Source: Bacillus subtilis subsp. subtilis str. 168 (GTDB lineage: Bacteria; Bacillota; Bacilli; Bacillales; Bacillaceae). Taken from it: DNA of 64,000 bases. The position numbers and the translations under genes are program-made. How positions within the stretch are numbered: position 1 is the stretch's first letter; the number at the start of each line of letters is the position of its first letter. Shown one piece after another: positions 1 through 64,000 of this stretch. Under the pieces are notes generated by a model. The model was not told where the DNA came from and ran no database searches. It was given only the letters and a program-made list of their open reading frames with translations. The stretch is from contig NC_000964.3 in NCBI RefSeq assembly GCF_000009045.1, positions 992,001 to 1,056,000 of the forward strand, read 5' to 3'.

Positions 1-1
1 T

Positions 2-3001
2 TCGCCATCCCCTGAACAATTTCCCGAATTAAAAGAGGGTATGGATGTCACGGTGACAGGGAAAATCACGTCTTACCAGGGGCTGAAAGAAATCGTTCCA
101 AACTCATCAGGCATCAAAATCAACCAGTCAAATCAATCCCTCCCCGCCCCCAAACACTTAACAATCAATGAACTTATTAACGGCAGCCTAGGTGATCAGT
201 ATGAAGGACGCCTTGTGAAACTAACCGCTTTTGTTTCCTCAATTCCAAGTTCTCCTGCCGGCGGCGGTTACAATGTAACAATGATTGATGACGACCATCA
301 TGCAATGACGCTCCGGGTTATGAATGAAACAGGGGTGATAAACGAGCTTGATGAGGGCAAATGGTATGAATTTACCGGTGTGTTAAGCAGATACCAAACC
401 TTTCAGCTGCTTCCGCGAAAATCGGCTGACCTGAAGCTGCTTGAAGAGCAGCCCGCACCTCCGTCTGCAGAGGGAGAATATGAAGGGATTGTTGACCGGG
501 TAGTTGACGGCGATACCATTCATCTTAAATCTCCGGTGCTTGGAACGACAAAAATCCGGTTTGTAAATGTAGATGCACCCGAAACATATCACACACCAAA
601 AAATGACGCAGATGAAAATCAATTAAGATTTGGCAAAAAAGCATCTGACTATCTAAAAACGGTTCTGTCCCCGGGTGATAAAATTACTGTCAAGGTCGGG
701 AGTGAAGCCAAGGACAGCTATGGCAGATTGCTCGGACAAGTCATAACCGAATCAGGTTCAAACGTGAACTTAGAGCTTGTAAAAAACGGCTATGCTCCGA
801 CGTATTTTATTTGGCCGGTTGACAATGAAGAGGATTATCAGCAATTTCAGGCCGCAGTAGCCGCTGCAAAAAAAGATCAAAAAGGAATTTGGAATGAAAA
901 CGATCCCCTCATGGAAATGCCGTTTGAATTCAGAGCCAGAGAGCAAGGGAAAGGCCTGACAAGATATGTGGGGGACTCGTCGAATAAAACATATGTGCAG
1001 CCAGCTGACTGGAAGAAGATAGCTGTGGAAAACAGAATTTTCTTCGCCTCAGCAAGTGAAGCGGAGAGCGCGGGATATAAAAAAAGGCAAACGGCACCTC
1101 AAGAACATGTGCCGCTTAGAATTCTCAGCATGAATGATTTGCATGGCAAAATCGATCAGCAATATGAGCTTGATCTTGATGGAAATGGAACTGTAGACGG
1201 CACGTTTGGACGCATGGATTATGCCGCCGCATATTTAAAAGAAAAAAAGGCTGAAAAGAAAAACTCGCTGATTGTGCACGCGGGAGATATGATCGGCGGA
1301 AGCTCTCCAGTTTCCTCTCTTCTTCAGGATGAACCGACTGTAGAACTGATGGAGGACATCGGATTTGATGTCGGAACCGTGGGAAACCACGAATTTGATG
1401 AAGGCACGGATGAACTTCTGAGGATCTTAAATGGCGGTGATCATCCGAAAGGCACAAGCGGATATGATGGACAGAACTTTCCCCTTGTATGTGCCAATTG
1501 TAAAATGAAATCAACTGGAGAGCCCTTTTTGCCGGCTTACGACATCATTAATGTGGAGGGCGTACCCGTTGCTTTTATCGGAGTTGTCACACAGTCGGCA
1601 GCTGGCATGGTTATGCCTGAAGGAATAAAAAATATCGAGTTTACAGATGAAGCAACAGCGGTGAATAAGGCGGCCGAAGAGCTCAAGAAAAAAGGCGTGA
1701 AGGCCATCGCGGTTCTCGCACATATGTCAGCTGAACAAAACGGCAACGCCATTACCGGTGAGTCTGCTGATCTTGCAAACAAAACAGATTCTGAAATTGA
1801 CGTGATTTTTGCCGCGCATAATCATCAGGTTGTTAACGGTGAAGTGAATGGAAAACTGATTGTTCAAGCGTTTGAATATGGAAAAGCGATAGGTGTCGTT
1901 GATGTAGAGATCGATAAAACGACAAAAGACATTGTCAAAAAGTCCGCGGAAATCGTATATGTTGATCAAAGTAAAATCGAACCGGATGTCAGCGCGTCAG
2001 CCATTTTAAAGAAATACGAAACAATTGCGGAACCGATTATCAGCGAGGTAGTCGGCGAAGCCGCTGTTGATATGGAAGGGGGGTATTCAAATGACGGCGA
2101 TACACCTCTTGGAAACCTGATTGCGGATGGTATGAGAGCTGCCATGAAAACGGATTTTGCCCTTATGAATGGCGGCGGCATACGTGAAGCGCTGAAGAAG
2201 GGTCCAATTACGTGGGGAGATCTTTACAATATTCAGCCGTTTGGAAATGTGTTAACGAAGCTTGAGATTAAAGGAAAAGATTTAAGAGAGATTATCAATG
2301 CGCAAATCTCGCCGGTTTTTGGGCCTGACTACAGCATCAGCGGGTTTACGTATACGTGGGATAAAGAAACCGGAAAAGCAGTTGATATGAAAATGGCAGA
2401 TGGCACCGAGATCCAGCCCGATGCCACATATACATTGACCGTCAACAACTTTATGGCGACGGCGACAGGAGCCAAATATCAGCCAATCGGACTGCTGGGA
2501 AAAAATCCGGTGACAGGGCCTGAGGATTTGGAAGCGACAGTTGAGTACGTGAAGAGTTTTGATGAGCCAATTGCGTATACAAAAGAGGGAAGAATTAAGC
2601 TTGCTGAAGCCAGTGATATTGAAGACCCTGTAACAGAAGACCCGATAACGGAAGAGCCTGGAGATGATCCGGGGACGGAGGATCCGATTAAAGAGGATCC
2701 AAGGCCAGGTGAAGATTTGCCTGATATAAAAGAAACTCCGGGAACAGCACCGGTTCATCAGCTTCCGCCTTCAGCCATTTCGAGATTCAATGAAATACCA
2801 ATCAACAACACAAAAACCGCTGATACTGCTAATAGCATCAGCACATTGCCGTTACAAACCGAGACTGCGGAAAGCGGGTCTGATCATCAGCTTCCGGATA
2901 CGTCAGCGGGCTACTATAACTTTATGGTAATCGGTGCGGCGGTGACATTGTCAGGAACTTATCTATATGTCAGAAGAAAAAGGAGCGCCTCCAGAACGTG
3001 A
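2..3001 (+). CDS. yhcR: Sortase-anchored extracellular sugar-nonspecific nuclease/5'-nucleotidase, 5' part outside window
   Basis: Frame is open from base 2. OB-fold, SNase domain (VVDGDT..IRFVNVDAPE), metallophosphoesterase motifs (DLHG, GNHE, AAHNH), 5'-nucleotidase C domain, then LPDTS + hydrophobic stretch + RRKR tail. Confidence 0.95.
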   Translation, partial: SPSPEQFPELKEGMDVTVTGKITSYQGLKEIVPNSSGIKINQSNQSLPAPKHLTINELINGSLGDQYEGRLVKLTAFVSSIPSSPAGGGYNVTMIDDDHHAMTLRVMNETGVINELDEGKWYEFTGVLSRYQTFQLLPRKSADLKLLEEQPAPPSAEGEYEGIVDRVVDGDTIHLKSPVLGTTKIRFVNVDAPETYHTPKNDADENQLRFGKKASDYLKTVLSPGDKITVKVGSEAKDSYGRLLGQVITESGSNVNLELVKNGYAPTYFIWPVDNEEDYQQFQAAVAAAKKDQKGIWNENDPLMEMPFEFRAREQGKGLTRYVGDSSNKTYVQPADWKKIAVENRIFFASASEAESAGYKKRQTAPQEHVPLRILSMNDLHGKIDQQYELDLDGNGTVDGTFGRMDYAAAYLKEKKAEKKNSLIVHAGDMIGGSSPVSSLLQDEPTVELMEDIGFDVGTVGNHEFDEGTDELLRILNGGDHPKGTSGYDGQNFPLVCANCKMKSTGEPFLPAYDIINVEGVPVAFIGVVTQSAAGMVMPEGIKNIEFTDEATAVNKAAEELKKKGVKAIAVLAHMSAEQNGNAITGESADLANKTDSEIDVIFAAHNHQVVNGEVNGKLIVQAFEYGKAIGVVDVEIDKTTKDIVKKSAEIVYVDQSKIEPDVSASAILKKYETIAEPIISEVVGEAAVDMEGGYSNDGDTPLGNLIADGMRAAMKTDFALMNGGGIREALKKGPITWGDLYNIQPFGNVLTKLEIKGKDLREIINAQISPVFGPDYSISGFTYTWDKETGKAVDMKMADGTEIQPDATYTLTVNNFMATATGAKYQPIGLLGKNPVTGPEDLEATVEYVKSFDEPIAYTKEGRIKLAEASDIEDPVTEDPITEEPGDDPGTEDPIKEDPRPGEDLPDIKETPGTAPVHQLPPSAISRFNEIPINNTKTADTANSISTLPLQTETAESGSDHQLPDTSAGYYNFMVIGAAVTLSGTYLYVRRKRSASRT

Positions 3002-3594
3002 AAAAAGTTATTCCACTATTCATCATTGCTGCCGGCCTAGTGATCGCAGGCTATGGAGGCTTTAAATTGATCGATACGAATACGAAAACGGAACAGACAT
3101 TAAAAGAAGCAAAGCTGGCGGCTAAAAAGCCGCAGGAAGCTTCGGGGACGAAAAATAGCACAGATCAAGCAAAGAACAAAGCATCATTTAAGCCTGAGAC
3201 CGGCCAAGCGAGCGGCATTTTAGAAATACCGAAAATCAATGCAGAGCTTCCGATCGTGGAGGGCACCGATGCTGATGATTTAGAAAAAGGTGTCGGGCAT
3301 TACAAGGACAGCTATTATCCTGATGAAAACGGACAAATTGTGCTGTCAGGGCATCGGGATACCGTGTTTCGCCGGACGGGAGAGCTGGAAAAGGGGGATC
3401 AGCTCCGTCTTCTCCTGTCATATGGAGAATTCACATATGAAATTGTAAAAACAAAAATTGTCGATAAGGATGACACATCTATTATCACGCTCCAGCATGA
3501 AAAGGAAGAGCTGATTCTGACGACCTGCTATCCGTTTTCATACGTCGGAAATGCCCCGAAGCGCTATATTATATATGGAAAACGAGTGACTTAA
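2998..3594 (+). CDS. yhcS: Class D sortase
   Basis: N-terminal TM helix, LSGHRDT and LTTCYP catalytic motifs; start overlaps yhcR stop (GTGA). Confidence 0.95.
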   Translation: MKKVIPLFIIAAGLVIAGYGGFKLIDTNTKTEQTLKEAKLAAKKPQEASGTKNSTDQAKNKASFKPETGQASGILEIPKINAELPIVEGTDADDLEKGVGHYKDSYYPDENGQIVLSGHRDTVFRRTGELEKGDQLRLLLSYGEFTYEIVKTKIVDKDDTSIITLQHEKEELILTTCYPFSYVGNAPKRYIIYGKRVT

Positions 3595-3621
3595 AAAGCC
3601 GAGGCAGTGCCTGCGGCTTTT
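3594..3621. terminator. Bidirectional intrinsic terminator yhcS/yhcT
   Basis: AAAAGCCGAGGCAGTGCCTGCGGCTTTT hairpin between convergent genes. Confidence 0.8.
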
Positions 3622-3623
3622 CT

Positions 3624-4532
3624 TCATGAAAAATATGTGCGGCAAAGGTTTTTCATATCAGCAGGGAAAGGGGCTTCAGCAACTATGAGCTCGTCTGTTA
3701 TCGGGTGAACCGCTTGTACTTTATTGGCGTGCAGTGCCTGCCTGTTTAGCAGCTTGCTCCCGCCTCCGTAAAGCGAGTCTCCTGTCAACGGATGGCCGAG
3801 GCTCGCCAGATGAACACGGATTTGGTGTGTTCTGCCTGTTTCCAGCTCTAATTCAACGAGCGACAGCCGTTCTTTCGCATTGCTGGCCATTACCTTGAAA
3901 TGAGTGACGGCTGTTTGCCCGCCTGGTGAAACCCGGCGTCTTGTCGGGTGTGAGCGGTCTCTGCCGATCGGTGAATTAATTGTCCCTTTTTTCGTCCGTA
4001 GCTTACCTTCAGCGATAGCGGTATACGTACGCTTCAGCGTCTTTTTCTCTAACTGCTGGTCTAAGATGGCGTGTGCCAAACGATGCTTGGCAAAAACGAT
4101 AGCGCCAGATGTATCCTGATCAAGACGATGGACGTGGCGCACCTTACATGTTTCGCCATTTATCTGATAATGATACGCGATCAAATTAGCCAGTGTGCCG
4201 GTTTGCCCATCCTCATTCGGATGCGTCGCGATGCCAGCGGGTTTATTGATGATGAGCATATGATTGTCCTCAAATAAAATATCAAGCTCGCCATACTCCG
4301 GAATGACCGAAGATGCTTCACTTTCCTGAAGATCAATGAACACGCGGTCTCCCTTTTTTACAATCATATTGTTTAAGACGGATTCGTGATTGACCTTTAT
4401 CTGTTGATGGGACATCCAGTCTTGTATCACTGGTTTAGAAGCTTTGAGCGCTGTTTTGAGTACGGAAAACAGCCATTGGCCGTCCTGTTTTTCATTGATG
4501 AGGATCTCAAGCCCTCTGCCTTTTTGGTTCAT
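3624..4532 (-). CDS. yhcT: RluA/RluD-family RNA pseudouridine synthase
   Basis: S4-like N-terminus; HRLDQDTSG and GRTHQIRVH motifs. Confidence 0.93.
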   Translation of the reverse strand: MNQKGRGLEILINEKQDGQWLFSVLKTALKASKPVIQDWMSHQQIKVNHESVLNNMIVKKGDRVFIDLQESEASSVIPEYGELDILFEDNHMLIINKPAGIATHPNEDGQTGTLANLIAYHYQINGETCKVRHVHRLDQDTSGAIVFAKHRLAHAILDQQLEKKTLKRTYTAIAEGKLRTKKGTINSPIGRDRSHPTRRRVSPGGQTAVTHFKVMASNAKERLSLVELELETGRTHQIRVHLASLGHPLTGDSLYGGGSKLLNRQALHANKVQAVHPITDELIVAEAPFPADMKNLCRTYFS

Positions 4533-4642
4533 GTTAAATGGCTCCTTTTCGAAGCGGAAGGCTGCTGTTTCTCATAGGAAACACTTACCTTAGCTTTCGC
4601 GTTTTTTTCTGTGCTATTCTTGAGTAAGACTTAGGATATTCG

Positions 4643-5038
4643 ATGGCAAGAAAGGTGATTGACGTGAGAATTGTGAACGCAGCAACTGCAGAACAGGAGA
4701 GCTTTATCAAGGAGCTGTCTATGGAGCTGATCCATGATGTATTTCCTCTTTATTTCTCCGAACTGGACATTCAGCGCTTTAAAAAGAAAGGCGTTCTGTC
4801 TTTAAATAACCATTATTACCAAGGAACATTAAAAGAAGCATTTCAAATTATGGCTTGTCTGCAAATGATACATATTATCCTGACCAAGCCTTCGCCGCAC
4901 TCTGATTTGAGTGATCAGGCGATTTTTGAAAAAAACAGCAAGATGCTGAATGATTTTGGGATTTATTTTCCGTTTGCTTTTTCTGACTTTCAAAAGAAGA
5001 CTAACAAAGCCTTTTTCGGTCAAAGAAGGCTGATATAA
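4643..5038 (+). CDS. yhcU: Conserved hypothetical protein; likely true start GTG at 4664
   Basis: 131-codon ORF in expected synteny; SD AAAGGTGA precedes GTG 4664. Confidence 0.8.
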   Translation: MARKVIDVRIVNAATAEQESFIKELSMELIHDVFPLYFSELDIQRFKKKGVLSLNNHYYQGTLKEAFQIMACLQMIHIILTKPSPHSDLSDQAIFEKNSKMLNDFGIYFPFAFSDFQKKTNKAFFGQRRLI

Positions 5039-5174
5039 TCATGCGGCAAGGGCTTTTCTATTTTTAGAAAAGCTCTTTTTGTATCAGAGAAATCATATCA
5101 TAAAACCTTTCCTCTAACTCCCTTTTTAAACGGCTCGTGTCTGAACATACTAATGATTGAAAGGGGTGCTGACA

Positions 5175-5597
5175 ATGAGTTCAGTTAAAGATACAATGAC
5201 AACGCAGGTGGCAACCGTTTCTCCGAATCAAACGATTCAGGAAGCGGCTTCTCTAATGAAACAGCATAACGTCGGGGCGATCCCCGTTGTAGAGCAAGGT
5301 GTTTTAAAAGGAATGCTGACTGACCGTGACATTGCATTAAGAACTACAGCTCAGGGCCGTGATGGCCAGACACCCGTTTCAGAAGTGATGTCAACAGAAC
5401 TCGTATCAGGAAACCCTAATATGAGTCTGGAAGACGCGTCGCAGCTGATGGCCCAGCACCAAATCCGCCGCCTTCCTATTGTAGATCAAAACAATCTAGT
5501 CGGGATCGTTGCGCTTGGAGACCTGGCAGTCAATCAGATGTCGAACGAGTCTGCGGGATCAGCGCTGACAAACATTTCTCACCAAAACATTCATTAA
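5175..5597 (+). CDS. yhcV: CBS-domain forespore protein
   Basis: Tandem CBS motifs; SD AAGGGG; sigmaG-type -10 CATACTA at 5146-5152. Confidence 0.9.
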   Translation: MSSVKDTMTTQVATVSPNQTIQEAASLMKQHNVGAIPVVEQGVLKGMLTDRDIALRTTAQGRDGQTPVSEVMSTELVSGNPNMSLEDASQLMAQHQIRRLPIVDQNNLVGIVALGDLAVNQMSNESAGSALTNISHQNIH

Positions 5598-5598
5598 T

Positions 5599-5631
5599 AA
5601 GAAAGAGCTTGCAGTGTGCAGGCTCTTTCTT
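5599..5631 (+). terminator. Intrinsic terminator after yhcV
   Basis: AAGAAAGAGCTTGCA..TGCAGGCTCTTTCTT hairpin. Confidence 0.75.
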
Positions 5632-5723
5632 CACATAAAACCTTACTTTTTGAAAGCAGACTTGTTTCGGGGTATAGTGAGTGTATACATATGTCTCAAT
5701 TCGTACTAAAGGAGTTGTACCCA

Positions 5724-6386
5724 GTGATTAAAGCGTTAATTTTTGATTTTGACGGGCTTATTCTAGATACAGAAACACACGAATATGAGGTTCTTCAGGA
5801 AATATTTGAAGAGCACGGCTCAGTGCTGCCGCTATCTGTCTGGGGAAAGGTCATCGGAACTGCTGCGGGTTTCCGGCCTTTTGAATATTTAGAAGAGCAG
5901 ATCGGGAAAAAGCTGAACCATGAAGAGCTCACACAATTGAGAAGAGAGCGGTTTGCCAAACGCATGGAATCAGAAAAAGCGAGACCTGGTGTCGAAGCGT
6001 ATTTGAATGCGGCAAAGGATTTAGGCTTAAAAATAGGCCTTGCCTCCAGCTCTGATTATAAATGGGTGTCCGGCCATTTGAAGCAAATCGGCCTGTTTGA
6101 TGATTTTGAAGTTATTCAAACGGCGGATGATGTGGAAGAGGTGAAGCCGAATCCTGAACTCTATTTATTGGCGGCAAAGAACCTGGGGGTATCGCCAGCG
6201 GAATGTCTCGCGTTTGAGGATTCTGTCAATGGTTCGATTGCTGCGAAACGTGCAGGCATGAAGTGTGTCATTGTCCCGAATAAAGTAACGGGTACCTTGA
6301 TGTTTGAAGACTATGATCACAGGCTTGAATCAATGGCGGAGATGGAGCTCGCCCTATTGCTTGATCATCTGAACTCACAAAACTAG
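5724..6386 (+). CDS. yhcW: HAD-superfamily phosphatase
   Basis: DFDGL motif I, KPNP and FEDS motifs; SD AAAGGAG before GTG 5724. Confidence 0.92.
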   Translation: MIKALIFDFDGLILDTETHEYEVLQEIFEEHGSVLPLSVWGKVIGTAAGFRPFEYLEEQIGKKLNHEELTQLRRERFAKRMESEKARPGVEAYLNAAKDLGLKIGLASSSDYKWVSGHLKQIGLFDDFEVIQTADDVEEVKPNPELYLLAAKNLGVSPAECLAFEDSVNGSIAAKRAGMKCVIVPNKVTGTLMFEDYDHRLESMAEMELALLLDHLNSQN

Positions 6387-6401
6387 AAAGGAGCGAGTAG
6401 G

Positions 6402-7943
6402 TTGTCTGAGAAATTAGATTTGACCCGGTTTGAAAAGAAAATGGTTATCCGCAATATCGAAGAGAAAGACATCGACAAGATTATCGATCTTCAAAAGGAC
6501 TGCTTTCCAGGAATGGAGCCTTGGAAGCGGGAGCATTTAATCAGCCATTTGGAGCATTTTCCGGAAGGACAGTTTTGTGCAGAATTCGAAGGTGAAATTA
6601 TCGGTTCGTGCTCAAGTCTCCTGATTAACTTTGATGAATATGATGACCGCCATACGTGGCAGGACATTACAGATGACGGTTATATCACCAACCATAATCC
6701 TGACGGCTTGAATATGTACGGAATTGAAGTCATGGTGCACCCGAAATACAGACGAATGAAGATCGGCCACCGTTTGTACGAGGCGAGAAAGGACTTAGCC
6801 AGACGCTTAAACCTGAAAAGCATCATCATAGGCGGACGGATTCCAAACTATCACAAATATGCAGAGGAAATGACAGCGAGAGAGTATGTTGAACAGGTGA
6901 CACGCCACCAAATTTACGATCCGGTTCTTTCTTTTCAGCTGATGAACGGCTTTACCCTTATGCGAATTAACCCGAACTATCTCCCGGATGATACAGCTTC
7001 GATCAAGTATGCGACGCTGATGGAATGGAATAATGTCGATTATCTACCGCAGCAGACAAAACGCTATTATAAATCGGCGTTCCCTGTTAGAATTTGTGTG
7101 ATCCAATACGAAATGAAGAAAATTTATTCCTTTGAGGAATTTGCGAATCAAGTAGAATACTATGTCGATGTTGCTTCCGACGCAAGATCTGATTTTGCGG
7201 TGTTCCCGGAAATTTTCACAACCCAGCTGATGTCCTTCCTTGAGGAACGGTCACCGAGCTTGGCGGTGCAGAGAATTACCGAGTATACAGAAGATTACAT
7301 CAGCCTGTTTACTGACTTGGCTGTGAAGTATAACGTCAACATTATCGGCGGATCTCATTTCGTCGAAGAGGAAGGCAAGATCTATAATATCGCTTACCTG
7401 TTCAGACGGGACGGAACGATCGAGAAGCAATACAAACTCCATATTACGCCGAATGAACGCAAATGGTGGGGGATCAGCGCAGGAGACCAAGTTCGCGTGT
7501 TTGATACGGACTGCGGGAAAATCGCGATCCAGATCTGTTATGACATTGAATTTCCTGAGCTTGCCCGGATTGCGGCTGATAAAGGAGCCAAAATCATCTT
7601 TACGCCATTTTGTACAGAAGACCGTCAAGGCTATCTGCGTGTCAGATACTGTTCGCAGGCTAGAGCGGTTGAAAATCAAATTTATACGGTTATCTCTGGA
7701 ACGGTCGGAAACCTTCCGCAAACGGAAAACATGGATATCCAATACGCCCAGTCAGGCATCTTTGCCCCGTCTGATTTTGAATTCGCCCGAGACGGCATTG
7801 TCGGCGAAACAAACCCGAATATTGAAATGGTCGTCATCGGCGATGTTGACCTGGAAATTCTCAGAAGACAGCGCCAAAACGGTACAGTGCGCCAGCTAAA
7901 AGACAGACGACGTGATATTTATCATATTCAATATAAAAAATAA
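6402..7943 (+). CDS. yhcX: GNAT acetyltransferase fused to carbon-nitrogen hydrolase (nitrilase superfamily)
   Basis: GNAT motif A (VHPKYRRMKIGHRL); nitrilase triad in FPE, QYKLH, ICYDIEFPE. Confidence 0.92.
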   Translation: MSEKLDLTRFEKKMVIRNIEEKDIDKIIDLQKDCFPGMEPWKREHLISHLEHFPEGQFCAEFEGEIIGSCSSLLINFDEYDDRHTWQDITDDGYITNHNPDGLNMYGIEVMVHPKYRRMKIGHRLYEARKDLARRLNLKSIIIGGRIPNYHKYAEEMTAREYVEQVTRHQIYDPVLSFQLMNGFTLMRINPNYLPDDTASIKYATLMEWNNVDYLPQQTKRYYKSAFPVRICVIQYEMKKIYSFEEFANQVEYYVDVASDARSDFAVFPEIFTTQLMSFLEERSPSLAVQRITEYTEDYISLFTDLAVKYNVNIIGGSHFVEEEGKIYNIAYLFRRDGTIEKQYKLHITPNERKWWGISAGDQVRVFDTDCGKIAIQICYDIEFPELARIAADKGAKIIFTPFCTEDRQGYLRVRYCSQARAVENQIYTVISGTVGNLPQTENMDIQYAQSGIFAPSDFEFARDGIVGETNPNIEMVVIGDVDLEILRRQRQNGTVRQLKDRRRDIYHIQYKK

Positions 7944-7948
7944 TTCCC

Positions 7949-7979
7949 AAAAAACCCGCCTGAATTGGCGGGTTTTTTT
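7949..7979 (+). terminator. Intrinsic terminator after yhcX
   Basis: AAAAAACCCGCCTGAATTGGCGGGTTTTTTT. Confidence 0.9.
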
Positions 7980-8026
7980 AAACAAAAGCGGAATTGTTTA
8001 GGTGCTTTCTTTAAAATAAAAGTAAA

Positions 8027-8218
8027 TTGTATAGTGGATGTGCCTTATGGAGTTTCTGTATTTTCGCCATTTCCTATATCATACAGAAAACGGCTAGGCT
8101 TCACATTGCTATTGCAATGGCTGTCCAAGTTGTTTCGAGTGCGACCTTTATCAGTACGATGCTGAGCATTGTCACTTTGCCTGTTTTGCTTTGGAAGCTG
8201 CATCCTCTTTCTTCTTGA
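8027..8218 (+). pseudogene. Short remnant resembling the C-terminus of an AEC-family membrane permease
   Basis: 63-codon TTG ORF with no clear SD, ending VVSSATFISTMLSIVTLP, typical of AEC last helices; followed by a hairpin at about 8201-8232. Confidence 0.5.
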
Positions 8219-8363
8219 GAAAGGGGATGTTTTATTATTTACGCGGTTTATTGACTCTGACCCGGTCTGGCTTTATATTGAAGGCAGGGAAATCATCACC
8301 AAGACATCACATAAAGAGAAGGTCTGTTTCAATTGAATTGGCATTATAGGGAACGCTAATGAA

Positions 8364-9716
8364 ATGGAGATGATGGGGATGGAAAACATTCAGCAAAATC
8401 AGGGATTAAAGCAAAAAGATGAGCAATTTGTGTGGCATGCCATGAAGGGAGCGCATCAAGCGGACAGCCTGATAGCCCAGAAGGCCGAAGGGGCCTGGGT
8501 AACCGACACAGACGGACGCCGCTATTTGGATGCGATGTCCGGTTTGTGGTGCGTCAACATTGGTTACGGCAGAAAGGAGCTTGCGGAGGCTGCCTATGAG
8601 CAACTAAAGGAGCTGCCTTACTACCCGTTAACGCAAAGTCACGCACCCGCAATTCAACTGGCGGAAAAGCTGAATGAATGGCTTGGCGGCGATTATGTTA
8701 TTTTTTTTTCCAACAGCGGATCGGAAGCAAACGAAACTGCTTTTAAAATTGCCCGCCAGTACCATCTGCAAAACGGCGACCACAGCCGTTATAAATTCAT
8801 CTCAAGATATCGGGCATACCACGGCAATACATTGGGAGCGCTCTCAGCTACCGGACAGGCGCAGCGGAAATATAAATACGAGCCTTTGAGCCAAGGGTTC
8901 CTGCATGCAGCTCCGCCAGATATATACCGGAATCCTGATGATGCAGACACGCTTGAAAGCGCAAATGAAATCGACCGCATCATGACATGGGAATTAAGCG
9001 AAACGATTGCCGGGGTCATTATGGAGCCCATCATTACAGGCGGAGGCATCCTAATGCCGCCGGACGGATATATGAAGAAGGTGGAGGACATTTGCCGGCG
9101 CCACGGAGCCCTTTTGATTTGCGATGAAGTGATCTGCGGGTTTGGACGGACAGGTGAGCCGTTCGGGTTTATGCACTACGGTGTGAAGCCTGATATCATT
9201 ACGATGGCAAAGGGAATCACAAGCGCGTATCTGCCATTGTCAGCGACTGCTGTGAAACGGGACATTTTCGAAGCGTATCAGGGGGAAGCTCCTTATGACC
9301 GTTTCCGCCACGTGAACACGTTCGGCGGAAGCCCGGCTGCCTGTGCTTTGGCGTTGAAAAACCTGCAAATTATGGAGGACGAACAGCTGATTCAGCGATC
9401 CCGTGATCTTGGAGCAAAGCTTTTAGGTGAGCTTCAAGCTCTGAGAGAACACCCGGCAGTCGGGGATGTTAGAGGAAAAGGGCTGCTGATCGGAATCGAA
9501 CTCGTCAAAGACAAATTGACTAAAGAGCCGGCTGATGCCGCCAAAGTAAACCAAGTGGTTGCGGCGTGCAAAGAAAAAGGGCTGATCATCGGCAAAAACG
9601 GCGATACAGTCGCCGGCTACAACAATGTCATCCAGCTTGCGCCGCCATTTTGCCTGACAGAAGAGGACCTTTCCTTTATCGTGAAAACGGTGAAAGAAAG
9701 CTTTCAAACGATATAA
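8364..9716 (+). CDS. yhxA: Class III PLP-dependent aminotransferase
   Basis: YLDAMSGLWC, DEVICGFGRTG and MAKGITS (PLP lysine) motifs. Confidence 0.93.
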   Translation: MEMMGMENIQQNQGLKQKDEQFVWHAMKGAHQADSLIAQKAEGAWVTDTDGRRYLDAMSGLWCVNIGYGRKELAEAAYEQLKELPYYPLTQSHAPAIQLAEKLNEWLGGDYVIFFSNSGSEANETAFKIARQYHLQNGDHSRYKFISRYRAYHGNTLGALSATGQAQRKYKYEPLSQGFLHAAPPDIYRNPDDADTLESANEIDRIMTWELSETIAGVIMEPIITGGGILMPPDGYMKKVEDICRRHGALLICDEVICGFGRTGEPFGFMHYGVKPDIITMAKGITSAYLPLSATAVKRDIFEAYQGEAPYDRFRHVNTFGGSPAACALALKNLQIMEDEQLIQRSRDLGAKLLGELQALREHPAVGDVRGKGLLIGIELVKDKLTKEPADAAKVNQVVAACKEKGLIIGKNGDTVAGYNNVIQLAPPFCLTEEDLSFIVKTVKESFQTI

Positions 9717-9743
9717 TATAAAAGTGAATTATTAAAGGAGCAC

Positions 9744-10322
9744 ATGATGAGTTTTCACAACCAGCCGATCTTACCGGCTATTCGCAATATGAAGCAATTT
9801 GATGAGTTTTTGAACAGTTCATTCTCTTACGGTGTTATTCTTGATATTCATCTCGGCCAGCTGAAGGGCGTGATCAAAGAAGCGCAAAAGCACGGAAAGA
9901 ACATGATGGTGCACGTCGATCTCATTCAAGGGATTAAGCATGACGAATACGGTGCGGAATTTATATGTCAGGATATCAAGCCCGCTGGGATTATTTCCAC
10001 AAGATCGAATGTGATTGCCAAAGCGAAGCAGAAGAAAATTTATGCCATTCAGCGCCTGTTTTTGCTTGATACAAGCGCGATGGAGAAAAGCATGGAGTTT
10101 ATCGGCAAGCATAAGCCTGACTTCATCGAAGTGCTTCCCGGCATCGTTCCGTCACTCATTCAGGAAATAAAAGAGAAAACAGGGATTCCCATCTTTGCCG
10201 GGGGTTTCATCCGTACGGAAGAGGATGTAGAGCAGGCATTGAAAGCGGGGGCTGTAGCTGTCACAACATCTAATACCAAATTGTGGAAAAAATATGAAAA
10301 CTTTTTGACGGAAAGTGATTGA
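9744..10322 (+). CDS. glpP: Glycerol-3-phosphate-responsive antiterminator
   Basis: GlpP family sequence ([21 protein letters not shown]); lies upstream of glpFK. Confidence 0.96.
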
Positions 10323-10347
10323 CACCGCTTTCATGCACTGATACAAT
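10319..10347 (+). promoter_or_regulatory. sigmaA promoter of glpFK with overlapping cre (CcpA) site at 10320-10333
   Basis: TTGACA-17-TACAAT with TG extension; TGACACCGCTTTCA resembles the cre consensus. Confidence 0.85.
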
Positions 10348-10380
10348 TGCACTAGGTTAATACATTGTGATGGAGAACTC

Positions 10381-10447
10381 GGAGACCACAGCAGCTCTTT
10401 ACGGCAAATGTTTATGCACCCGTAAAGCGGTTTGTTGTGGTTTTTTT
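10381..10447 (+). promoter_or_regulatory. glpF leader: GlpP-controlled conditional terminator
   Basis: GACCACAGC..GTTGTGGT stem plus T-tract; shares GAGACCACAGC with the glpD leader. Confidence 0.85.
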
Positions 10448-10500
10448 ATTCTCTTCTTCTCTATCATGCTTTTTAATCGTGACTTTAGGAGGAATGTGCT

Positions 10501-11325
10501 ATGACAGCATTTTGGGGAGAAGTCATCGGTACGATGCTGCTTATCATTTTTGGTGCAGGTGTTTGTGCAGGTGTCAATTTAAAGAAATCGCTTTCATTCC
10601 AGTCTGGCTGGATTGTTGTTGTATTTGGATGGGGATTGGGTGTTGCCATGGCGGCATACGCGGTTGGCGGCATCAGCGGTGCCCATTTGAATCCGGCGCT
10701 AACGATAGCGCTTGCATTTGTAGGAGATTTTCCTTGGAAAGAGGTTCCGGTTTATATTGCGGCGCAAATGATCGGAGCGATCATCGGTGCGGTGATTATT
10801 TATCTGCATTACCTCCCGCACTGGAAGTCAACGGATGATCCCGCTGCCAAGCTGGGTGTTTTCTCAACAGGGCCCAGCATTCCGCATACATTTGCAAACG
10901 TTTTAAGCGAAGTGATTGGGACATTTGTCCTTGTACTTGGAATCTTGGCCATAGGTGCAAATCAATTTACAGAAGGACTTAATCCTTTAATCGTCGGTTT
11001 CCTCATTGTAGCAATCGGTATTTCTCTGGGAGGCACCACCGGCTATGCTATCAATCCTGCACGTGACTTAGGTCCGCGGATCGCCCACGCTTTTCTTCCG
11101 ATTCCGGGGAAGGGCTCATCAAACTGGAAATACGCATGGGTTCCGGTAGTCGGCCCGATTTTAGGCGGATCATTCGGCGGTGTATTTTACAACGCTGCAT
11201 TTAAAGGGCACATCACAAGCAGCTTCTGGATTGTAAGCGTTATATTGGTTGTGGTATTGTTAGGACTCTATGTTTATACGAAATCACATTCTGCTAAAAC
11301 ATTATCAAATTCTAAATATATTTAA
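10501..11325 (+). CDS. glpF: Glycerol uptake facilitator (aquaglyceroporin)
   Basis: Two NPA motifs (HLNPA, AINPARD). Confidence 0.97.
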   Translation: MTAFWGEVIGTMLLIIFGAGVCAGVNLKKSLSFQSGWIVVVFGWGLGVAMAAYAVGGISGAHLNPALTIALAFVGDFPWKEVPVYIAAQMIGAIIGAVIIYLHYLPHWKSTDDPAAKLGVFSTGPSIPHTFANVLSEVIGTFVLVLGILAIGANQFTEGLNPLIVGFLIVAIGISLGGTTGYAINPARDLGPRIAHAFLPIPGKGSSNWKYAWVPVVGPILGGSFGGVFYNAAFKGHITSSFWIVSVILVVVLLGLYVYTKSHSAKTLSNSKYI

Positions 11326-12834
<1,509 letters not shown>

Positions 12835-12844
12835 AGTAATACTA

Positions 12845-12945
12845 TGGTATAATGGTTACAAGTTAATAAGAACGGTCCTGAGATGAGGAGAGACCACAGC
12901 ACCAAAGTGTAAGCATGCACTTTGGCTGTTGTGGTCTCTTTTTCT
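12845..12945 (+). promoter_or_regulatory. glpD extended -10 promoter and GlpP-controlled leader terminator
   Basis: TGGTATAAT at 12845-12853; long hairpin AGAGACCACAGC..GTTGTGGTCTCT (12889-12939) plus T-tract. Confidence 0.88.
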
Positions 12946-12974
12946 ATTTACCGTGACAACAAGGAGGAAACGTA

Positions 12975-14642
12975 ATGATGAATCATCAATTTTCAAGTCT
13001 TGAAAGAGATCGCATGCTGACAGACATGACGAAAAAAACATATGACCTATTTATTATCGGAGGAGGAATTACAGGAGCCGGAACAGCTCTTGACGCGGCA
13101 TCAAGGGGAATGAAGGTCGCACTAAGCGAAATGCAGGACTTTGCGGCGGGAACATCAAGCCGATCAACGAAGCTGGTACATGGCGGCTTGCGCTATTTAA
13201 AACAATTTGAAGTGAAAATGGTCGCTGAGGTAGGAAAAGAGCGGGCGATTGTGTATGAAAACGGCCCGCATGTCACTACACCGGAATGGATGCTGCTTCC
13301 GTTTCATAAAGGCGGCACATTCGGTTCATTTACAACATCTATTGGGTTAAGGGTTTATGACTTCCTTGCAGGTGTGAAAAAGTCAGAACGAAGAAGCATG
13401 CTTTCAGCAAAAGAAACGCTGCAAAAAGAGCCTTTGGTGAAAAAAGACGGCTTAAAAGGCGGCGGGTACTATGTGGAATACCGCACTGACGATGCGAGAC
13501 TGACCATCGAAGTCATGAAGGAAGCGGTTAAATTCGGGGCAGAGCCTGTGAATTACTCCAAAGTGAAGGAGCTTCTTTACGAAAAAGGCAAAGCCGTCGG
13601 CGTATTAATTGAAGATGTGCTGACAAAGAAAGAATATAAAGTGTATGCGAAAAAAATTGTCAATGCTACAGGCCCTTGGGTCGATCAGCTCAGAGAAAAA
13701 GACCATTCGAAAAACGGAAAGCATTTGCAGCATACAAAAGGCATTCACCTTGTATTTGACCAGTCTGTCTTTCCGCTGAAACAGGCTGTATATTTCGATA
13801 CACCTGATGGCCGGATGGTATTTGCGATTCCTCGTGAAGGCAAAACATACGTGGGAACAACAGACACTGTTTACAAAGAGGCGCTGGAGCATCCGCGGAT
13901 GACAACGGAGGATCGTGATTATGTCATCAAATCAATCAATTACATGTTCCCGGAACTGAATATCACTGCGAATGACATCGAATCCAGCTGGGCGGGGCTG
14001 CGTCCGCTGATTCATGAAGAAGGCAAAGATCCTTCTGAAATTTCACGGAAAGACGAGATTTGGACATCTGACTCAGGCCTGATCACCATTGCCGGCGGAA
14101 AACTGACTGGATACAGAAAAATGGCGGAGCACATCGTTGATCTTGTCCGTGATCGCTTAAAAGAAGAGGGCGAAAAGGATTTTGGACCATGTAAAACGAA
14201 AAACATGCCAATCTCTGGCGGGCACGTCGGCGGTTCGAAAAATCTTATGTCCTTCGTTACCGCGAAAACAAAAGAAGGAATTGCAGCCGGTTTATCAGAA
14301 AAAGACGCAAAACAGCTTGCGATCAGATACGGCTCTAACGTAGATCGCGTCTTTGACCGGGTAGAAGCGCTGAAAGATGAGGCCGCGAAACGCAACATTC
14401 CGGTTCATATTCTTGCTGAGGCAGAATACAGTATAGAAGAAGAGATGACTGCAACCCCTGCTGACTTCTTTGTCCGCAGAACGGGACGTTTATTTTTTGA
14501 TATCAATTGGGTAAGAACATATAAAGATGCCGTTATTGATTTTATGAGCGAGCGATTCCAATGGGATGAGCAGGCGAAAAACAAACATACAGAAAACCTC
14601 AACAAGCTTTTACACGATGCGGTCGTACCGCTTGAGCAATAA
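12975..14642 (+). CDS. glpD: FAD-dependent glycerol-3-phosphate dehydrogenase
   Basis: GGGITG FAD motif; [17 protein letters not shown]. Confidence 0.97.
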
Positions 14643-14645
14643 ATC

Positions 14646-14679
14646 ATAACGGGCTGTCTGCAGCCCGTTATTTCTTTTT
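14646..14679 (+). terminator. Terminator after glpD
   Basis: ATAACGGGCTGTCTGCAGCCCGTTAT plus T-tract. Confidence 0.85.
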
Positions 14680-14773
14680 ACGTGCCGAAAGGGGGAGATC
14701 TCAGGTTATCAAGTGACAGAGGCACCCGCTTCATATAAAATAATGGCATAAGCTGATACATAGGAGGACGAAT

Positions 14774-16519
14774 ATGACTTGGAGAAAGAGCTATGAACGC
14801 TGGAAACAGACAGAACATTTAGATCTGGAATTAAAAGAGCGCCTTATTGAATTAGAGGGAGATGAACAGGCCCTTGAGGACTGTTTCTATAAAGACCTTG
14901 AATTCGGTACCGGCGGAATGCGCGGGGAAATCGGCGCCGGGACAAATCGGATGAATATTTACACTGTGCGCAAAGCATCGGCCGGGTTTGCGGCATACAT
15001 CTCGAAGCAAGGTGAGGAAGCGAAAAAACGGGGCGTTGTCATTGCTTATGATTCCCGCCATAAGTCTCCGGAGTTCGCGATGGAAGCGGCAAAAACACTT
15101 GCGACACAAGGCATCCAAACATACGTGTTTGATGAGCTTCGCCCGACGCCAGAGCTGTCATTCGCTGTTAGACAGCTGAACGCTTATGGTGGAATTGTGG
15201 TAACGGCAAGCCATAACCCGCCTGAATATAACGGCTACAAAGTATACGGGGATGATGGCGGCCAGCTGCCTCCAAAGGAAGCGGACATCGTCATTGAGCA
15301 GGTAAACGCGATTGAAAATGAGCTGACGATCACAGTGGACGAAGAAAATAAGTTAAAAGAAAAAGGCTTAATCAAAATCATCGGTGAAGATATTGATAAA
15401 GTTTATACAGAAAAACTGACGTCCATTTCTGTACATCCTGAATTATCGGAAGAAGTAGATGTAAAGGTTGTTTTCACACCGCTGCATGGAACTGCAAATA
15501 AACCGGTCAGACGCGGTCTTGAAGCACTCGGCTACAAAAATGTAACGGTTGTCAAAGAACAGGAACTGCCGGATTCAAACTTCTCCACTGTTACATCGCC
15601 GAACCCGGAAGAGCATGCGGCATTCGAATATGCCATTAAGCTTGGGGAGGAGCAGAATGCAGATATTCTCATCGCGACAGATCCTGATGCTGACCGCCTC
15701 GGCATCGCGGTGAAAAACGATCAAGGCAAATATACAGTGCTGACAGGAAACCAAACCGGAGCGTTGCTGCTTCATTACCTGCTTTCTGAAAAGAAAAAAC
15801 AAGGCATCCTGCCTGATAACGGTGTTGTTCTCAAAACGATCGTCACAAGCGAAATCGGCCGTGCTGTAGCTTCTTCATTCGGCCTTGATACGATTGATAC
15901 GCTGACAGGCTTTAAGTTTATCGGTGAAAAGATTAAGGAATACGAAGCATCAGGCCAGTATACCTTCCAATTCGGTTATGAAGAGAGCTACGGTTATTTA
16001 ATCGGGGATTTTGCCCGCGATAAGGACGCCATTCAGGCTGCGCTTTTGGCAGTTGAAGTTTGCGCGTTCTATAAAAAACAGGGAATGTCATTGTATGAGG
16101 CGCTCATCAATCTCTTTAACGAATATGGTTTTTATCGTGAAGGGCTGAAATCCCTGACGCTGAAAGGCAAACAAGGAGCAGAGCAAATTGAAGCGATTCT
16201 TGCTTCCTTCAGACAAAATCCGCCGCAGAAAATGGCGGGCAAACAGGTTGTCACAGCAGAAGATTACGCTGTAAGCAAACGGACGCTTCTGACTGAAAGC
16301 AAAGAAGAAGCCATCGACTTGCCAAAATCAAATGTATTGAAATACTTCCTGGAAGACGGGTCTTGGTTCTGTCTCCGTCCTTCTGGAACTGAGCCGAAGG
16401 TTAAATTTTATTTCGCCGTAAAAGGGTCATCTTTGGAAGACAGTGAAAAGCGACTTGCCGTCCTTTCTGAAGATGTAATGAAGACGGTGGATGAAATTGT
16501 TGAGTCAACAGCAAAATAA
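14774..16519 (+). CDS. pgcA: Alpha-phosphoglucomutase
   Basis: TASHNP phosphoserine loop, DPDADR metal loop, RPSGTEPK. Confidence 0.95.
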
Positions 16520-16529
16520 TTCAAGTATG

Positions 16530-16566
16530 AGCTGGGTCATTGTAAATGATCCGGCTTTTTCTTTTT
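16530..16566 (+). terminator. Terminator after pgcA
   Basis: AGCTGGGTCAT..ATGATCCGGCT plus T-tract. Confidence 0.8.
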
Positions 16567-16567
16567 C

Positions 16568-16634
16568 TCATCCAAAAGTCTGAAAGAAAATCATCCTACA
16601 AGTGAAGCAATGAAATACAAAAAACTGGTATAAT
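16568..16634 (+). promoter_or_regulatory. yhcY promoter with candidate LiaR-type operator (16568-16583) and extended -10
   Basis: TCATCCAAAAGTCTGA fits T-N4-C-N4-G-N4-A; TGGTATAAT at 16626-16634 with no good -35. Confidence 0.55.
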
Positions 16635-16667
16635 CTTAAATACAAGATCAATGCCGGAGTGAGAAAC

Positions 16668-17803
16668 GTGAGCAAAACGAGGATGGAAAAATTAAAAACG
16701 CTGAAAACGATTGCGGAAACCTTAAATCAAGGGCACGATATCAAAGCAACACTGGATGAGGTTTTAAAAGAGTTGCTGAGTCTGACAAACCTTCAATCCG
16801 GATGGATTTTTCTGATCGAAGAAGATGGGTCTTATACGTTAGCGGCCGACGCTTATCTGCCCCCGGCTTTAAGCCGCAAGGAAAAAGTGCTGATGTGCGA
16901 AGGGGAGTGTTACTGCCTGACGAAATTCAATAACGGAGGGCTTAGAAAAGCTGCAAATATCATGAACTGCAAACGCATCGAATCAGCAGAAAACCTGCAT
17001 TGTTTTGACACAGAAGGGATTACGCATCATGCAACTGTGCCTTTAGAAGACGGGGACAGAAGATTCGGATTGTTAAATGTAGCGGCGGCCGGAAAAACCA
17101 TGTTTGATGAGGAAGAGCTGCATTTACTCGAGTCTGTCGCCTTTCAGATCGGAACGGCAATCCAGCGTATGAGGCTTTCTGAATATCAACAAAAAAATGC
17201 TCTTTTAATGGAGCGTAACCGCCTCGCTCAGGAGCTTCACGATTCAGTCAATCAAATGCTGTTTTCCGTCAGTTTAACTGCCAAAGCTGCGAAGACACTA
17301 ACAAAAGATGAAAATTTACAGCAGATGATTGATTTCATCCAAAACCTATCACAGGACGCGCTCGCAGAAATGAAAGCGTTAATTTGGCAGCTTCGCCCCG
17401 GAGGATTGGAAAAAGGGCTGGCTGAAGCCATTAAAAGCTATGGTGCGCTCATTGGATTGAAGATCATTTTTACACAAAAAGGCTGTCCTGTTCTGACTGA
17501 TGAGCAGGAGCATATGCTATGGCGTGTCGTACAGGAAGCTTTAAATAACTGCAAAAAGCATGCCGGAACGGATACGGCGTATGTTAGTCTGACTGCTTCT
17601 TTGTGCCATGCGGAGCTGGATATCATCGATCATGGGGCAGGATTTCGCTATGAAGCGCATGCCGGTCTGCCTTCACTTGGCATAAAAGGTATGAAAGAGC
17701 GAGCGGAAAAAGCCGGAGCTAAGTTTTGGATTGAGTCAGCGCTTGGAACTGGAACAAAGCTGTCCATCAGGCTTCCGCTAAAAAGCCGAAAAGGAGGGGC
17801 GGT

Positions 17804-17807
<4 letters not shown>
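16668..17807 (+). CDS. yhcY: Soluble GAF-HisKA_3 sensor histidine kinase
   Basis: No TM helix; GAF domain; ERNRLAQELHD H-box; HATPase domain. Confidence 0.93.
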
Positions 17808-18981
<1,174 letters not shown>

Positions 18982-18983
18982 GT

Positions 18984-19226
18984 TTATGTGAGAAGGGCTA
19001 TTTGATCTTCATAAGTCAGCTCTGTGGCATGATCAATATATCGGAGAAGGGAATACAGCATCTTTTCTAAAACGGCGTAATCCTGTTCAAAATGATACGC
19101 ATGCAGAAAATGCTCAATTCGTTTTGATAACAAATCGTCCTCTGTACGCACCATTAAAATTAATAAATTATCCCATTGAGAACGATGGGTGTAATAAAGC
19201 GCTTTATCGTAATCGGCATAATCCAT
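18984..19226 (-). CDS. yhdB: Small conserved sporulation-associated protein
   Basis: 80 codons, SD AAAGGAG; sigmaG/F-like GCATT-18-CATATTG at 19359-19330. Confidence 0.85.
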   Translation of the reverse strand: MDYADYDKALYYTHRSQWDNLLILMVRTEDDLLSKRIEHFLHAYHFEQDYAVLEKMLYSLLRYIDHATELTYEDQIALLT

Positions 19227-19426
19227 GAATCGCTTCTCCTTTCTTGGGTGAGAAGTTCATGATTAGTTTATGCCGCATCCTCTGTTATTGACGGGGCAAA
19301 ACTTGCCGTCTGCGTCAGTAAAGGGGTAGCAATATGAGGGAGACATAAAATCAAAATGCCTGAATGAAGATATCGCTTTTGGTAAACCTATGAGGGAATA
19401 TATTCTGGGTACAGGAGACTGAAAAA

Positions 19427-19750
19427 ATGAAATCCCTGCCGTATACCATCGCACTTCTTTTTTGCGGATTGATTATCGTGTCAATGGCTGCAAAAGGTCA
19501 TTCAACGGACACAGACGAGTCCGTTCAAAAGTGGGAACAGCTTGCCTGGAGCAAAATTCAGGATGAATATAAGGGCGCTTCATTTTCTGATTATGCTTAT
19601 ATGGGGCGTACAGAGGTGAATGATCAGCAGACTAAAGATGTCTTTCGGGTGACAGTCAGACAGAAAGATGACACTTTTTCTGTTCGGGCCGAAGTCTATT
19701 TTCATCCGGTGACAAATCATATGATCAGCATCAACGTCTTTAGGCTCTAA
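19427..19750 (+). CDS. yhdC: Exported protein, YqzG/YhdC family
   Basis: Signal peptide; SD AGGAG. Confidence 0.85.
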
Positions 19751-19791
19751 TAAAAAACTGTACAGCCGTTAAGGCCGCACAGTTTCTGTTT

Positions 19792-21258
19792 TTAGAAATA
19801 TCGTTTTGCACCGAGATAGCGCTGTTTCCAGTAAGAGTTGTTCATATTGGAAATGACAACTCCGGAATCGTTGGCATTTATGAATTCCCCGTTGCCTAGG
19901 TAAATTCCGACGTGGGAAGGGCCGGCTTTATATGTTGAAAAGAAAACGAAATCTCCGACAGCAGGCTGGCTAACTGATTTCATTGTGTTCCAATATCCCG
20001 CTGCCGTTAATCTAGATACGGATGTGACTTTGTTCAGTACATAGTAAATGAATCCGCTGCAGTCAAACCCGGACGGTGTCGTGCCTCCCCAGCGATACGG
20101 AACCCCAAGCTGCGCTTTAGCGGCCGAAATCATTGTGTTAATCTTCGCACTCGTTGAGCTGGTGGTGTTTGAAGAACCGGATGAAGACGATGATGAAGCT
20201 TTTCCGGAAATGACCAGCTTTTGGCCAACCTGCAAGACATCCGTTTTTAAATTGTTTTTCTCACGAATCTGCTGAGCTGTTACATTAAATTTTTGAGCAA
20301 TCACCCATAAGGAATCACCGCTTTTCACCGTGTATGTAGTCGTCGTGCCGGAGCTTGCATTTGACGAAGAAGACGACGATGATGAAGAGCCTGAAGATGC
20401 TTTACCTGTCAGCTTCAATACTTGTCCAACGTAAAGCACATCTGATTTCAGATTGTTGATATTTCGGATTTGCTGTACAGTCAGGTTATAGTTGTTTGCG
20501 ATTTTCCAAAGTGAATCACCGCTTTTAACGGTATATTTAGTTGTTGCTGAAGTTTGGTTCGATTTGGATGAATTGTCTTTAGAAGACGTATCAGAGCCGC
20601 TTGATTTTGTTTTCAACACCTGATTCACGTAAATGGTGTCTGATTTTAAGTTGTTCAAGACCTTCAATTCAGCGATGGACATATTGACTTTGTTTGCAAT
20701 TTTCCAAAGTGAATCTCCAAGCTGCACCTTATATGTTCCCGTAGAAGATGAAGAACTTGAACTCTTATTAGAACTGCTTTTTGAACTGGAGCTTGAACTC
20801 TTATTAGAGTTGCTTTTTTTACTGGAACTAGAGCTTGAAGAAACAGTACCGGACACCTTTAATTTCTGCCCAGCACGAATTAAATCGCTGCTTAGTCCGT
20901 TTAATTTTTTCAGTTCCTGCACCGTCATTTTAAACTCATTTGCGATCAGCCAAAGTGAATCTCCGCTTTTCACTGTGTAAACAGAACTTCCGCTCTTCTT
21001 GGTTGTTGAGCTTGAAGTAGATGAAGAAGTGCTGGATTTGCTGCCTGGAATAGTAAGCGTCTGGCCGATCGACAGAACAGTAGTCGAAAGATGATTGGCG
21101 GATGTGAGGGCCGCCACACTTGTGTTATAGGTTTGGGCCAGTTTCCATAAAGAATCTCCGCTTTTGACCTTAATCGTTGCTGCTTCAGCTGGTGTCACTA
21201 CTAAAGTTGTGCCGACAATCGCAGATGCTGTCAGCCCTGCTGCTAATTTCTTTTTCAT
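19792..21258 (-). CDS. lytF: Cell-separation DL-endopeptidase (5 LysM + NlpC/P60)
   Basis: Five VKxGDSLW LysM repeats, Ser-rich linkers, FDCSG catalytic Cys. Confidence 0.97.
20756..20827. repeat. Imperfect 36-bp tandem duplication in a lytF Ser-rich linker
   Basis: CTTGAACTCTTATTAGA occurs at 20756 and 20792. Confidence 0.8.
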
Positions 21259-21410
21259 CTTAGCTCTCCTTTTTCCCCCAATGATTTTGCATTTGCTGTT
21301 TCTTTTTTATATCGGCACATTTGTCTCATCGTTTTGCCTTTTTATAAAAATAGCCAAATTATCTTAACAATAAGGGGGAAAAAGGGCATAAAAAAAGAAG
21401 GAATCTTAAT

Positions 21411-21851
21411 CTATTCCTTCATTTTTAAAAGCTTCATGATATCTTCTTTGTTTTTGACGAGGTCGCGCAGTGTGTATTTGTCTAAAACTGCGAGGTAGGC
21501 TAAAAGCGCTTCATTCAGCACATGTTTTAAGCCGCAAACCGGGGAAATAACACAGAGATTCTTGTTCGCATCAAAACATTCAACAATATTAAAATCGTCC
21601 TCCGTTTTTCTGACAACCTCACCGATGTTGATGTCTTCAGGGTCCATGCCTAATCGTATGCCGCCGCCCCGTCCGCGTATCGTTTCTACGTAGCCGAGCT
21701 GGCCGAGCCTGTATATGACTTTCATGAGATGATTTTTTGAAATAGAATACGTTTCGGCAATCTGTTTTATATTTGAAAGTTCTCCGGGACGCTCTGCAGC
21801 CAGAAAAATCAACACTCTTAATGAATAATCTGTATAATTGGTTAACTTCAT
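21411..21851 (-). CDS. nsrR: NO-sensing Rrf2 repressor
   Basis: Rrf2 HTH (RGRGGG); three C-terminal Cys ligands (ECFD..LCVISPVC). Confidence 0.95.
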   Translation of the reverse strand: MKLTNYTDYSLRVLIFLAAERPGELSNIKQIAETYSISKNHLMKVIYRLGQLGYVETIRGRGGGIRLGMDPEDINIGEVVRKTEDDFNIVECFDANKNLCVISPVCGLKHVLNEALLAYLAVLDKYTLRDLVKNKEDIMKLLKMKE

Positions 21852-21921
21852 AATAAGACCTCAGAATAAGACATTTTCTATATCTTATCATAATCGATTG
21901 AAAAATGAAAAAAAAGGAATT

Positions 21922-21955
21922 AAAAAACATGCACCCAGCTGGGTGCATGTTTTTT
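21922..21955 (-). terminator. Perfect 34-bp palindromic terminator after ygxB
   Basis: AAAAAACATGCACCCAG/CTGGGTGCATGTTTTTT. Confidence 0.85.
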
Positions 21956-21957
21956 GC

Positions 21958-23484
21958 TTACATGTCATTCGGCGGATTTTGGTTTTTACGGTTTTTTTCG
22001 ATTTCTGTGTTTTGCATTTTGCGTTCAAATGTAGACAGATAACGTGATGCAAAATCCTTACCGCCAAGGCCGAAGGATAAACCAAAAGCAAGTGCGAAGC
22101 CGCTAAGAACGATGATGAACGCGGAATTGACGATTGTCGCAGCGACACCCAGCTGATCCAGGGCCATAAAGAAAGCAAGTGCGATAATCGTATATTTAGC
22201 AATAGGCGCTAAAGACTTGAATTCCTGACCTTTTATCATGCTTGCGAGCACTTTTCTCACCAATTCTCCTGCGTAAAGGCCGAGTCCGAGAATGAATACT
22301 GCGACAAGGACATTCGGCAGATACGCGATGATGCCGGTGGCAATTTCTACGAGGAAGTGCAGCCGAACAATTTGAAGCGCCTCAGCTGTAAAGAGCAGAA
22401 TGACAATGATTTGCGCAATCATACCGACAACTTGAGACAAGGACAGCTTTGCAGGCGTTCCGGCTTCCATGCCCATTTTCCCTAAGACAGAATCAAAGCC
22501 TGCGCGATGGAGCAGTCCGGACACCATGGATTTCACCCATTTTCCTGCCCAGATACCCGCTAATACAAGCACGATGGCAATCATGATGTTCGGAAGCATG
22601 TTTAAAATCGTATTCAGCATAGAGACAGCTGGTTTTGAAATGCCGGCGACATCCAGCTGATCAAGCGCTGAAATGACCACCGGAATCATAATGAGCACAT
22701 AAGCGATTGTTCCGATGACTGCTGAAAGGCTTGTGTCTTTTAAGTAAATTGATAAACCCATACGTGCCGCGAATCTTTCGGTGCCGATGCTTGCAAGGAA
22801 ATTCGTAATGATATCACGGACAAGGCGGGCAACAAGCCATCCGATTAATACGATAAGCGCCGCTGCAAATAATTTCGGCAGAAAAGCGAGCACGCTTTCC
22901 ATCATATTTGTAAAAGGACCTGAAATGCCGCTGATTTTCAAAGAAGATAAGACCCCTGGCAGAAAAACAAGCAGCACGAGATAAAAGACAATTTGTGAAG
23001 CGGTATTGACAGCCTGGTGAATATCTTTTCCTTCAGACACCAAATTCCACTTGCGCAGTTTGTCACTCGTGTTCAGCTTCATCCCGATTTTTTTGACAAG
23101 GAAGCTCAAAACAGAAGCTGCAGCCCATCCTAACAGCAGAATGAGTCCGGCTTTCAGCACGCTTGGGATCGCAGCTGCAATCGCCGAAAGCATACTGACA
23201 AACGGCGATGCCACTGTTGTCAGGTGCAAAATGTTAAAGAATAAAATAAAGACGATGATCAGTGCGATAAAATAAACGACCTTGCTTATGACTTTTTCCG
23301 AGGAATAGCGTGAAGGCTTTTTCCCAGCAAAGAGCTTGTCGTCGATTTTTGTTTTGCTGAGTCCTTTGTATACCGCTTTTTCAATGATTTTAGCAATAGC
23401 CCAGCCGATTAATAAGACGAGTAAAGCAATGATTACGTTTGGCAGCTTACTGAGATAAGAAGAAAACACGTCTGCTACATTCAA
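21958..23484 (-). CDS. ygxB: Polytopic general-stress membrane protein (MscS-associated TM-helix repeats); start placed at TTG 23484
   Basis: Repeated LP(N/K)..A..I...GW..A helices; SD AAAGGAG 9 nt before TTG 23484. The open frame extends to 23631. Confidence 0.85.
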   Translation of the reverse strand: MNVADVFSSYLSKLPNVIIALLVLLIGWAIAKIIEKAVYKGLSKTKIDDKLFAGKKPSRYSSEKVISKVVYFIALIIVFILFFNILHLTTVASPFVSMLSAIAAAIPSVLKAGLILLLGWAAASVLSFLVKKIGMKLNTSDKLRKWNLVSEGKDIHQAVNTASQIVFYLVLLVFLPGVLSSLKISGISGPFTNMMESVLAFLPKLFAAALIVLIGWLVARLVRDIITNFLASIGTERFAARMGLSIYLKDTSLSAVIGTIAYVLIMIPVVISALDQLDVAGISKPAVSMLNTILNMLPNIMIAIVLVLAGIWAGKWVKSMVSGLLHRAGFDSVLGKMGMEAGTPAKLSLSQVVGMIAQIIVILLFTAEALQIVRLHFLVEIATGIIAYLPNVLVAVFILGLGLYAGELVRKVLASMIKGQEFKSLAPIAKYTIIALAFFMALDQLGVAATIVNSAFIIVLSGFALAFGLSFGLGGKDFASRYLSTFERKMQNTEIEKNRKNQNPPNDM

Positions 23485-23519
23485 TTGGTATCGCTCCTTT
23501 TTCGTAGTATGGTGTGTGT

Positions 23520-23544
23520 TTACCCACTTATCCAATAAGCAAAC
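23520..23544 (-). promoter_or_regulatory. sigmaB promoter of ygxB
   Basis: GTTTGC-13-GGGTAA on the minus strand. Confidence 0.8.
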
Positions 23545-23588
23545 AGATGAATGTGCCGGGGGAATTTTTTCTTGCCCGAGTGAGACTA

Positions 23589-23617
23589 TCATCTTTTGTC
23601 TGGCGGGCTCATACATT
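23589..23617 (+). promoter_or_regulatory. sigmaE promoter of spoVR
   Basis: TCATCTT-14-CATACATT. Confidence 0.75.
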
Positions 23618-23646
23618 ATAGATAAGTCCAAGTAGGGGGGATTCGG

Positions 23647-25053
23647 TTGAACGCGGAGGAGAAGAAGGGATTACAGCGGGCAATTGAGGAAATTACCGAA
23701 ATTGCAAAAGGATTCGGCCTTGATTTCTACCCGATGAGATATGAAATCTGCCCGGCTGAAATTATTTATACATTTGGCGCGTACGGGATGCCGACAAGAT
23801 TCAGCCACTGGAGCTTCGGCAAGCAGTTTCACAAGATGAAGCTGCACTATGATCTAGGGTTAAGTAAGATCTATGAGCTGGTCATTAACTCAGATCCATG
23901 CTACGCTTTTTTGCTGGACAGCAACTCACTGATCCAAAATAAATTGATTGTCGCACACGTTCTTGCTCATTGCGATTTCTTCAAAAACAACTGCCGTTTC
24001 CAAAACACGAAGCGCGATATGGTGGAAAGCATGGCGGCAACAGCTGAACGGATAAAACACTATGAACAGGTTCACGGGATAAAAGAAGTCGAATCTTTTT
24101 TAGATGCAATCCTTTCGATTCAGGAGCATATCGATCCGTCGTTGGTCCGACCAAAGCTCCAATGGAGTGTGGATGATGAGGAAGAGGAGATTGAAGAGGC
24201 AGCCACGCCTTACGATGATCTATGGTCTTTAGATGAAAAGAAACCGAAAAAACAAGTGAAAAAATCGAAAAAACCGTTCCCGCCGCGGCCTGAAAAAGAT
24301 ATCCTGCTTTTTATCGAGGAGCATTCCCGGGAGCTGGAGCCATGGCAGCGTGATATATTAACGATGATGAGAGAGGAAATGCTTTATTTCTGGCCTCAGC
24401 TGGAAACCAAGATTATGAATGAGGGCTGGGCTTCCTATTGGCACCAGAGAATTATACGTGAGCTTGATTTAACCTCTGATGAAGCGATCGAGTTCGCCAA
24501 GCTGAATGCAGGTGTCGTTCAGCCGTCCAAAACAGGCATTAATCCTTATTATTTAGGGCTGAAAATATTTGAAGACATTGAAAAGAGGTACAACAACCCG
24601 ACGGAGGAAATGAAGAAAATGGGCGTGCAGCCTGACTCCGGCCGGGAGAAAATGTTTGAGGTCAGGGAGATTGAATCCGATATCTCTTTCATCCGCAATT
24701 ATTTAACCAAAGAATTAGTCATGCGCGAGGATCTTTATTTGTTTCAAAAACAGGGCCGAGATTATAAAATCATCGATAAACAGTGGAAGTCGGTGCGCGA
24801 CCAGCTCGTAAGCATGCGGGTAAATGGCGGTTTTCCATATTTGACAGTAAACGACGGCGATTATATGAAAAATAACGAACTCTATATTAAGCATTGGTAT
24901 GAGGGCATAGAGTTGGATTTGAAATATTTGGAGAAAGTGCTTCCTTATTTATTCCAGCTTTGGGGAAGAAGCGTGCACATTGAGTCTGTGCTTGAGGATA
25001 AGGAAGTCATGTTTTCGTACGACGGAAAAGGTGTTCACCGCAGATATTTATAA
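23647..25053 (+). CDS. spoVR: Stage V sporulation protein R
   Basis: SpoVR family ([25 protein letters not shown]). Confidence 0.96.
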
Positions 25054-25084
25054 AAAAGAGGATGCAGCGTTCTGCATCCTTTTT
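25053..25084. terminator. Bidirectional terminator spoVR/phoA
   Basis: AAAAAGAGGATGCAG..CTGCATCCTTTTT. Confidence 0.85.
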
Positions 25085-26468
25085 ATTTTCCAGTTTTTAA
25101 AATCTTAAATATGATGTTTGCCTGGTCCGTATTGTTAATCAATCCGCGGAATTTTTCTTTTCCGGGGCCGTACGCGTATACCGGTACTTCTTCGCCGGTA
25201 TGATCGGTACTCGTCCATCCGCTGTTGGAGCGGGTATTAAAAATCTTGATGATGGCTTTGGAGGCCCCTTTGCTTTTGTCAGCCTGTGCAGCTGCTTCAA
25301 CGCTTTTGATTTCTTCAGATGTGACTTTCAGATTGGCATAGCGGGCGAGCACATCTTTAACCGGCTTGCCTTCACTGATTTTTTTGGCCATGAATTCAGG
25401 TGTTTTCTTAGCGGAGAGAATCGGTTCTGCGTGCCAATTCTTTTCCCCGTTTGCGCCAATGGTAAAGCCGCCGGTTGTATGGTCAGCAGTTGCAATCACA
25501 AGTGTATGTTTGTCTTTTTTCGCAAATTCAATCGCGGCTTTATAGGCCTGTTCAAAATCTTTAACCTCGCTCATGGCTCCTACTGTATCATTGTCATGGG
25601 CCGCCCAGTCAATCTGGCTCCCTTCGACCATCAAGAAAAATCCTTTTTTATTTTGGTTCAGGCGATCAATTGCTGAAACCGTCATGTCTTTGAGAGACGG
25701 TGTTTTACTGTCACGGTCGAGCGCTTTAGCAAGCCCTCCATCTGCGAAAAGCCCGAGCACCTGCTGATCTTTATTTTTTTTCAATGCTTGTTTAGTTGTC
25801 ACATAGCTGTAGCCGGCTTGTTTGAATTCCTTTGTCAAGTTTCTGTCCTTGCGGTTAAAATAAGATTTTCCGCCGCCGAGCAGCACGTCTATTTTATGTT
25901 TGCCTTTTATCTTGTCATCCATATAGCTGTTGGCGATTTGGTCCATGTTTTTCCGTGATTCATTGTGGGCGCCATATGCGGCTGGAGTGGCGTGGTTAAT
26001 TTCAGACGTGGCGACAAGCCCTGTTGACTTGCCTTGCTGTTTGGCCTCTTCAAGTACAGATTTCACTTTTTTTCCGTTTTTATCGACGCCAATTGCATTG
26101 TTATATGTCTTAACGCCTGTCGCTAATGCTGTTCCGGCTGCTGCTGAATCTGTAATATTATAGTCAGGGTCATCCGGATGCGTCATCATCATGCCTGTCA
26201 GGTTCCGGTCAAATTCTGTTAACTTCGGGTTATTCGGTGTGTCACCGTTATTTTTCATGGAACGGTAGGCTCTTATGTAAGGCGTCCCCATGCCGTCGCC
26301 TATCATCACAATGACATTTCTGATCTCAGCTTTGTCTTGTTTTTTGGCGCTGGCCTTTTCTGTTTGCTGAAGCTCAGCTCCGGCAAAGATTCCAGCTGTA
26401 AGGACAGAAACAGCGGCGATTGGCAGAAGTTTTGATTTCATATTTTGAAACAAACTCATTTTTTTCAT
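25083..26468 (-). CDS. phoA: Alkaline phosphatase A
   Basis: Signal peptide; IGDGMG, TDSAAAG active Ser, EGSQIDWAAH, TADH. Confidence 0.97.
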   Translation of the reverse strand: MKKMSLFQNMKSKLLPIAAVSVLTAGIFAGAELQQTEKASAKKQDKAEIRNVIVMIGDGMGTPYIRAYRSMKNNGDTPNNPKLTEFDRNLTGMMMTHPDDPDYNITDSAAAGTALATGVKTYNNAIGVDKNGKKVKSVLEEAKQQGKSTGLVATSEINHATPAAYGAHNESRKNMDQIANSYMDDKIKGKHKIDVLLGGGKSYFNRKDRNLTKEFKQAGYSYVTTKQALKKNKDQQVLGLFADGGLAKALDRDSKTPSLKDMTVSAIDRLNQNKKGFFLMVEGSQIDWAAHDNDTVGAMSEVKDFEQAYKAAIEFAKKDKHTLVIATADHTTGGFTIGANGEKNWHAEPILSAKKTPEFMAKKISEGKPVKDVLARYANLKVTSEEIKSVEAAAQADKSKGASKAIIKIFNTRSNSGWTSTDHTGEEVPVYAYGPGKEKFRGLINNTDQANIIFKILKTGK

Positions 26469-26509
26469 GCCTCCTTTAATGTATTCCGTTTATCATGTTA
26501 GGGAAACTT

Positions 26510-26558
26510 TGTTAAATGCGGCTGTTGATCATGTAAACAATAAGTAAAGCCTTGTAAG
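26510..26558 (-). promoter_or_regulatory. Pho box array upstream of phoA
   Basis: Minus-strand hexamers CTTACA, TTTACT, TTTACA, TCAACA, TTAACA at about 10-13 bp spacing; PhoP consensus TT(A/T/C)ACA. Confidence 0.75.
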
Positions 26559-26840
26559 GAAATGAAAAAACGCTTTTCGTTATCTTGCCTTATTTGATGT
26601 AAAGCATTCATTTTTCAGAAAAATCTTTACCTCTCTGTCTTTGCATGATATGTTTGTTTAAATAAAAAAACTGCGGATAACCACAGCTCTCCTCGAATAT
26701 ACTTTATCACTCATTTTTCCGATATATGAGCCGACCCCGAAAGTTTTTCATTTATTTCCTTTATGTTGAAAAACATCCCATAAAACATGACAAAAGCACT
26801 CGTTTTTTGTCACCTTTGCAATGAAAATGAAATATTTAAT

Positions 26841-26868
26841 ACCCTTAAAAACTTTTTTTTAGAACGAA
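26841..26868 (+). promoter_or_regulatory. sigmaI-type promoter of lytE
   Basis: ACCCTT + A-tract, 18-nt spacer, CGAA. Confidence 0.65.
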
Positions 26869-26997
26869 TAATTAAGAAATTTGTCACATGAAGTCAAGAC
26901 TATTTCTGATGGGAATCTATCCTTATAATAGAAATCAATAAGATTAATTTAAAAAAAGAGATACATATATATAGAGTTAACATTTGGGGAGGAAAAT

Positions 26998-28002
26998 ATG
27001 AAAAAGCAAATCATTACAGCTACGACAGCAGTTGTTTTAGGATCGACGTTATTTGCAGGAGCGGCATCTGCACAAAGCATTAAGGTGAAAAAAGGCGACA
27101 CGTTATGGGATCTTTCAAGAAAATACGACACAACGATCAGTAAAATTAAATCAGAGAACCACCTTCGTTCAGACATTATTTATGTGGGACAAACTTTATC
27201 GATTAACGGCAAATCTACAAGTTCAAAAAGCAGCAGTTCTTCTTCCTCTTCTTCTACATACAAAGTAAAGAGCGGGGACAGCCTTTGGAAAATTTCAAAA
27301 AAATACGGCATGACAATCAATGAACTGAAGAAGCTGAATGGCTTAAAATCAGATTTGCTTCGTGTTGGACAAGTCCTGAAACTGAAAGGTTCAACTAGTT
27401 CAAGCAGCTCCAGCTCATCAAAAGTGTCATCGTCTTCAACTTCTACTTATAAAGTGAAGAGCGGAGACAGCCTTTCTAAAATTGCGAGCAAATACGGCAC
27501 TACGGTTAGCAAATTAAAAAGCTTAAACGGCTTAAAATCAGATGTAATCTATGTCAACCAAGTATTGAAGGTGAAAGGAACAAGCACAAGCAGCTCAAAA
27601 CCTGCTTCATCTTCATCGTCTTCAAGCAGCAAAACGTCATCTACATCACTTAATGTGAGCAAGCTGGTTTCTGATGCAAAAGCGTTAGTCGGAACGCCAT
27701 ATAAATGGGGCGGAACGACAACTTCAGGCTTTGACTGCAGCGGATTCATTTGGTACGTACTGAATAAACAAACAAGTGTGGGCAGAACAAGCACTGCAGG
27801 ATACTGGAGTTCTATGAAGAGCATTGCCAGCCCGTCTGTTGGTGATTTCGTCTTCTTCACAACATATAAATCCGGCCCTTCTCACATGGGGATTTACATT
27901 GGAAACAACAGTTTCATTCATGCAGGATCTGACGGCGTACAAATCAGCAGCCTGAACAACAGCTACTGGAAGCCTCGTTACCTCGGTGCGAAAAGATTCT
28001 AA
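26998..28002 (+). CDS. lytE: Elongation DL-endopeptidase (3 LysM + NlpC/P60)
   Basis: Three LysM repeats, Ser linkers, FDCSG and H motifs. Confidence 0.97.
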   Translation: MKKQIITATTAVVLGSTLFAGAASAQSIKVKKGDTLWDLSRKYDTTISKIKSENHLRSDIIYVGQTLSINGKSTSSKSSSSSSSSSTYKVKSGDSLWKISKKYGMTINELKKLNGLKSDLLRVGQVLKLKGSTSSSSSSSSKVSSSSTSTYKVKSGDSLSKIASKYGTTVSKLKSLNGLKSDVIYVNQVLKVKGTSTSSSKPASSSSSSSSKTSSTSLNVSKLVSDAKALVGTPYKWGGTTTSGFDCSGFIWYVLNKQTSVGRTSTAGYWSSMKSIASPSVGDFVFFTTYKSGPSHMGIYIGNNSFIHAGSDGVQISSLNNSYWKPRYLGAKRF

Positions 28003-28011
28003 TTTTTAGAG

Positions 28012-28040
28012 AAAACCCGTTCATTGGAACGGGTTTTTTT
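28012..28040. terminator. Terminator lytE/citR
   Basis: AAAACCCGTTCATTGGAACGGGTTTTTTT. Confidence 0.88.
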
Positions 28041-28072
28041 CATTAGACGGAGCACAGGCGTTTTGGTTGCTC

Positions 28073-28948
28073 CTAAAAATGAAAATGTGATAAAAAATCC
28101 AAGAACTTTTTTTCTTTCTTATTTTCATAAAGGGCAATCGCGTAAGCGCCGGCATAGGGCAGCTGTACAGACTGATAAGGAATTCTGATCATCTGTTTCT
28201 CTGCTAACTCACGCTTTACTGTAGATAAAGGCAGAAATGAAACTCCGAGTCCTTCCTTGATAAACCGTTTCGTTATATGTGTTTGAGTGACCTTCATTGT
28301 TCTCACAAATGGAAATGTCATTCTGACTTGACGGAGCAAGTCGTCCCAGTAATCAGGATGATTGTGGGTCAAAAGCAGGTATTGTTCGAGCACCTCTTTG
28401 GCATCAATTTCGTTGTCTTCTATGAAACGCTTATCGGGCGGGGCAACAAGGACGACAGGGTCTTTGTATAAGCAGTGGCAGCTTAAAGAAGAAGACTGTA
28501 CCTTTAAACAGCTTAGTCCGATATCTGCTTCCCCGGCTTTAATCAGTGACGCGATTTCCGCTGATTCGAAAATCGTAACCGCCATTTCTGTTTCCGTATT
28601 CATTGCTGTGTACCGCTTCATGACAGAAGGAAGCACTGTATCTGCAATAAGCGGAGAAACCGCGAGCTGTAAGGTTTGAGAGTAGCCTTGTCTCACTCTG
28701 TGAAGCTCTGCCATGCTGTTTTCATAATCATCAAGAAGCCTGAGCGCATACGGCAAATACGCCCTGCCTTCATCAGTCAGCTGGATTTGCCTGCCTTTAC
28801 GCTCGAACAGCTTGCAGCTGATTTCTTTTTCTAATTGCTTGATATGTACGGTCACAGTAGGCTGAGATAAGAAAAGCGTTTCCGCCGTTTTTCGGAAGTT
28901 CTCATATTTTGCAGCGGTCACAAAGGTGTGAAGCCATTTGAAATCCAT
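28073..28948 (-). CDS. citR: LysR-family regulator of citA
   Basis: LysR HTH (FRKTAETLFLSQPTVTVHIKQLE); divergent from citA. Confidence 0.95.
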   Translation of the reverse strand: MDFKWLHTFVTAAKYENFRKTAETLFLSQPTVTVHIKQLEKEISCKLFERKGRQIQLTDEGRAYLPYALRLLDDYENSMAELHRVRQGYSQTLQLAVSPLIADTVLPSVMKRYTAMNTETEMAVTIFESAEIASLIKAGEADIGLSCLKVQSSSLSCHCLYKDPVVLVAPPDKRFIEDNEIDAKEVLEQYLLLTHNHPDYWDDLLRQVRMTFPFVRTMKVTQTHITKRFIKEGLGVSFLPLSTVKRELAEKQMIRIPYQSVQLPYAGAYAIALYENKKEKKFLDFLSHFHF

Positions 28949-29056
28949 TTCTATTCTCCCTCTGATTAATATTTTTAATTAATTCCCTTTAAAATATTGA
29001 TTATTTTTTAAATATTATATTTACTATAATAACAGAAAAGGATAGGGGGAATACAA

Positions 29057-30157
29057 ATGGTACATTACGGATTAAAGGGAATTACATGTGTAGAAACATC
29101 CATCAGCCATATTGATGGTGAAAAAGGGCGTCTGATTTACAGAGGACATCATGCAAAAGACATCGCACTGAATCACAGCTTTGAAGAAGCGGCTTATTTG
29201 ATTTTATTTGGAAAACTGCCTTCAACTGAAGAATTGCAGGTATTTAAAGATAAGCTGGCTGCGGAACGGAATCTTCCGGAACATATTGAGCGCTTGATTC
29301 AATCACTGCCAAACAACATGGACGATATGTCGGTGCTGAGAACGGTTGTTTCAGCATTGGGGGAAAATACGTACACATTCCATCCGAAAACAGAGGAAGC
29401 AATCCGGCTGATTGCAATCACGCCTTCTATCATTGCATACAGAAAAAGATGGACGCGCGGTGAACAAGCAATTGCACCTTCTTCCCAGTACGGACATGTC
29501 GAAAACTACTATTATATGCTCACAGGTGAACAGCCTTCAGAGGCAAAAAAGAAAGCGCTTGAAACCTATATGATTCTGGCCACGGAGCACGGCATGAACG
29601 CATCGACTTTTTCGGCACGAGTCACGTTATCTACAGAGAGTGATTTAGTGTCAGCCGTCACGGCTGCTCTCGGTACGATGAAAGGTCCGCTGCACGGAGG
29701 TGCTCCTTCTGCGGTGACAAAAATGCTTGAAGACATTGGAGAAAAGGAACATGCTGAAGCATATCTGAAAGAAAAACTCGAAAAAGGAGAGCGCTTGATG
29801 GGATTCGGCCACAGGGTGTACAAAACAAAAGACCCGCGGGCAGAAGCTTTGAGACAGAAAGCAGAAGAGGTGGCCGGCAATGACCGTGATCTTGATCTTG
29901 CGCTGCATGTAGAAGCAGAAGCGATTCGTTTGCTAGAAATCTACAAACCGGGACGAAAGCTGTACACAAATGTTGAATTTTACGCAGCTGCAGTGATGAG
30001 GGCCATCGATTTTGACGATGAATTGTTTACTCCGACCTTTTCAGCAAGCCGAATGGTAGGGTGGTGCGCCCATGTACTGGAACAGGCAGAAAACAACATG
30101 ATTTTCCGCCCGTCAGCGCAATATACCGGTGCCATTCCCGAGGAAGTTCTTTCATAA
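29057..30157 (+). CDS. citA: Citrate synthase I
   Basis: [22 protein letters not shown] and NVEFY motifs. Confidence 0.96.
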
Positions 30158-30168
30158 CATATTTTGGC

Positions 30169-30194
30169 GTTTATTCATTTCTGTCGTGTGGTAA
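30169..30194 (+). promoter_or_regulatory. sigmaB promoter of yhdF
   Basis: GTTTAT-14-TGGTAA. Confidence 0.65.
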
Positions 30195-30230
30195 CGTTCA
30201 GTATCAACCACATGTCTAGGAGTGATGAAT

Positions 30231-31100
30231 GTGAACCCAATGGACAGACAAACAGAAGGACAAGAACCGCAGCATCAGGACAGACAGCCGGGCATTGAGT
30301 CAAAAATGAATCCGCTGCCGCTGTCAGAGGACGAGGATTATCGAGGAAGCGGAAAACTGAAAGGAAAAGTTGCGATCATTACTGGAGGCGACAGCGGAAT
30401 AGGGAGAGCAGCAGCTATTGCCTTTGCTAAAGAGGGGGCTGATATCTCCATTCTATACTTAGACGAGCATTCGGACGCAGAGGAAACACGCAAACGGATC
30501 GAAAAGGAGAATGTCCGCTGCCTGCTTATCCCGGGAGATGTTGGGGACGAGAACCATTGTGAACAAGCTGTGCAGCAAACAGTGGACCATTTTGGTAAAC
30601 TCGATATCTTAGTGAACAACGCCGCTGAACAGCATCCCCAGGACAGCATTCTCAATATTTCAACAGAACAGCTGGAAAAAACCTTTCGCACAAATATTTT
30701 TTCCATGTTTCATATGACGAAGAAAGCTTTGCCTCACCTGCAAGAGGGGTGTGCCATTATTAATACGACATCGATTACCGCTTATGAAGGGGATACGGCG
30801 TTAATTGATTATTCCAGCACAAAGGGTGCGATTGTTTCCTTTACGCGTTCCATGGCGAAGTCGCTTGCAGATAAAGGCATCAGAGTGAATGCGGTGGCGC
30901 CCGGTCCGATTTGGACACCGCTTATTCCGGCGACATTCCCTGAGGAAAAAGTGAAACAGCACGGCTTGGATACCCCAATGGGAAGACCGGGACAGCCGGT
31001 TGAGCATGCAGGCGCCTATGTTCTGCTGGCGTCTGACGAATCTTCCTATATGACAGGGCAGACCATTCATGTGAATGGCGGCCGTTTTATTTCAACGTAA
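30231..31100 (+). CDS. yhdF: General-stress SDR oxidoreductase
   Basis: TGGDSGIG and YSSTK; SD AGGAG before GTG 30231. Confidence 0.93.
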   Translation: MNPMDRQTEGQEPQHQDRQPGIESKMNPLPLSEDEDYRGSGKLKGKVAIITGGDSGIGRAAAIAFAKEGADISILYLDEHSDAEETRKRIEKENVRCLLIPGDVGDENHCEQAVQQTVDHFGKLDILVNNAAEQHPQDSILNISTEQLEKTFRTNIFSMFHMTKKALPHLQEGCAIINTTSITAYEGDTALIDYSSTKGAIVSFTRSMAKSLADKGIRVNAVAPGPIWTPLIPATFPEEKVKQHGLDTPMGRPGQPVEHAGAYVLLASDESSYMTGQTIHVNGGRFIST

Positions 31101-31106
31101 TCAACG

Positions 31107-31133
31107 AAAAACCAGCTCAAGAGCTGGTTTTTT
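31107..31133 (+). terminator. Terminator after yhdF
   Basis: AAAAACCAGCTCAAGAGCTGGTTTTTT. Confidence 0.88.
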
Positions 31134-31163
31134 GTGTGGTGAAAAATTTCAAAATAAAAAATT

Positions 31164-31306
31164 TGTCGATTTTTCTAACAATTTTGTTTTCATTTTTGCA
31201 ATTTTATATATAATATTGAGTAGGAGAAAGGAATGATTCGCGACCAGTACAAATATAGTAGAAAAAAAAGAATAATGACCATTGTTACTCATGAATTCAG
31301 AAAATT
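31164..31306 (+). promoter_or_regulatory. bcaP control region: CodY-like boxes (31169-31183, 31292-31306) and TnrA-like box (31164-31180)
   Basis: ATTTTTCTAACAATT 12/15 and TGAATTCAGAAAATT 11/15 to AATTTTCWGAAAATT; TGTCG-N7-TAACA vs TGTNA-N7-TNACA. Confidence 0.7.
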
Positions 31307-31349
31307 CAAATAAAATATATAAAAATAGATGATCGGGAGTTGAAGGGGA

Positions 31350-32747
31350 ATGAAAGGGAGCGTTTTTAGGAAGAAAAGCATTCAGGATTTAATCGCTGCG
31401 ACGAGCGGGGAAAAGTCTTTAAAAAGAGAATTAGGGGCATTTGATTTAACGTTGCTTGGAATCGGCGCCATTATTGGCACAGGGATTTTTGTTCTGACGG
31501 GAACAGGCGCAGTCACGGCCGGTCCCGGGCTGACGATTTCATTTGTTGTGGCGGCGTTGGCTTGTTTATTCGCCGCCCTGTCTTACGCGGAATTTGCGTC
31601 AAGTGTGCCTGTTTCAGGTTCGGTGTATACATTCACTTATGCGACATTGGGAGAGCTTATGGCCTTTATTATCGGGTGGGATTTAATTTTAGAATACATG
31701 CTGGCGGTAAGTGCAGTGTCGGTCGGCTGGTCTGGTTATTTCCAATCGTTTTTATCAGGGCTTGGCATTCATCTTCCGGTTGCTTTAACAGCGGCACCGG
31801 GCGCAGTGAAAGGCACCTTTACCCTGTTTAATCTTCCTGCATTCGTCATTGTAATGGCGATCACATATTTGCTTTATTTAGGCATCAAAGAATCAAAAAG
31901 AGTCAACAATATCATGGTTATCTTGAAGATACTGGTTGTTCTGCTGTTTATCGCGGTGGCAGCCGTTTACGTGAAGCCGCACAACTGGCAGCCGTTTATG
32001 CCAATGGGCTTTGGCGGCGTGTTCAGTGCAGCGGCGCTCGTATTCTTTGCTTTTATCGGATTTGACGCTGTATCCTCTGCTGCGGAAGAAACGAAAAATC
32101 CCGCGAAGGATCTGCCTAAAGGCATTATTTTCTCTTTACTGGTCTGCACGATTTTATATGTCACCGTATCAGCCATCATGACTGGGGTTATCCCGTTTGC
32201 TCAATTTGCGGGTGTGGATCATCCGGTTTCTCTTGTTCTTCAAAGCGCAGGGCAAAATTGGGTGGCAGGCATCATTGATATTGGCGCCGTGTTGGGAATG
32301 ACAACAGTTATGCTCGTGATGCTTTACGGGCAGACCCGCGTCATGTTTGCCATGTCGCGTGACGGACTTGTGCCGGGTTCACTTTCTAAAGTGCATCCAA
32401 AGCACAAAACACCTTATGTAGCCACTTGGTTTTTCGGAACGATGTCGGCGCTTCTCGGCTCACTTGTTCCGCTGGATGAACTTGCAAAGCTGGTGAACAT
32501 CGGGACGTTGTCGGCATTTGTCCTGATTTCTGTGGCAGTTATCGTTTTGAGAAAGAAACAGCCTGATCTTCCGAGAGCTTTTAAATGCCCGGGAGTTCCC
32601 GTGATCCCAGGCCTGGCGATTCTGTTCTGCCTGTTCTTGATTTTAAATCTGGGATGGGTGACGATTGTCCGCTTCCTAGTGTGGCTGTTAATCGGCTTGG
32701 TAATCTATTTCCTGTATTCAAGAAAGCATTCAAAATTAAATCAATAA
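31350..32747 (+). CDS. bcaP: APC-family branched-chain amino acid permease (yhdG)
   Basis: GAIIGTGIF and FFAFIGFDAV CAT-family motifs. Confidence 0.93.
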   Translation: MKGSVFRKKSIQDLIAATSGEKSLKRELGAFDLTLLGIGAIIGTGIFVLTGTGAVTAGPGLTISFVVAALACLFAALSYAEFASSVPVSGSVYTFTYATLGELMAFIIGWDLILEYMLAVSAVSVGWSGYFQSFLSGLGIHLPVALTAAPGAVKGTFTLFNLPAFVIVMAITYLLYLGIKESKRVNNIMVILKILVVLLFIAVAAVYVKPHNWQPFMPMGFGGVFSAAALVFFAFIGFDAVSSAAEETKNPAKDLPKGIIFSLLVCTILYVTVSAIMTGVIPFAQFAGVDHPVSLVLQSAGQNWVAGIIDIGAVLGMTTVMLVMLYGQTRVMFAMSRDGLVPGSLSKVHPKHKTPYVATWFFGTMSALLGSLVPLDELAKLVNIGTLSAFVLISVAVIVLRKKQPDLPRAFKCPGVPVIPGLAILFCLFLILNLGWVTIVRFLVWLLIGLVIYFLYSRKHSKLNQ

Positions 32748-32864
32748 CCTTTTGATAAAGAGAGCGGCCATACAGGCCGCCTCTTTTCTGTTCTTGGCAA
32801 ATGAATCTATAGAAATGAAGACAAAAATAAGAGATAATATAGGCTGGAAAGGAAGTGACGTTTA

Positions 32865-34220
32865 TTGTCTGAGCAAAAACCAGTCCAATGGGCTTCGAAA
32901 ATTGGTTTCGTCATGGCAGCGGCCGGCTCGGCTATCGGCTTGGGCGCGATTTGGAAGTTCCCTTACGTAGCGGGGACCAATGGGGGAGGAGCCTTTTTTC
33001 TTATCTTCGTGTTATTTACCATCCTCTTAGGCTATCCGCTTTTGGTGGGGGAATTTATTTTTGGAAGACGGAACCAGACGAATGCCATTGATGCATATAA
33101 AAAAGAAGCGCCGCGATCAGCTTGGTTTCTTACGGGGTGGATCGGCGTAGCGGCGTGTTTCTTAGTGCTGTCGTTTTACAGTGTAATCGGGGGATGGATT
33201 TTGCTGTATATCGTGAAAACAGCGTCAGGATCACTGTCCGGGCTTTCTCAAGCACAGTATGGCGCTCTTTTTGCTTCTATTATCCAAAATCCGGTGCAGA
33301 CGCTCGCGGCTCAGCTTGTCTTTATGGCACTGACTGTACTCGTTGTCGCAAGAGGGGTTCAAAAAGGGATTGAACGGGTAAGCGCGGTGATGATGCCGAT
33401 TTTGTTTTTATTGTTTATTCTGCTCGTTCTTCGGTCTCTTACGCTTAATGGTGCAATGGAAGGCGTAAAGTTTCTGCTTGTGCCTCATTTCGGCGATCTG
33501 ACTCCGGAATCCATATTATTCGCGCTGGGACAGGCCTTCTTTACGTTAACACTGGGGGTTTCGGTGATGGTGACCTACAGCTCCTATTTGCCGAAAACAC
33601 AAAATATCCCTCGTTCGGCAGCCTCCATTGTCTTGATGAATATCATTGTGACACTCTTGGCAGGTTTGGCTATTTTTCCGGCGGTTTTCTCATTCGGTTT
33701 TCAGCCAAATGAAGGACCGACATTGCTGTTTACAGTGCTTCCGGCCGTTTTTGAACAGCTTCCGTTCGGCACATTGTTTTTTATCGGCTTTCTCGTTGCA
33801 TTTTTATTTGCAGCCTTAACCTCAGCATTTTCGATGGTTGAAATTATCGTTGCCACAATCGGAAAAGGGGACGAAAAGAAGAGAAAAAAACTGTCATGGA
33901 CGAGCGGGCTTTTGATCTTTTTGGTCGGAATCCCATGCTGCTTGTCTTATGGCGTTTTGAGTGATGTGCACCTATTTGGCAAAACGTTTTTTGATATTGC
34001 CGATTTTACCGTCAGCAATGTTTTGATGCCTTCAGGCGCTCTGTTAATTTCTCTATTTATCCCGCTGAAAATTTCGAAAAGCGAACTCTTGGCTGAAATG
34101 CGAAATGGATCAAATGCAGGTAAAGCATTCTTTTACACATGGTTTTATTTGCTTCGTTTTATCGTGCCGCTTGCCATTATTATCGTGTTCTTAAATTTAA
34201 TCGGAATTTTATCATTTTAA
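32865..34220 (+). CDS. yhdH: Sodium-dependent transporter, NSS/SNF family
   Basis: GSAIGLGAIWKFPY..NGGGAF signature. Confidence 0.93.
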   Translation: MSEQKPVQWASKIGFVMAAAGSAIGLGAIWKFPYVAGTNGGGAFFLIFVLFTILLGYPLLVGEFIFGRRNQTNAIDAYKKEAPRSAWFLTGWIGVAACFLVLSFYSVIGGWILLYIVKTASGSLSGLSQAQYGALFASIIQNPVQTLAAQLVFMALTVLVVARGVQKGIERVSAVMMPILFLLFILLVLRSLTLNGAMEGVKFLLVPHFGDLTPESILFALGQAFFTLTLGVSVMVTYSSYLPKTQNIPRSAASIVLMNIIVTLLAGLAIFPAVFSFGFQPNEGPTLLFTVLPAVFEQLPFGTLFFIGFLVAFLFAALTSAFSMVEIIVATIGKGDEKKRKKLSWTSGLLIFLVGIPCCLSYGVLSDVHLFGKTFFDIADFTVSNVLMPSGALLISLFIPLKISKSELLAEMRNGSNAGKAFFYTWFYLLRFIVPLAIIIVFLNLIGILSF

Positions 34221-34252
34221 AAAACAGGCTCCGTTTCCGGGGCCTGTTTTTT
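34219..34252. terminator. Bidirectional terminator yhdH/yhdI
   Basis: AAAAAACAGGCTCCG..CGGGGCCTGTTTTTT. Confidence 0.85.
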
Positions 34253-34254
34253 AT

Positions 34255-35664
34255 TTAATAAGATGATATCAACGGTGCCCATGCCGTTTTCAGTTTTTGG
34301 ATGCCGAGCCTGATGTCCTCTTCTGACAAACCGCCATAACCGATTAAGACAGAAGTAAAAGGCGTCTGTTCTATATATGAGGGAGACACGGGATAGAGGG
34401 TTACACCGTGGTCAGCGGCTGCTTGTATTGCTTCTTCCTCACTTGCTGGAAACAAAAGGCGCAGCAGAATGTGAAGCCCCGAGTTCTTACCGAGAATCTC
34501 AACGGTGTTTCCCAGTTCAGAGCGAATGGCTTCTAACAGGACAGCGTGTTTTTTTCGGTATAAGCTTCTCATTCTATTTATGTGTTTTTGCCACTCTCCG
34601 GTTTCGATGAAGTCTGCCAGTGCCAATTGCGAGTGGGCAGAAACGGTCTGCTTCATTAACTGAACATTGTTTTGGATCGGTTCCATGAGTTCAGGGGGCA
34701 CAATCATGAAGCTGAGCCGCAAGGAAGGCAGAAGTGACTTTGAAAAAGTGCCCAGATATATGACTCTGCCATTCGGATCAAGACCCTGTAAAGACGGAAT
34801 GGGATGGCCGCTGTAGCGAAATTCTCCATCGTAATCATCTTCTATAATGAATGAATTTGTTTCTGCCGCCCATGCCAGCAGCTCCTGTCTGCGGGTAATC
34901 GTCATAATGGTCCCAATCGGAAACTGATGCGAAGGAGTCGTATACATGAGATAAGGATTCTGACGGTAGAGCTCATCCGGCAGGACGCCTTCTGCATCAG
35001 AACAAATCGGAGTGACATCCATGTGATTTGCTTCAAACATCCTTCTTGAACGGTGAAAGCCCGGTTCTTCAAAGCCGATTTTTGTACCTGGCTTTAGCGA
35101 AAGGCAAAGATTTTGCAGAAGCACGGTGGTTCCTGCGCCGATGATAATCTGGCCGGGTTCACAATTTACTCCCCGAGACAGCCTGACGAATCGGGCAATC
35201 ATGTGCCTGAGTTCGTATTCTCCTTGAGGGTCGCCAGAGGTGTGAAACGATCCGGAATAGCGATCAAGACTTTTTACTATGCTTTTTCTCCATGCGTTAA
35301 AGGGAAAGAGGGTCGGATCAACGCTGCCCTGATGGAAGTCAATAGCAGGTGCGTTTTTTTGATGTAATCCCGGCTGTACAGACTGCTGAAAATGGTCAGG
35401 AGCTGTCGGGAATCCTGGTTCTACTTCCGCCGCGAACCAGCCGATTTTCGGCTTGCTTTTGACATAGCCCTCAGCAGTTAATTGCTCATAAGCTCGTTCT
35501 ATAGTTGCCGTGCTGACATCGAGCAAGCTGGAGAGCCTGCGTTTTGACGGAAGTCTTGTTCCCTTTGTGATTCGCGCATGTGAAATTTCTTGTTTAAAAA
35601 AGGTATAAAGCTGTTCATACAGCGGTGTTTTGCTCTTTTTATCAAGAAACGGCGTAATATCCAT
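34255..35664 (-). CDS. yhdI: MocR/GabR-family regulator (GntR HTH + PLP aminotransferase-like domain)
   Basis: PLYEQL..LPSKR HTH; EDDYD and GTFSKSL PLP site. Confidence 0.93.
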   Translation of the reverse strand: MDITPFLDKKSKTPLYEQLYTFFKQEISHARITKGTRLPSKRRLSSLLDVSTATIERAYEQLTAEGYVKSKPKIGWFAAEVEPGFPTAPDHFQQSVQPGLHQKNAPAIDFHQGSVDPTLFPFNAWRKSIVKSLDRYSGSFHTSGDPQGEYELRHMIARFVRLSRGVNCEPGQIIIGAGTTVLLQNLCLSLKPGTKIGFEEPGFHRSRRMFEANHMDVTPICSDAEGVLPDELYRQNPYLMYTTPSHQFPIGTIMTITRRQELLAWAAETNSFIIEDDYDGEFRYSGHPIPSLQGLDPNGRVIYLGTFSKSLLPSLRLSFMIVPPELMEPIQNNVQLMKQTVSAHSQLALADFIETGEWQKHINRMRSLYRKKHAVLLEAIRSELGNTVEILGKNSGLHILLRLLFPASEEEAIQAAADHGVTLYPVSPSYIEQTPFTSVLIGYGGLSEEDIRLGIQKLKTAWAPLISSY

Positions 35665-35773
35665 CTCATGTCTCCTTTGTAGCTGGCATGGTCATTTTTT
35701 CTGATATTGGCTATTTGGCAAATGCCATTTATTAGCTATGATCATTGTAACGAAAGGAAAGGGGATTGAGAAG

Positions 35774-36202
35774 ATGATCCATATGAAACAATTAACCTCG
35801 AAAGAAGAATGGGCTGAGTCGTATCCGATTATGAGTGAATTGAGAACAGAACTGGATATAGAGACGTATTTACAAAGGCTTGAAGCCTGTGTGCAGAAAG
35901 AATCGTATATGCTGTTTGCCTTATATGAAAATACAGCAATCAGAGCGCTGTGCGGGGCTCTGCCGAGAGTTTCCATTCATAAAGGAGAGCACTTGTGGAT
36001 TGCGGATCTTGTTACAACGGCACCTTGCCGATCAAAGGGATACGGCAAAATGCTTTTGGATTATGCCTCAGACTGGGCGAGAAAAGCCGGACTCGGTTTT
36101 GTCAGTCTTTCATCTGGCCTTCAGCGTAAAGACGCACATCGATTTTATACAGATAAAATGGGTTTTACTATAGAAAGTTATTTGTTCCGAAAACCGGTAT
36201 AA
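35774..36202 (+). CDS. yhdJ: GNAT acetyltransferase
   Basis: DLVT..RSKGYGKMLL motif A; AHRFY. Confidence 0.9.
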   Translation: MIHMKQLTSKEEWAESYPIMSELRTELDIETYLQRLEACVQKESYMLFALYENTAIRALCGALPRVSIHKGEHLWIADLVTTAPCRSKGYGKMLLDYASDWARKAGLGFVSLSSGLQRKDAHRFYTDKMGFTIESYLFRKPV

Positions 36203-36204
36203 CG

Positions 36205-36234
36205 AAAAAAGACGCCTGAAAAGGCGTCTTTTTT
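36205..36234. terminator. Bidirectional terminator yhdJ/yhdK
   Basis: AAAAAAGACGCCTGAAAAGGCGTCTTTTTT. Confidence 0.88.
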
Positions 36235-36523
36235 AAAAGCCAAACTGTAAATTCGTATCTACAGATACAATGGTATACACACAAATAATCACAAAGAGAT
36301 TAAGGATGACGCCGAGCAGGCCTGGACCTGTGCGCCCTCTCTTGATGAAGAGTTCAACAACGCCGAACGGAACGGCAGCCATGGCGAACGGAAGCATTTG
36401 ATAGGAATAAAACGTGACGTTGCTGATAATGGCCAAATTCAGCAACAGCAGGGACAGAACCGCTGTCCCGACAGAGATCCAGCCGAATACATTGTGTTCT
36501 TTAAAAATTCTTACCAGTTCCAT
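36233..36523 (-). CDS. yhdK: Anti-sigmaM membrane subunit
   Basis: Three hydrophobic helices; third gene of the sigM operon. Confidence 0.9.
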   Translation of the reverse strand: MELVRIFKEHNVFGWISVGTAVLSLLLLNLAIISNVTFYSYQMLPFAMAAVPFGVVELFIKRGRTGPGLLGVILNLFVIICVYTIVSVDTNLQFGF

Positions 36524-37587
36524 AATTCCACCTCGCCGACATTCGCTGATTTTACAGATTTATTTTTCAGCATGCGCTGGATTTCCTTGGTTGGCCCTGT
36601 AACGACCGAACCGTATACATTGACACCGTTTTTCTCTACATAATCTAATCGGTTATCTACATTCAGGTCTTTCCGTTTTGAAATGACCTGAGCCCATTTT
36701 TCGTGTTTGGACATGAATTTCAGGGCGTTGATAAACTGATCGCCATTCGACTTGCCTTTTGTATTAAGGGCGGCCAAGAACTTTGAATCCTTTCCAGGAT
36801 AGCCAAGAGGTTCTGTGGAAGCTGTCTTATTTGTGTTTTTCTCTGTTTCGATTGCGTTCCACAAAAAGCTCACATCATAGCCTTTGAATTTGTTATACAC
36901 GTCTTTTGTCGGATATGCACGGTCATATGAAAGGTAGACCTCTGATACCGTTCCTTCAGGCAATGTGCTTAACGTTTTTTCTGCTTTTGCGGTCGTTTGT
37001 TCAGACTTGTTTGAAGGATGTGTAAAGTAATGGCCGGTTTTATTCACTTCTAAGTCATAGTAGTTTACTGCCGGCGCTTTTACTTTGTTATAAAACATTT
37101 CAACCCGTTCATTCCCTACGGCAGCCGTCTTCGTGCCAATCTGCTTTTGCAGCGGGAATTCCGTATTCATTCCAAATAGCTTCACTTGGCTTTTCAGTCC
37201 GGAAGTATCAACAAGAACATTCGGCATGGTCAGGGCTACAGTGACTGCGGCAGTTTCCATAAACTCATTGCCGGTGCTGTGTTTTCCACCCATTCCGTAA
37301 TAGAGGTAGCTTCCCAGCGTACAAAGCGGCAAAATCATCAATGTCGAAATGACGGCAAGCACAGAAATTCGCAAATAAGACTTGCGTTTGCCGTAGGCTA
37401 AAATCGCTTTTTGTTTTTCAGGACTGATGCTGAGATCCCAATCGTTATCGTCCTCTAGTTCGCTGTCAATCAGTTCCTGATATACTTCAAGCTTCTCGAG
37501 TTCTTCCTCAAATGCAGTCATTTCCTGGTCGCTCATTTCCCCATTTTTATATTGATCAAAACGCTTTTTAAATTCTTCATTCATCAT
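36511..37587 (-). CDS. yhdL: Anti-sigmaM factor
   Basis: Single TM helix plus large extracellular domain; overlaps sigM stop. Confidence 0.92.
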   Translation of the reverse strand: MMNEEFKKRFDQYKNGEMSDQEMTAFEEELEKLEVYQELIDSELEDDNDWDLSISPEKQKAILAYGKRKSYLRISVLAVISTLMILPLCTLGSYLYYGMGGKHSTGNEFMETAAVTVALTMPNVLVDTSGLKSQVKLFGMNTEFPLQKQIGTKTAAVGNERVEMFYNKVKAPAVNYYDLEVNKTGHYFTHPSNKSEQTTAKAEKTLSTLPEGTVSEVYLSYDRAYPTKDVYNKFKGYDVSFLWNAIETEKNTNKTASTEPLGYPGKDSKFLAALNTKGKSNGDQFINALKFMSKHEKWAQVISKRKDLNVDNRLDYVEKNGVNVYGSVVTGPTKEIQRMLKNKSVKSANVGEVELWNW

Positions 37588-38068
37588 TAACACCTCTATT
37601 ATAAAGTGCTTTCAGCCGCTGTCTGGCACGAAATAAAACACTTTTAAAATTCGCCTCTGAAATATTCATAATATGGGATGCTTCTTTGTAGTTTAACTCT
37701 TTTAAATAATATAGCGTTAAGGCCTCCCGATAATTATCGGGGAGCTCGGACATATAACCAGTCAGCACTTCCTTTATCTCTACCTGATGGGCAGGACTTT
37801 GAACAGCATTTTGAAAGAGGCTTCCGATTAAGTCATCAGAAATGGTTACTTCTTTCTTATGCTTTCTGACGTAATCAATGAAGGCGTTTCGCGCCACTTG
37901 AAAAAGCCAGGGCTTTACTTTGCTGTGATCATAGGAGTGAATGTGTATGTATGCCCGCATAAAGGTTTCCTGCAGTAAGTCTTCAGCAAGATGCTTGTCT
38001 TTTGTCATGGAGAGCAGGAACCTGTAAACATCATTCATGTACATTTGGTAAATTTCATCGATCGTCAC
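37577..38068 (-). CDS. sigM: ECF sigma factor M
   Basis: AEDLLQETF region 2, WLFQVARN, region 4 HTH. Confidence 0.96.
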   Translation of the reverse strand: MTIDEIYQMYMNDVYRFLLSMTKDKHLAEDLLQETFMRAYIHIHSYDHSKVKPWLFQVARNAFIDYVRKHKKEVTISDDLIGSLFQNAVQSPAHQVEIKEVLTGYMSELPDNYREALTLYYLKELNYKEASHIMNISEANFKSVLFRARQRLKALYNRGVNDE

Positions 38069-38091
38069 TGCCTTTTCTCCCCTCTATGTTA

Positions 38092-38120
38092 TACACGCAT
38101 AAGAAAGGTTTAAAGTTGCA
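38092..38120 (-). promoter_or_regulatory. Autoregulatory sigmaM promoter
   Basis: TGCAAC-17-CGTGTA on the minus strand. Confidence 0.85.
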
Positions 38121-38209
38121 CATTACATGCAAACGGCTTTTTTATACCTAATCAAACACCATTACTATATAGTACCCAAAAATGGCCGCAAAAGATAGTG
38201 CGGAGAAAG

Positions 38210-38235
38210 GTTTAACATTTTTTCCAGAGGGGAAA
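38210..38235 (+). promoter_or_regulatory. sigmaB promoter of yhdN
   Basis: GTTTAA-14-GGGAAA. Confidence 0.85.
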
Positions 38236-38264
38236 AGATAGTGAAAAAGTGAAGGAGTGGCACA

Positions 38265-39260
38265 ATGGAATATACCAGTATAGCAGATACAGGAATAGAA
38301 GCCTCCAGAATCGGCCTCGGCACATGGGCCATTGGCGGAACGATGTGGGGAGGCACTGACGAAAAAACATCGATTGAAACAATCCGCGCCGCTCTTGATC
38401 AGGGGATTACACTGATTGACACCGCACCGGCTTACGGCTTCGGGCAGTCCGAGGAAATTGTCGGAAAGGCAATCAAAGAGTACGGCAAAAGAGACCAGGT
38501 GATTCTCGCAACGAAAACGGCTCTGGACTGGAAGAACAACCAGCTGTTCCGCCATGCGAACAGAGCGAGAATTGTAGAGGAAGTTGAGAATTCTTTGAAG
38601 CGGCTTCAAACAGACTATATTGATCTTTATCAGGTGCATTGGCCCGATCCGCTTGTGCCAATTGAAGAAACGGCTGAAGTCATGAAGGAATTATATGATG
38701 CGGGAAAAATCCGGGCGATTGGCGTCAGCAATTTTTCAATTGAGCAAATGGATACATTTCGCGCCGTCGCACCTCTCCATACGATTCAGCCTCCATATAA
38801 TCTGTTTGAAAGAGAGATGGAAGAGAGTGTCCTTCCTTATGCGAAAGATAACAAGATAACAACATTATTATACGGCAGTTTATGCAGAGGGCTGTTAACA
38901 GGCAAAATGACTGAAGAATATACATTTGAGGGCGATGATCTGCGTAATCACGATCCAAAATTCCAGAAGCCCCGCTTTAAAGAGTATCTTTCTGCTGTGA
39001 ATCAATTGGATAAGCTGGCGAAGACACGTTATGGAAAATCAGTGATTCACTTGGCTGTCAGATGGATCTTAGATCAGCCGGGAGCGGATATCGCTCTTTG
39101 GGGAGCAAGAAAGCCTGGGCAGCTTGAGGCCCTATCTGAGATTACAGGCTGGACGCTGAACAGTGAAGATCAGAAAGATATCAATACTATATTGGAAAAT
39201 ACGATATCAGACCCTGTCGGACCGGAGTTTATGGCCCCGCCGACCAGAGAGGAAATATAA
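38265..39260 (+). CDS. yhdN: General-stress aldo-keto reductase
   Basis: GLGTW, DTAPAYG, LATK and YQVHWPD motifs. Confidence 0.94.
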   Translation: MEYTSIADTGIEASRIGLGTWAIGGTMWGGTDEKTSIETIRAALDQGITLIDTAPAYGFGQSEEIVGKAIKEYGKRDQVILATKTALDWKNNQLFRHANRARIVEEVENSLKRLQTDYIDLYQVHWPDPLVPIEETAEVMKELYDAGKIRAIGVSNFSIEQMDTFRAVAPLHTIQPPYNLFEREMEESVLPYAKDNKITTLLYGSLCRGLLTGKMTEEYTFEGDDLRNHDPKFQKPRFKEYLSAVNQLDKLAKTRYGKSVIHLAVRWILDQPGADIALWGARKPGQLEALSEITGWTLNSEDQKDINTILENTISDPVGPEFMAPPTREEI

Positions 39261-39261
39261 C

Positions 39262-39290
39262 AAAAGCTGAGGGCGAATCCTCAGCTTTTT
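39262..39290 (+). terminator. Terminator after yhdN
   Basis: AAAAGCTGAGGGCGAATCCTCAGCTTTTT. Confidence 0.88.
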
Positions 39291-39394
39291 GGCGTTTAAA
39301 CGAGAGAAATCTTAAAAATTAGTACCAGGTAATAAAAAATATTGTTATAATAGATGACAGAAAGAATCATTGATTACGACAAAGGAAGTGCGAT

Positions 39395-39994
39395 ATGTAT
39401 AAGTTTTGTGCAAATGCTTTAAAAGTTATTCTTTCTCTTCGCGGAGGAGTGAAGGTGTATAACAAAGAAAACCTTCCGGCCGATTCAGGTTTTGTCATCG
39501 CGTGTACACATTCCGGCTGGGTTGATGTGATTACACTCGGAGTCGGGATTCTTCCTTATCAAATACACTACATGGCGAAAAAAGAGCTTTTTCAAAATAA
39601 ATGGATCGGTTCGTTTCTGAAGAAAATTCATGCCTTTCCGGTAGATCGGGAAAATCCCGGGCCAAGCAGTATTAAAACGCCGATTAAGCTGCTGAAAGAA
39701 GGAGAGATCGTCGGTATCTTCCCAAGCGGAACAAGAACCTCTGAGGATGTGCCTTTGAAAAGAGGTGCGGTGACGATTGCGCAAATGGGGAAAGCGCCGC
39801 TTGTCCCCGCTGCATATCAGGGCCCTTCAAGCGGAAAAGAATTATTCAAAAAAGGAAAAATGAAGCTGATTATCGGTGAGCCTCTTCACCAGGCTGATTT
39901 TGCCCACCTGCCTTCAAAGGAAAGACTTGCAGCAATGACAGAGGCTTTGAATCAGCGGATTAAAGAACTAGAGAATAAACTTGATCAGCTATAA
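39395..39994 (+). CDS. plsC: 1-acyl-sn-glycerol-3-phosphate acyltransferase
   Basis: HSGWVD (Hx4D) and FPSGTR motifs. Confidence 0.95.
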   Translation: MYKFCANALKVILSLRGGVKVYNKENLPADSGFVIACTHSGWVDVITLGVGILPYQIHYMAKKELFQNKWIGSFLKKIHAFPVDRENPGPSSIKTPIKLLKEGEIVGIFPSGTRTSEDVPLKRGAVTIAQMGKAPLVPAAYQGPSSGKELFKKGKMKLIIGEPLHQADFAHLPSKERLAAMTEALNQRIKELENKLDQL

Positions 39995-40029
39995 GGCGTT
40001 CTGAGAGATTGTCCTGAAACTGTGAAAAT

Positions 40030-40061
40030 AAGAAAAGCACCCTATACAAGGTGCTTTTCTT
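40030..40061. terminator. Bidirectional terminator plsC/yhdP
   Basis: AAGAAAAGCACC..GGTGCTTTTCTT. Confidence 0.85.
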
Positions 40062-40062
40062 A

Positions 40063-41397
40063 TTATGCTTCCTGCTGGTTAGCTGTCTCCAGAAGTTCTT
40101 CTTCTTGAAGCTTTTTCACTTCAATATATGCGACGTGGTGGCCGTCAATTTCATTAATGATGAATTCGCAGCCCTCTTCGATGATGGAATCATCTTTTTC
40201 AACATCGTATTTTTGAGTAAGGAACCAGCCGCCGATTGTATCGACTTCTTCGTTCTCTAAATGGATGCCTAGCAGGTCGTTTACTTGGTCAATTAACACT
40301 TTTCCGTCAAGAATATAATGGCCTTCGCCGATTTTGCGGATTTCGCTAATTTCATCAATATCAAATTCGTCGCGGATTTCACCGACAATTTCCTCAATGA
40401 TGTCCTCAACCGTCACAAGCCCGGCAGTACCGCCGTATTCATCAGACAAAATGGCCATGTGGACCCTCTCTTTTTGCATTTTGACAAGCAGGTCTTGGAT
40501 CGGCGCAGATTCAATGACATGAATGATAGGGTTGACGAATTGAGAAATGGTGGAATCAACAGATACCTCACCGCTGATGCAGGCGGTCAGCACTTCTTTA
40601 ATGTTAATAACCCCGATAATGTTATCTTTATCGCCCTCTTCCACAGGGTAGCGGGTATATTTTTCAATCTGAATGATGTCCATCATTTCAGAAATCTTGA
40701 TATCATGCGGAAGGCTGACAATTTCGGTCCGCGGAATCATAATTTCTTTCGCGAGCCTGTCGTCAAATTCAAAGATTTTATTCACATATTTAAACTCTGA
40801 TTGGTTGATTTCACCGCTTTTATAGCTTTCAGACAAAATGATTCGCAGCTCTTCTTCTGAGTGAGCCAGTTCGTTTTCTGAAACGGTCTCCAGGCCAAAT
40901 GCTTTGGTCAATAACCGTGCGGAATTGTTCAAAAGCCAAATGAATGGGAACGCGATGCGGTAAAACCAAATCAGCGGTTTCGCAAACAGCATAGACACTG
41001 CTTCCGCCTTTTGGATAGCGACTGTTTTAGGTGCAAGTTCTCCGACAACAACGTGTAAGAACGTGATAATGGCATACGCAAAAATAAACGATATGACATG
41101 TGAAAGGGAACCTGGAACGTTCATTTGGACGAAAAGCGGGTGAAGCAGCCTTTCGATCGTTGATTCACCTAAAACCCCTAATCCGATGGAAGTCAATGTA
41201 ATTCCGAGCTGACACGCAGATAAATATTCATCAAGATGCGTGGTCACTTTTTTTACGGCTATTGCTGCTTTATTTCCTTCCGCGATCAGCTGATCGATCC
41301 GTGAGCCTCTGATTCTGATAATGGCAAACTCAGATGCCACGAAAAATGCCGTCAGGGCGATTAAAACAGCAACTAAAATCAAATTCACTATGTCCAA
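40063..41397 (-). CDS. yhdP: CNNM/CorC-family (DUF21-CBS-CorC) Mg2+ efflux protein (MpfA)
   Basis: [20 protein letters not shown] and DEYGGTAG motifs; TTG start. Confidence 0.94.
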
Positions 41398-41457
41398 TTA
41401 GAACCTTCACTCTAGCAATGAGAATGAAGGTAACACCTCCTGTTAGATAAAATGGTT

Positions 41458-41889
41458 TTAACTTAACAGCAGCATAAATGATTGGAACACGGCGAGCTTT
41501 TCAGGCGGGAGTTTGCTTTTCAGCTTGTCACGATCCTCGGGCTTCAGCCGTTCAAACCGATGCAAGATTCCGGAGATGTTTTGATTCATATGATCAATTT
41601 CTAATGCCAGATTTCCAATTTCATCATCAAGTTTAGCTGAAGAGGGAAACTGGTTCTCCAGTCGATCTTTAATATCGGACAGGGCCAATCGCTGCTTCTT
41701 GCAATCTACAATAAATATAAGTCGTTTGAGTGCATTTTCGTCGTAGTAACGGTAATTTGAACAGGATCTGGCCGGCGTAAGCAGACCGAGATTCGTATAA
41801 TAATCAACTGTCCGTTTCGTTACTCCGGCGAGTGCCGCTAGTTCACTGATGCGATAAGTCTCAGCCCCATCTATATCCCTCCCAACCAT
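41458..41889 (-). CDS. yhdQ: MerR-family regulator (annotated cueR); translational start doubtful
   Basis: YRISELAALAGVTKRTVDYY..GLL MerR HTH; in-frame ATG 41889 has no SD (see findings). Confidence 0.8.
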   Translation of the reverse strand: MVGRDIDGAETYRISELAALAGVTKRTVDYYTNLGLLTPARSCSNYRYYDENALKRLIFIVDCKKQRLALSDIKDRLENQFPSSAKLDDEIGNLALEIDHMNQNISGILHRFERLKPEDRDKLKSKLPPEKLAVFQSFMLLLS

Positions 41890-42045
41890 CACGTTATAGT
41901 TATGAGAATAGTTTAATATATGAACGGTGTCTTGCACAAGTTTATTGTTTTTTTTAGACCGGAATTGGAAGTTGTGGAATTCATCATCTGATTGAAGTAA
42001 CATAGGAAGATAGAATTTTCAAATTTTTATATGCGGAAGGGACAG

Positions 42046-43227
42046 ATGAAATTGGCTGGGTTATCCCGGGAAGTTGAAGAAAACTTAAATAAAGGATCAT
42101 GGATTCGCAAGCTGTTTGATGAAGGTGCAAGGCTGAAGAAGGAGTTCGGGGAAGACCAGGTATTTGATTTTTCACTCGGCAACCCGATTGTTGAACCGCC
42201 TGAAGCTTTTAAGAGAGCGTTAATAGAGGAAGCTGAAAAAGGCAGCCACGGATACATACAAAACCAAGGGCTTCTTGCAGCGAGAGAAAAAGTCGCGCAA
42301 TTTCTGGGCTCGCGTTTTGAAGCTGATTTCTCAGCGGAGCGCATCGTCATGACGGTGGGCGCGGGAGGCGCTTTGAATGTTGCGTTAAAAAGCATCGTAA
42401 ACCCTGGGGAAGAGGTCATTATTCTTGCACCTTATTTTGCCGAATATAAGTTGTATATTGAGAACTACGGGGGAAAAGCCGTCAGCTGCCCGTTGACAAG
42501 CCGGTTTGAGATCGACATTGAAGCGGTAAGGCAATCGATCACTCCACAGACGAAAGGGCTGATTCTCAATACACCGCATAACCCCACAGGCACTGTTCTC
42601 AGCCAGAAAAATATAGACGATTTAGGCGCTTTATTAAAAGAAATAGAAGAGAAGAGCGGCCAGACGATTTATGTGCTGTTTGATGAACCGTACAGTCAAT
42701 TAATCTATGATGAAGAGCTGGCAAATCCGTTTCAATCGTACCATCGTGTGATATTGGCCAGCTCATTCAGTAAAGATCTCGGCATAGCCGGAGAGCGGCT
42801 CGGGTATATCGGATTGGACAGCCGAATGCCGGATGCGGACCTTTTGATCAACGCTTTTGTGTATTGTAATCGAACGCTTGGATTTGTGAATGCCCCTGTC
42901 ATGATGCAGCGGGCTGTGGCACGAATGGATGATTTAAGAGTAGACGCGAGCGCTTATAAAGAGCGCCGGGATTTAATGGTAGACATTTTAAAAGAAGCCG
43001 GTTTTGAATTTGAAATGCCAAAGGGAGGTTTCTTTGTTTTTCCGAAATCGCCGATTGAAGATGAAGTTGCATTTTGCGTGCATGCCGCCCAAAAATACAA
43101 ATTATTAATTGTGCCGAGCAGCGGTTTTGGAATGAGCGGGCATTTCCGATTATCCTTCAGTGTGCCGATCGAGCAGATTAAAAACTCACGGGACATTTTC
43201 ATTTCTTTATATAAAGATTTTGCTTAA
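42046..43227 (+). CDS. yhdR: Class I/II PLP aminotransferase (aspartate aminotransferase-like)
   Basis: [12 protein letters not shown] and [14 protein letters not shown] motifs. Confidence 0.93.
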
Positions 43228-43239
43228 GAAGGCAAAGAA

Positions 43240-43271
43240 AAGAAAACAGTTTTCAAGGCTGTTTTCTTTTT
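43240..43271 (+). terminator. Terminator after yhdR
   Basis: AAGAAAACAGT..GGCTGTTTTCTTTTT. Confidence 0.75.
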
Positions 43272-43377
43272 ATATCCGCAAAATCCTTCCTCTTCCAATC
43301 CAGACAGGCGCAGAATTGACAAGCAGGCATGCAGTTAAGGCTTTCTTCATGATAAAAGTCTAAAAATTAAAAATCAT
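43270..43377 (-). pseudogene. Possible degraded gene fragment (yhdS position)
   Basis: 36 codons with an internal stop (MIFNF*TFIMKK..); weak resemblance to the TlpA-like 'LNFWAT' segment, from memory only. Confidence 0.25.
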
Positions 43378-43553
43378 TTTTGGAATGAGTTGTGTTACAA
43401 TAAAATATACAATTTATAATCAAACTTTGACTTTTGGAGGTGGTATGATGGGGCCCTCTGCTTAGGCAACAATACACCGCGTACCTCAATGTTAAGGAAA
43501 AATGATTATATCAGGAGGTGACTCCTTATCCTTTGTTGAGAGGATAGGGTTAA

Positions 43554-44939
43554 ATGGACGATATTGACAGTCTGATTTTAATTGGCGTGCTCATTGCTTT
43601 AACCGCGTTTTTCGTTGCAAGCGAGTTTGCGATTGTTAGAGTGAGGAGATCCAGAATAGATCAGCTTATCACAGAAGGAAACAAACGGGCGATACTCGCA
43701 AGGCGTGTCATTACAGATTTGGATGAATATTTATCCGCATCCCAGCTAGGCATTACATTGACATCAATCGGGCTTGGCGTACTGGGTGAGCCGGCCTTTG
43801 AACGGCTGCTGCATCCACTGTTTGAACCGCTCGGCTTGCCGGACTCGGTTTCACATGCAGTCTCTTTTGCAGTCGCGTACGGCTTGATCACGTTCCTGCA
43901 CGTTGTTGTAGGTGAACTGGCCCCGAAAACGGTCGCGATTCAAAAGGCAGAACAGCTGACTTTACTGATAGCGGGCCCTTTGCGTTTATTCTATTTGCTC
44001 CTGTTTCCGTTTATTTGGATCCTCAATGGATCGGCGCGGCTTTTATGCGGGATGTTCGGTTTGAAGCCTGCGTCAGAACATGATGGTTCCCATTCTGAGG
44101 AAGAACTCAGGATGCTGTTATCTGAGAGTTTAAAAAACGGAGAGATTAATCCGTCTGAATATAAATATGTGAATAAGATTTTTGAATTTGATAATCGGAT
44201 CGCCAAAGAAATTATGATACCGCGGAAGGAAATGGCTGCTGTGTCAACTGAGATGACGATGGCCGAGATGCTTGAAGTCATGCTGAAGGAAAAATACACG
44301 CGCTGGCCAGTCACAGATGGAGACAAAGACAGTGTGCTCGGTTTGGTCAATACGAAGCATTTGTTTTCTGATTTGCTGTTTATGACAGAAGAAGAACGAA
44401 TGAAGATGACGATCCATCCGTATGTGAGGCCGGTCATCGAAGTGATTGAAACGATCCCGGTTCATGACTTGCTGATTAAAATGCAGCGCGAGCGCATTCA
44501 TATGGCTATATTGTCGGATGAATACGGAGGAACCTCGGGACTTGTGACGACAGAGGATATTCTTGAGGAAATTGTCGGAGAGATCCGAGATGAATTTGAT
44601 GAAGATGAACAGCCGCTGATCCAAAAGCTTGGCGACGGCCATTATGTGATGGATGGAAAGGTTCGGATCGATCAGGTGAACAGCCTTCTTGGCGCATCGA
44701 TTCAAGAAGACGTCGATACGATCGGCGGGCTGATATTAAAAGAAAACATCGATATTGAGGCTGGTGAATCCATTCGCATCGGTTCATATACGATAAAGGT
44801 GCTGAAGATGGACGGCCGATTAATCAAGCAAATCGATATAAAAGAAGAAGCCGGCAACACAACCGGGATTACGGCGCACCACAAGCTGCCGCTGCCCGAG
44901 CCTGTGATGCTGAACAGTGCAACCTTGAGCGAGAAATAA
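43554..44939 (+). CDS. yhdT: CNNM/CorC-family transporter, paralogue of yhdP
   Basis: Same DUF21-CBS-CorC motifs as yhdP. Confidence 0.94.
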   Translation: MDDIDSLILIGVLIALTAFFVASEFAIVRVRRSRIDQLITEGNKRAILARRVITDLDEYLSASQLGITLTSIGLGVLGEPAFERLLHPLFEPLGLPDSVSHAVSFAVAYGLITFLHVVVGELAPKTVAIQKAEQLTLLIAGPLRLFYLLLFPFIWILNGSARLLCGMFGLKPASEHDGSHSEEELRMLLSESLKNGEINPSEYKYVNKIFEFDNRIAKEIMIPRKEMAAVSTEMTMAEMLEVMLKEKYTRWPVTDGDKDSVLGLVNTKHLFSDLLFMTEEERMKMTIHPYVRPVIEVIETIPVHDLLIKMQRERIHMAILSDEYGGTSGLVTTEDILEEIVGEIRDEFDEDEQPLIQKLGDGHYVMDGKVRIDQVNSLLGASIQEDVDTIGGLILKENIDIEAGESIRIGSYTIKVLKMDGRLIKQIDIKEEAGNTTGITAHHKLPLPEPVMLNSATLSEK

Positions 44940-44952
44940 GCTCAAGGTTTTT

Positions 44953-45309
44953 TTATATTGTGATTGTCCAGCCGCACCAAAATGCAAAAAGCGACCCGCA
45001 AAGTGTCAGGACGATGTACAAGATGCTTTCTTTTACACGTTTGGCCATAAGGAGTTGAATAGTTTCAACGCTGAATGTGGAAAAGGTCGTAAAGGCGCCA
45101 AAAAACCCCGTGCCAATGATAAGCGAGACCGAAGCATTTGCAACGTGAAGTCCTGTAAATATTCCGAGCCCGAGAGCTCCGAGAATATTGACTGTCAGTA
45201 TGCCAATGGGCAGGCTGAGACCTTTGGTTTTGGCGGTTATGACATTGCCAAGCCAGAAGCGAAGCATTGCGCCAAGTCCGCCCCCTATGAAAATACCCGC
45301 TAGTGTCAT
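44953..45309 (-). CDS. yhdU: Fluc/CrcB fluoride channel subunit
   Basis: GGGLGAMLR and [12 protein letters not shown] motifs. Confidence 0.92.
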
Positions 45310-45701
45310 TTTTCCTGCAGCCCCTTTCTTTGCTGAATGCCTGCTATGCGCCGTCCCACAAAAACACCAATCAGTGCAAATATGATCCCTGATATCAATG
45401 AGGCTGCCACATATAAAAGAGCCAATGAGGGTTGTCCTTGCAAAAGCATCACTGTTTCCTTAGAAAACGTGGACATTGTTGTGAAGCCTCCGCAAAAGCC
45501 GGTGCCTAAAAAAGCCGACAGCAGAGGCCGTTTTGCCCCGATCATAAAAAATCCGGTCAAAATGCCTAATAGAAGGCTGCCTGCCGCATTTTCCAGCCAG
45601 GTTGCCGCCGGGAACTGACCGGTGTGTATCCATAAGTTTAATCCGTATCGGAGGCAGGCGCCAAGCGCGCCTCCGATAAAAACCGCGCTATATATTTTCA
45701 T
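45306..45701 (-). CDS. yhdV: Fluc/CrcB fluoride channel subunit
   Basis: GGALGACLR and [12 protein letters not shown] motifs; overlaps both neighbours. Confidence 0.92.
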
Positions 45702-46419
45702 GTTTGCCATCCTTTATGATGAAATCCGGGTAATCTGTAACGATGCCGTCCACGCCCATGGCTTGTAATTTTGCCGCTGTCTTTTGATTGTTGACAGTCC
45801 ATGCAAATATGTTTAAGCCATTTTTATTGATGGAGCCGATCATCAGACGGTTAAGCCGTGTGTGTTTTATATTGACATAGTTTGCAAAAGAGCGGAAGGC
45901 CTTCATCTGATTTCTGGACAGCATGCCAAAGTTGGGCCTTGTAATGACCGCTGTCGGAATCGAAGGATAAAGCTCGCGGAACCTTTGGACGGAGCGGAAC
46001 TGAAAGGATTGAACAATATTATTGATAGAAAAAGAAAATTGCCCTAATAGCTGTCCCACCTCTTCTTCAATTCCGACTTGAGACGGATGGCCTTTTAGTT
46101 CAATTAAAAGGCCGATTTTTTTGTGGTAGCGCTTGAGCACCGCTTCCAGGGTTGGAATACGCTCTCCTTGAAAAGCGGGACCGTACCAGCTTCCTGCATC
46201 GAGTTTTTGCAATTCCTCCAAGGTAAAATCCTTAACAAAGCCCGATCCGTTTGTTGTTCGGTCAACCCTGTCATCGTGTATCACAACAATCTGCCTGTCT
46301 TTTGTAAGCTGGACATCCAGTTCGATCATATCTGCATTCATTTTCACCGCAAGGTCAAATGCGGCAATCGTATTTTCCGGAGCGTAGCCGGATGCTCCGC
46401 GATGGGCAATGATGTACAA
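45688..46419 (-). CDS. yhdW: Glycerophosphodiester phosphodiesterase family protein
   Basis: AHRGASGYAPENT, IELDV and HD motifs. Confidence 0.93.
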   Translation of the reverse strand: MYIIAHRGASGYAPENTIAAFDLAVKMNADMIELDVQLTKDRQIVVIHDDRVDRTTNGSGFVKDFTLEELQKLDAGSWYGPAFQGERIPTLEAVLKRYHKKIGLLIELKGHPSQVGIEEEVGQLLGQFSFSINNIVQSFQFRSVQRFRELYPSIPTAVITRPNFGMLSRNQMKAFRSFANYVNIKHTRLNRLMIGSINKNGLNIFAWTVNNQKTAAKLQAMGVDGIVTDYPDFIIKDGKHENI

Positions 46420-46652
46420 GCTAAGTCAGCTCCTCGTATGGGCATTTCTGTTATTGTATCAAATCCATATATGCACCGCGATACAAACTGGTGAATTTTT
46501 TCTGCCATATCGGAATGGTCCGGGCTGAGGAATGCGTATAACTAAAAAAAGACACTCAGCGTATCAGAACACATTTCGTCAGAAAATTAGGTCTTTCGAC
46601 ATGTTCACAACAAAATATGATCCTTTATAATAGCAAAAAAGGAGGCGAGATC

Positions 46653-46760
46653 ATGGGAAAAGGGAGAATCAGAGTGGAGGAAAGAATTAAAGCCGAAACG
46701 GATGCTGAAATGCAAAAAGCAACTCTCCTTGATCAGACACAAACGAAAAAAGGTAAGTGA
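46653..46760 (+). CDS. yhdX: 35-aa small protein MGKGRIRVEERIKAETDAEMQKATLLDQTQTKKGK
   Basis: SD AAGGAGG; TTCACA-16-TATAAT at 46604-46631; own terminator at 46801-46825. Confidence 0.85.
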   Translation: MGKGRIRVEERIKAETDAEMQKATLLDQTQTKKGK

Positions 46761-46800
46761 CTGTCCCTATTGAATCTGGCTGATAGATGAATTGAGAAAT

Positions 46801-46825
46801 GACCCCGGCGTTTCGCCGGGGTTTT
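46801..46825 (+). terminator. Terminator after yhdX
   Basis: GACCCCGGCGTTTCGCCGGGGTTTT. Confidence 0.85.
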
Positions 46826-46908
46826 GTGCTGCATAAGACATTTAAATGAACATCCTTACGAATATTTTAGTATAATAAACAATTGATTGGGATAGAGGGG
46901 AGACAGTC

Positions 46909-48024
46909 ATGCCGGATTATCTGCAGCAGTATTTTACGCTTGATAACATCATACAAATCGGCATCAGCTTGGCGATTTTGCTGGTGTTTCTTATACTTAG
47001 AAAATTATTCACAAGATATTTTTTTAACCTGCTTTTTAATTTGACAAACCGGCCGAAAACAGAAATTTTTAAACAGGTGGTTCTGGCGTTTGATAAGCCG
47101 GCCAGATGGTTTTTTGTTGCCCTTGGGCTGTTTTTAGCGATCCGGTATTCACCGTTTTTAGATGAGCAAATGCCGGTCATCAGCAAAATATACCGCTCAC
47201 TGATTGTGGCGCTCTTGTGTTGGGGTCTTTGTAATTTGACCGCAACATCGTCGTTTATCTTCCATAAGGTGAACCAGCGCTTCGAGCTTGACATGGATGA
47301 CATTCTGGCCCCGTTTTTATCCAAATTGCTCCGTTTTGTGATCATTGCGCTCAGTGTCAGTGTGATCGCTCAGGAATTCAATTATGATGTCAACGGATTT
47401 GTAGCGGGCCTTGGTCTTGGCGGACTGGCTTTTGCGCTTGCCGCGAAGGATACCATCAGCAACTTCTTCGGCGGTATTATCATTATTACTGAAAAGCCGT
47501 TTACAATTGGTGACTGGGTGGAGACGTCGACAGTAACAGGATCAGTCGAGGATATTACCTTTAGGAGCACGAGATTCAGAACAGCACAGGGGGCGCTTGT
47601 AACGGTGCCGAACTCTACGCTGTCGATGGAAGCGATCACGAACTGGACAAGAATGACCAAACGCCAGATTACGTTTTCCATCCATGTGTCCTACGCTACG
47701 CCGATTGAGAACCTTGAACGCTCCATTCATTCTCTCAGAACAATGCTCTTAGAGCATGAGGGCGTTGATAATGAAATAATCATGGTCAACTTTGATACGT
47801 TTGCCGACAGCTACTACAATTTATTTTTTAACTTCTATACAAAAACGACGGTTTGGGCTGAAAACCTTAATATTAGAGAGGATATCAACTATAAAATTAT
47901 TGAGATTTTAGGTGCAGAAGGCGTTCAGTTTGCATATCCCGGCCAAATGGTTGTTGTCAAGCAAAAGCACGAAAGCGACCAATTCCAGGTGAATCTAAAT
48001 AAAGAGGAAAAGGAACGGGCTTAA
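46909..48024 (+). CDS. yhdY: MscS-family mechanosensitive channel
   Basis: GLGGLAFALAAKDTISNFFGG..PFTIGDW motif. Confidence 0.93.
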   Translation: MPDYLQQYFTLDNIIQIGISLAILLVFLILRKLFTRYFFNLLFNLTNRPKTEIFKQVVLAFDKPARWFFVALGLFLAIRYSPFLDEQMPVISKIYRSLIVALLCWGLCNLTATSSFIFHKVNQRFELDMDDILAPFLSKLLRFVIIALSVSVIAQEFNYDVNGFVAGLGLGGLAFALAAKDTISNFFGGIIIITEKPFTIGDWVETSTVTGSVEDITFRSTRFRTAQGALVTVPNSTLSMEAITNWTRMTKRQITFSIHVSYATPIENLERSIHSLRTMLLEHEGVDNEIIMVNFDTFADSYYNLFFNFYTKTTVWAENLNIREDINYKIIEILGAEGVQFAYPGQMVVVKQKHESDQFQVNLNKEEKERA

Positions 48025-48093
48025 AAGAGAGACTTCGTCTGACAGAGGCGGAGTCTTTTTCATGGTAAAATAAGAGAAAAAGGCGGTGTTGAG

Positions 48094-48837
48094 TTGGAAA
48101 CATTCAAAAGTATTCTACATGAAGCACAGAGAATTGTTGTGCTGACCGGAGCGGGAATGAGCACAGAATCAGGGATCCCCGACTTTCGTTCAGCAGGGGG
48201 CATTTGGACGGAGGATGCCTCAAGAATGGAAGCGATGAGCCTTGATTATTTTTTAAGTTATCCGCGTCTGTTTTGGCCCAAATTCAAAGAATTGTTCCAG
48301 ATGAAAATGAGCGGCAGCTTTGAACCGAATGAAGGCCATTTGCTTTTAGCTGAGCTGGAGAAGCAAGGGAAGCAGGTCGATATTTTCACGCAAAACATTG
48401 ACGGTCTTCATAAAAAAGCGGGGAGCAGGCATGTGTACGAACTGCATGGTTCTATCCAGACAGCAGCTTGTCCGGCATGCGGCGCCCGATATGATCTTCC
48501 CCATTTGCTGGAGCGGGAGGTGCCGGAGTGCACGGCGGCCGGAAACAATGGGGACATTTGCGGAACGGTATTAAAAACCGATGTTGTTCTCTTTGGCGAT
48601 GCCGTCATGCACTTTGACACCCTTTATGAAAAGCTGGATCAAGCAGATCTTTTATTGGTTATCGGCACGTCTCTCGAAGTGGCTCCGGCTAGATTTGTGC
48701 CTGAGGATGCAAGCCTGATTCCCGGCATGAAGAAAGTCATCATAAACCTTGAACCAACGTATTGCGACAGCTTGTTTGACATGGTCATCCATCAAAAAAT
48801 CGGCGAGTTTGCCCGAAGTTTGGGCATGAAAAAGTGA
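48094..48837 (+). CDS. yhdZ: Sirtuin NAD-dependent protein deacylase (SrtN)
   Basis: GAGMSTESGIPDFRS, TQNIDGLH, zinc-binding CxxC pairs. Confidence 0.95.
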   Translation: METFKSILHEAQRIVVLTGAGMSTESGIPDFRSAGGIWTEDASRMEAMSLDYFLSYPRLFWPKFKELFQMKMSGSFEPNEGHLLLAELEKQGKQVDIFTQNIDGLHKKAGSRHVYELHGSIQTAACPACGARYDLPHLLEREVPECTAAGNNGDICGTVLKTDVVLFGDAVMHFDTLYEKLDQADLLLVIGTSLEVAPARFVPEDASLIPGMKKVIINLEPTYCDSLFDMVIHQKIGEFARSLGMKK

Positions 48838-48862
48838 GCCGCTTTATGCGCCTCACTTTTTT
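48829..48862. terminator. Bidirectional terminator yhdZ/yheN
   Basis: AAAAAGTGAG..CTCACTTTTTT. Confidence 0.75.
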
Positions 48863-49709
48863 ATTCATGAACAGGAACCATTGTGTCCTCTAACACTCCG
48901 AAGGAATAGCCTTTTTCTTTTAATTTATTGATTAGTACCGGCAGCGCATTTACAGTAGCAGGAAGATCATGCATGAGAATTACATTTGGGCGGCTTGAAG
49001 AGCTGTGTTCCATATTCTCAAGCTGCTGTAATACGGCGGTCACATACTGTGAATTCCGGTATTTCCAGTCCATGCTGTCGATCGTCCAATCCCAGTACAC
49101 AAACCCATCTTTCTCCAGATTGCGAATTTGTGAGGCGGTTAGTGACGGCTTGCTTCCGTATGGCGTTCTGACAAGATCGGTTTTATATCCTGTAATGTCC
49201 TGCAGCGTGTCACGCGCCTCCTGCATTTCTTTTAGCGGAGATGTCGGTGTTTGATAGAACAATCTGTTATTGTGGGTAACGCCATGTAAACCGAGTGCGT
49301 GGCCTTCCTTTTCTGCTCTTTTCACAGCCTGCTTGAATTCGTTCATCCGCGGTGACAGCATAAAAAACGTCGCTTTTACATCAGCGCTTTTCAGTACGTC
49401 GAGCAAGCGGGTTGTAACGGCTGAAGGGCCGTCGTCGAAGGTTAAGTAAACCGTTTTATCTCCCATGTTCTGCTTTGTCTGCAGATGTTTTATCAGGAGA
49501 TCGGGGGAGTCGTTTTTCAGCTTAAGGCTTTCCTTCTCATCTCGAAGCTGGCCGTTTGTTGTGACAGTGACTTCCTTTGCTTTCGTTGAACTGTTGGAAT
49601 AACCCAAAATCACCATAAGCAAAAGCAGCACACATAAAACTGCTAAACTTGCAAATTTAAAAGCAAGCGAAACTGCAGAAGGAGAAGCCTCTCCTCTCGT
49701 TTGTCGCAT
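48861..49709 (-). CDS. yheN: Membrane-anchored polysaccharide deacetylase (CE4)
   Basis: TFDDGP, HGVTH, RTPYG and LMHD motifs. Confidence 0.92.
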   Translation of the reverse strand: MRQTRGEASPSAVSLAFKFASLAVLCVLLLLMVILGYSNSSTKAKEVTVTTNGQLRDEKESLKLKNDSPDLLIKHLQTKQNMGDKTVYLTFDDGPSAVTTRLLDVLKSADVKATFFMLSPRMNEFKQAVKRAEKEGHALGLHGVTHNNRLFYQTPTSPLKEMQEARDTLQDITGYKTDLVRTPYGSKPSLTASQIRNLEKDGFVYWDWTIDSMDWKYRNSQYVTAVLQQLENMEHSSSSRPNVILMHDLPATVNALPVLINKLKEKGYSFGVLEDTMVPVHE

Positions 49710-49993
49710 AACAATCTCTCCATTGGCATAAAATCTCTACATAATGCTGTACAGCAGGCAGCTTATGAAGATGCCTTATGTTTACAACCTATGTATTACC
49801 AGTCAAGTATACAGGAATAAAACTGGAAAGCACATAGAAAATTTGTCGAAATGTCAGATTTTAAGGAAAAAATAAACTCCTTTCCGCTATAGATCTCTTG
49901 ATCTTTCTGTTTTTCAGCTTGTCCAATATGGTAGAATTAGTGATAATGACAGCTTGAATGACATCAGGGACATCTCGAAAAGGGAGGGCTTTT

Positions 49994-50842
49994 ATGAAGG
50001 TTTTAGTCAATGGCCGGCTGATTGGGCGCAGTGAAGCATCAATCGATTTGGAAGATCGCGGTTATCAGTTTGGTGACGGCATCTATGAAGTGATCAGGGT
50101 GTACAAAGGAGTATTGTTCGGCTTACGTGAGCATGCAGAGCGTTTTTTCAGAAGTGCTGCTGAAATCGGAATTTCACTGCCATTCAGTATAGAAGATCTC
50201 GAGTGGGACCTGCAAAAGCTTGTACAGGAAAATGCGGTCAGTGAGGGAGCGGTATACATTCAGACAACAAGAGGTGTGGCCCCGCGAAAACACCAGTATG
50301 AAGCCGGCCTCGAGCCGCAGACTACTGCCTATACGTTTACGGTGAAAAAACCGGAGCAAGAGCAGGCATACGGAGTGGCGGCCATTACAGATGAGGATCT
50401 TCGCTGGTTAAGATGTGATATCAAAAGTCTGAATTTACTGTATAATGTCATGACGAAGCAAAGGGCCTATGAAGCCGGAGCATTTGAAGCCATTTTACTT
50501 AGGGACGGCGTTGTTACGGAGGGTACATCCTCTAACGTTTATGCCGTTATCAACGGCACAGTGCGAACACATCCGGCTAATCGGCTCATTCTCAATGGAA
50601 TTACACGGATGAATATTTTAGGACTGATTGAGAAGAATGGGATCAAACTGGATGAGACTCCTGTCAGTGAAGAAGAGTTGAAACAGGCGGAAGAGATCTT
50701 TATTTCGTCAACGACGGCAGAAATTATTCCGGTCGTGACGCTCGATGGACAATCGATCGGAAGCGGGAAACCCGGACCGGTGACCAAACAGCTTCAGGCT
50801 GCTTTTCAAGAAAGCATTCAACAGGCTGCTAGCATTTCATAA
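49994..50842 (+). CDS. dat: D-alanine aminotransferase
   Basis: [21 protein letters not shown] and EGTSSN; SD GGGAGG before ATG 49994. Confidence 0.96.
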
Positions 50843-50852
50843 ATGAACGAAG

Positions 50853-50886
50853 AAAAGAGCCCGCTTTTTACAGCGGGGCTCTTTTT
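50853..50886. terminator. Bidirectional terminator dat/nhaC
   Basis: AAAAGAGCCCGCT..AGCGGGGCTCTTTTT. Confidence 0.85.
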
Positions 50887-52246
50887 ATTTTTTAACAAAT
50901 CCAATCAAAATGGAGATCATTGGCGATATATAGAGGAAGAACGTAAATGGGATGTAGTCTATGACTGGAACACCAAGTGCGCTCGCCATAAATGCGCCGC
51001 TGACGCCCCAAGGAATCAATGGGTTAATTAATGTTCCGCCGTCCTCTAATGATCTTGTCAGAAATTTTCGCTGGATGTTTCGTTTGTCATATAAAGATTT
51101 AAATGATTGTCCCGGTATTAATATCGATAAATACTGTTCGCCCGTTGCCAAGTTGACGCCGATGCTTGAGCAGACAGTTGCTGCAACAAGACGGCCTTTT
51201 GAGCGGATGCCTTTCATGACGCCTTCCAATAGTGCAGAAATCAATCCGATTTTCTCCATCAATCCGCCGAGTGCAAAAGCAATCATAATGAGAGAGACAG
51301 AGCCCATCATGGATTGCAGTCCGCCTCTGTTAATAATTTTAGCGGCTGCCTCATTGTCAGTTTCGAAAGTTGTGCCATTTTGTAAAGCTGTCATAAACGC
51401 CTGCAGGCTGCTGTAGGGTACAAAAATAGCAGTCAAAATTCCCGAGGAAATAATTCCGGCAGTCAGAACGGGGATTACTGATACCCGTTTCATTGCCAGC
51501 AAAACGACTAAGAGCGGAGAAAGAAGGGCCCACGGTGTCACGTTTGCAGCATCTTTTATTCCGGTTATGACCTGCTGAATATTATCGGTTGAAGCAGCGT
51601 CCGCTGACACTGATGAACCGAGAAAGTAAAACAGAACGACAGTGATGAGCAAAGCTGGAATGGTTGTGCCCATCATATGGCGAATGTGTTCAAAGATTGG
51701 TATTTCGCCTATTCCGGCTGCAAAGTTGGTTGTGTCCGACATCGGCGACATTTTATCCCCAAAACAAGCGCCGCATATGACTGCGCCTGCTGTCCATTCA
51801 AGCGGAACGCCAGCCGCGCTCGCCACGCCGATCAGCGCTACTCCGATTGTGCTTACAGTTGTCAGACTTGAGCCAACAAGTGTGCTGATGATCATACATG
51901 AAAACAAAGCAGTCAACAGAAGGTGGCTTGGTTCAATAAAGGATAGGGCATAAACTGTCATAGTCGGTATTGCGCCGCTGTACATCCAGGCGCCGATTAA
52001 GATGCCGATCAGCGCTAGAACAATAATCGGCTGTACGCCGTTTTTGATCCCGTCTACAATCCCTTTTTCAATGCTCTTCCAGGGAAATCCAAACCATAAA
52101 GCTGCTGCTGAAAGCATGACAACACTTAAAAACAGCGGGATATGAGGTTCTACATGAAGCAAGAATAAGCAAGAAATAATAATGCACAACATGAATATAA
52201 ATAAACCGACGGCTAACGGAAACGTCAGCTTTTTTTGAGAATCCAA
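50885..52246 (-). CDS. nhaC: NhaC-family Na+/H+ antiporter
   Basis: GACFGDKMSPMSDTTN and EDGGTLINPLIPW motifs. Confidence 0.93.
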   Translation of the reverse strand: MDSQKKLTFPLAVGLFIFMLCIIISCLFLLHVEPHIPLFLSVVMLSAAALWFGFPWKSIEKGIVDGIKNGVQPIIVLALIGILIGAWMYSGAIPTMTVYALSFIEPSHLLLTALFSCMIISTLVGSSLTTVSTIGVALIGVASAAGVPLEWTAGAVICGACFGDKMSPMSDTTNFAAGIGEIPIFEHIRHMMGTTIPALLITVVLFYFLGSSVSADAASTDNIQQVITGIKDAANVTPWALLSPLLVVLLAMKRVSVIPVLTAGIISSGILTAIFVPYSSLQAFMTALQNGTTFETDNEAAAKIINRGGLQSMMGSVSLIMIAFALGGLMEKIGLISALLEGVMKGIRSKGRLVAATVCSSIGVNLATGEQYLSILIPGQSFKSLYDKRNIQRKFLTRSLEDGGTLINPLIPWGVSGAFMASALGVPVIDYIPFTFFLYISPMISILIGFVKK

Positions 52247-52372
52247 AATAACACCCCATATTTATCTTTAATGCTTTTGTGCTTTTGGGCACGAAAGCAT
52301 TATAACAGAAAAAAACGAAAATCTATGTTTTTTCACAATTATGAATATAAAAGAAGTGAGCACAGGGCGTGC

Positions 52373-52873
52373 TCACTTTACAATCAGGACGGGTATATCC
52401 GATTTCGCTGAAAGCTTTTCACTTACACTTCCGAATATTAGCTTTTTCAGCCTGTTTTGGTCTCTGCTTCCGGTTACGATCATATCGGCAGAAATGCGGT
52501 TTGCATGCTCGATAATTGATTCAGCCGGATCGCCTTCTAATATATCGATATCTCCATCTGCCTGCTGTTCATTCAGCATCATTCTGGCTTCGGCGATGAC
52601 TTCTTCCGTACGGTCTTCATAGATCATTGGCTCAGGTGATGTTACATCCGATATCAGCGGATCAGGAACACTTGTCATGCCTCCGCTGATATAGCTTGCC
52701 TCAGCTGCGGGTCTGGGCGGGTCGATGACGGTCTGATTGTCTTTCATATCATGTGAATGGGCGACGGTAATAGCGGCATTTACGGTTTTAGCAAGATCAA
52801 TGGCTGTCAGAAGCGCTTTCTTACTATTTTCACTTCCGTCAAACGCAACAATGATACGGTCAGCATGGAACAT
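52373..52873 (-). CDS. nhaX: Universal stress protein
   Basis: IIVAFDGS..GSVSEKL USP fold; SD before ATG 52873. Confidence 0.92.
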   Translation of the reverse strand: MFHADRIIVAFDGSENSKKALLTAIDLAKTVNAAITVAHSHDMKDNQTVIDPPRPAAEASYISGGMTSVPDPLISDVTSPEPMIYEDRTEEVIAEARMMLNEQQADGDIDILEGDPAESIIEHANRISADMIVTGSRDQNRLKKLIFGSVSEKLSAKSDIPVLIVK

Positions 52874-52907
52874 CCTTCTCACCCTTTCAAAGCGTCTTAC
52901 AACACTA

Positions 52908-52933
52908 CTACCCGAATTTGAGCACAATTAACC
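52908..52933 (-). promoter_or_regulatory. sigmaB promoter of nhaX
   Basis: GGTTAA-14-GGGTAG. Confidence 0.8.
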
Positions 52934-52953
52934 TTTTCCTATTCAAGTAATGA

Positions 52954-52982
52954 TTGACAATAAAAGGTTTTGTTTATATGAT
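52954..52982 (+). promoter_or_regulatory. sigmaA promoter of bmrBCD
   Basis: TTGACA-17-TATGAT. Confidence 0.88.
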
Positions 52983-53036
52983 GATAAAAAGATGAAATCA
53001 GAATGGAAGGAGGGTTTGCTATGCCAAGGAATTTGC

Positions 53037-53198
53037 GTGTTTATCAAACAGTTTCATATTGGCGCGGCAAACCTTTTGTTCTGTTTTCGTGAACGGTTTT
53101 TTAGGTCGGACCGCGCGCTGAAAAGCGCTGTGCGTAACATATCGGTTAAAAAAGGCATGGAGCTGACGCTTCATGCCTTTTTTATATACAAAATCTAA
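53037..53198 (+). CDS. bmrB: Annotated 53-aa leader ORF of the bmrCD attenuator (yheJ)
   Basis: GTG-start ORF spanning the attenuator hairpin; SD is weak, and a rival uORF lies at 53021-53092. Confidence 0.55.
   Translation: MFIKQFHIGAANLLFCFRERFFRSDRALKSAVRNISVKKGMELTLHAFFIYKI
53148..53184 (+). terminator. Attenuator terminator upstream of bmrC
   Basis: AAAAAAGGCATGGAG..CTTCATGCCTTTTTT, located between the promoter and bmrC. Confidence 0.88.
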
Positions 53199-53317
53199 GG
53201 AAAGACAGGTGTATGGGATGTGAAGACAAATACAGAGGCGAGGGCAGTTCGTGCCAAACTGGATGAAAAAAGCTGCAAGGAAAAAATAGAAGGCGGCTGA
53301 TGAGGAGATGGGGATAG

Positions 53318-55075
53318 ATGTTTTCAGTTTTGAAAAAGCTTGGCTGGTTTTTTAAGGCGTACTGGCTGCGCTATACGATTGCGATTGTCCTTTTATTAGC
53401 AGTCAATGTCATTGAAATGTTTCCGCCTAAGCTCTTGGGGAACGCCATAGATGATATGAAAGCAGGGGCATTTACTGCGGAAGGGCTGCTGTTTTATATC
53501 GGTATCTTTTTTGTGCTGACGGCGGCCGTGTATATCATGTCTTATTTTTGGATGCATCAGCTGTTTGGCGGAGCGAATCTGATGGAGAAAATTCTTCGTA
53601 CGAAGCTGATGGGGCATTTGCTGACTATGTCGCCGCCGTTTTATGAAAAAAACCGAACAGGCGATTTAATGGCACGAGGGACAAATGATCTTCAGGCCGT
53701 CAGTTTAACCACAGGGTTTGGCATCTTGACGTTAGTTGATTCTACGATGTTTATGATGACGATCTTTTTGACAATGGGGTTTTTGATCAGCTGGAAGCTG
53801 ACCTTTGCCGCCATTATCCCGCTTCCAGTCATGGCGATTGCAATCAGTCTATATGGAAGTAAAATTCATGAGCGGTTTACTGAGGCCCAAAACGCGTTCG
53901 GGGCGCTGAATGACAGAGTGCTGGAATCTGTTTCAGGCGTGCGGGTGATTCGCGCGTATGTTCAGGAAACAAACGATGTTCGCCGGTTTAATGAAATGAC
54001 CGCTGATGTTTATCAGAAAAATATGAAAGTGGCTTTTATTGATTCACTGTTTGAGCCGACGGTAAAACTGCTTGTCGGCGCAAGCTATCTGATTGGGCTC
54101 GGCTACGGAGCGTTTCTTGTATTCCGGAACGAGCTGACGCTTGGAGAGTTAGTGTCCTTTAACGTTTATCTCGGCATGATGATTTGGCCGATGTTTGCAA
54201 TCGGTGAACTCATTAATGTGATGCAGCGCGGCAATGCGTCATTAGATCGGGTAAATGAAACTCTTTCTTATGAAACGGATGTGACAGATCCAAAACAGCC
54301 CGCTGATCTTAAAGAGCCTGGAGATATCGTTTTCAGTCATGTCAGCTTTACATATCCAAGCTCAACAAGTGACAATCTTCAGGATATTTCATTTACGGTG
54401 CGAAAAGGGCAGACTGTCGGGATTGCAGGTAAAACCGGGAGCGGAAAAACGACAATTATTAAGCAGCTTTTGCGCCAGTATCCTCCAGGTGAAGGGAGCA
54501 TTACATTTTCAGGTGTACCGATTCAGCAAATCCCTCTTGACCGTCTCCGCGGATGGATCGGATATGTGCCTCAGGATCATTTACTGTTTTCACGGACTGT
54601 AAAAGAAAATATTTTATACGGAAAACAGGATGCAACTGATAAAGAGGTTCAGCAAGCCATTGCCGAAGCACATTTTGAAAAAGATTTGCACATGCTTCCG
54701 TCCGGTCTGGAGACAATGGTCGGTGAAAAAGGCGTGGCACTGTCAGGCGGGCAGAAACAAAGAATTTCGATCGCGAGAGCACTCATGGCGAATCCGGAAA
54801 TCTTGATTCTGGATGATTCACTTTCCGCTGTAGATGCCAAAACAGAGGCTGCAATTATCAAGAACATCAGAGAAAACCGCAAAGGAAAAACGACATTTAT
54901 TTTGACACACCGATTATCCGCGGTAGAGCACGCTGACCTGATCCTTGTGATGGACGGCGGCGTCATTGCTGAGAGAGGCACGCATCAAGAACTGCTGGCC
55001 AATAATGGGTGGTACCGGGAACAATATGAAAGACAGCAGCTGTTCACTGCGGAAGAAGGGGGAGCAGGGGCATGA
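53318..55075 (+). CDS. bmrC: Heterodimeric multidrug ABC exporter subunit
   Basis: TMD plus NBD; GKTGSGKT, LSGGQKQR, degenerate Walker B (LDDS). Confidence 0.95.
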   Translation: MFSVLKKLGWFFKAYWLRYTIAIVLLLAVNVIEMFPPKLLGNAIDDMKAGAFTAEGLLFYIGIFFVLTAAVYIMSYFWMHQLFGGANLMEKILRTKLMGHLLTMSPPFYEKNRTGDLMARGTNDLQAVSLTTGFGILTLVDSTMFMMTIFLTMGFLISWKLTFAAIIPLPVMAIAISLYGSKIHERFTEAQNAFGALNDRVLESVSGVRVIRAYVQETNDVRRFNEMTADVYQKNMKVAFIDSLFEPTVKLLVGASYLIGLGYGAFLVFRNELTLGELVSFNVYLGMMIWPMFAIGELINVMQRGNASLDRVNETLSYETDVTDPKQPADLKEPGDIVFSHVSFTYPSSTSDNLQDISFTVRKGQTVGIAGKTGSGKTTIIKQLLRQYPPGEGSITFSGVPIQQIPLDRLRGWIGYVPQDHLLFSRTVKENILYGKQDATDKEVQQAIAEAHFEKDLHMLPSGLETMVGEKGVALSGGQKQRISIARALMANPEILILDDSLSAVDAKTEAAIIKNIRENRKGKTTFILTHRLSAVEHADLILVMDGGVIAERGTHQELLANNGWYREQYERQQLFTAEEGGAGA

Positions 55076-57093
55076 AAATAGGAAAAACGTTATGGAGATA
55101 CGCACTTCTTTATCGAAAATTGCTGATCACAGCCGTCCTTTTGCTAACTGTTGCCGTCGGTGCAGAACTGACTGGGCCCTTTATTGGCAAAAAAATGATA
55201 GACGACCATATCCTCGGCATTGAGAAAACATGGTATGAAGCTGCGGAAAAAGATAAAAATGCCGTTCAGTTTCACGGCGTCTCATATGTCAGAGAGGACC
55301 GATTGCAGGAGCCTGTTTCAAAAGCAAAAGAAGCGCATATTTATCAAGTGGGAATGGCGTTCTATTTTGTTGATCAGGCTGTCAGCTTCGACGGGAATAG
55401 AACGGTTTCTGACGGGAAGCTGACGATCACAAACGGAGACAAGAGCCGGGCATATGCTGCCGAAAAGCTGACTAAGCAGGAACTTTTCCAGTTCTATCAG
55501 CCGGAAATAAAGGGAATGGTGTTACTGATCTGCCTGTATGGGGGCTTGCTTGTGTTTTCGGTATTCTTTCAATACGGACAGCATTATCTGCTGCAGATGA
55601 GCGCCAATCGGATTATTCAAAAGATGAGGCAGGACGTGTTTTCGCACATACAGAAAATGCCGATTCGCTATTTTGACAACCTTCCGGCCGGAAAAGTCGT
55701 TGCGCGGATTACCAATGATACGGAGGCTATTAGGGATTTATATGTCACAGTGCTTTCAACATTTGTGACAAGCGGAATCTATATGTTCGGGATATTCACG
55801 GCTTTGTTTCTGCTTGATGTGAAGCTTGCGTTTGTATGTCTGGCAATTGTGCCGATTATCTGGCTGTGGTCGGTCATATACCGGAGATATGCGTCATATT
55901 ACAACCAAAAAATCCGCTCGATCAACAGTGACATTAACGCAAAAATGAATGAGTCAATTCAAGGCATGACCATTATTCAGGCTTTCCGCCATCAAAAGGA
56001 AACAATGAGAGAATTTGAGGAATTAAATGAATCACATTTTTATTTCCAAAACAGGATGCTGAATTTAAACTCCTTAATGTCCCATAATCTGGTCAATGTC
56101 ATCCGCAATCTTGCGTTCGTCTGTCTGATCTGGCATTTTGGCGGTGCGAGCCTGAATGCGGCGGGGATTGTTTCTATCGGTGTGCTGTACGCGTTTGTCG
56201 ATTATTTGAACCGGTTATTTCAGCCGATCACAGGCATCGTCAATCAGTTTTCAAAGCTGGAGCTTGCAAGGGTCTCCGCCGGGCGTGTTTTTGAACTGCT
56301 TGAAGAAAAGAATACGGAAGAAGCGGGTGAACCGGCGAAGGAGCGCGCGCTGGGGCGGGTTGAATTTCGTGATGTGTCATTTGCGTATCAAGAAGGTGAA
56401 GAGGTATTAAAGCATATTTCCTTTACTGCGCAAAAAGGCGAAACCGTAGCGCTCGTCGGCCATACCGGATCAGGAAAAAGCTCGATTTTGAATCTTCTGT
56501 TTCGTTTTTATGATGCGCAAAAAGGTGATGTCTTAATTGATGGAAAAAGCATTTACAACATGTCAAGACAGGAACTCAGATCCCATATGGGTATTGTGCT
56601 TCAGGACCCGTACTTATTCTCGGGCACAATCGGATCTAACGTAAGTCTGGATGACGAAAGAATGACTGAAGAAGAAATAAAAAATGCACTGCGGCAAGTC
56701 GGTGCTGAGCCTCTTCTTAAGAAGCTTCCGAAGGGCATTAATGAGCCCGTGATTGAAAAAGGCAGCACGCTATCCTCTGGAGAGCGGCAGTTAATTTCTT
56801 TCGCTAGAGCTTTGGCGTTTGATCCCGCGATCTTGATTTTAGATGAGGCAACGGCGCATATTGATACAGAGACAGAGGCCGTGATCCAGAAGGCGCTTGA
56901 TGTCGTCAAACAAGGACGCACCACCTTCGTCATCGCTCACCGGCTTTCAACAATCAGAAATGCTGATCAGATTTTGGTTCTTGATAAAGGAGAAATTGTT
57001 GAGAGAGGGAACCACGAGGAACTGATGGCATTAGAAGGCCAATATTATCAAATGTATGAACTGCAAAAGGGACAGAAACATTCCATTGCATAA
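55072..57093 (+). CDS. bmrD: Heterodimeric multidrug ABC exporter subunit
   Basis: Large extracellular loop; GHTGSGKS, LSSGERQ, LDEAT. Confidence 0.95.
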   Translation: MKIGKTLWRYALLYRKLLITAVLLLTVAVGAELTGPFIGKKMIDDHILGIEKTWYEAAEKDKNAVQFHGVSYVREDRLQEPVSKAKEAHIYQVGMAFYFVDQAVSFDGNRTVSDGKLTITNGDKSRAYAAEKLTKQELFQFYQPEIKGMVLLICLYGGLLVFSVFFQYGQHYLLQMSANRIIQKMRQDVFSHIQKMPIRYFDNLPAGKVVARITNDTEAIRDLYVTVLSTFVTSGIYMFGIFTALFLLDVKLAFVCLAIVPIIWLWSVIYRRYASYYNQKIRSINSDINAKMNESIQGMTIIQAFRHQKETMREFEELNESHFYFQNRMLNLNSLMSHNLVNVIRNLAFVCLIWHFGGASLNAAGIVSIGVLYAFVDYLNRLFQPITGIVNQFSKLELARVSAGRVFELLEEKNTEEAGEPAKERALGRVEFRDVSFAYQEGEEVLKHISFTAQKGETVALVGHTGSGKSSILNLLFRFYDAQKGDVLIDGKSIYNMSRQELRSHMGIVLQDPYLFSGTIGSNVSLDDERMTEEEIKNALRQVGAEPLLKKLPKGINEPVIEKGSTLSSGERQLISFARALAFDPAILILDEATAHIDTETEAVIQKALDVVKQGRTTFVIAHRLSTIRNADQILVLDKGEIVERGNHEELMALEGQYYQMYELQKGQKHSIA

Positions 57094-57098
57094 CGCTC

Positions 57099-57130
57099 AA
57101 AAACCCAAAACAATCGTGTTTTGGGTTTTT
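57099..57130. terminator. Bidirectional terminator bmrD/yheG
   Basis: AAAAACCCAAAAC..GTTTTGGGTTTTT. Confidence 0.85.
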
Positions 57131-57141
57131 GGTTTATGTAG

Positions 57142-57762
57142 TCAATAAGCCAGTCCGACACGGTTTCCGACATACTCACCTGTAACGAGCTCACGATATA
57201 AAAAGTCCGCAGTATCGCCGACCGAAATGCTTGTGCCGCCCTCAGGCAAAACGTTACGCTCCGTACGATAAACGCCGGTTGCTGTTCCGTCCGGGAGGTA
57301 AGTGGGGCAGATGATTGTCCAGTCTAATGATGATTCTTTAAGCATTTCGTATACTTTTGCATGCTCCTTGGCTGCGCGGGTCTGCTTTCGTTTCGATTCA
57401 TTTGTTTCAAACCGGTATTTTCCCGGTTCATATCGGGAATCTAGGATCCCTGCGGTGCCGATCGTAATAAGCCGTTTGATATGCTGTTCCTCCATAACGG
57501 AGAGAATGTGTGCCATAGCAGTTGACAAGGTATCATCACCATCTGTGCCTAGACAGCTGATCACGATTTCAGCATTCTCCATTATTTTTTTCACATCTTC
57601 TAAGCGGCGGGCGTTCCCCATGACAGTTCTGTCTTTTGAAAGGGGAAGATCAGCATGTTGAGATCTGATCAGAGCGAAAATATCAAATCTTTCATCTGCT
57701 GCAGCTTGTGTTAAAAAGGCTTGTCCGACGCGGCCGCTGGCTCCTAATAAAGCGATTTTCAT
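57142..57762 (-). CDS. yheG: NAD(P)-binding Rossmann protein (flavin reductase/BVR-B-like)
   Basis: GASGRVG; LDWTIICP; ISVGDTA. Confidence 0.9.
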
Positions 57763-57800
57763 TAAAAAACCTCCTCGCCTTTCATTATAAAAGGATGTTC

Positions 57801-57926
57801 TCAGTTTGAACAGCGCGGGAAAGAATACCTGTACAAATAAACAGAACGATGGGAAACATATTCATGAATCATGGATACACTTACGAATTGAACCAGCTCC
57901 CAATTCACAATGGTGATGAATGACAC
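57801..57926 (-). CDS. yheF: 41-aa small protein [41 protein letters not shown]
   Basis: Strong SD AAAGGGAGGG before GTG 57926; not in the supplied ORF track. Confidence 0.65.
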
Positions 57927-57986
57927 CCCGATTCCCTCCCTTTTTTTCTAGGATATGTGGAGCAGGAAAAAAGGGTGACAAAATAA

Positions 57987-58011
57987 AGAGAGCGCGGAAA
58001 CCGCGCCCTCT
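57987..58011 (-). terminator. Terminator after sspB
   Basis: Minus strand AGAGGGCGCGGTTTCCGCGCTCTCT followed by TTATTTT. Confidence 0.8.
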
Positions 58012-58030
58012 ATAGCCATATATTGAATTG

Positions 58031-58234
58031 TTATTGAACTCTGCCGCCCATTTGCTGCTGAGCGAAAGATACTAAACGTTTTGTGATTTCTCCTCCGACA
58101 GAACCGTTAGCGCGAGAAGTTGTGTCCGCTCCAAGGTTAACGCCGAATTCAGAAGCGATTTCAAGTTTCATTTGATCGATAGCCTGAGCTGCGCCAGGAA
58201 CTAGTAAGTCATTTGAAGAGTTTTGGTTAGCCAT
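58031..58234 (-). CDS. sspB: Beta-type small acid-soluble spore protein
   Basis: [26 protein letters not shown] signature; SD AAAGGAG before ATG 58234. Confidence 0.98.
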
Positions 58235-58260
58235 GTGTAAAATCTCCTTTTTATTTAGTA

Positions 58261-58332
58261 TGGTTGGGTTAACTGGAGTTGCACCAATCTGTGAACCCTT
58301 CTCGGGTGTCACTGCCGCCTCGGCGTAACCCA
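58261..58332 (-). ncRNA. Candidate tRNA-like structured element in the sspB 5' leader
   Basis: UGGGUUA/UAACCCA stem + A + CCA; T-arm AUUGG-UGCAACU-CCAGU; D-like GCCG-AGG-CGGC; 8-bp middle arm. Folded by eye only. Confidence 0.55.
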
Positions 58333-58356
58333 ATGCTTTGCCGGCTTGTTACTACG

Positions 58357-58386
58357 TATTATGTTAAAATGGCCGGAAAATCATGC
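58357..58386 (-). promoter_or_regulatory. sigmaG promoter of sspB
   Basis: GCATG-18-CATAATA; implies a leader of about 115 nt. Confidence 0.85.
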
Positions 58387-58442
58387 GGAGAATTGTGTGG
58401 TAAATCTTGAGAAATAAAAAAAGCTTAGCCGTTTAGGCTAAG

Positions 58443-58652
58443 CTAGTCATAAATATGAAAAAGCATCAGTTCATGTATCTCGTTTGTAAGAGCAGGCTCG
58501 TCAGCGCGGGCGGGAAACAAGTCTCCCCATTCAATCTCACCGCTCTTATGATAGATGCCTTCATAATGGGTCCCTTTATAATAAAATGAAATTTTCCATC
58601 CGGGCAGCTTTTCTTTTGGGAACAAAGGTTTCCAGCTGAAATGAGAAATCAT
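58443..58652 (-). CDS. yheE: Small conserved protein
   Basis: SD AAGGAG 10 nt before ATG 58652; terminator hairpin at 58416-58444. Confidence 0.82.
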   Translation of the reverse strand: MISHFSWKPLFPKEKLPGWKISFYYKGTHYEGIYHKSGEIEWGDLFPARADEPALTNEIHELMLFHIYD

Positions 58653-58810
58653 TACGGCCACGCTCCTTACATTTGGTATCAATTGACCTAAATAAAAACG
58701 GCTTATGTTCATTGTATCATTGTTTCAGAACATCATTGAAGAGGCCTAAATATGCAGTTTGTCCCAGCTTTGGATAAAGATAAGCCCGCTTTATTAAAAA
58801 AGCGGACAGG

Positions 58811-60172
58811 TTACGAAGGCCACAATGCTTCCGGAGATGTGATTGCCTTCTCAGATAAATATGACGCGTATTCAAAACTTCTTCGTTTTGTAAGAGAATC
58901 AACATGATGCAAATTTGGATGAGAAAAAATGCTTCGGCCCGGGCGCGAATTCGCTTCAAACATCCATACTTTACCGTTCTGATCAATGCCAAAATCGAAA
59001 CCAATCTCCCCGATAAATCCCTCGATATGATCATGAAGGACATGGCTTGCAGTCAGTGCCGCTGCAGAAAGCTTTTTAATGACCTCAACTCTTTCAGCGG
59101 GATCATCGTATACTTCCGCAAGTGTCTTTACAGTGCCGCCGTTAGAAAGATGTGTTGTAATGCTGTTCTTTCCGGAAATTTTTACGGCGATTGCTGTCAC
59201 TGTCCATTTTCCTTTTCTGTTTTTATTGGTATGGACACGGAAATCCGCTGGTTTGCCTTGAAATTCGATGAGATCAACACCTTGCTGAATGAGAAAGTCG
59301 GACGGGTTGTGATGTTTTTGAAATTCTGCAAGGAATGAGGCGGCATCGGAATAATCAATTGATGTAAAAGTTTTGGCGTCATTCGTATGCTTTACCGTCA
59401 GGCCGCCATCTGTTCTTGTCAGCTGATAAATGCCGGTGCCGAGTGCTCCATTTGCCGGTTTGATATAGACTTTTTTGTATGCGCCACAGAGCTCATCTAT
59501 CAGCTCCACAGACGGTGTCAGCTCGGATCTAGGCAAAAAGGGTGCCGTTCTTGGATCTTTTTCGAGCAATTGATGAACGTTCCATTTATTGAAAAACGTT
59601 TTATTAAACCATGGGATCTGATATTCATCGATCAGCCTCTTTTTTGTATGTTGCAAGAGAAGTGAATCTTCAATTTTTCGGTTCGGCAAACGGTCATAAA
59701 CGACGTTCGGCAATGGAACGATTTTTTTCTCCCAGCCGTTTTCCCTGTAAAGGAGGCCTTCAATCGTGCCTTCCTCCCAATTGATTTGGTGCGCGCCAAA
59801 AACGAAGCAGTAGCCCCCGGCTTGCTCGTGTAACGTGACAAGTTTAGAAAAAAAGAGGGAACGATCCTTAAATGGGCGTTCAAGAGATACAGTAAACCCT
59901 GCCGTAAAGATGCCGACTAACGGCCCGATATGCACTGTATGATCATGAATCAGTATATCTGCCCTGCTTCGGTGGGGAAGCAAAAGCTCATGAAACAGAT
60001 TTTCAGAGAGAAGCACGGTTTGTTCCAGATGCCGTCTGTAAGCAACGTGGCATCTGACAACCTTCGTTCCGAATGCGGCATGCAAAAGTCCGTCTTGCTT
60101 CAGCGAAGAGGGCAGAAACAGGGTGTTTTCACTGGTTTTGTCTATGCCGATCAAAAACCGTTTAGGATTCAC
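58811..60172 (-). CDS. yheD: Spore-coat-associated ATP-grasp protein (YheC/D family)
   Basis: YIKPANGALGTGI, DFRVH, GFDFGID and FEANSRPG ATP-grasp motifs. Confidence 0.92.
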   Translation of the reverse strand: MNPKRFLIGIDKTSENTLFLPSSLKQDGLLHAAFGTKVVRCHVAYRRHLEQTVLLSENLFHELLLPHRSRADILIHDHTVHIGPLVGIFTAGFTVSLERPFKDRSLFFSKLVTLHEQAGGYCFVFGAHQINWEEGTIEGLLYRENGWEKKIVPLPNVVYDRLPNRKIEDSLLLQHTKKRLIDEYQIPWFNKTFFNKWNVHQLLEKDPRTAPFLPRSELTPSVELIDELCGAYKKVYIKPANGALGTGIYQLTRTDGGLTVKHTNDAKTFTSIDYSDAASFLAEFQKHHNPSDFLIQQGVDLIEFQGKPADFRVHTNKNRKGKWTVTAIAVKISGKNSITTHLSNGGTVKTLAEVYDDPAERVEVIKKLSAAALTASHVLHDHIEGFIGEIGFDFGIDQNGKVWMFEANSRPGRSIFSHPNLHHVDSLTKRRSFEYASYLSEKAITSPEALWPS

Positions 60173-61253
60173 GCGGAAGAACTCCTTTCTGGCTTTGCTC
60201 AGAAAACAGATATTGGCAGCGTTTTAGGGGACAAGTGTACAGCTGTTCTTTTTGCTCGGGAGAGACACGCAGGATTGACTTCCTGCCTGGTTTGGAATTG
60301 ATATCTAAAATCCAAATTCTCCCGTCCTTTGCAAGACATATATCAAGACCGAGTTCAAACAACGGCCCATAGCGCTCGTCAAGATAATACGGAACCGATT
60401 GGGTAATTGAAAACACATCATCTAGTAAAACCACTTGCTGTTTTTTCGGTATATCTTCAAACCAGGAGTCAAATGTCAGCGCATCAGATCCGCCTGACAA
60501 ATTGGCCAGCAGCCCGTGTTTGTATCCGCGTCTTACTGCCTTTCCGACTGTATTCCATTCACCTGCTTCGTTTTTTTCCATAAACAGACGAATATCACAA
60601 GGGTATTGTTCCTTATCTTGAATGTTTAAGTAAGGCTGAAGCAAATATTGATGCTGAAGCACTTTTTTGCACCATGTTTTAAAAGAAGTCTGGTTGGAAA
60701 ACGTTTTTGTCTGCTTATCCTTTCCGATGTGATAAGTAGCAGTGATGTTTTTCTTGCCCAGCTTCAAAAGAATCACGCCTCTGCCTCCCGCGCCGAATGC
60801 CGGTTTAAGGATGCAGGCTTTTTCTTTGGATAAAAAGGAGTGAATTTGTTCGTAGCGGCTCACCTTTATCGTTTCGGGAATATAGGGATTGATTACAGAG
60901 TGCTGCTGCAAATCGTGAAGGACGGTCCACTTATCGGGAAGACCCCGCCCGATAAATTCCGTTTTCGGATATTTTTTGAGCCACTCAACGATTGGTTTTG
61001 CTTTTTGGGAATGTGAATCCTTGCCGTAAAAACAGCGATCATAAATATAATCTGGAATCGCCATTTCAGTTTCGTTCCATGTGCTGCTGGCCGAATGATA
61101 GACCGATGCTTTGACACGCAAAGTGTCAGGTGAAATATCAAATGGTGTAAACCGGATGAAACGTATGCCGAATTCGGGTGCTCTTTTGGCCAGTTCTGCG
61201 GAATAATCCGCTTCATGCTGGCGGGATAAGGACATAAAACCGAGTGTTATCAT
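60162..61253 (-). CDS. yheC: YheC/D-family ATP-grasp protein
   Basis: LKPAFGAGGRGV, DIRLF, GLDI and LDINSKPG; SD GGGGGAG before ATG 61253. Confidence 0.92.
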   Translation of the reverse strand: MITLGFMSLSRQHEADYSAELAKRAPEFGIRFIRFTPFDISPDTLRVKASVYHSASSTWNETEMAIPDYIYDRCFYGKDSHSQKAKPIVEWLKKYPKTEFIGRGLPDKWTVLHDLQQHSVINPYIPETIKVSRYEQIHSFLSKEKACILKPAFGAGGRGVILLKLGKKNITATYHIGKDKQTKTFSNQTSFKTWCKKVLQHQYLLQPYLNIQDKEQYPCDIRLFMEKNEAGEWNTVGKAVRRGYKHGLLANLSGGSDALTFDSWFEDIPKKQQVVLLDDVFSITQSVPYYLDERYGPLFELGLDICLAKDGRIWILDINSKPGRKSILRVSPEQKEQLYTCPLKRCQYLFSEQSQKGVLPRES

Positions 61254-61519
61254 GGTGAGACTCCCCCTTTTATTCAAAAGCTGCCGGCGGGTGTCCGCAG
61301 CTTTACACTAAATACATGTAAGACGAACGCAGCTGACGGTATTCTACTTTACAGAATACGATTCTCCACCTTGCCCTATTCCAAAAGAACAAGCTGATTT
61401 TCTAAGAACAGGAATTTGTCTCCTCGTTTGCTAAGTGATTGCATGAGCCTCTATAATACGTATAGGTACATAATCTATATGAAAAAAGCTGAAGCACAGA
61501 TGGAGGAAGATGAATAGGA

Positions 61520-62653
61520 ATGGGTATTGCAGGAACCTTTATTTTTATGATCGTGATCGGCGCTGCCATTGGAGCGGTGACCAATCATTTAGCAATTCAA
61601 ATGCTGTTTAGGCCGTATAAAGCGTACTATTTGTTTGGGAAACGAGTTCCTTTTACGCCCGGGCTGATTCCAAGACGGCGAGATGAACTTGCAAAACAAA
61701 TGGGACTGATGGTAGTCAATCATCTCTTAACCCCTGAAGGCATTAAAAAGCGGCTCGTCTCTGATGCAGCCAAAACGCAGGCTCTTCGAGTGGGGGAACA
61801 GCTGATTCAAAAGCTGTCACTTTCTGAAGTGACAGTAAAAGAAGCGCTTGAAAAAGCCGGGATGAAGCGCCCCGAAAAAGCTGCTGATGCATGGATCAGC
61901 AGCTGGACCGATGATAAGCTGCATGAGCTTTTCCGCCAATACGGGGACCAATCGTTAAAAGAGCTGGTGCCTATAGAGGTGCAGGAAAAGCTTGAGGAAA
62001 AAATTCCGATGATTTCAGGATATATATTGTCACGGAGTGTCCGTTATTTTGAAAGTGATGAAGGAAAAATCCGTCTTGGCAATATGATTGATGACTTTTT
62101 AAAAGAGCGCGGCATGCTTGGAAGCATGGTGCAATTGTTTCTTGGCAATTCAAGCCTTGCGGATCGCGTGCTGCCGGAGCTGCTGAAATTCTTGCGCAAT
62201 GAGGAAACAAATAAATTGCTTTCTGATCTCTTAAAAAACGAATGGGGCAAGCTGAGGGAGTATACGTTTAATGAAGCAGATGAAAAATGGAATGCAAAGG
62301 CGCTCATTTTCAGTTTGAAACGAAGAGTGCTGCAAGCATTTTCGACTGCCCCTTTCTTCAACAATACGATTGGCACGCTTACCGTCCGCTATGAATCTGA
62401 GCTGACCCAGCAAATGCTGCCGGCACTATTAGACAAATTGCTTGAAGGTATTTCGTCCAACCTTGAAAGTGTCTTAAAACGGTTGCGTCTTGAGGAAATC
62501 GTCAAGGAGCAGGTGGATCAGTTCCCGGTGGAGCGTCTTGAAGAAATGGTGCTGTCCATTTCAAAAAAAGAATTTAAAATGATTACCTATTTGGGGGGCC
62601 TTCTCGGCGGAATTATAGGCGCGATTCAAGCATTGTTTGTCATCCTTTTTTAA
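61520..62653 (+). CDS. yheB: DUF445/UPF0754 membrane protein
   Basis: TNHLAIQMLFRP and GGLLGGIIG terminal helices. Confidence 0.9.
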   Translation: MGIAGTFIFMIVIGAAIGAVTNHLAIQMLFRPYKAYYLFGKRVPFTPGLIPRRRDELAKQMGLMVVNHLLTPEGIKKRLVSDAAKTQALRVGEQLIQKLSLSEVTVKEALEKAGMKRPEKAADAWISSWTDDKLHELFRQYGDQSLKELVPIEVQEKLEEKIPMISGYILSRSVRYFESDEGKIRLGNMIDDFLKERGMLGSMVQLFLGNSSLADRVLPELLKFLRNEETNKLLSDLLKNEWGKLREYTFNEADEKWNAKALIFSLKRRVLQAFSTAPFFNNTIGTLTVRYESELTQQMLPALLDKLLEGISSNLESVLKRLRLEEIVKEQVDQFPVERLEEMVLSISKKEFKMITYLGGLLGGIIGAIQALFVILF

Positions 62654-62745
62654 GAAGAAATGGTTTTTGATTAATGAAAGGAGCTCCATAGTCTGTTATA
62701 GTGGAGTGGTATGTCAAACGGCAATGATGAAAGGAGCTATTTACA

Positions 62746-63099
62746 ATGGCTGTTAATTTTTATGATGTAGCGTATGATCTGGAAAATGCATTACGCGGGA
62801 GCGAAGAATTCACCCGTTTAAAAAACCTTTACGACGAAGTTAACGCAGATGAATCAGCGAAGCGCATGTTCGAAAACTTCCGTGATGTACAGCTTAGACT
62901 CCAGCAAAAACAAATGGCAGGAGAAGAGATTACACAAGAAGAAGTGACGCAGGCTCAAAAAACAGTTGCGCTTGTACAGCAGCACGAAAAAATTTCTCAG
63001 CTGATGGAAGCGGAGCAGCGCATGAGCATGCTGATTGGTGAATTGAACAAAATCATTATGAAGCCTTTAGAAGAGCTTTACGGCAGTGTTGAAGGCTAA
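62746..63099 (+). CDS. yheA: YlbF/YmcA-like (UPF0342) protein
   Basis: Helical Com_YlbF-like sequence; SD AAAGGAG. Confidence 0.9.
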   Translation: MAVNFYDVAYDLENALRGSEEFTRLKNLYDEVNADESAKRMFENFRDVQLRLQQKQMAGEEITQEEVTQAQKTVALVQQHEKISQLMEAEQRMSMLIGELNKIIMKPLEELYGSVEG

Positions 63100-63104
63100 T
63101 AAGC

Positions 63105-63136
63105 AAAATCCCTTCTTGGATAAGAAGGGATTTTTT
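63105..63136. terminator. Bidirectional terminator yheA/yhaZ
   Basis: AAAATCCCTTCTT..AAGAAGGGATTTTTT. Confidence 0.88.
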
Positions 63137-63142
63137 ATTCAC

Positions 63143-64000
63143 TCAGCAAACTTGGAAATCCAATGAATCTTTTACCTCTCCATTGATGATGACTGATAAT
63201 GTATGAATTCCTTTGTAATGCTTTCTGGTGGTTAAATCCTTAAAGGATTGGATTCTTGTGTATGACTTCGTTTCGTTTTTTCGTATATTTGTTTCTGTTA
63301 TTTTAAATACTTTCTGATGACGCTGGCCTCTTGCTTTTACAAAATCAATTGCGTACTCAATTCTTACTTTTTGATCCCTGTCTGAATGAATATAGAAAGA
63401 AAATTCAAGGCTTTCGCCAATAACTATACGTTTGGGCTGGCATGTTAAATCATGTAGTTGTATCGAATCAGCATTTTCATAACCAAAAAGCGCTAAGGCC
63501 TGTTTATCACCCTTTTTTAATAAGGTCCGATAGGCGTGTTTGATAATCCAGTCTGTATGGGGATGTGTTCCGTACCATTGATCTGCGACTTTTCTCAGTA
63601 AATGAGGATGCGTTTTTGATATATCATTAAGGTTGTTGGCCACGCTTTTTCTTACATATAAAGACTCGTCCTGCATCAGCTTCTCAAGGATCGGCAATAC
63701 GGGGGAAGGGTCCGATTTCAAAGCCGGTATCGATTTTCCCCATGGCAGGCGGGGCCTGCTGCCTTCGCTCGCAAGTCTTCTCACGTGTTCATTTTTATGC
63801 TCAGACCATGCAAGCAATTGTGCAATCATCTTTTCTTGATCTAACAGCAAAAAAGGCCTTACAGCAAATTCTGAGGTCGAATATTGCGTAAAGGATTCCA
63901 ATGCCTTTATTGATTCTTCCCAATGCGCTAACCCGTACTGTTCCACATAATCTGGAAATAAAATTCCGCTGAGTCCTTTAAAATGAGGGGCTGTATCCCG
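63143..64000 (-). CDS. yhaZ: HEAT-repeat DNA alkylation repair-like protein, 5' part outside window
   Basis: Frame is open to the window end; HVRRLASEGSRPRLPW and YVRKSVANNLNDISK motifs. Confidence 0.88.
   Translation of the reverse strand, partial: RDTAPHFKGLSGILFPDYVEQYGLAHWEESIKALESFTQYSTSEFAVRPFLLLDQEKMIAQLLAWSEHKNEHVRRLASEGSRPRLPWGKSIPALKSDPSPVLPILEKLMQDESLYVRKSVANNLNDISKTHPHLLRKVADQWYGTHPHTDWIIKHAYRTLLKKGDKQALALFGYENADSIQLHDLTCQPKRIVIGESLEFSFYIHSDRDQKVRIEYAIDFVKARGQRHQKVFKITETNIRKNETKSYTRIQSFKDLTTRKHYKGIHTLSVIINGEVKDSLDFQVC

Follow-up and report, generated by a model that had tools for sequence, protein, structure and literature searches.

The window, the whole 64-kb stretch of B. subtilis 168 DNA analysed here, carries yhdP/mpfA on its minus strand, with a yhdQ-type gene immediately upstream and a paralogous yhdT-type gene on the plus strand (Table 1). 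Pfam matches of the YhdP/MpfA protein to the CNNM, CBS pair and CorC_HlyC domains (E-values 3.4e-51, 5.5e-14 and 7.7e-18) agree with a prior sequence-only reading of this DNA that had named it a CNNM/CorC-family Mg2+ exporter. The export function itself comes from the literature, in which MpfA/YhdP is a Mg2+ efflux protein (PMC8844918, PMC10221552). The protein is 100% identical to its L087 counterpart and 97% identical to the B. tequilensis, B. inaquosorum and B. spizizenii orthologs. The yhdQ-type stop codon lies 16 nt upstream of a distal Shine-Dalgarno sequence (SD1), so that the yhdP/mpfA leader fills the whole 60-nt intergenic gap, in which no promoter-like site was found. At its other end the gene overlaps, through its stop codon, a likely terminator, common to the convergent gene; the stem of this terminator also gives spurious low-score Rfam matches on both strands.

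Table 1. Features of the yhdP/mpfA leader and its surroundings (window positions; d1 and d2, unpaired nucleotides before and after the stem)
Feature	Position	Strand	Remarks
Likely bidirectional intrinsic terminator	40025..40066	.	17-bp perfect stem and U run, −26.4 kcal/mol, z −5.15
CDS yhdP/mpfA	40063..41397	-	444 aa; CNNM (DUF21), CBS pair, CorC_HlyC (Pfam)
TTG start codon of yhdP/mpfA	41397-41395	-	opens 444-codon ORF
d2, TCTAA	41402-41398	-	5 unpaired nt from stem to start; in-frame TAA 41400-41398
Further in-frame TGA, yhdP/mpfA leader	41409-41407	-	
Hairpin 3′ arm AGAGTGAAGGT	41413-41403	-	includes weak proximal SD-like GAAGGT, paired
Hairpin loop CATTGCT	41420-41414	-	7 nt; unconserved, sequence and length free among relatives
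Hairpin 5′ arm ACCTTCATTCT	41431-41421	-	first 6 nt ACCUUC, anti-SD-like
Hairpin	41431-41403	-	11 bp including one G.U (folding)
d1, TT	41433-41432	-	2 unpaired nt between SD1 and stem
Distal Shine-Dalgarno SD1 AGGAGGTG	41441-41434	-	8-nt perfect complement of 16S rRNA 3′ tail
yhdQ-type MerR-family gene	41458..42003	-	ORF maximum; true start maybe further downstream inside
Paralog device (yhdT-type)	43513-43556	+	AGGAGGTG 43513-43520, ACT, hairpin, TTAA, ATG 43554-43556
yhdT-type hairpin	43524-43549	+	11 bp, loop GTTG; −14.7 kcal/mol, z −5.4, 1/2000 shuffles
Paralogous CDS (yhdT-type)	43554..44939	+	461 aa; CNNM, CBS, CorC_HlyC (Pfam)

The perfect SD, 11-bp hairpin, TAA and TTG from which a split ribosome-binding site had been proposed are each present on the minus strand at the positions of Table 1, and the proposed spacing also holds when measured on the sequence: 36 nt lie between AGGAGGTG and the TTG, too far linearly, and looping out the hairpin leaves 2 + 5 = 7 unpaired nt, or 9 nt from GGAGG. 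In-frame stops close all N-terminal extensions in B. subtilis, as had been argued from the TAA. The minimum free energy structure of the spacer is the hairpin itself, at −13.5 kcal/mol (z = −5.4), a stability matched by 0 of 2000 spacer shuffles; it is predicted to be still folded at 60 °C (−7.7 kcal/mol). Folding of the leader in an 81-nt context gives −19.6 kcal/mol (z = −2.05). The 81-nt structure adds a weak (A-U/G-U) helix, UCUAA:UUGGA, at the start, an extension that is not kept beyond the B. subtilis group. The computed duplex of AGGAGGTG with the 16S 3′ tail reaches −13.7 kcal/mol, and that of the proximal GAAGGU, which lies within the stem 6 nt before the TTG, only −6.1 kcal/mol. The ACCUUC of the 5′ arm has an alternative partner in the GGAGGU of SD1, computed at −6.0 kcal/mol in the nascent transcript. 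Among close relatives the TTG and the following GAC ATA are conserved, with third-position variation setting in straight afterwards, and the stem carries natural compensatory variants such as CGTTCT/AGAACG in the B. pumilus group.

The split-type layout precedes 2 of the 110 long ORFs in the window, both of them CNNM genes; the yhdT-type device, 2 kb from that of yhdP/mpfA and overlooked in the prior reading, was recovered by covariance model R1. Judged by sequence, the device serves yhdP, yhdT and a third paralog in B. subtilis, probably yrkA. Its wider distribution was followed in a census of 835 kb of DNA comprising the window, 80 genome loci, 79 metagenome loci and 6 plasmid-collection loci, with a start scored as split-type when one closed structure separated SD and start codon, with d1 ≤ 7 and d2 ≤ 10. 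The layout of strong SD, one closed structure and start is found at 195 of 203 CNNM-type gene starts, representing 145 distinct spacers, where the 'split' label was chosen if several SD/start combinations were possible and, as for all conservation statistics given here, phylogeny was left uncorrected. GGAGGTG is retained in 188 of the 195 and TTG is the start codon in 158 (~81%). The linear distance from SD to start ranges from 21 to 71 nt (sd 6.2) and the unpaired remainder d1 + d2 has a median of 9 nt (sd 1.8), with d1 of 2 or 3 nt in 124, and d2 of 5–7 nt in 108, of the 138 distinct leaders. Looped-out spacing is uncorrelated with hairpin size (r = 0.27), and stems may be as short as 5 bp (L117-L130) or as large as a composite structure of ~60 nt (L146). 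In every member SD1 and the start codon lie outside the helix, and SD1 is a 7–9 nt complement of 16S rRNA irrespective of the downstream sequence.

In the DNA covered here the device is essentially exclusive to CNNM genes. Among 229 GGAGGTG sites 178 are split-type, 176 of these preceding CNNM genes, and only 6 stand at ordinary spacing before an ORF; all 66 covariance model matches fall at CNNM starts. The protein search and metagenome scan returned only relatives of at least 60% identity, and a graded series of distant homologs was obtained by tblastn of the plasmid collection, sampled over the whole ranking. The split layout was absent in the three more distant homologs examined, from Staphylococcus, Paraclostridium and Deinococcus. 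The putative split ribosome-binding site is conserved in Bacillaceae and some neighbouring Bacilli, inherited within a CNNM/MpfA-type clade.

Covariation was assessed by folding each sequence separately, assembling a structure-consistent seed (A3), building a covariance model and realigning with Infernal. In the resulting alignment 94.1% of stem cells are paired compared with 83.9% in shuffles (0/500), and 61 cells carry double changes compared with 20.1 (0/500). The covariation score of 0.380 falls to 0.05–0.11 when partners are slid and is reached by 0 of 500 shuffles, with natural compensatory changes in 6 of the 11 stem pairs. All distinct leaders folded (n = 65) have z below −2, with a mean of −4.6. 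Among relatives 10% of the stem pairs are G.U, and in 108 of 145 cases the fold is more stable for the sense strand than for its antisense (p about 1e-12); the G.U pairs and the strand asymmetry indicate that the structure acts in the mRNA. An alternative route through sequence alignment was rejected: MAFFT set the variable stem one column apart in different lineages, so that RNAalifold predicted only the invariant SD:CCUU pairing.

We consider it probable, from these comparative data, that in the yhdP/mpfA leader a hairpin bridges a split ribosome-binding site, as in T4 genes 38 and 25. The 30S subunit would bind the very strong distal SD AGGAGGUG, while the hairpin in the 36-nt gap would stay folded and looped out during initiation. 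Only 2 + 5 unpaired nt would then lie between the SD:anti-SD duplex and the UUG, which could reach the P site. In this reading initiation requires the hairpin as part of its structure and is not inhibited by it. The proximal SD is missing or weak in 30 of 138 distinct leaders, which points to the distal SD as the one in use. In four paralog lineages (L025:947, L047:671, L055:5221 and L074:785) unrelated stems carry no SD-like or anti-SD-like sequence, leaving SD1 as the sole SD. Start-like triplets at canonical spacing after SD1 occur in 14 of 138 leaders, a depletion relative to the 30.0 ± 4.5 of shuffles that would be expected if SD1 truly recruits ribosomes. The tight coupling of SD1 to the start codon likewise argues that SD1 is used for initiation.

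Several observations count against this reading. Ordinary genes of the same DNA have a median distance of 7.5 nt (IQR 7–9) from GGAGG to start, and the looped-out spacing of the family, with a median of 11 (IQR 9–11), is 2–3 nt longer. Across the main yhdP/yhdT lineages the base of the stem is invariably CCUU/AAGG, and its 3′ arm resembles an SD 5–7 nt from the start, neither of which is needed by a pure spacer model. The predicted probability that SD1 is unpaired in full-length leaders is moderate, averaging 0.35 (0.57 for the window). The original idea that the distal SD works and the hairpin loops out draws strong comparative support from the conserved layout, the covariation, the constant looped-out spacing and the leaders that lack a proximal SD.

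The SD-like 3′ arm admits a second reading of the leader, in which the hairpin would repress the real SD, a weak proximal GAAGG/AAGGA, and the distal AGGAGGTG would help as a standby site or anti-anti-SD. In one variant SD1 would pair with the anti-SD-like 5′ arm and so open the hairpin, through GGAGGU:ACCUUC or, in most relatives, AGGAG-GUGA-CUCCU. The occurrence in most yhdP/yhdT-type leaders of AAGG(A/G) 5–7 nt upstream of the start, a mean proximal duplex with 16S of −5.8 to −6.3 kcal/mol and the invariant CCUU/AAGG of the main lineage all favour such a mechanism, as does the folding of nascent SD1 and 5′ arm at −6 to −7 kcal/mol; SD:CCUU is also exactly the pairing that RNAalifold chose on the sequence alignment. 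However, covariation is not seen in the SD:CCUU pairing, and the main hairpin, at −13 kcal/mol on average, far outcompetes the −6 kcal/mol alternative. Several paralog lineages whose stems are neither SD-like nor anti-SD-like still keep SD1, hairpin and spacings. SD1 is conserved as a 16S complement whatever comes next, the constancy of d1 and d2 is not predicted by a standby model, and the start codon is never within the helix. That the stem hides GAAGG with the distal SD as standby, which had been offered as an alternative from the outset, is disfavoured as a general mechanism by the 30 of 138 leaders without a usable proximal SD. We judge it unlikely, although it may apply in B. subtilis alone.

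The near-universal presence of the hairpin raises the question of what it contributes besides distance. The hairpin is kept in ~96% of CNNM-type members though a single deletion would give an ordinary ribosome-binding site, which suggests a function beyond spacing. It could be an operator within the split site, for which E. coli thrS is a precedent (PMC7297116), and a protein or small RNA bound to the stem-loop would then hinder or favour access of the 30S subunit. The reported induction of mpfA by Mg2+ would suit such an arrangement. Because loop sequences are unconserved and stems wholly different between paralog lineages, a family-wide sequence-specific binder is improbable; shape recognition or lineage-specific partners would fit, and overall an operator of this kind seems quite unlikely.

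Bacillus mRNAs are stabilised by 5′-proximal ribosome binding and 5′ stem-loops, as in STAB-SD of cryIIIA and in aprE/ermC. A strong SD far from the start followed by a 5′-proximal hairpin could similarly slow 5′-end-dependent decay, with the start itself served by a weak proximal SD or independently of any SD. Such stabilisation does not need fixed d1 and d2 near the start, and many members have no other SD. Predicted promoters stand at no fixed distance from SD1, and the B. subtilis element, 16 nt after the MerR gene, need not adjoin a 5′ end. As the whole explanation of the leader, stabilisation is very unlikely, though it could coexist with a split ribosome-binding site.

A DNA-level inverted repeat, be it an operator bound by a dimeric protein, for instance the MerR-family regulator whose gene the repeat adjoins in B. 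subtilis, a transcription attenuator or a chance structure, is scarcely credible: the G.U pairs and the asymmetry between strands go most of the way to refuting an operator, the repeat sequence is unconserved across lineages, a MerR neighbour is missing in most genera and the reported Mg2+ induction is YhdQ-independent; no U tract follows the stem for an attenuator, the next sequence being UCUAAUUGG, and a terminator scan flagged only the small SD:5′-arm pairing at chance level (3 found, 3.4 expected); and chance is excluded by the fold z-scores, the census and the covariation.

Other candidates were tried and rejected. A transcript starting at SD1, for which TATAAT-like boxes lie just upstream in some genera, does not agree with best −35/−10 pairs found 1–40 nt from SD1 at no preferred distance. 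An RNA thermometer or SD-sequestering riboregulator is at odds with a helix that leaves SD1 and start free in all members and is predicted to be folded to 60 °C. A ribosome standby site was set aside for the start codon that is never inside structure and for the leaders in which the proximal SD-like element is missing. An upstream ORF or leader peptide from SD1 was dropped because in the window SD1 has no start codon at canonical spacing after it and such codons are depleted across the family.

If the leader is a split ribosome-binding site, the fact that its hairpin is almost never lost leads us to infer that the hairpin brings a further benefit besides spacing; the most plausible is that it acts on exporter synthesis, as a set-point or as a regulatory input. 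The prior reading had raised a Mg2+- or stress-sensitive switch. A review states that the induction of mpfA by Mg2+ does not depend on YhdQ, the MerR-type regulator encoded next to it (PMC10221552), which makes the leader a candidate Mg2+ sensor. The primary source for the induction is said to be Pi et al. 2020. It is possible, though not likely, that mpfA and its paralogs respond to Mg2+ through the split ribosome-binding site itself, which would sense without an aptamer. A 30S complex assembled on a UUG across a three-way junction of SD:anti-SD helix, looped-out hairpin and short spacer would depend steeply on free Mg2+, so that a rise in cytosolic Mg2+ would raise exporter synthesis and possibly, through protection by ribosomes, the mRNA too. 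Such a mechanism, if true, would account for the reported YhdQ-independent induction (PMC10221552) and explain why hairpin and UUG are so widely retained though any stem sequence serves. The hairpin has no conserved loop or bulge able to form a ligand pocket, loops and stems are unconserved between lineages with no conserved ligand-binding core, and no Rfam match, riboswitch or other, was found at E ≤ 10 over positions 39500-45500.

A literature search found no description of a leader or split ribosome-binding site for yhdP, mpfA or CNNM genes, and the main text of the CMfinder survey of Firmicutes makes no mention of these genes. Until now the evidence for split ribosome-binding sites has come from a pair of phage T4 genes plus a handful of special cases; the CNNM leaders would add an example that is cellular, extends over a whole family and occurs in the Gram-positive model studied best. 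Their approximately 145 natural variants, some of which have an SD-like proximal arm while others lack it, and which start with either UUG or AUG, amount to a mutagenesis series from which rules for such sites may be read: 2–3 nt from SD to stem, 5–7 nt from stem to start and any stem sequence. The leader, which precedes the gene of the main Mg2+ exporter, is also a concrete and easily testable candidate Mg2+ sensor. There are also consequences for annotation. Gene callers disagree on CNNM starts, with the same gene annotated as 441 and 457 aa and near-identical orthologs as 430 to 463 aa, and models based on ribosome-binding site spacing will misplace or down-score hairpin-bridged starts. A hairpin-insulated site with a maximal SD could in addition become a context-independent expression part for Bacillus.

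The premise that hairpins bridging SD and start are known from a few phage genes is well founded in T4 genes 38 and 25, where stem-loops cut the spacing from 22 to 5 nt and from 27 to 11 nt, respectively, and where destabilising the stem lowers initiation (PMC3014915, PMC7297116). This work (Gold 1988; Nivinskas et al. 1999; Malys and Nivinskas 2009; via PMC3014915, PMC7297116) includes the finding that closely related T-even phages have conserved the gene 25 structure (PMC3014915, PMC7297116). As in genes 38 and 25, the SD of the CNNM leader is too far from the start linearly and a stable stem-loop would restore functional spacing; the looped-out 7 nt in the window (9 nt from GGAGG) and the family median of 11 nt from GGAGG fall within the 5 and 11 nt of the phage genes. 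Unlike them, the CNNM leader is cellular and has followed one protein family through paralog duplications and many genera, with a maximal SD abutting the helix (d1 of 2–3) and mostly UUG starts. Its stem is free in size and in the main lineages mimics the SD:anti-SD duplex at its base, and the case for it is comparative, where that for the phage genes is experimental.

Other systems share single features with the CNNM leader. In E. coli thrS the ribosome-binding region is likewise interrupted by a stable hairpin, tolerated by the 30S subunit and used as a regulatory handle (PMC7297116), but there the SD is at normal distance and the hairpin, a tRNA-like operator of conserved sequence bound by ThrRS, stands between the SD and an upstream enhancer region, whereas the CNNM hairpin is of unconserved sequence and stands between SD and start. 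Standby sites (de Smit and van Duin; MS2 coat, tisB; PMC5934652) also place a ribosome-binding element outside a stable structure near the start; in these, however, the SD and/or start is inside the structure, which must unfold, while CNNM leaders have both outside. Like the M-box (ykoK) and other metal riboswitches, the CNNM leader is a cis-acting leader RNA before a Mg2+ transport gene that is reportedly Mg2+-responsive (PMC10221552). Unlike the M-box, it has no conserved multi-helix aptamer, conserved unpaired nucleotides or Rfam match. Through the M-box, high Mg2+ shuts off importers, but mpfA encodes an exporter and is reportedly induced. In Salmonella mgpA (yoaE) under YoaL, a leader also controls a CorC-domain Mg2+-stress protein at the level of translation (PMC12421838); that control runs through a translated upstream ORF, which the CNNM leader lacks, start codons after SD1 being depleted and every extension in B. 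subtilis being closed by stops.

The yhdP (mpfA) leader reads on the minus strand c-AGGAGGTG-TT-ACCTTCATTCT-cattgct-AGAGTGAAGGT-TCTAA-TTG-GAC, ahead of a gene whose product has CNNM, CBS and CorC_HlyC domains. The layout described by the sequence-only reading, a distal Shine-Dalgarno sequence (SD1) followed by an 11-bp hairpin, an in-frame TAA and TTG, is exact in the sequence. This stem, in which a single pair is G.U, forms in the minimum-energy structure, and its stability (-13.5 kcal/mol, z = -5.4) is equalled by 0 of 2000 spacer shuffles; in an 81-nt context the leader folds at -19.6 kcal/mol (z = -2.05). SD1 forms a duplex of -13.7 kcal/mol with the 16S 3' tail, while a proximal GAAGGU, buried in the stem, reaches just -6.1 kcal/mol. 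Upstream on the same strand the stop codon of a MerR-family regulator gene (yhdQ) lies 16 nt ahead of the SD, so the leader occupies the 60-nt gap; a divergent aminotransferase gene lies further along. The helix-turn-helix domain of this regulator begins at residue 50, which makes a later Met probably the true start. YhdQ was reportedly linked by Gaballa and colleagues in 2003 to copper induction of copZA, and a 2023 review lists its function as unknown.

A second device, absent from the sequence-only reading, precedes the paralogous yhdT-type CNNM gene. Its 11-bp hairpin (-14.7 kcal/mol, z -5.4) has a stem sequence unlike that of yhdP, and neither leader has an Rfam match even at E <= 10. Among 110 long ORFs in the 64-kb window, only these two CNNM genes have a distal GGAGG bridged by a hairpin. 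At the other end of yhdP, a perfect stem with a U run is likely a bidirectional terminator shared with a convergent ORF; this stem gave spurious miRNA and antitoxin matches in Rfam.

Features of the two leaders, their surroundings and a third paralog leader (window positions unless a locus is named)
Feature	Position	Strand	Remarks
yhdP distal SD, AGGAGGTG	41441-41434	-	sequence
yhdP hairpin stem arms	41431-41421 and 41413-41403	-	sequence
In-frame TAA ahead of yhdP start	41400-41398	-	sequence
yhdP start TTG	41397-41395	-	opens 444-codon ORF
SD:5'-arm pairing, GGAGGU:ACCUUC	41426-41440	-	compare 43513-43526 (+)
MerR-family ORF (YhdQ)	41458-42003	-	181 aa counted from first ATG
yhdT-type paralogous CNNM gene	43554-44939	+	461 aa; 2 kb from yhdP, opposite strand
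Paralog device: AGGAGGTG, ACT, hairpin, TTAA, ATG	43513-43556 (SD 43513-43520, hairpin 43524-43549)	+	fold
Likely bidirectional terminator	40025-40066		17-bp perfect stem + U run, overlaps yhdP stop codon; -26.4 kcal/mol, z -5.15
Convergent ORF	39395-39994	+	199 aa
Third-paralog leader, GGAGGTG tac [GCCTTAC taa GTAAGGC] aaatca TTG	L165:248-340		relative locus

The device is widespread among relatives. An ortholog scan with one genome per species gave 80 loci of 97% down to 59% identity from the B. subtilis, licheniformis and pumilus groups, Metabacillus, Cytobacillus, Peribacillus, Niallia, Neobacillus, Aeribacillus, Heyndrickxia, Paenisporosarcina, Chungangia and others. GGAGGTG, a single hairpin and a start follow one another in 78 of the 80, with widely varying stems (ACCTTCATTCT/AGAGTGAAGGT, CTCCTTTCTCGT/ACGGGATAAGGA, GTCTTAC/GTAAGAC and more), and all 65 distinct ortholog leaders fold at z < -2 against shuffles (mean -4.6). 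The 560 kb of genome loci hold 134 GGAGGTG sites, only five of them at ordinary spacing before an ORF; 104 are split-type (distal SD, one closed structure, start), all ahead of CNNM-type ORFs, comprising the 78 orthologs, the window's own pair and 24 neighbouring paralogs, seven with CNNM identity confirmed by Pfam. An independent metagenome set (79 loci, 95 sites) contains 74 split-type sites, 72 of them followed by CNNM genes, and one ordinary site. The only split-type descriptor matches away from CNNM starts, L154:720 (+) and L149:2007 (+), look like chance; one precedes a MerR-type gene with a 46-nt gap and a weak -8.5 kcal/mol fold, and the other lies inside a CNNM coding region. From the protein side, across all 835 kb, 195 of 203 CNNM-type N-termini are split-type (145 distinct spacers) in a census that favoured this label wherever several SD/start combinations fitted. 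Of these 195, 188 have GGAGGTG as their SD, and the starts are TTG (158), ATG (36) and GTG (1). TTG is kept even with a differing second codon, which suggests selection for a weak start combined with a maximal SD.

What is conserved is the unpaired spacing. The linear distance from SD to start varies between 21 and 71 nt (sd 6.2) in the 835-kb census; the unpaired remainder (d1, SD1 to stem, plus d2, stem to start) has a median of 9 nt and sd 1.8 and correlates weakly with hairpin size (r = 0.27). Among 138 distinct leaders, d1 is 2-3 nt in 124 and d2 5-7 nt in 108, and both are unchanged as the stem goes from 5 bp (L117-L130) to composites of ~60 nt (L146, L116). Five loci (L088, L089, L116, L138, L146) have a composite structure of 45-65 nt instead of a simple hairpin, with d1 of 2-3, d2 of 6-7, internal loops and possibly two stacked helices. 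A covariance model whose seed alignment was structure-consistent gave 66 matches across 572 kb, every one ending at a CNNM start codon. Its alignment has 94.1% paired cells (83.9% in shuffles) and 61 cells with changes on both sides (20.1 in shuffles), neither reached in 500 shuffles; the score for covariation, 0.380, falls to 0.05-0.11 when the partners are slid, and 6 of 11 pairs have compensatory changes. In the spacer comparison G.U pairs make up 10% of stem pairs, and 108 of 145 spacers have a better fold on the sense strand than on the antisense (p about 1e-12), so the structure acts in mRNA rather than as a DNA palindrome.

These comparisons of relatives, spacing and covariation support and greatly extend the earlier proposal of a split (noncontiguous) ribosome-binding site (RBS), which is the reading best supported by the sequences. 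The 30S subunit would bind the distal SD while the hairpin remains folded and loops out, presenting the UUG start after a short spacer. SD1 and the start codon lie outside the helix in all members. The looped-out distance from GGAGG to start (median 11 nt, IQR 9-11; 9 in the window) exceeds the local optimum by 2-3 nt, ordinary genes in the same sequences having a median of 7.5 nt (IQR 7-9). Were pairing to continue through AGGAGGUGA, the duplex with the SD would end 1-2 nt from the stem and d2 alone would set the distance to the P site.

The strongest alternative, that a masked proximal SD is the working one, stays alive in the main yhdP/yhdT lineages because there the 5' arm starts with an anti-SD-like CUCCUU or ACCUUC, the 3' arm ends with an SD-like AAGGA or GAAGG 5-7 nt from the start, and the SD could pair with the 5' arm in the nascent transcript (-6 to -7 kcal/mol). 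Yet it does not hold throughout the family: a usable proximal SD is missing from 30 of the 138 distinct leaders, and SD1, hairpin and spacings are all retained in several paralog lineages whose stems have neither motif (L025:947, L047:671, L055:5221, L074:785, and the types with GTCTTAC or GCCTTAC). In genes of this kind SD1 is the sole SD, with the start reachable only when the hairpin is folded. Downstream of SD1, only 14 of 138 leaders have a start-like triplet at canonical spacing, fewer than the 30.0 +/- 4.5 of shuffles, as SD1 recruiting ribosomes would predict; the triplets that remain are mostly buried in the stem. The SD:5'-arm pairing, which in most relatives takes the form AGGAG-GUGA-CUCCU with a GNRA-type loop (-6 to -7 kcal/mol), is invariant and without covariation, and several paralog lineages lack it; it may play a part in co-transcriptional folding.

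The device extends to homologs in Priestia megaterium (60% identity) and B. cereus (57%) and to a third B. subtilis paralog adjoining bltD (L165, NZ_CP035192.1; 61%), which is probably yrkA, judging from the gene order. A split RBS would thus serve at least three of the five members of the MpfA family in B. subtilis, the comparison covering yhdP, yhdT and this paralog but not yqhB and yugS. Paenisporosarcina is a member of Caryophanaceae and NCBI places Chungangia under Lactobacillales incertae sedis, so the device reaches slightly past Bacillaceae. It is absent from a Staphylococcus pasteuri homolog (46%; GGAGGaacatatTTG), two Paraclostridium genes (44%) and one Deinococcus gene (32%). Three or four clade members have lost the hairpin, among them L046, L070 and L125, natural loss variants that are useful comparators. 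In L125 and L070 an SD-like sequence stands 12-13 nt ahead of an ATG, and L046 has AAAGGAG 21 nt from a likely ATG without a clear stem. The leader also misleads gene callers: one gene has models of 441 aa (MDILFNLF..., P0055) and 457 aa (MKRKKGNEPFLFVFHPLDILFNLF..., P0056), the latter running 16 codons through the hairpin, and the annotated lengths of near-identical orthologs span 430-463 aa.

About 96% of members retain the hairpin though one deletion would give an ordinary RBS, so it presumably brings an added benefit, such as a set-point, insulation, mRNA protection or regulation. The literature reached describes no mpfA leader. Since a review reports mpfA to be induced by Mg2+ independently of YhdQ (PMC10221552), a response without a known sensor, the yhdP leader is a concrete candidate for a Mg2+-responsive element, albeit an unlikely one because the sequence itself gives no pointer to Mg2+. 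Control of Salmonella mgpA, a CorC-domain Mg2+-stress gene, via the YoaL leader peptide is a loose parallel (PMC12421838). Other known devices do not fit: a riboswitch (no conserved core, no Rfam match), an RNA thermometer (hairpin predicted folded at 60 C), a terminator (no U tract after the stem) and a classic standby site (start never sequestered).

The split-RBS mechanism is established for T4 genes 38 (22 to 5 nt) and 25 (27 to 11 nt), where stem-destabilising mutations reduce initiation and the structure is kept among close T-even phages (PMC3014915, PMC7297116). Judged from sequence, the device shares with this type the distant SD, the intervening stem-loop with SD and start outside it, and a looped-out spacing in the functional range, and the looped-out spacing of gene 25 equals its median of 11 nt. 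Unlike the T4 cases, it is cellular, confined to one protein family, kept across gene duplications and many genera, and joins a maximal SD to a weak UUG start. It would represent an unusually well-populated cellular case of a split RBS.

Follow-up and report, generated by a model that had tools for sequence, protein, structure and literature searches.

A predicted −1 ribosomal frameshift at codon 2, conserved in the yhdQ family of MerR-type regulators

In Bacillus subtilis, the −1 frameshift in cdd is stimulated by an upstream sequence resembling a Shine-Dalgarno (SD) element. A 3′ stimulatory structure is not obligatory for SD-stimulated bacterial frameshift sites. The cdd shift is documented at CGA AAG (PMC5009743, citing Mejlhede, Atkins & Neuhard 1999), and G_GGA_AAG is listed there as a highly shift-prone heptamer. 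With deacylated tRNA in vitro, a strong SD located 9–14 nt from the P-site codon produces 50–70% back-slippage of the mRNA, and −1 programmed ribosomal frameshifting (PRF) on dnaX needs a spacing of about 10 nt and falls at 7 nt (bioRxiv 10.1101/2020.04.16.045807). We found no earlier description of a frameshift in yhdQ in the literature searched, which included part of the comprehensive 2016 review of frameshifting. An arrangement such as the one we suggest below, an SD-stimulated −1 shift at codon 2 in which the initiation SD would itself be the stimulator and which would be obligatory for a regulator family linked to Mg2+ exporters, is apparently undescribed.

The yhdQ gene of B. subtilis 168 lies on the minus strand of a 64-kb stretch of chromosome, which was analysed as a whole and is called the window. 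YhdQ is a MerR-family protein: its N-terminal MerR-type helix-turn-helix (HTH) scores above the Pfam gathering cutoffs (PF13411, MerR_1, 61.4 bits against 21.6; PF00376, 46 bits against 28.2) over residues 12–79 of a 143-residue ORF, and the MerR_1 match begins at residue 12, the Tyr of TYRISEL. None of the NCBIfam equivalog models is reached by YhdQ. It falls far below the cutoffs for CueR (39.6 versus 147.4 bits for TIGR02044, 23.1 versus 244 for NF007590), and the gene's historical name ‘cueR’, also given in a preliminary description of this DNA, has no sequence support. The protein belongs to a subfamily that carries the signature TxDYYTxxGLL...SNYRYY and is linked to CNNM exporters. Of 156 loci with a MerR gene of the type described here, 141 have a CNNM homologue immediately downstream on the same strand, and the HTH and C-terminal helix remain conserved in homologues with as little as 34% identity. 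In B. subtilis, induction of the exporter gene mpfA (yhdP) by Mg2+ is reported not to need YhdQ, a protein described as of unknown function (PMC10221552); this makes the role of Mg-efflux regulator, assumed in the preliminary description, doubtful. Mutations in yhdQ have been recovered as suppressors that confer Mn tolerance (PMC9334652), and YhdQ is among the transcription factors identified in nucleoid fractions (PMC3082553). Thus, yhdQ is not dead in laboratory strains. The features of the locus, in window coordinates, are as follows.

40063–41397, minus strand: yhdP/mpfA, gene for a CNNM/CorC-type Mg2+ exporter (Pfam CNNM, CBS and CorC_HlyC), immediately downstream of yhdQ and its operon partner
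41458–41868, minus strand: MerR-family ORF, −1 frame, running from the GGG of the putative shift site to a TAA stop
41838–41870, minus strand: 0-frame mini-ORF MGLRLIASVN*, 10 codons plus TAG
41865–41868, minus strand: putative slip site G_GGG (0-frame codon 2, GGG 41867–41865; −1 codon, GGG 41868–41866)
41868–41870, minus strand: start ATG served by the SD, +1 relative to the MerR ORF
41877–41883, minus strand: Shine-Dalgarno GGGAGGG, core GGAGG 41882–41878
41884–41901, minus strand: 18-bp palindrome AACTATAACGTGATGGTT, a probable YhdQ operator that overlaps the transcription start or lies shortly after it
41887–41892, minus strand: in-frame GTG (41892–41890) and ATG (41889–41887), inside the palindrome, without an SD
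41915–41920, minus strand: putative −10 element TATATT of the yhdQ promoter

The minus-strand sequence around the yhdQ start is ...AACTATAACGTGATGGTTGGGAGGGATATAGATGGGGCTGAGACTTATCGC..., in which the 7-nt spacer GATATAG (41877–41871) separates the core GGAGG from ATG 41870. A run of four G (G4, 41868–41865) follows, and the first G of the −1 codon (41868–41866) is the last base of the ATG. The preliminary description had reported that this ATG, although served by GGAGG, is out of frame and encodes only MGLRLIASVN*; coordinates and translation confirm this, the mini-ORF ending at TAG 41840–41838. The MerR frame reads ..GTG ATG GTT GGG AGG GAT ATA GAT GGG GCT GAG ACT TAT CGC.., translated as ..VMVGRDIDGAETYRISEL.., and one additional G in the G4 run would bring ATG 41870 into it. 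The sequence also bears out the earlier observation that a one-base change of frame gives the SD-served ATG a typical MerR N-terminus. The start that gene callers choose for yhdQ, ATG 41889, opens the 143-residue in-frame ORF; no purine-rich SD is found upstream of it or of GTG 41892. It does lie inside a palindrome, as had been described, but the palindrome spans 41901–41884, one base away from the earlier coordinates. The window contains the layout GGAGG-N7-ATGGGG twice, compared with 0.02 occurrences expected from shuffles. In one genome it could be a matter of chance; its conservation in all homologues examined argues otherwise.

A scan at one genome per species yielded 72 loci, 32 of which (from 32 species) were aligned with the window to give 33 sequences of the B. 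subtilis group. The unit ...GGAGG-N7-10-ATGGGGC[T/A]GAG is kept in 33 of 33, always one base out of frame (+1), with the G4 run identical throughout the group. It is part of a near-invariant block that extends from the promoter region through ...ACTATAACGTGA[T/C]GGTT...GGAGG...AGATGGGGC[T/A]GAG and is more conserved than the coding region after it, whose wobble positions vary freely. The identity of G4 across the group refutes a strain-specific slip, and with it the proposal in the preliminary description that homopolymer slippage had crippled yhdQ in this strain. It had also been argued there that orthologues with G4 that start at ATG 41889, together with normal levels of the MVGRDIDG N-terminus in proteomics, would speak against its reading. 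The G4 is kept, but ATG 41889 is not conserved across clades: its counterpart reads ACG in the pumilus clade, whereas in the amyloliquefaciens/atrophaeus and licheniformis clades it falls outside the MerR frame and gene callers turn to a TTG. GTGATGG and GATGGGG are 18 nt apart in the subtilis clade and 21 nt apart in pumilus, with the atrophaeus/amyloliquefaciens and licheniformis clades in between at 19 nt; the available in-frame start therefore differs by clade (ATG/GTG in subtilis, GTG in pumilus, TTG in the others), none with an SD.

The same arrangement extends to the whole family. We collected about 135 distinct homologues, from 73 genome sequences and about 65 further distinct metagenomic loci; start regions were counted in 110 distinct sequences and codons in 134. 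All of the approximately 135, from Bacillus, Priestia, Peribacillus, Brevibacillus and metagenomes, have an SD, 6–10 nt, an ATG, TTG or GTG and then GGG or GGA, with the MerR ORF in the −1 frame. Homologues of 37–45% identity share this layout (Peribacillus, Priestia, Robertmurraya, Compostibacillus, B. infantis and others), as does Brevibacillus laterosporus. In both the genome and the metagenomic sequences, the ATG, TTG or GTG with its GG[G/A] is in the +1 frame, and the K/R-I-G-E-L-A motif follows 14, 17 or 20 nt later. Among the 110 start regions, the shifted start is TTG in 67, ATG in 41 and GTG in 2, followed by GGA (63) or GGG (47) as 0-frame codon 2, and a GGAGG-like SD (at least 4 of 5 bases) lies 6–10 nt, mostly 7–8 nt, before it in 101. 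The 0-frame ORF has 3–31 codons, most often 5, and neither its length nor its sequence is conserved.

In contrast to the shifted start, in-frame starts are irregular. No canonical in-frame start exists between the last in-frame stop and the HTH in 36 of the 110 start regions; in 18 the only one is downstream of the shifted start, and in 56 some in-frame start is found upstream. An in-frame GTG, ATG or TTG upstream is present in B. subtilis and in about half of the family. In several homologues the SD and the start are separated by an in-frame stop: L087 (GGAGGGGAATAAATTGGGAAC) reads GGAGGGGAA TAA ATT GGG, L085 reads TGA TAC GAT GGG, and Priestia reads TAA AGG AGG TGG TAT TCT GAT GGG. The longest mechanically called ORF of Priestia megaterium begins MAHVTKRT, within the HTH. 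For one and the same gene, public annotation lists proteins of 121, 122 or 127 residues in Priestia and 123, 126, 131 or 143 in Peribacillus butanolivorans, the discordance to be expected of a gene that lacks a proper in-frame start. The layout, its conservation and the lack of in-frame starts in many relatives can be read directly from these sequences.

In-frame arrangements were seen in two cases only. L153 has, beside the shifted ATG, an extra in-frame ATG at usable SD spacing. The other, outgroup L154, reads GGAGAAGGTGAAAAG ATG GGA AAA ACT TAC CGA in frame and encodes MGKTYRIGQL from an SD-served start. A second outgroup sequence, L156, also has an ordinary start (ATG ATG ACA GGT TAT, encoding MMTGYRIGEL). 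Both are more distant members of the TxDYYT...GLL subfamily, and neither has a CNNM gene downstream. The N-terminus predicted for B. subtilis after a shift, MGAETYRISEL, matches these outgroup N-termini in form. A separate ‘−14’ subclass has an N-terminus one residue shorter, a different palindrome (ACTGTACAGT-type) and, in 11 of 12 members, an in-frame TTG or GTG 9 nt after the shifted start, at which this subclass may initiate by a second route. A G at +8 after the start, which held in the first 52 sequences, was dropped as an invariant: it is T in the ‘−14’ class and probably belongs to a Glu codon.

The pattern of variation at the start region points to constraint that acts on nucleotides rather than on in-frame residues. 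The in-frame codon overlapping the shifted start is GAT, ATT, GTT, TTT, AAT, CTT, CAT, TGT or GGT and encodes nine residues; it is always N[A/T/G]T, ending in T in 134 of 134 sequences and never having C as its middle base. As a control, three conserved Y-ending codons of the same genes end in C in 19–23% of sequences. All 134 sequences use GGG for the in-frame Gly, whereas two other invariant Gly residues use all four codons (GGT 27, GGG 14, GGA 9, GGC 8; GGC 26, GGT 17, GGA 9, GGG 1). The codon after this Gly encodes eight different residues in the 134 sequences and always has a purine as its first base, so that 0-frame codon 2 is always GGR. On a family tree built from the protein downstream of the start region, parsimony requires at least 16 changes of start-codon type, at least 12 between GGG and GGA, at least 31 in the overlapping in-frame codon and at least 32 in the codon that follows, and the pattern is never broken. 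For upstream in-frame starts, the same tree requires at least 20 gains or losses; the shifted start with GGR was never lost.

The simplest event that would satisfy every invariant is a −1 slip from GGR onto the overlapping GGG. We suggest that ribosomes reach the MerR frame of yhdQ by a conserved, programmed −1 frameshift at codon 2, a reading to which we assign a probability of roughly 0.6; that recoding of some kind is needed family-wide is, in our judgement, quite likely. The 30S subunit would bind the only SD (GGGAGGG, 41883–41877) and initiate at ATG 41870, and a Gly-tRNA, presumably the UCC isoacceptor, would decode GGG 41867–41865. As the first translocation takes place, or immediately afterwards, the SD:anti-SD helix would persist, 10 nt from the P-site codon; the mRNA would slip back by one base and the Gly-tRNA would re-pair with GGG 41868–41866. 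Translation would continue in the MerR frame to give a predicted product of 137 residues, M followed by GAETYRISELAALAGVTKRTVDYYTNLGLL... (MGAETYRISEL...), while ribosomes that do not slip would stop after the 10 codons of MGLRLIASVN*. GGGAGGG would serve twice, in initiation at ATG 41870 and in stimulation of the −1 slip. The Gly-tRNA with anticodon UCC reads GGA and GGG, and we take it to be the only tRNA for these two codons in B. subtilis. This tRNA would re-pair perfectly, whereas a GCC tRNA on GGY could not, which would explain the invariant purine. The ribosomal nature of the event, its direction (−1 rather than +2), timing and efficiency, and the dominance of this route in B. subtilis are what we infer from these patterns. 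The comparative data favour the last alternative named in the preliminary description, that yhdQ is frameshift-regulated, as a conserved property of the whole yhdQ family.

Several features of known −1 PRF sites are found here. A slippery site, xTG_GGR with GGG as the −1 codon, is present in 134 of 134 distinct sequences. The conserved main ORF is in the −1 frame, the 0 frame is short and synonymous sites are constrained. A 5′ SD-like stimulator is expected about 10–14 nt from the shift site, and the spacing from GGAGG to the shift codon is 9–13 nt across the start regions and 10 nt in B. subtilis. RNAalifold detected no consensus 3′ stem-loop or pseudoknot in 103 distinct sequences (−12 to +90), and the yhdQ start region has no match in Rfam; the initiation SD would thus be the sole stimulator. 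The 0-frame ORF does not look like a leader peptide or uORF, as its 3–31 codons merely mirror the overlapping MerR codons. Only one tRNA can re-pair at this site, which has no tandem X_XXY_YYZ heptamer; sites of this kind are usually inefficient.

The palindrome upstream of the SD shows how the leader is organised. AACTATAACGTGATGGTT agrees with the family pattern AACYATMACGTKATRGTT at every position, and of 136 distinct upstream regions, 115 carry AACYATMACGTKATRGTT with up to 3 mismatches in the 75 nt that precede the start; the Priestia palindrome, AACCATCACGTGATGGTT, is perfect. Its half-sites vary independently (at the Y and M positions), consistent with a DNA site rather than an RNA hairpin. 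A hairpin is the less likely reading, since the half-site variants give C·A or A·C mismatches in RNA. In the B. subtilis group, the best TATAAT-like hexamer lies 13 nt ahead of the palindrome, and in most sequences of other genera such a hexamer lies 2–14 nt ahead of it; a consensus promoter scan returned no canonical sigma-A −35/−10 pair. Two other promoter assignments were set aside: the right half of the palindrome as the −10 of a MerR-type promoter, with which the transcript would lose the SD, and an ECF-type element (TTAAAC-N17-CGTG), whose AAC is not conserved in the licheniformis clade. Counted modulo 3, the spacing between palindrome and shifted start takes every value (58/40/17), and the intervening stretch thus behaves as an untranslated leader. 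Conserved family-wide, the palindrome at 41901–41884 is probably an autoregulatory operator that overlaps the transcription start. We propose that the in-frame GTG 41892 and ATG 41889 are by-products of its CACGTG/GTGATG core in the 5′ UTR.

This bears on the best of the competing explanations, in which the ribosome initiates weakly, without an SD, at ATG 41889 (or GTG 41892), and the SD-served ATG is a decoy or an overlapping mini-ORF that keeps the regulator low. Little protein is needed of a transcription factor, gene callers do choose this start, and an in-frame ATG or GTG is available in the B. subtilis clade, as is some upstream in-frame start in 56 of 110 distinct relatives. The start would, however, sit in a palindrome near the 5′ end of the transcript, at a position that becomes ACG in pumilus and leaves the frame in the amyloliquefaciens and licheniformis clades. 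The 36 relatives without an in-frame start and the several with in-frame stops after the SD argue against it, as do the spacing of the palindrome in all three phases and the repeated gain and loss of upstream in-frame starts (at least 20 times) next to a shifted start that is never lost. We consider SD-less initiation possible for B. subtilis itself, although unlikely, and it cannot be the solution for the family.

Alternatively, the SD might set the MerR frame directly, through out-of-register or non-canonical initiation on the in-frame GAU, AUU or GUU or on an A-site codon one base back. The family-wide pattern of an SD followed by NTG GG would be the same, and AUU, which is known as a rare start, is the in-frame codon in 35 of 134 sequences. 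The other 99 have GAT, GTT, TTT, AAT, CTT, CAT, TGT or GGT, none of them known initiators, and such initiation would leave unexplained both the invariant GGG and the purine after it, which tRNA re-pairing explains. We regard it as improbable. Termination-reinitiation, in which the mini-ORF is translated and the ribosome restarts at an in-frame codon beside its stop, is very improbable. An in-frame TTG or GTG overlaps the mini-ORF stop as TTGA or GTGA in L033, L040, L062, L087 and L089, but most relatives have TTA, CTA, CTG or TAT as the in-frame codon there, and in B. subtilis the stop (TAG 41840–41838) falls inside helix 1, with no in-frame start for many codons after it.

Runs of G3 or G4 are far below the lengths known to slip in replication or transcription. 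A strain-specific mutation or a phase-variable G-run, including a variant in which RNA polymerase slippage adds a G, can be dismissed as barely credible: one extra G would restore the frame, but G4 is kept in all B. subtilis-group species and G3 (xTG GGA) or G4 (xTG GGG) in about 135 distinct homologues, the run is invariant within clades with no in-frame length variant among 135 distinct sequences, which disposes of the phase variation suggested earlier, and yhdQ is under purifying selection and has mutants with a phenotype (PMC9334652). The possibility of a frameshifted pseudogene was likewise rejected: all lineages have the same layout, the HTH and C-terminal helix are conserved, and yhdQ mutants show a phenotype.

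If confirmed, the −1 shift in yhdQ would occur at codon 2, as early as programmed frameshifting can happen, and the Shine-Dalgarno used for initiation would double as its stimulator. Search programs that need two sizeable overlapping ORFs would miss such sites, since the upstream ‘ORF’ amounts to just two codons; similar ones may therefore hide in well-studied genomes. Confirmation would also set right the N-terminus of YhdQ, along with those of hundreds of orthologues whose annotation is inconsistent (121–143-residue calls), which is relevant to purifying, tagging or deleting YhdQ. It would tie translational recoding to a Mg2+ export operon and give a concrete hypothesis for the role of YhdQ, at a locus that, being in B. 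subtilis 168, is open to ordinary genetics. One doubtful extension is that the frameshift acts as a cation sensor across Bacillales: efficiency at codon 2 would follow free Mg2+ (or polyamines), and YhdQ would tune the co-transcribed CNNM/MpfA exporter. Mg2+ or polyamines would stabilise SD:anti-SD and codon:anticodon pairing, so that YhdQ synthesis would report cytoplasmic Mg2+, in the manner of antizyme frameshifting, which senses polyamines.

Among known systems, the site proposed in yhdQ resembles that of E. coli dnaX (A_AAA_AAG), where a −1 shift occurs by back-slippage during translocation and an SD:anti-SD interaction lies about 10 nt 5′ of the shift site. The dnaX site differs in having a tandem-slippery heptamer deep in the ORF, a dedicated internal SD, a 3′ stem-loop and two useful products; in yhdQ, a single tRNA would slip at codon 2 under stimulation by the initiation SD itself, conserved 3′ structure is absent and the unshifted peptide has 3–31 residues. 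B. subtilis cdd provides a parallel in the same organism, in which one tRNA slips by −1 and an SD-like sequence upstream assists. The cdd shift is near the end of the gene, low-level and probably incidental, whereas that in yhdQ would be obligatory for the protein and is conserved across genera. Like prfB (RF2), the yhdQ shift would be obligatory, widely conserved, SD-stimulated, early in a regulatory gene and invisible as a single ORF; the prfB shift is +1, at codon 26, with the SD 3 nt from the shift site, and is autoregulated through a stop codon, which yhdQ lacks at that place. The AUU start of infC (IF3) is a comparable case of a conserved odd start region that ties expression of a regulator to translational fidelity, although the infC start is non-canonical and in frame and that of yhdQ is canonical and out of frame. 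As a protein, YhdQ shares with CueR, ZntR and MerR an N-terminal winged HTH, a dimerisation helix and a palindromic operator, but its palindrome lies downstream of the likely −10 element, whereas a MerR-type operator occupies the 19–20-bp spacer between −35 and −10.

The shifted start of yhdQ homologues, the start codon that is served by the SD and lies out of frame, is found 14 nt before the anchor (the K/R-I-G-E-L-A motif of the MerR protein) in the '-14' subclass of start regions, for which 12 members were counted, including those of loci L073, L090, L096, L117, L139, L142 and L157. The upstream palindrome of this subclass is of the ACTGTACAGT / AACGTTTGACTGTAC type and differs from that of the main family. 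An in-frame TTG or GTG, a possible alternative start, lies 9 nt 3' of the shifted start in 11 of the 12. An in-frame start adjoining the shifted one was also seen in these homologous loci:

L153, about 1480-1500: start region, in-frame start beside the shifted one
L155, 1490-1510: start region, in-frame start beside the shifted one

In L153, which reads TAG ATG GAT GGG, the in-frame ATG has a usable SD spacing, and natural reversion may have restored normal initiation at this locus. In L155 the SD is directly abutted by an in-frame TTG. A Zn_peptidase_2 (PF04298) gene is located between the MerR and CNNM genes of L155, and one also follows the normal-start MerR gene of the outgroup locus L156.

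Public annotations of one orthologue, compared across the records of the Priestia and Peribacillus proteins P0189-P0239, disagree on its length. It is annotated as 121, 122 or 127 aa in Priestia, including a version that starts at ATT (MGELAEMAHV), and as 123, 126, 131 or 143 aa in Peribacillus butanolivorans.

Two elements flank yhdQ on its own strand:

41931-41950 (-): conserved block CAATAAACTTGTGCAA, upstream of the likely yhdQ -10
41426-41442 (-): SD-like AGGAGGTG within hairpin GGAGGTGTTACCTTC, yhdQ-yhdP intergenic region

The upstream block is kept throughout the B. subtilis group and does not fit a sigma-A -35 at normal spacing. The intergenic element is a strong SD-like match, and no start codon is placed at the spacing that an SD would need; yhdP (mpfA) itself starts at TTG 41397 (-), preceded by a weak SD, AAGG. 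The hairpin and its enclosed SD-like sequence might contribute to the reported YhdQ-independent control of mpfA by Mg2+.

A motif search of the window returned a second GGAGG-N7-ATGGGG match, approximately 100 nt 5' of yhdT, a CNNM paralogue gene:

43436-43460 (+): GGAGG-N7-ATGGGG match with mini-ORF; leader to 43553
43513-17 / 43522-26 (+): hairpin 1, AGGAG / CTCCT, downstream of the mini-ORF
43527-32 / 43541-46 (+): hairpin 2, TATCCT / AGGATA, downstream of the mini-ORF

The mini-ORF reads ATG ATG GGG CCC TCT GCT TAG and, together with the two hairpins, looks like a structured regulatory leader.

Follow-up and report, generated by a model that had tools for sequence, protein, structure and literature searches.

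The yhdT leader of Bacillus subtilis raises the question of how translation is initiated at a start codon that lies 32 nt beyond its Shine-Dalgarno (SD) sequence and is separated from it by a hairpin. On the plus strand of the window, by which is meant the whole 64,000-nucleotide stretch of DNA that was analyzed, the leader reads directly, from 43514 to 43556, as GGAGGTGA-CT-(11-bp hairpin)-TTAA-ATG, and its parts and the gene that follows are these:

43512-43520, plus strand: CAGGAGGTG, in the yhdT leader (direct read)
43514-43521, plus strand: distal SD of the yhdT-type gene, GGAGGTGA, 32 nt before the ATG (direct read)
43521-43523, plus strand: ACT, following CAGGAGGTG (direct read)
43522-43523, plus strand: 5' junction CT of the yhdT leader, from the SD duplex to the hairpin
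43524-43549, plus strand: yhdT spacer hairpin, 11 bp including two G-U pairs (ViennaRNA fold)
43524-43534, plus strand: 5' arm of the hairpin, CCTTATCCTTT (direct read)
43535-43538, plus strand: hairpin loop, GTTG (direct read)
43539-43549, plus strand: 3' arm of the hairpin, AGAGGATAGGG (direct read)
43550-43553, plus strand: 3' linker TTAA, from the hairpin to the start codon (direct read)
43554-43556, plus strand: yhdT start codon ATG, followed by GAC (direct read)
43554-44939, plus strand: yhdT-type CNNM/CBS/CorC_HlyC transporter gene, ATG start, 461 aa (ORF, translation, Pfam domains)

The first-pass annotation of this DNA had drawn the stem with 11 pairs, two of them G-U, a fold that ViennaRNA reproduces (dG of the hairpin alone, -14.7 kcal/mol), and its spacing was likewise recovered: the ATG begins 33 nt after CAGGAGGTG, and of these, 7 nt (ACT and TTAA) remain unpaired outside the stem. 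Pfam domains CNNM, CBS, and CorC_HlyC are assigned to the product of the yhdT-type ORF, to which the orthologues L001-L025 align across residues 1-461. A paralogue with a similar leader is encoded on the opposite strand:

41434-41440, minus strand: distal SD GGAGGTG of the yhdP/mpfA-type gene (direct read)
41404-41430, minus strand: spacer hairpin of the paralogue, CCTTCATTCT / loop CATTGCT / AGAGTGAAGG (direct read)
40063-41397, minus strand: yhdP/mpfA-type CNNM transporter gene, TTG start at 41397-41395, 444 aa (ORF, translation, Pfam domains)

In the yhdP leader, the order of GGAGGTG, hairpin, TTCTAA, and TTG at 41397 repeats the layout of yhdT, and the hairpin comprises 11 bp when a flanking A-U pair is counted (dG -13.5 kcal/mol). 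Homologues of the yhdP-type protein are annotated as hemolysin family or HlyC/CorC family transporters. The recurrence of SD, hairpin, and start codon, first proposed for these two genes, extends to yrkA, so that the layout is present in three B. subtilis paralogues. The yhdP and yhdT stems had been called unrelated, which overstates their difference; both start with CCTT and end with AGG, and they are therefore diverged homologues and not independent inventions.

Folded on its own, the 66-nt yhdT segment is modestly unusual, with a z score of -2.0 and 11 of 200 shuffles folding equally well. A chance hairpin, or a terminator or attenuator left from the upstream gene, would be in keeping with a single-sequence score no better than this, and a simple terminator scan did flag small stems in the leaders; these were only the 5-6 bp stems formed between the SD and the 5' arm. 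The main hairpin, on the other hand, runs into UUAAAUG or GAACUUAUUUG without the U-tract that would follow it in an intrinsic terminator or attenuator, and the upstream genes differ from locus to locus. The window contains 78 GGAGG sites, and a strong hairpin (-13.5 and -14.7 kcal/mol) follows only those of yhdP and yhdT, stopping in both cases 4-5 nt short of the first codon of a long ORF; a loose filter on the same sites also passed two weaker cases (-8.9 and -9.4). Across the 64 kb, a covariance model trained on yhdP-type leaders only found exactly two sites, yhdP (41389-41444, E 3e-7), which was in the training set, and yhdT (E 9e-6), which was outside it, with the third-best match at E 2.3.

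The layout was followed in leaders from Bacillus, Priestia, the B. cereus group, Listeria, Brochothrix, Sporosarcina, Brevibacillus, and Niallia and in yrkA of B. subtilis, and it spans at least four families of the Bacillales (Bacillaceae, Listeriaceae, Planococcaceae, and Paenibacillaceae). All 82 first-round leaders carry GGAGGTG 29-42 nt from the start and a spacer hairpin with 9-12 bp and a dG of -10 to -17 kcal/mol, and every one of the 88 distinct leaders is composed of GGAGGTG, a junction of 5-6 nt after GGAGG, a hairpin of 15-29 nt, and a further 4-8 nt to the start. GGAGGTG is invariant in the aligned leaders (64/64). Over 81 distinct spacers, the end of GGAGG lies 26-42 nt from the start codon, which is UUG in 57 of them, and the hairpins of the family have 7-16 bp, mostly 9-12. 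Both the SD and the start codon lie outside the hairpin, the SD ending 5-6 nt before the stem and the start following 4-8 nt after it; the hairpin itself is free in length (15-29 nt), and the single-stranded linkers (5' junction plus 3' linker) total 9-13 nt. The geometry had been described as identical in the two window leaders, and in the larger set this holds for the 5' junction, where the base of the hairpin follows GGAGG at 5 nt in 74 of 79 leaders and at 6 nt in the remaining five, but gives way at the 3' linker, which ranges from 4 to 8 nt. Two further flanking features had been noted. The TAA before the start does not belong to the element, since a stop codon stands there in 33 of 88 distinct leaders and TAT in 39; the GAC after the start encodes Asp2, a conserved residue of the protein (72/88), and is not a feature of the RNA.

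Several ways in which a short reading frame might take part were considered and set aside. TAA as a functional stop is not conserved among the leaders, coupling to a leader peptide or uORF would have a stop directly before the main start in just 33 of 88, and the UUG codons that the two window hairpins carry in their loops, which might have served a mini-ORF with start-stop coupling, are not conserved either. A leader-peptide start codon 4-12 nt after GGAGG is absent from 82 of 88 leaders and present in six, indicating that the distal SD does not serve a leader peptide.

The evidence that the hairpin itself is maintained comes from its sequence turnover. Without any alignment, the 81 distinct spacers fold with a median dG of -12.9 and a median z of -3.6 against dinucleotide shuffles, 94% of them having z below -2. 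MAFFT with RNAalifold gave a poor consensus on the mixed set (A2), because yhdP-type stems have a 3' bulge and yhdT-type stems have none, and was replaced by a hand-given structure (A3) and by a model-based alignment of 79 distinct leaders (A4). In A4, 92.7% of cells pair, and double changes are seen at nine of the 11 pairs (137 cells in all); the alignment scores 0.489 for covariation, compared with 0.203 for shuffles, none of 500 of which reaches 0.489, and at most 0.114 for slid registers. Within Listeria the stem has been wholly replaced although the proteins are 86-89% identical, and the spacer measures 40 nt (about 5 + 29 + 6) in each of three Listeria species and in Brochothrix while the stems differ entirely. 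Loops and inner stems vary freely, and there are no conserved unpaired nucleotides. The suggestion that selection acts on the structure independently of its sequence is thus borne out by strong covariation and by full stem replacement within Listeria. Comparative data of this kind place the hairpin layout beyond chance and, with covarying conservation over at least four Bacillales families, already refute its reading as an accident or a leftover terminator, the probability of which we regard as negligible. A bias toward pyrimidines in the 5' arm and purines in the 3' arm was also seen; common descent together with compensatory changes of the transition type can account for it, and it was for that reason left out as evidence.

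The element had been proposed as family-wide among CorC/CNNM exporters, a scope that proves too broad. Ten distant CNNM homologues of 46% identity or less (L083, L084, L085, L094, L096, L097, L098, and L102-L104), found in Bacilli, in Clostridia, and on three unplaced metagenome contigs, lack the hairpin and are preceded by a conventional SD at a distance of 6-12 nt, which assigns the element to one clade and not to the whole family. Homologues bearing it share 46% identity or more and are compatible with a single clade in the protein tree. The element therefore marks one yhdP/yhdT/yrkA-like clade in the Bacillales, and a single origin would be compatible with the protein tree, itself poorly resolved at depth. 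In the search for Staphylococcus mpfA and for yqhB and yugS of B. subtilis, two protein searches returned only close relatives from Bacillaceae and Listeria, one protein look-up returned no entry, and a scan of viral contigs gave only three distant homologues.

How far the distal SD is needed depends on what else lies near the start. Its predicted pairing with the 16S 3' tail is worth -16.0 kcal/mol at the median (-16.0 for yhdT and -14.2 for yhdP in the window), and the best proximal duplex, sought from -20 to -3 with its own stem pairing ignored, has a median of -6.2 kcal/mol. Proximal values fall to -0.6 kcal/mol in Listeria aquatica and to -2.8 among some lineages; a few leaders reach about -11, among them the yhdT leader of the window (-11.1 kcal/mol) and L101 (-11.0 kcal/mol), so that the lack of a competent proximal SD is not absolute. 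For the paralogues with ordinary leaders the corresponding range is -9.3 to -15.0 kcal/mol. The 3' arm offers UAAGGGA, a weak SD at normal distance from the start, in many yhdP-type leaders, and AAGG stopping only 4 nt short of the ATG in yhdT-type leaders; a proximal SD in the 3' arm was rejected as the true SD, being too weak and missing from several lineages.

The anatomy of the leader, its conservation, the covariation of its stem, a start region without a usable SD of its own, and confinement to a single clade are best explained, with a probability that we put at roughly 0.6, by a hairpin-bridged ('split') ribosome-binding site of the type found in phage T4 genes 38 and 25. The sole strong SD, GGAGGUG(A), would be too far from the start, at 26-42 nt, to work on a linear RNA. 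By looping out 15-29 nt, the hairpin would leave 9-13 single-stranded nucleotides between the two, allowing the 30S subunit to bind the distal SD through its 16S 3' tail while the hairpin stays folded, and the start codon, mostly the weak UUG, would then sit in the P site. The hairpin would in this way be a positive, spacing-correcting part of the initiation region, and the data fit its being a structural component of the ribosome-binding site, to which the cis-regulatory role first proposed would be a putative addition. We infer that the distal SD is the one used in initiation, across a folded hairpin, and that the effect of the hairpin on translation is stimulatory, not inhibitory. The sequence features of the T4 type were all found, namely an SD more than about 20 nt from the start in the linear sequence, a stable spacer hairpin, a residual distance of 9-13 nt, which is within a working range, no competent SD at normal distance in all but a few leaders, and compensatory change.

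The SD spacing optimum in B. subtilis is 7-9 nt. The effective spacing in these leaders (9-13 nt plus the base of the helix) exceeds it, an observation that counts against a split site.

A different role is suggested by the folding of the SD itself. The 5' arm of most Bacillaceae members, CUCCUU, is similar to the 16S tail and able to pair with the distal SD, and in the predicted half-made transcript 74 of 80 leaders have three or more of the five GGAGG bases paired with the 5' arm (median about -6.9 kcal/mol). The MFE structure of the whole yhdT leader has AGGAG paired with CUCCU beside a shortened main hairpin, the median probability that GGAGG is fully unpaired is only 0.03, and structures that leave the SD free are close in energy, the best of them costing a median of only 1.9 kcal/mol over the MFE. 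Given this predicted pairing, the hairpin could be repressive or part of a switch, hiding the weak SD of the 3' arm, which in yhdP-type leaders is UAAGG(G/A)A and ends about 5-8 nt before the start, and keeping translation low; the distal SD would then be only a standby landing pad, or would be sequestered in alternation by the anti-SD-like 5' arm, with Mg2+, temperature, a protein, or ribosome state as the signal for toggling. Such a role is considered unlikely. The CCUU/AAGG stem base is not universal, other stems being found in L. aquatica, L. weihenstephanensis, Brochothrix, Priestia, and yrkA, and L. aquatica is without any proximal SD to hide (-0.6 kcal/mol), and the AAGG of yhdT-type leaders stops just 4 nt short of the ATG. 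At -12 to -17 kcal/mol, the full hairpin is also far more stable than the helix between SD and 5' arm (-3 to -7), and its melting would leave the distal SD 26-42 nt from the start.

STAB-SD elements of Bacillus, such as that of cryIIIA, are SD-like stabilizers of mRNA. A perfect SD that is far from the start and 100% conserved might act in the same manner, a bound 30S subunit or the hairpin protecting the mRNA from 5'-to-3' decay while translation, independent of the distal SD, relies on weak signals near the start. For a stabilizer, however, neither the fixed junction of 5-6 nt nor a hairpin ending 4-8 nt before the start would be needed; moreover, the proximal signals are weak or absent, most starts are UUG, and UUG starts in Bacillus generally depend on a strong SD. 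We hold this explanation to be very unlikely.

A conserved leader structure at metal-transporter genes also brings to mind a ligand-binding riboswitch or an RNA thermometer, and the yhdT leader is long, at 145 nt (Irnov et al., 2010; PMC2965217). The freely varying loops and inner stems provide no aptamer core with invariant unpaired nucleotides and no curated family was recovered; Rfam 15 gave no match at the leaders, either in 39000-46000 of the window at E up to 10 or at seven other loci at E up to 1, and the element is thus not an Rfam 15 family. Thermometers of the ROSE or fourU type hold the SD or start codon in a marginally stable helix, whereas here both lie outside the hairpin, and the stems, with -12 to -17 kcal/mol at 37°C, are estimated to be too stable to melt at growth temperatures. 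Either identity would be highly improbable.

If the hairpin-bridged ribosome-binding site operates as proposed, it might itself act as a sensor. Packing of the hairpin on the SD:anti-SD helix at the 30S platform, in combination with a weak UUG start, could make initiation depend unusually steeply on free Mg2+ or on the state of the ribosome, for example its occupancy by bS21. More Mg2+ exporter (MpfA, YhdT, and YrkA) would then be made exactly as cytoplasmic Mg2+ rises, through a feedback loop that is free of protein and aptamer and lies inside the ribosome-binding site. We regard this putative direct sensing as quite unlikely.

In the literature searched, neither a paper on the CNNM-leader element nor another conserved cellular hairpin-bridged ribosome-binding site was found, nor was a description of translational control of MpfA or its paralogues. 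Hairpin-bridged split sites have so far rested essentially on two phage T4 genes, and repeated replacement of the stem would amount to near-maximal comparative evidence that ribosomes are able to initiate across a folded hairpin and, at these genes, have to do so. In practical terms, the element marks the true start codons, mostly UUG, of CNNM-clade genes and explains why gene finders and ribosome-binding site calculators would score these genes as lacking an SD, and the compact covariance model obtained can be used for genome-wide scans. It also raises the question of what determines the level at which MpfA, the main Mg2+ efflux system, and its paralogues are synthesized.

Comparison with known systems places the CNNM leaders among several partial likenesses. 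Helix P6 of OLE RNA is a mimic of the SD:anti-SD duplex that is bound by ribosomal protein bS21 (PMC12054373). Most Bacillaceae hairpin bases similarly pair a 16S-tail-like CUCCUU with an SD-like AAGG(G), but unlike in P6 the mimic is missing from the Listeria, Brochothrix, Priestia, and yrkA versions; anti-SD mimicry was accordingly rejected as a defining feature. With the STAB-SD of B. thuringiensis cryIIIA the leaders share a perfect SD-like sequence in a Bacillus 5' leader, far from the start. STAB-SD, however, is not known to keep a fixed geometry relative to the start or to direct initiation, whereas the CNNM leaders keep the arrangement of SD, hairpin, and start and have no other strong SD.

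In the thrS operator of E. coli, the SD and AUG are adjacent and a hairpin sets both apart from an upstream single-stranded standby segment; the CNNM-leader hairpin differs in sitting between the SD and the start codon. What the two have in common, as far as the 'split ribosome binding site' of thrS (Sacerdot et al., 1998) is recounted in a later publication (PMC3936740), is a hairpin that stays folded on the ribosome, flanked by two single-stranded stretches of mRNA with which the ribosome makes contact.

The closest parallel is provided by the split initiation regions of phage T4 (Nivinskas et al., 1999; Malys and Nivinskas, 2009), as outlined in a review (PMC3014915). According to that outline, hairpins cut the spacing between SD and AUG from 22 to 5 nt in gene 38 and from 27 to 11 nt in gene 25, and mutations that destabilize the hairpin lower translation. 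In the T4 genes, as there described, and in the CNNM leaders alike, the SD is too distant (22 and 27 nt versus 26-42 nt), a spacer hairpin restores a working distance (5 and 11 nt versus 9-13 nt), and the structure is kept among relatives and missing from more distant ones. Function was established for T4, on the same account, by mutagenesis and probing, whereas for the CNNM leaders we infer it. The CNNM leaders differ further in belonging to cellular genes of Gram-positive bacteria and not to genes of an E. coli phage, in the conservation of the element across an order and in three paralogues of one genome, and in possessing an extended GGAGGUG(A), a near-invariant stem junction, and mostly a UUG start.

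The yhdT-type gene and its yhdP/mpfA-type paralogue, on opposite strands of the window, carry leaders of one layout by direct reading:

43512-43520, plus strand: SD segment of the yhdT leader, CAGGAGGTG
to 43554 and beyond, plus strand: rest of the yhdT leader in order, ACT, CCTTATCCTTT, GTTG, AGAGGATAGGG, TTAA, ATG (43554), GAC
41397-40063, minus strand: yhdP-type gene, TTG start
minus strand, ending in that TTG: yhdP-type leader, GGAGGTG, TTA, CCTTCATTCT, CATTGCT, AGAGTGAAGG, TTCTAA, TTG

The yhdT sequence is exactly as the first-pass annotation had described it, ViennaRNA reproduced the 11-bp stem with two G-U pairs (-14.7 kcal/mol for the hairpin alone; all energies here are nearest-neighbour predictions), and the minus-strand leader bears out the claimed recurrence of the layout in the two paralogues. 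The ATG opens a 461-aa ORF with CNNM, CBS, and CorC_HlyC domains, a paralogue of the Mg2+ exporter MpfA/YhdP (PMC8844918). The yhdT 5' leader is long, at 145 nt (Irnov et al., 2010, PMC2965217), so transcription would start near 43409.

By itself the yhdT fold is only mildly unusual (z -2.0), and among the 78 GGAGG sites of the window just two, those of yhdT and yhdP, precede a strong hairpin whose end lies a few bases short of a long ORF. Comparison between genomes argues for the element much more strongly than this single-fold statistic. A scan of genome contigs yielded 80 loci, about 29 of them yhdT orthologues from the subtilis, amyloliquefaciens, licheniformis, and pumilus groups and the remainder yhdP-like genes from elsewhere in the Bacillaceae, almost all of which start with TTG. 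At every locus GGAGGTG lies 29-42 nt ahead of the start and the spacer is predicted to fold into a hairpin of 9-12 bp (-10 to -17 kcal/mol); for 81 distinct spacers, taken free of any alignment, the median ΔG was -12.9 kcal/mol and the median z -3.6 against dinucleotide shuffles.

The covariance model that had been proposed as a check was trained on 42 yhdP-type leaders with the structure given by hand. Across the 64-kb window it matched the yhdP and yhdT leaders only, the latter, outside the training set, at E 9e-6 (E-values of this home-made model are rough), and across 349 kb of loci its matches were confined to CNNM leaders. The model-derived alignment of 79 distinct sequences has standard pairs in 92.7% of cells and changes on both sides at nine of the 11 pairs (137 cells); its covariation score of 0.489 compares with 0.203 for column shuffles (none of 500 reached 0.489) and at most 0.114 for slid registers. 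Being fitted to the model, this alignment is biased towards the structure, and the raw sequences and alignment-free results agree with the strong covariation it displays. Among the 349-kb matches are yhdP leaders divergent from and upstream of yhdT in the atrophaeus, licheniformis, and pumilus groups:

about 530-920 in loci L008, L012-L014, L016, L018-L020, L025, L029, and L035, minus strand: yhdP-type leaders (covariance model)

From each of these leaders to the yhdT start is only some 600-950 nt, and the two read in opposite directions, so the hairpin-bearing paralogues are divergent near-neighbours there; in the window an aminotransferase gene (42031-43227) lies between them, one that these groups seem to lack.

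In the model alignment, the stem base follows GGAGG by 5 nt in 74 of 79 leaders and by 6 nt in the other five, the 3' linker measures 4-8 nt and the two linkers together 9-13 nt, while the hairpin spans 15-29 nt. The looped-out part thus varies freely and the single-stranded parts do not. The best-supported reading of the sequences is that of a hairpin-bridged, split ribosome-binding site: the 30S subunit would pair with the distal SD, and the hairpin, remaining folded, would bring the start codon within working distance. Predicted pairing of the distal SD with the B. subtilis 16S 3' tail has a median of -16.0 kcal/mol; the best duplex at -20 to -3 reaches a median of only -6.2 kcal/mol even with stem pairing of that region ignored, about -3 kcal/mol in Priestia, yrkA, and a B. 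thuringiensis plasmid gene, and just -0.6 kcal/mol in Listeria aquatica. Ordinary leaders of distant paralogues give -9.3 to -15.0 kcal/mol in the same region. UUG is the majority start (57 of 81 distinct spacers). That the distal SD serves a leader peptide was rejected, since only six of 88 leaders have a start codon at SD distance from it. The TAA before the start and the GAC after it, noted in the first-pass annotation, are both present at yhdT but do not hold as parts of the element: the preceding codon is a stop in 33 and TAT in 39 of 88 leaders, and GAC (72 of 88) encodes a conserved Asp2.

One rival is a hairpin that represses or switches translation while the distal SD serves as a standby site; it draws on a 16S-tail-like CUCCUU that begins the 5' arm in most Bacillaceae members and could form an AGGAG/CUCCU helix with the SD, closed by a GUGA loop. 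This helix appears in the predicted half-made-transcript fold of 74 of 80 leaders (about -6.9 kcal/mol) and, beside a shortened main hairpin, in the minimum free energy fold of the whole yhdT leader, the best free-SD structure lying a median of 1.9 kcal/mol above the minimum; such folds leave room for a switch. The Listeria, Brochothrix, Priestia, and yrkA versions, however, lack CUCCUU, so this motif cannot lie at the heart of the mechanism, and the energies are small against the -16 kcal/mol of SD:16S pairing. This rival, a STAB-SD-like stabiliser, and a thermometer or riboswitch all explain a fixed geometry with free stem sequence less well than a split site does.

More distant relatives came from PLSDB records filed as plasmids but in fact whole chromosomes or pieces of them, among them NZ_CP035192.1, NZ_CP030101.1, and NZ_CP093325.1 (loci L086, L087, and L089), with a 2.9-Mb Listeria record, a 5.5-Mb Bacillus record, and a 46-kb linear B. 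subtilis piece. The layout recurs, as had been suggested for inspection, upstream of B. subtilis yrkA (GGAGGTG TAC GCCTTAC TAA GTAAGGC AAATCA TTG), and in Priestia (on plasmids and in a PLSDB record of 1.08 Mb), three B. cereus-group genes, a gene from L. monocytogenes with 60% identity to YhdP, a Sporosarcina plasmid, Brevibacillus laterosporus, and Niallia; the covariance model recovers most of these. The yrkA frame of the 46-kb piece ends after 136 aa, as a two-piece match, and is either broken in that strain or mis-sequenced. In L. aquatica, L. weihenstephanensis, and Brochothrix, added through protein look-ups, the spacer is constant at 40 nt (about 5 + 29 + 6), while the stems share nothing, either among themselves or with that of L. 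monocytogenes, despite 86-89% identity of the Listeria proteins.

In ten more distant CNNM homologues (at most 46% identity) the hairpin is absent and the SD is of the ordinary kind, 6-12 nt from the start codon. These are genes of Staphylococcus pasteuri, Pontibacillus, Cytobacillus spongiae, Clostridium estertheticum, Paraclostridium, and Paenibacillus cellulosilyticus, a second paralogue from Listeria, and genes on three metagenome contigs. The element therefore marks one Bacillales clade (yhdP/yhdT/yrkA-like) and not, as proposed, the whole CorC/CNNM family, within a comparison that covers yhdP, yhdT, and yrkA among the B. subtilis paralogues and the S. pasteuri gene for Staphylococcus. 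One gene is ambiguous, a 44% identical CNNM gene on a Paenibacillus sp. IHB B 3084 plasmid (L095, about 154-246): GAAGGAGGTG is followed by a -19 kcal/mol hairpin and a TTG (223), with the annotated ATG 21 nt further on (244), so that either the annotated start is wrong or the layout is a variant. It groups with ordinary-SD genes in a protein tree that is poorly resolved at depth and is compatible with a single origin of the element.

The yhdT leader holds a second conserved element, and a MerR-family gene lies on the minus strand:

43436-43465, plus strand, about 90-120 nt before the ATG: GGAGGTGGT ATG ATG GGG CCC TCT GCT TAG, a strong SD and a mini-ORF of 5-6 codons, (M)MGPSx-stop
41461-42003, minus strand: MerR-family gene (Pfam MerR_1)

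From the subtilis to the pumilus group the SD, GGGGCCCTC, and TAG are invariant, in contrast to codon 5, where every position varies; 23 loci carry the pattern, without exception of yhdT type, and the window has it once against none expected. It may be either a leader peptide (perhaps a Gly-Pro-Ser stalling peptide) or an SD:CCUC hairpin. In B. subtilis, on the Sporosarcina plasmid (L088, 1-168), and in C. spongiae (L085, 1-286), the CNNM gene is immediately preceded by a co-oriented MerR-family gene, and other loci have a CorA (L093) or cation-diffusion-facilitator gene (L100) upstream, suggesting recurrent linkage with metal homeostasis. Just downstream of a Priestia megaterium CNNM gene (L091, 1671-1818, plus strand) is a partial HEARO RNA match (RF02033; E 4e-11), cut off by the locus end and, at 63.6 bits, below the gathering score of 83.

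Rfam 15 holds no family at the leader site, and hence none with another function, which the first-pass annotation had set against its own proposal. Full-text literature yielded no account of the element, none of translational control of mpfA, yhdT, or yrkA, and "split" sites only in T4 genes and the E. coli thrS operator. What we say of function is drawn from sequence throughout; one idea is that initiation might depend steeply on free Mg2+, a regulation that would fit an exporter gene. The thrS operator is organized differently, but T4 genes 38 and 25 have the same SD-hairpin-start arrangement, demonstrated there by experiment and here read from sequence: the hairpin shortens the distance from 22 to 5 nt and from 27 to 11 nt, respectively, destabilizing the stem lowers translation, and the structure is kept in close relatives and absent from distant ones (PMC3014915). 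The leaders described here would thus represent a widespread, deeply conserved cellular case of a device documented so far in two phage genes.

Follow-up and report, generated by a model that had tools for sequence, protein, structure and literature searches.

A conserved tRNA-like structure in the sspB mRNA leader of Bacillus subtilis, with apparent descent from tRNA-Gln(UUG)

The sspB leader and the element within it

The window, by which we mean the whole 64,000-nt stretch of the Bacillus subtilis 168 chromosome that was analysed, carries on its reverse strand the gene sspB for an alpha/beta-type small acid-soluble spore protein (SASP). The sspB gene shows 97% identity to the loci of B. spizizenii and B. 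halotolerans, and one metagenome contig is 100% identical to B. subtilis sspB. Read in the direction of transcription, the locus comprises the following features.

58382 to 58386, reverse strand: -35 element GCATG of the sspB sigma-G-type promoter, read from sequence and fitting GHATR
58357 to 58363, reverse strand: -10 element CATAATA, 18 nt past the -35 element, read from sequence
58333 to 58350, reverse strand: predicted single-stranded 5′ leader of about 18 nt, AACAAGCCGGCAAAGCAU, unpaired in the whole-leader fold, its length taken from promoter position
58326 to 58332, reverse strand: acceptor-stem 5′ strand UGGGUUA, supported by paired changes among homologues (figures below)
58314 to 58324, reverse strand: D-like hairpin GCCG-AGG-CGGC of 4 bp, from the fold; its homologue, the D arm of tRNA-Gln, has a longer loop
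58291 to 58312, reverse strand: arm at the anticodon position, 8 bp with one bulged C and a GAGAA loop, non-decoding, from the fold
58272 to 58288, reverse strand: T arm AUUGG-UGCAACU-CCAGU with a T-loop of the type U[U/G]C[A/G]A, from fold and conservation
58265 to 58271, reverse strand: acceptor-stem 3′ strand UAACCCA, from sequence, fold and covariation
58261 to 58264, reverse strand: ACCA tail (discriminator A plus CCA), internal to the mRNA and conserved in homologues
58235 to 58260, reverse strand: A-rich spacer running to the ATG, with the Shine-Dalgarno sequence (SD) GGAG at 58247-58244, read from sequence
58031 to 58234, reverse strand: sspB coding sequence, 67 aa, from open reading frame and homology
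57987 to 58011, reverse strand: intrinsic terminator of sspB

Between promoter and gene, an earlier note on this DNA had described a tRNA-shaped element ending in CCA. Re-reading the window returned its quoted 72-nt sequence exactly (58332 to 58261, reverse strand), together with the perfect 7-bp acceptor-like stem UGGGUUA/UAACCCA followed by A-CCA, the 5-bp T stem AUUGG/CCAGU that adjoins the acceptor 3′ strand (one of its pairs being U.G) with its 7-nt loop UGCAACU, and an end lying 27 nt before the A of the ATG (58234). The promoter that the note had placed upstream is a perfect sigma-G consensus, with GCATG, an 18-nt spacer and CATAATA. When folded with RNAfold, the 72 nt alone form the cloverleaf described, a four-way junction that is both the minimum free energy and the centroid structure, at -27.4 kcal/mol against -18.2 ± 2.8 kcal/mol for shuffled sequences (z = -3.34; none of 200 shuffles was as stable). 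In the predicted structure of the whole sspB leader the tRNA-like domain is unchanged; it folds autonomously and leaves the SD unsequestered. We also defined a strict descriptor of the top half of a tRNA, requiring 7/7 acceptor pairs, 5/5 T-stem pairs directly abutting them, a loop U[U/G]C[A/G]ANN and NCCA. Across both strands of the 64-kb window its sole match is the sspB leader element, and it found no match in 100 random first-order Markov sequences of window size. The cloverleaf-like element at 58332 to 58261 is thus real and non-random.

The element shares with canonical tRNAs a 7-bp acceptor stem set directly on a 5-bp T stem, a 7-nt T-loop, U54, C56, A58 and the G53:C61 pair, as well as kinship with a single isotype, tRNA-Gln. 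It departs from them at the anticodon arm, where 8 bp with a bulge and the 5-nt loop GAGAA replace 5 bp and a 7-nt loop with U33, and in the D loop, which measures 3-5 nt instead of 7-11 nt with G18 and G19. Neither tRNA gene finders nor the Rfam tRNA model RF00005 recognise it. ARAGORN reports no tRNA in the window, leaving the element uncalled, and among 31 homologous loci it calls one copy, that of B. haynesii, as tRNA-Arg. Rfam 15 yields no match on the element at E ≤ 10 in the window or at E ≤ 1 in ten loci, and no family reaches its gathering score anywhere in the window. The expectation that the element should not decode is borne out by this irregular arm, which is variable or missing in homologues. 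Full-text literature searches likewise turned up no tRNA-like SASP leader, in line with the earlier note's statement that it knew of no description; an older or paywalled mention is possible, and the element is apparently undescribed.

Homologous leaders and descent from tRNA-Gln

Homologous elements lie upstream of alpha/beta SASP genes at 29 of 80 Bacillales genome loci and on 38 metagenome contigs, always between a sigma-G-type promoter and the ribosome-binding site, and most of them at the syntenic yheD/yheE-sspB-yheG/yheH locus. Run over 543 kb of Bacillales sequence, the covariance model R1 retrieves 33 copies; each lies shortly before the start codon of an alpha/beta SASP gene, and none was found outside SASP leaders. 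A metagenome search with a pattern of 25 nt from the element's 3′ half gave 45 sites, 38 of them full elements followed by a SASP open reading frame; one further site sits on a contig that ends 37 nt beyond it, and the other six are false hits, namely five chance matches in which the 5′ half is missing and one genuine tRNA-Gln. Copies occupy the syntenic sspB locus and are vertically inherited. On mobile elements, R1 found no significant match upstream of sspC of phage SPbeta or at three Priestia/B. cereus plasmid loci with four SASP genes between them, its best score there (12.2 bits) being a bare hairpin, and the viral contigs searched contained no match to the element. Synteny was used to date the origin because the SASP protein tree is uninformative, with too few columns and with paralogues of the same lineage clustering together. 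Tandem copies 11-50 nt apart occur at three loci (L035, L038 and L070), and in three genomes a copy bearing CCA stands upstream of one lacking it.

Comparison of these leaders bears out the conservation that the earlier note had proposed as a check, in that both the acceptor and the T stem covary and the purine-CCA tail is retained. In the acceptor stem 89.6% of cells are paired, with double-sided changes at five of seven pairs, and in the T stem 85.6%, with double changes at three of five; the covariation score of 0.27 compares with 0.145 in shuffles (0/500 reach it) and at most 0.12 for slid partners. The G53:C61 pair, U54, C56 and A58 are invariant or nearly so, and [A/G]CCA directly follows the 12-bp acceptor/T stack in 26 of 33 homologues; CCA is missing from six of the 33, comprising the gene-proximal copies of Neobacillus-type loci and the copy at locus L062. 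The length of the stack is kept across register shifts, U1:A72 being present in 22 of 33 copies and a G1:C72 register in a third. Information content reaches 1.1-1.4 bit per column over the acceptor, T arm and NCCA (1.11 for NCCA), against 0.33 bit in the anticodon-like arm and flanks. Most homologues fold alone into the four-way junction despite an anticodon-like arm whose sequence differs wholly between genera while its ability to form a hairpin is kept; this arm and the D-like loop have drifted freely, the arm being absent from the B. cereus group and from upstream tandem copies. In Brevibacillus sp. TJ4 (L047) a three-way junction is kept without a recognisable T-loop. T-loop type and D-like loop sequence change together, which suggests that the elbow is maintained.

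The homologous loci also bear on whether the element is transcribed. From the promoter position, the sspB start site is predicted about 7 nt downstream of the -10 element, near 58350 and some 18 nt before the element. In 25 of 30 loci the element is preceded by a sigma-G consensus, and in no locus does such a consensus occur between element and ATG, which strongly supports the prediction that the tRNA mimic is transcribed as part of the sigma-G leader of sspB, where it would form the first folded domain of the message. The distance from the -10 element to the element is 15-33 nt in most loci of other genera. In several genera it is 50-143 nt, so the element is not always 5′-proximal before processing, and it would come to lie flush with the mRNA 5′ end only if RNase P trimmed the leader.

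It is extremely improbable that no functional RNA is involved and that the element is a chance fold, a decaying tRNA pseudogene, a DNA promoter element or an extended SspB reading frame. Some observations do point that way: a 100-aa open reading frame runs through the element in the window, the overlapping sequence CATACTA resembles a sigma-G -10 element, and ARAGORN and Rfam pass the element over. The descriptor's complete failure to match random windows, and conservation with compensatory changes across lineages that NCBI and GTDB place in several families, argue against this account. A true sspB start at CATACTA (58262-58256), which the earlier note had named as grounds for abandoning its reading, finds no support: that sequence has no -35 partner and is conserved only in the closest relatives, and the consensus promoter stands upstream. 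An N-terminally extended SspB read from the TTG at 58333 is interrupted by an in-frame stop between element and ATG in 24 of 28 loci. Sequestration of the SD by the element was likewise rejected, the domain being autonomous; the B. subtilis SD pairs weakly with codons 7-8, a pairing that is inconsistent across genera.

The apparent ancestor is a tRNA-Gln(UUG) gene. Applied to three real tRNA arrays (24, 5 and 2 genes), R1 ranked tRNA-Gln(UUG) first in all three, with 28.7, 27.5 and 20.9 bits, the next best being tRNA-Ile at 14.8 bits; we therefore read the element as an exapted tRNA-Gln of which only the top half was kept. In alignment A3 the element matches tRNA-Gln almost throughout its first 30 nt, the exception being a deletion of about 5-6 nt in the D loop, with GCC-AAG-(N)-GGC-A in the element where the real tRNA has GCC-AAGCGGUAA-GGC-A. 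Also shared with tRNA-Gln(UUG) are U1:A72, G2 and G3, the 5-bp T stem with its 7-nt loop, the 12-bp stack, and an A or G discriminator followed by CCA. Unlike its presumed ancestor, the element has a D-like loop of 3-5 nt, an arbitrary hairpin or nothing in place of the anticodon arm, a variable region of 0-2 nt and, in the B. subtilis copy, G55. It also forms part of an mRNA leader preceded by a sigma-G promoter, goes uncalled by ARAGORN in 30 of 31 loci and escapes the Rfam tRNA model. Almost certainly the element derives by exaptation from a copy of tRNA-Gln(UUG) and is now a conserved tRNA-like structure encoded in cis, which has lost its decoding half and has kept the 7-bp acceptor stem on the 5-bp T stem (12 bp), the T-loop, a short D-like hairpin and the purine-CCA. 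The structural half of the earlier note's reading, a non-decoding tRNA mimic in the sspB leader, is thus upheld by comparative evidence, whereas for its functional half, processing, stabilisation or excision, we can offer only the graded proposals that follow.

Candidate functions of the tRNA-like domain

RNase P, RNase Z and the CCA-adding enzyme identify their tRNA substrates by the acceptor/T-arm stack and the elbow, and the half of the element that has been conserved is the half that such end-processing enzymes would recognise. Tentatively, and at somewhat less than even probability, we favour a model in which RNase P would cleave where the acceptor stem begins and remove the short unstructured leader, burying the new mRNA 5′ end in a compact tRNA-like fold. 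CCA inhibits the RNase Z of B. subtilis, and because the encoded CCA would act as an anti-determinant for that enzyme the domain should stay on the message. There it may serve as a cap-like 5′ stabiliser, protecting the message from 5′-end-dependent attack by RNase J1 and RNase Y while the forespore briefly turns out SASP in very large quantity. Sequence and predicted structure combine the features of a pre-tRNA-like RNase P substrate, with a 12-bp stack, a T-loop, a single-stranded leader and a 3′ RCCA.

Both 5′-proximal structures and strong SDs stabilise B. subtilis mRNAs, and the paralogous SASP genes appear to meet the same problem by other leader designs. In one class the leader is very short and the SD extended (AAGGAGGUGA), and sspC-type leaders carry a plain 5′-terminal hairpin where sspB has the tRNA-like domain. 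The SDs of element-bearing genes are moderate, at about -10 kcal/mol (median -10.6), against -17 to -18.5 kcal/mol (median -17.1) in the short-leader genes. Stabilisation alone does not explain why T-loop and CCA have been kept, since a plain hairpin suffices as a roadblock, and the resemblance to a real tRNA may be incomplete at the elbow because the B. subtilis copy combines G55 in the T-loop with a very small D-like loop.

The hairpin of the sspC-type leaders, found at the same place, also speaks for a simpler account, in which the domain would be a plain structural roadblock or insulator, stalling RNase J1 after RppH action or keeping the leader off the SD, with tRNA features that are mere inheritance from the tRNA-Gln gene and engage no tRNA-specific enzyme. 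The free drift of the anticodon-like arm and D-like loop fits this account, as does the junction without a T-loop in Brevibacillus sp. TJ4. We consider it quite unlikely all the same, given that unpaired T-loop nucleotides and the single-stranded NCCA, neither of which a generic roadblock needs, are among the best conserved positions and that the 12-bp stack survives register shifts.

The main rival to a retained 5′ cap is excision, which we regard as possible but rather unlikely. Here the element would act as an excision signal in the manner of t-elements and mascRNA, yielding an sspB mRNA with a short leader and, separately, a tRNA-like RNA of about 72 nt with a terminal CCA; RNase P would make the 5′ cut, and the 3′ side would fall to RNase Z (on copies lacking CCA), to another endonuclease or to 3′ exonucleases. 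The freed RNA would accumulate in forespores and spores, possibly with a role of its own. Beyond the pre-tRNA-like architecture with its correctly placed purine-CCA, the closely spaced tandem copies resemble a small tRNA operon, RNase Z could act on the CCA-less copies next to the gene, and the spacer remaining after the element holds a normal SD. Indeed, the pairing of CCA-bearing and CCA-less copies fits tRNA-operon-like processing at least as well as it fits a retained cap. Against excision, RNase Z should be kept out by the encoded CCA in B. subtilis, as in most other genera, and once the domain was gone the message would begin with 26 unstructured nt and a moderate SD, less protected than with either of the other two leader types. 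In favour of a free RNA, 3′ exonucleases stop at tRNA-like ends, so that decay of the mRNA should leave a stable fragment in either case.

Descent from tRNA-Gln raises one more reading, in which the domain would be a binding platform or decoy for a factor specific to the tRNA elbow or to tRNA-Gln identity elements, so that translation or stability of sspB would follow the condition of the forespore tRNA machinery; candidates include the CCA-adding enzyme, GatCAB, the non-discriminating GluRS and a ribosomal tRNA site. Bacillus, which has no GlnRS, relies on GatCAB, an enzyme that recognises the U1:A72 pair of tRNA-Gln. That pair, G2:C71, G3:C70 and the A or G discriminator would suit such a factor, and the coupled changes of T-loop and D-like loop suggest a maintained elbow. 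This proposal, which is purely speculative, strikes us as very unlikely: the G1:C72 register replaces U1:A72 in a third of copies, the examined loci show no genomic association with any such factor, and aminoacylation would be precluded on the mRNA because the CCA is internal.

Known tRNA mimics and implications for spore mRNAs

The closest parallels are plant mitochondrial t-elements, the mascRNA of MALAT1 and the tRNA-like element of MEN-beta, which lie at 3′ ends or between genes of organellar or nuclear transcripts and whose cleavage has been shown experimentally. The sspB element resembles them in being a non-decoding tRNA-like fold within a longer transcript, conserved in the half made of acceptor stem and T arm, which RNase P and RNase Z recognise; it differs in its position in a bacterial 5′ mRNA leader and in a CCA that is mostly encoded, and its own cleavage is a prediction. 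Among bacterial mimics, the tRNA-like domain of tmRNA and the corresponding module of Y RNAs such as YrlA are handled by tRNA enzymes and likewise combine an acceptor stem and T arm with a reduced D region. Those RNAs stand alone, with the partners SmpB and AlaRS for tmRNA and Rsr for Y RNAs. tmRNA, moreover, has G3:U70 as its alanine identity pair, a tag reading frame and pseudoknots; our element has G3:C70 and is part of an mRNA, and ARAGORN finds no tmRNA in the window.

The established 5′ stabilisers of B. subtilis (the aprE leader hairpin, the ermC leader and the cry3A STAB-SD) are simple hairpins or SDs without tRNA features. Devices of this type are present on sister SASP genes, and the sspB element, with its putative stabilising role, would share with them a location towards the 5′ end, though some 18 nt from the predicted start site in B. 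subtilis, of a very highly expressed stationary-phase or sporulation mRNA. Unlike theirs, its conserved positions are the T-loop and CCA. A tRNA-shaped domain physically joined to a translated message is also found in the E. coli thrU-tyrU-glyT-thrT-tufB operon, whose tRNAs are released as functional decoders, and in viral 3′ tRNA-like structures such as that of TYMV, which are 3′-terminal and aminoacylated; the sspB element, by contrast, cannot decode and its CCA is internal.

It is possible, though in our judgement somewhat doubtful as a whole, that an ancestor of the sampled lineages captured a copy of tRNA-Gln and turned it into a dedicated tRNA-mimic 5′ module of a major spore-protein mRNA. 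On such a module tRNA enzymes (RNase P and possibly the CCA-adding enzyme, RNase Z or GatCAB) would act on an mRNA, giving a protected 5′ end, a tRNA-shaped small RNA stored in the spore, or both. One prediction is an abundant tRNA-shaped fragment in spore RNA preparations.

The sspB leader appears to hold an unannotated structured RNA that is conserved across lineages assigned by NCBI and GTDB to several families. For annotation, elements of this kind can be mis-called as tRNA genes, as ARAGORN does in B. haynesii, and for Bacillus expression the sspB element is a candidate stabiliser or processing tag that is both compact and portable. Should tRNA-processing enzymes prove to act on the element, sspB would be a clear case of a bacterial mRNA with a domesticated tRNA as its 5′ module. 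This would link RNase P and CCA biology to the stability or processing of forespore mRNAs, would explain why sister SASP genes use three leader designs despite homogenised coding regions, and would define an unrecognised class of bacterial mRNA leader in which the tRNA maturation machinery controls the fate of a message.

Structure and transcription of the sspB leader element

The gene order of the window is that of the B. subtilis-type yheH-yheG-yheF-sspB-yheE-yheD-yheC region. Upstream of sspB, which encodes a small acid-soluble spore protein (SASP), an earlier note had proposed a tRNA mimic, and the sequence it gave is found there letter for letter. The features of this leader, with positions counted within the window, are:

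GCATG 58386-58382, 18-nt spacer, CATAATA 58363-58357, minus strand: perfect sigma-G-type promoter, read from the sequence, upstream of the element
58332..58261, minus strand: tRNA-like element, UGGGUUA-C-GCCG-AGG-CGGC-A-GUGACACCC-GAGAA-GGGUUCAC-AG-AUUGG-UGCAACU-CCAGU-UAACCCA-A-CCA
58234, minus strand: ATG of sspB, 27 nt from the 3′ end of the element

The cloverleaf fold put forward in the earlier note is reproduced by RNAfold, which returns a four-way junction as both the minimum free energy (MFE) and the centroid structure of the element, at -27.4 kcal/mol versus -18.2 +/- 2.8 kcal/mol for dinucleotide shuffles (z = -3.34; 0/200 equally stable), and the domain is unaltered in a fold that takes in the entire leader and the beginning of the coding region. 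A strict descriptor of the tRNA top half (acceptor stem, T arm and tail), requiring 7/7 pairs in the acceptor, 5/5 in a T stem that abuts the acceptor strand, a U[U/G]C[A/G]ANN loop and NCCA, gives a single match over the two strands of the 64-kb window, at the element itself, and none in 100 random sequences of equal length and dinucleotide composition. ARAGORN reports no tRNA gene in the whole 64-kb window, and Rfam 15 yields no family at gathering score across positions 1-64000 and no match to the element even at E <= 10. Membership in a known Rfam 15 family was thus rejected, as was a tmRNA, none being reported by ARAGORN. A decoding tRNA was also discarded: the element lacks an anticodon loop, has a truncated D-loop and is not detected by tRNA finders, in agreement with the prior expectation that it should not decode.

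In 25 of 30 loci the sigma-G consensus (GHATR, 17-18 nt, CAnnnTA) precedes the element, the -10 ending 15-33 nt from it in most loci and up to 143 nt in some, and the consensus never occurs between element and ATG among these 30 loci; where SASP genes lack the element, this consensus ends 22-25 nt ahead of the ATG. The earlier note had also considered a start site at the CATACTA sequence overlapping the 3′ end of the element; as a promoter -10 this sequence has no -35 partner and is not conserved, and given the upstream consensus we abandon that scenario. A 100-aa ORF (TTG 58333; 58031-58333, minus strand) running in frame through the element into sspB is unconserved and was dismissed as an ORF-listing artefact. 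In 24 of 28 loci an in-frame stop interrupts the stretch from element to ATG. Taken at sequence level, the data indicate that the element is transcribed and non-coding.

Distribution and structural conservation across SASP loci

Using the SspB protein as query and one genome per species, we obtained 80 SASP loci, and reading the regions upstream of their SASP genes revealed the element in many genera. A covariance model (R1), built from a MAFFT alignment with only the acceptor, D-like and T stems, identified 33 copies in the window and 29 loci (543 kb), each directly preceding the start codon of an alpha/beta SASP gene, with no others in the 543 kb, the gene-proximal copy ending 27-45 nt ahead of the ATG. 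Element-bearing loci occur in the B. subtilis and B. cereus groups, Alkalihalobacillus, Fredinandcohnia, Robertmurraya, Neobacillus, Metabacillus, Siminovitchia, Mesobacillus, Sutcliffiella, Niallia, Anoxybacillus and Geobacillus. In metagenomes, 45 sites were retrieved by a 25-nt pattern covering only the T arm, acceptor 3′ strand and CCA: 38 are full elements followed by a SASP ORF, one lies on a contig that stops 37 nt beyond the pattern, five are chance matches without the 5′ half and one is a real tRNA, tRNA-Gln(UUG). The surroundings of five mobile SASP genes, sspC of phage SPbeta and four carried by Priestia/B. cereus plasmids, gave no significant R1 match, and no element was found in viral contigs. 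A 242-bp contig (NZ_PVBT01000036.1) in the assembly of the alphaproteobacterium Phyllobacterium myrsinacearum encodes a Bacillus-type alpha/beta SASP, and is most likely a contamination of that assembly.

Element-bearing genes lie in a yheC/yheD/yheE - sspB - yheG/yheH neighbourhood, kept in the B. subtilis group, Robertmurraya, Neobacillus, Siminovitchia, the B. cereus group, Sutcliffiella, Metabacillus and A. macyae and not shared by loci without the element, which argues that the element is old and vertically inherited at the sspB locus. Vertical descent is not visible in the SASP protein tree (80 loci), where same-lineage paralogues group together whatever their leader type (e.g. L052/L076 with L053/L070, and L004 with the B. 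subtilis sspB group), a pattern that suggests homogenisation of the coding regions by gene conversion, with leaders remaining distinct. By this comparison, the element is conserved at one locus across lineages placed in several families by both NCBI and GTDB.

Pairing was counted on a MAFFT alignment fitted to no structure. In the acceptor helix 89.6% of cells are paired, with two-sided changes in five of seven pairs (at position 4:69, for instance, 20 sequences have G:C and 10 have A:U), and in the T stem 85.6%, with double changes in three of five. The covariation score of 0.27 compares with 0.145 +/- 0.012 for column shuffles (0/500 reach 0.27), a control that overstates significance because the sequences are related, and with scores of at most 0.12 when the 3′ partners are slid by 1-3 columns, a control without that weakness. 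The model-fitted alignment gives the same picture as these counts, and most homologues, each folded alone, adopt the same cloverleaf or a three-way junction as their MFE structure. The acceptor and T stems of the earlier note are therefore conserved in many genera, with compensatory changes, indicating that selection acts on the RNA structure of the element.

Information content reaches 1.1-1.4 bit per column in the acceptor strands, T arm and NCCA tail, versus 0.33 bit in the anticodon-like arm and 5′ flank. The arm at the anticodon position differs wholly in sequence in each genus, with its fold nonetheless kept, and is missing in the B. cereus group, while [A/G]CCA directly follows the acceptor stem in 26 of 33 copies when the 12-bp rule (7 + 5) is applied. 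The conserved part is hence the tRNA top half, and the decoding half drifts freely.

Among the sequences of alignment A2 and the metagenome copies (L085-L129), T-loop type tracks the D-like loop: G55 copies (UGCAA) almost always carry AG[A/C/U], and U55 copies (UUCAA) mostly retain GG. This raw association, in which kinship is ignored, may reflect tertiary 18:55 covariation upholding a tRNA-like elbow. A SASP leader of Brevibacillus parabrevis (L061, about 2918-2974), missed by R1, contains a similar three-way junction without CCA, in which GGCGG-UUCAAAU-CCGUC forms a canonical T arm and UCUC-AGUCGGU-GAGA a D-like arm; in Brevibacillus sp. TJ4 (L047, about 2925-2980) the three-way junction is left and the T-loop is no longer recognisable.

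Relationship to tRNA-Gln

R1 was run with filters off on real tRNAs, namely 24 genes of 20 isotypes from the 78-kb Peribacillus asahii plasmid NZ_CP085721.1 (L130, 2394-4599) and five genes from a Brevibacillus laterosporus replicon. Three tRNA-Gln(UUG) genes scored highest (28.7, 27.5 and 20.9 bits), followed by tRNA-Ile (14.8 bits) and tRNA-His (12.2 bits). Aligned with the Peribacillus tRNA-Gln (TGGGCTATAGCCAAGCGGTAAGGCAGCGGATTTTG), the B. haynesii element (TGGGCTTTAGCCGAGAA--GGCAGCGGTTTTC) is identical in acceptor and D stem, whereas its D-loop is ~5-6 nt shorter and its anticodon arm departs after the first bases. Many copies keep the tRNA-Gln features U1:A72, G2:C71, G3:C70 and an A or G discriminator. 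These likenesses firmly support an origin of the element from tRNA-Gln. The B. haynesii element (L008, 2895-2970) is taken by ARAGORN as a tRNA, mis-typed tRNA-Arg(tcg), and some genomes may therefore list family members among their tRNA or pseudo-tRNA genes by mistake.

Leader types and proposed mode of action

The element is a conserved tRNA top-half mimic and the first structured domain of the sigma-G transcript; in the folding models it folds autonomously, flanked by an unstructured 5′ leader and an A-rich spacer with the Shine-Dalgarno sequence (SD). In eight loci (L014, L022, L035, L045, L048, L053, L070 and L073) the segment between -10 and element is C/A-rich, nearly without G or U and predicted to be unstructured, and shares an (A/U)GUACAAAGCAAC-type motif soon after the -10, near the expected start site.

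Comparison of the 130-nt regions ahead of the SASP start codons in L001-L081 distinguishes three leader types. The first is short, and its extended SD, AAGGAGGUGA, which pairs with the anti-SD at about -17 to -18.5 kcal/mol, lies near the start site. The second, sspC-type (sspC of SPbeta, L060 and L080), has a plain 5′ hairpin (..CAAGCUUG..) right after the promoter and a similarly modest SD, GGAGA. The third bears the tRNA-like element and an SD, GGAG[A/U], of about -10 kcal/mol. In B. subtilis the SD AGGAG (58243-58247) has a weak predicted pairing with CUCUU of codons 7-8 (about 58207-58211), and predicted SD accessibility ranges from 0.05 to 0.78 across genera.

RNase P, RNase Z and the CCA-adding enzyme recognise the acceptor/T stack and elbow, and a CCA encoded in the gene is inhibitory to B. 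subtilis RNase Z and promotes binding by RNase P. Decay of B. subtilis mRNA depends on whether RNase J1 and RNase Y can reach the 5′ end, and messages are stabilised by 5′-terminal structures or a strong 5′-proximal SD. The earlier note had proposed processing, stabilisation or excision. As we model it, RNase P would trim off the short leader, the 5′ end would then be part of the acceptor helix, CCA would hold RNase Z off and the tRNA-like domain would stay as a protective 5′ cap. We infer this to be the most likely mode of action, and the three leader types, with their SD strengths and the sspC hairpin, fit a retained cap.

Six copies lack CCA, and three loci have a second copy further upstream:

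Tandem copies in SASP leaders (positions within each locus)
L035: 2782-2856 and 2910-2973; upstream copy ends GCCA
L038: 2845-2892 and 2908-2966; upstream copy ends GCCA
L070: 2796-2843 and 2911-2971; upstream copy ends ACCA

L115 and L123 likewise hold two tRNA-like elements in one SASP leader, and all five are Neobacillus-type loci. In the upstream tandem copy the anticodon-like arm is either missing or long and the end is [A/G]CCA, and the gene-proximal copy is without CCA (CCCCAAA or CCCUAA), an arrangement that in three genomes resembles a small tRNA operon. Both the CCA-less copies and this order count against a retained cap, as do the distance of the element from the promoter in some genera and the fact that a plain hairpin would suffice as a roadblock. 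The main rival is therefore excision, as of a t-element or mascRNA, which would leave the mRNA with a short leader and set free a tRNA-shaped RNA in spores, and which the CCA-less copies and operon-like order favour. A less likely reading is that the element binds a factor or acts as a decoy, for instance for readers of tRNA-Gln identity such as GatCAB. The retained cap is our preferred but tentative reading of the mechanism; the identity of the element is firm.

The open full-text literature and bioRxiv, as searched here, gave no account of a bacterial sporulation mRNA whose 5′ leader holds a module derived from tRNA-Gln; an early remark on secondary structure of the leader in the 1980s sspB literature is possible. 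Within longer RNAs, tRNA-like structures are known in general (viral TLS, plant mitochondrial t-elements, mascRNA, the tmRNA TLD and bacterial Y RNAs); what appears to be new here is a tRNA-Gln-derived module in the 5′ leader of a sporulation mRNA.
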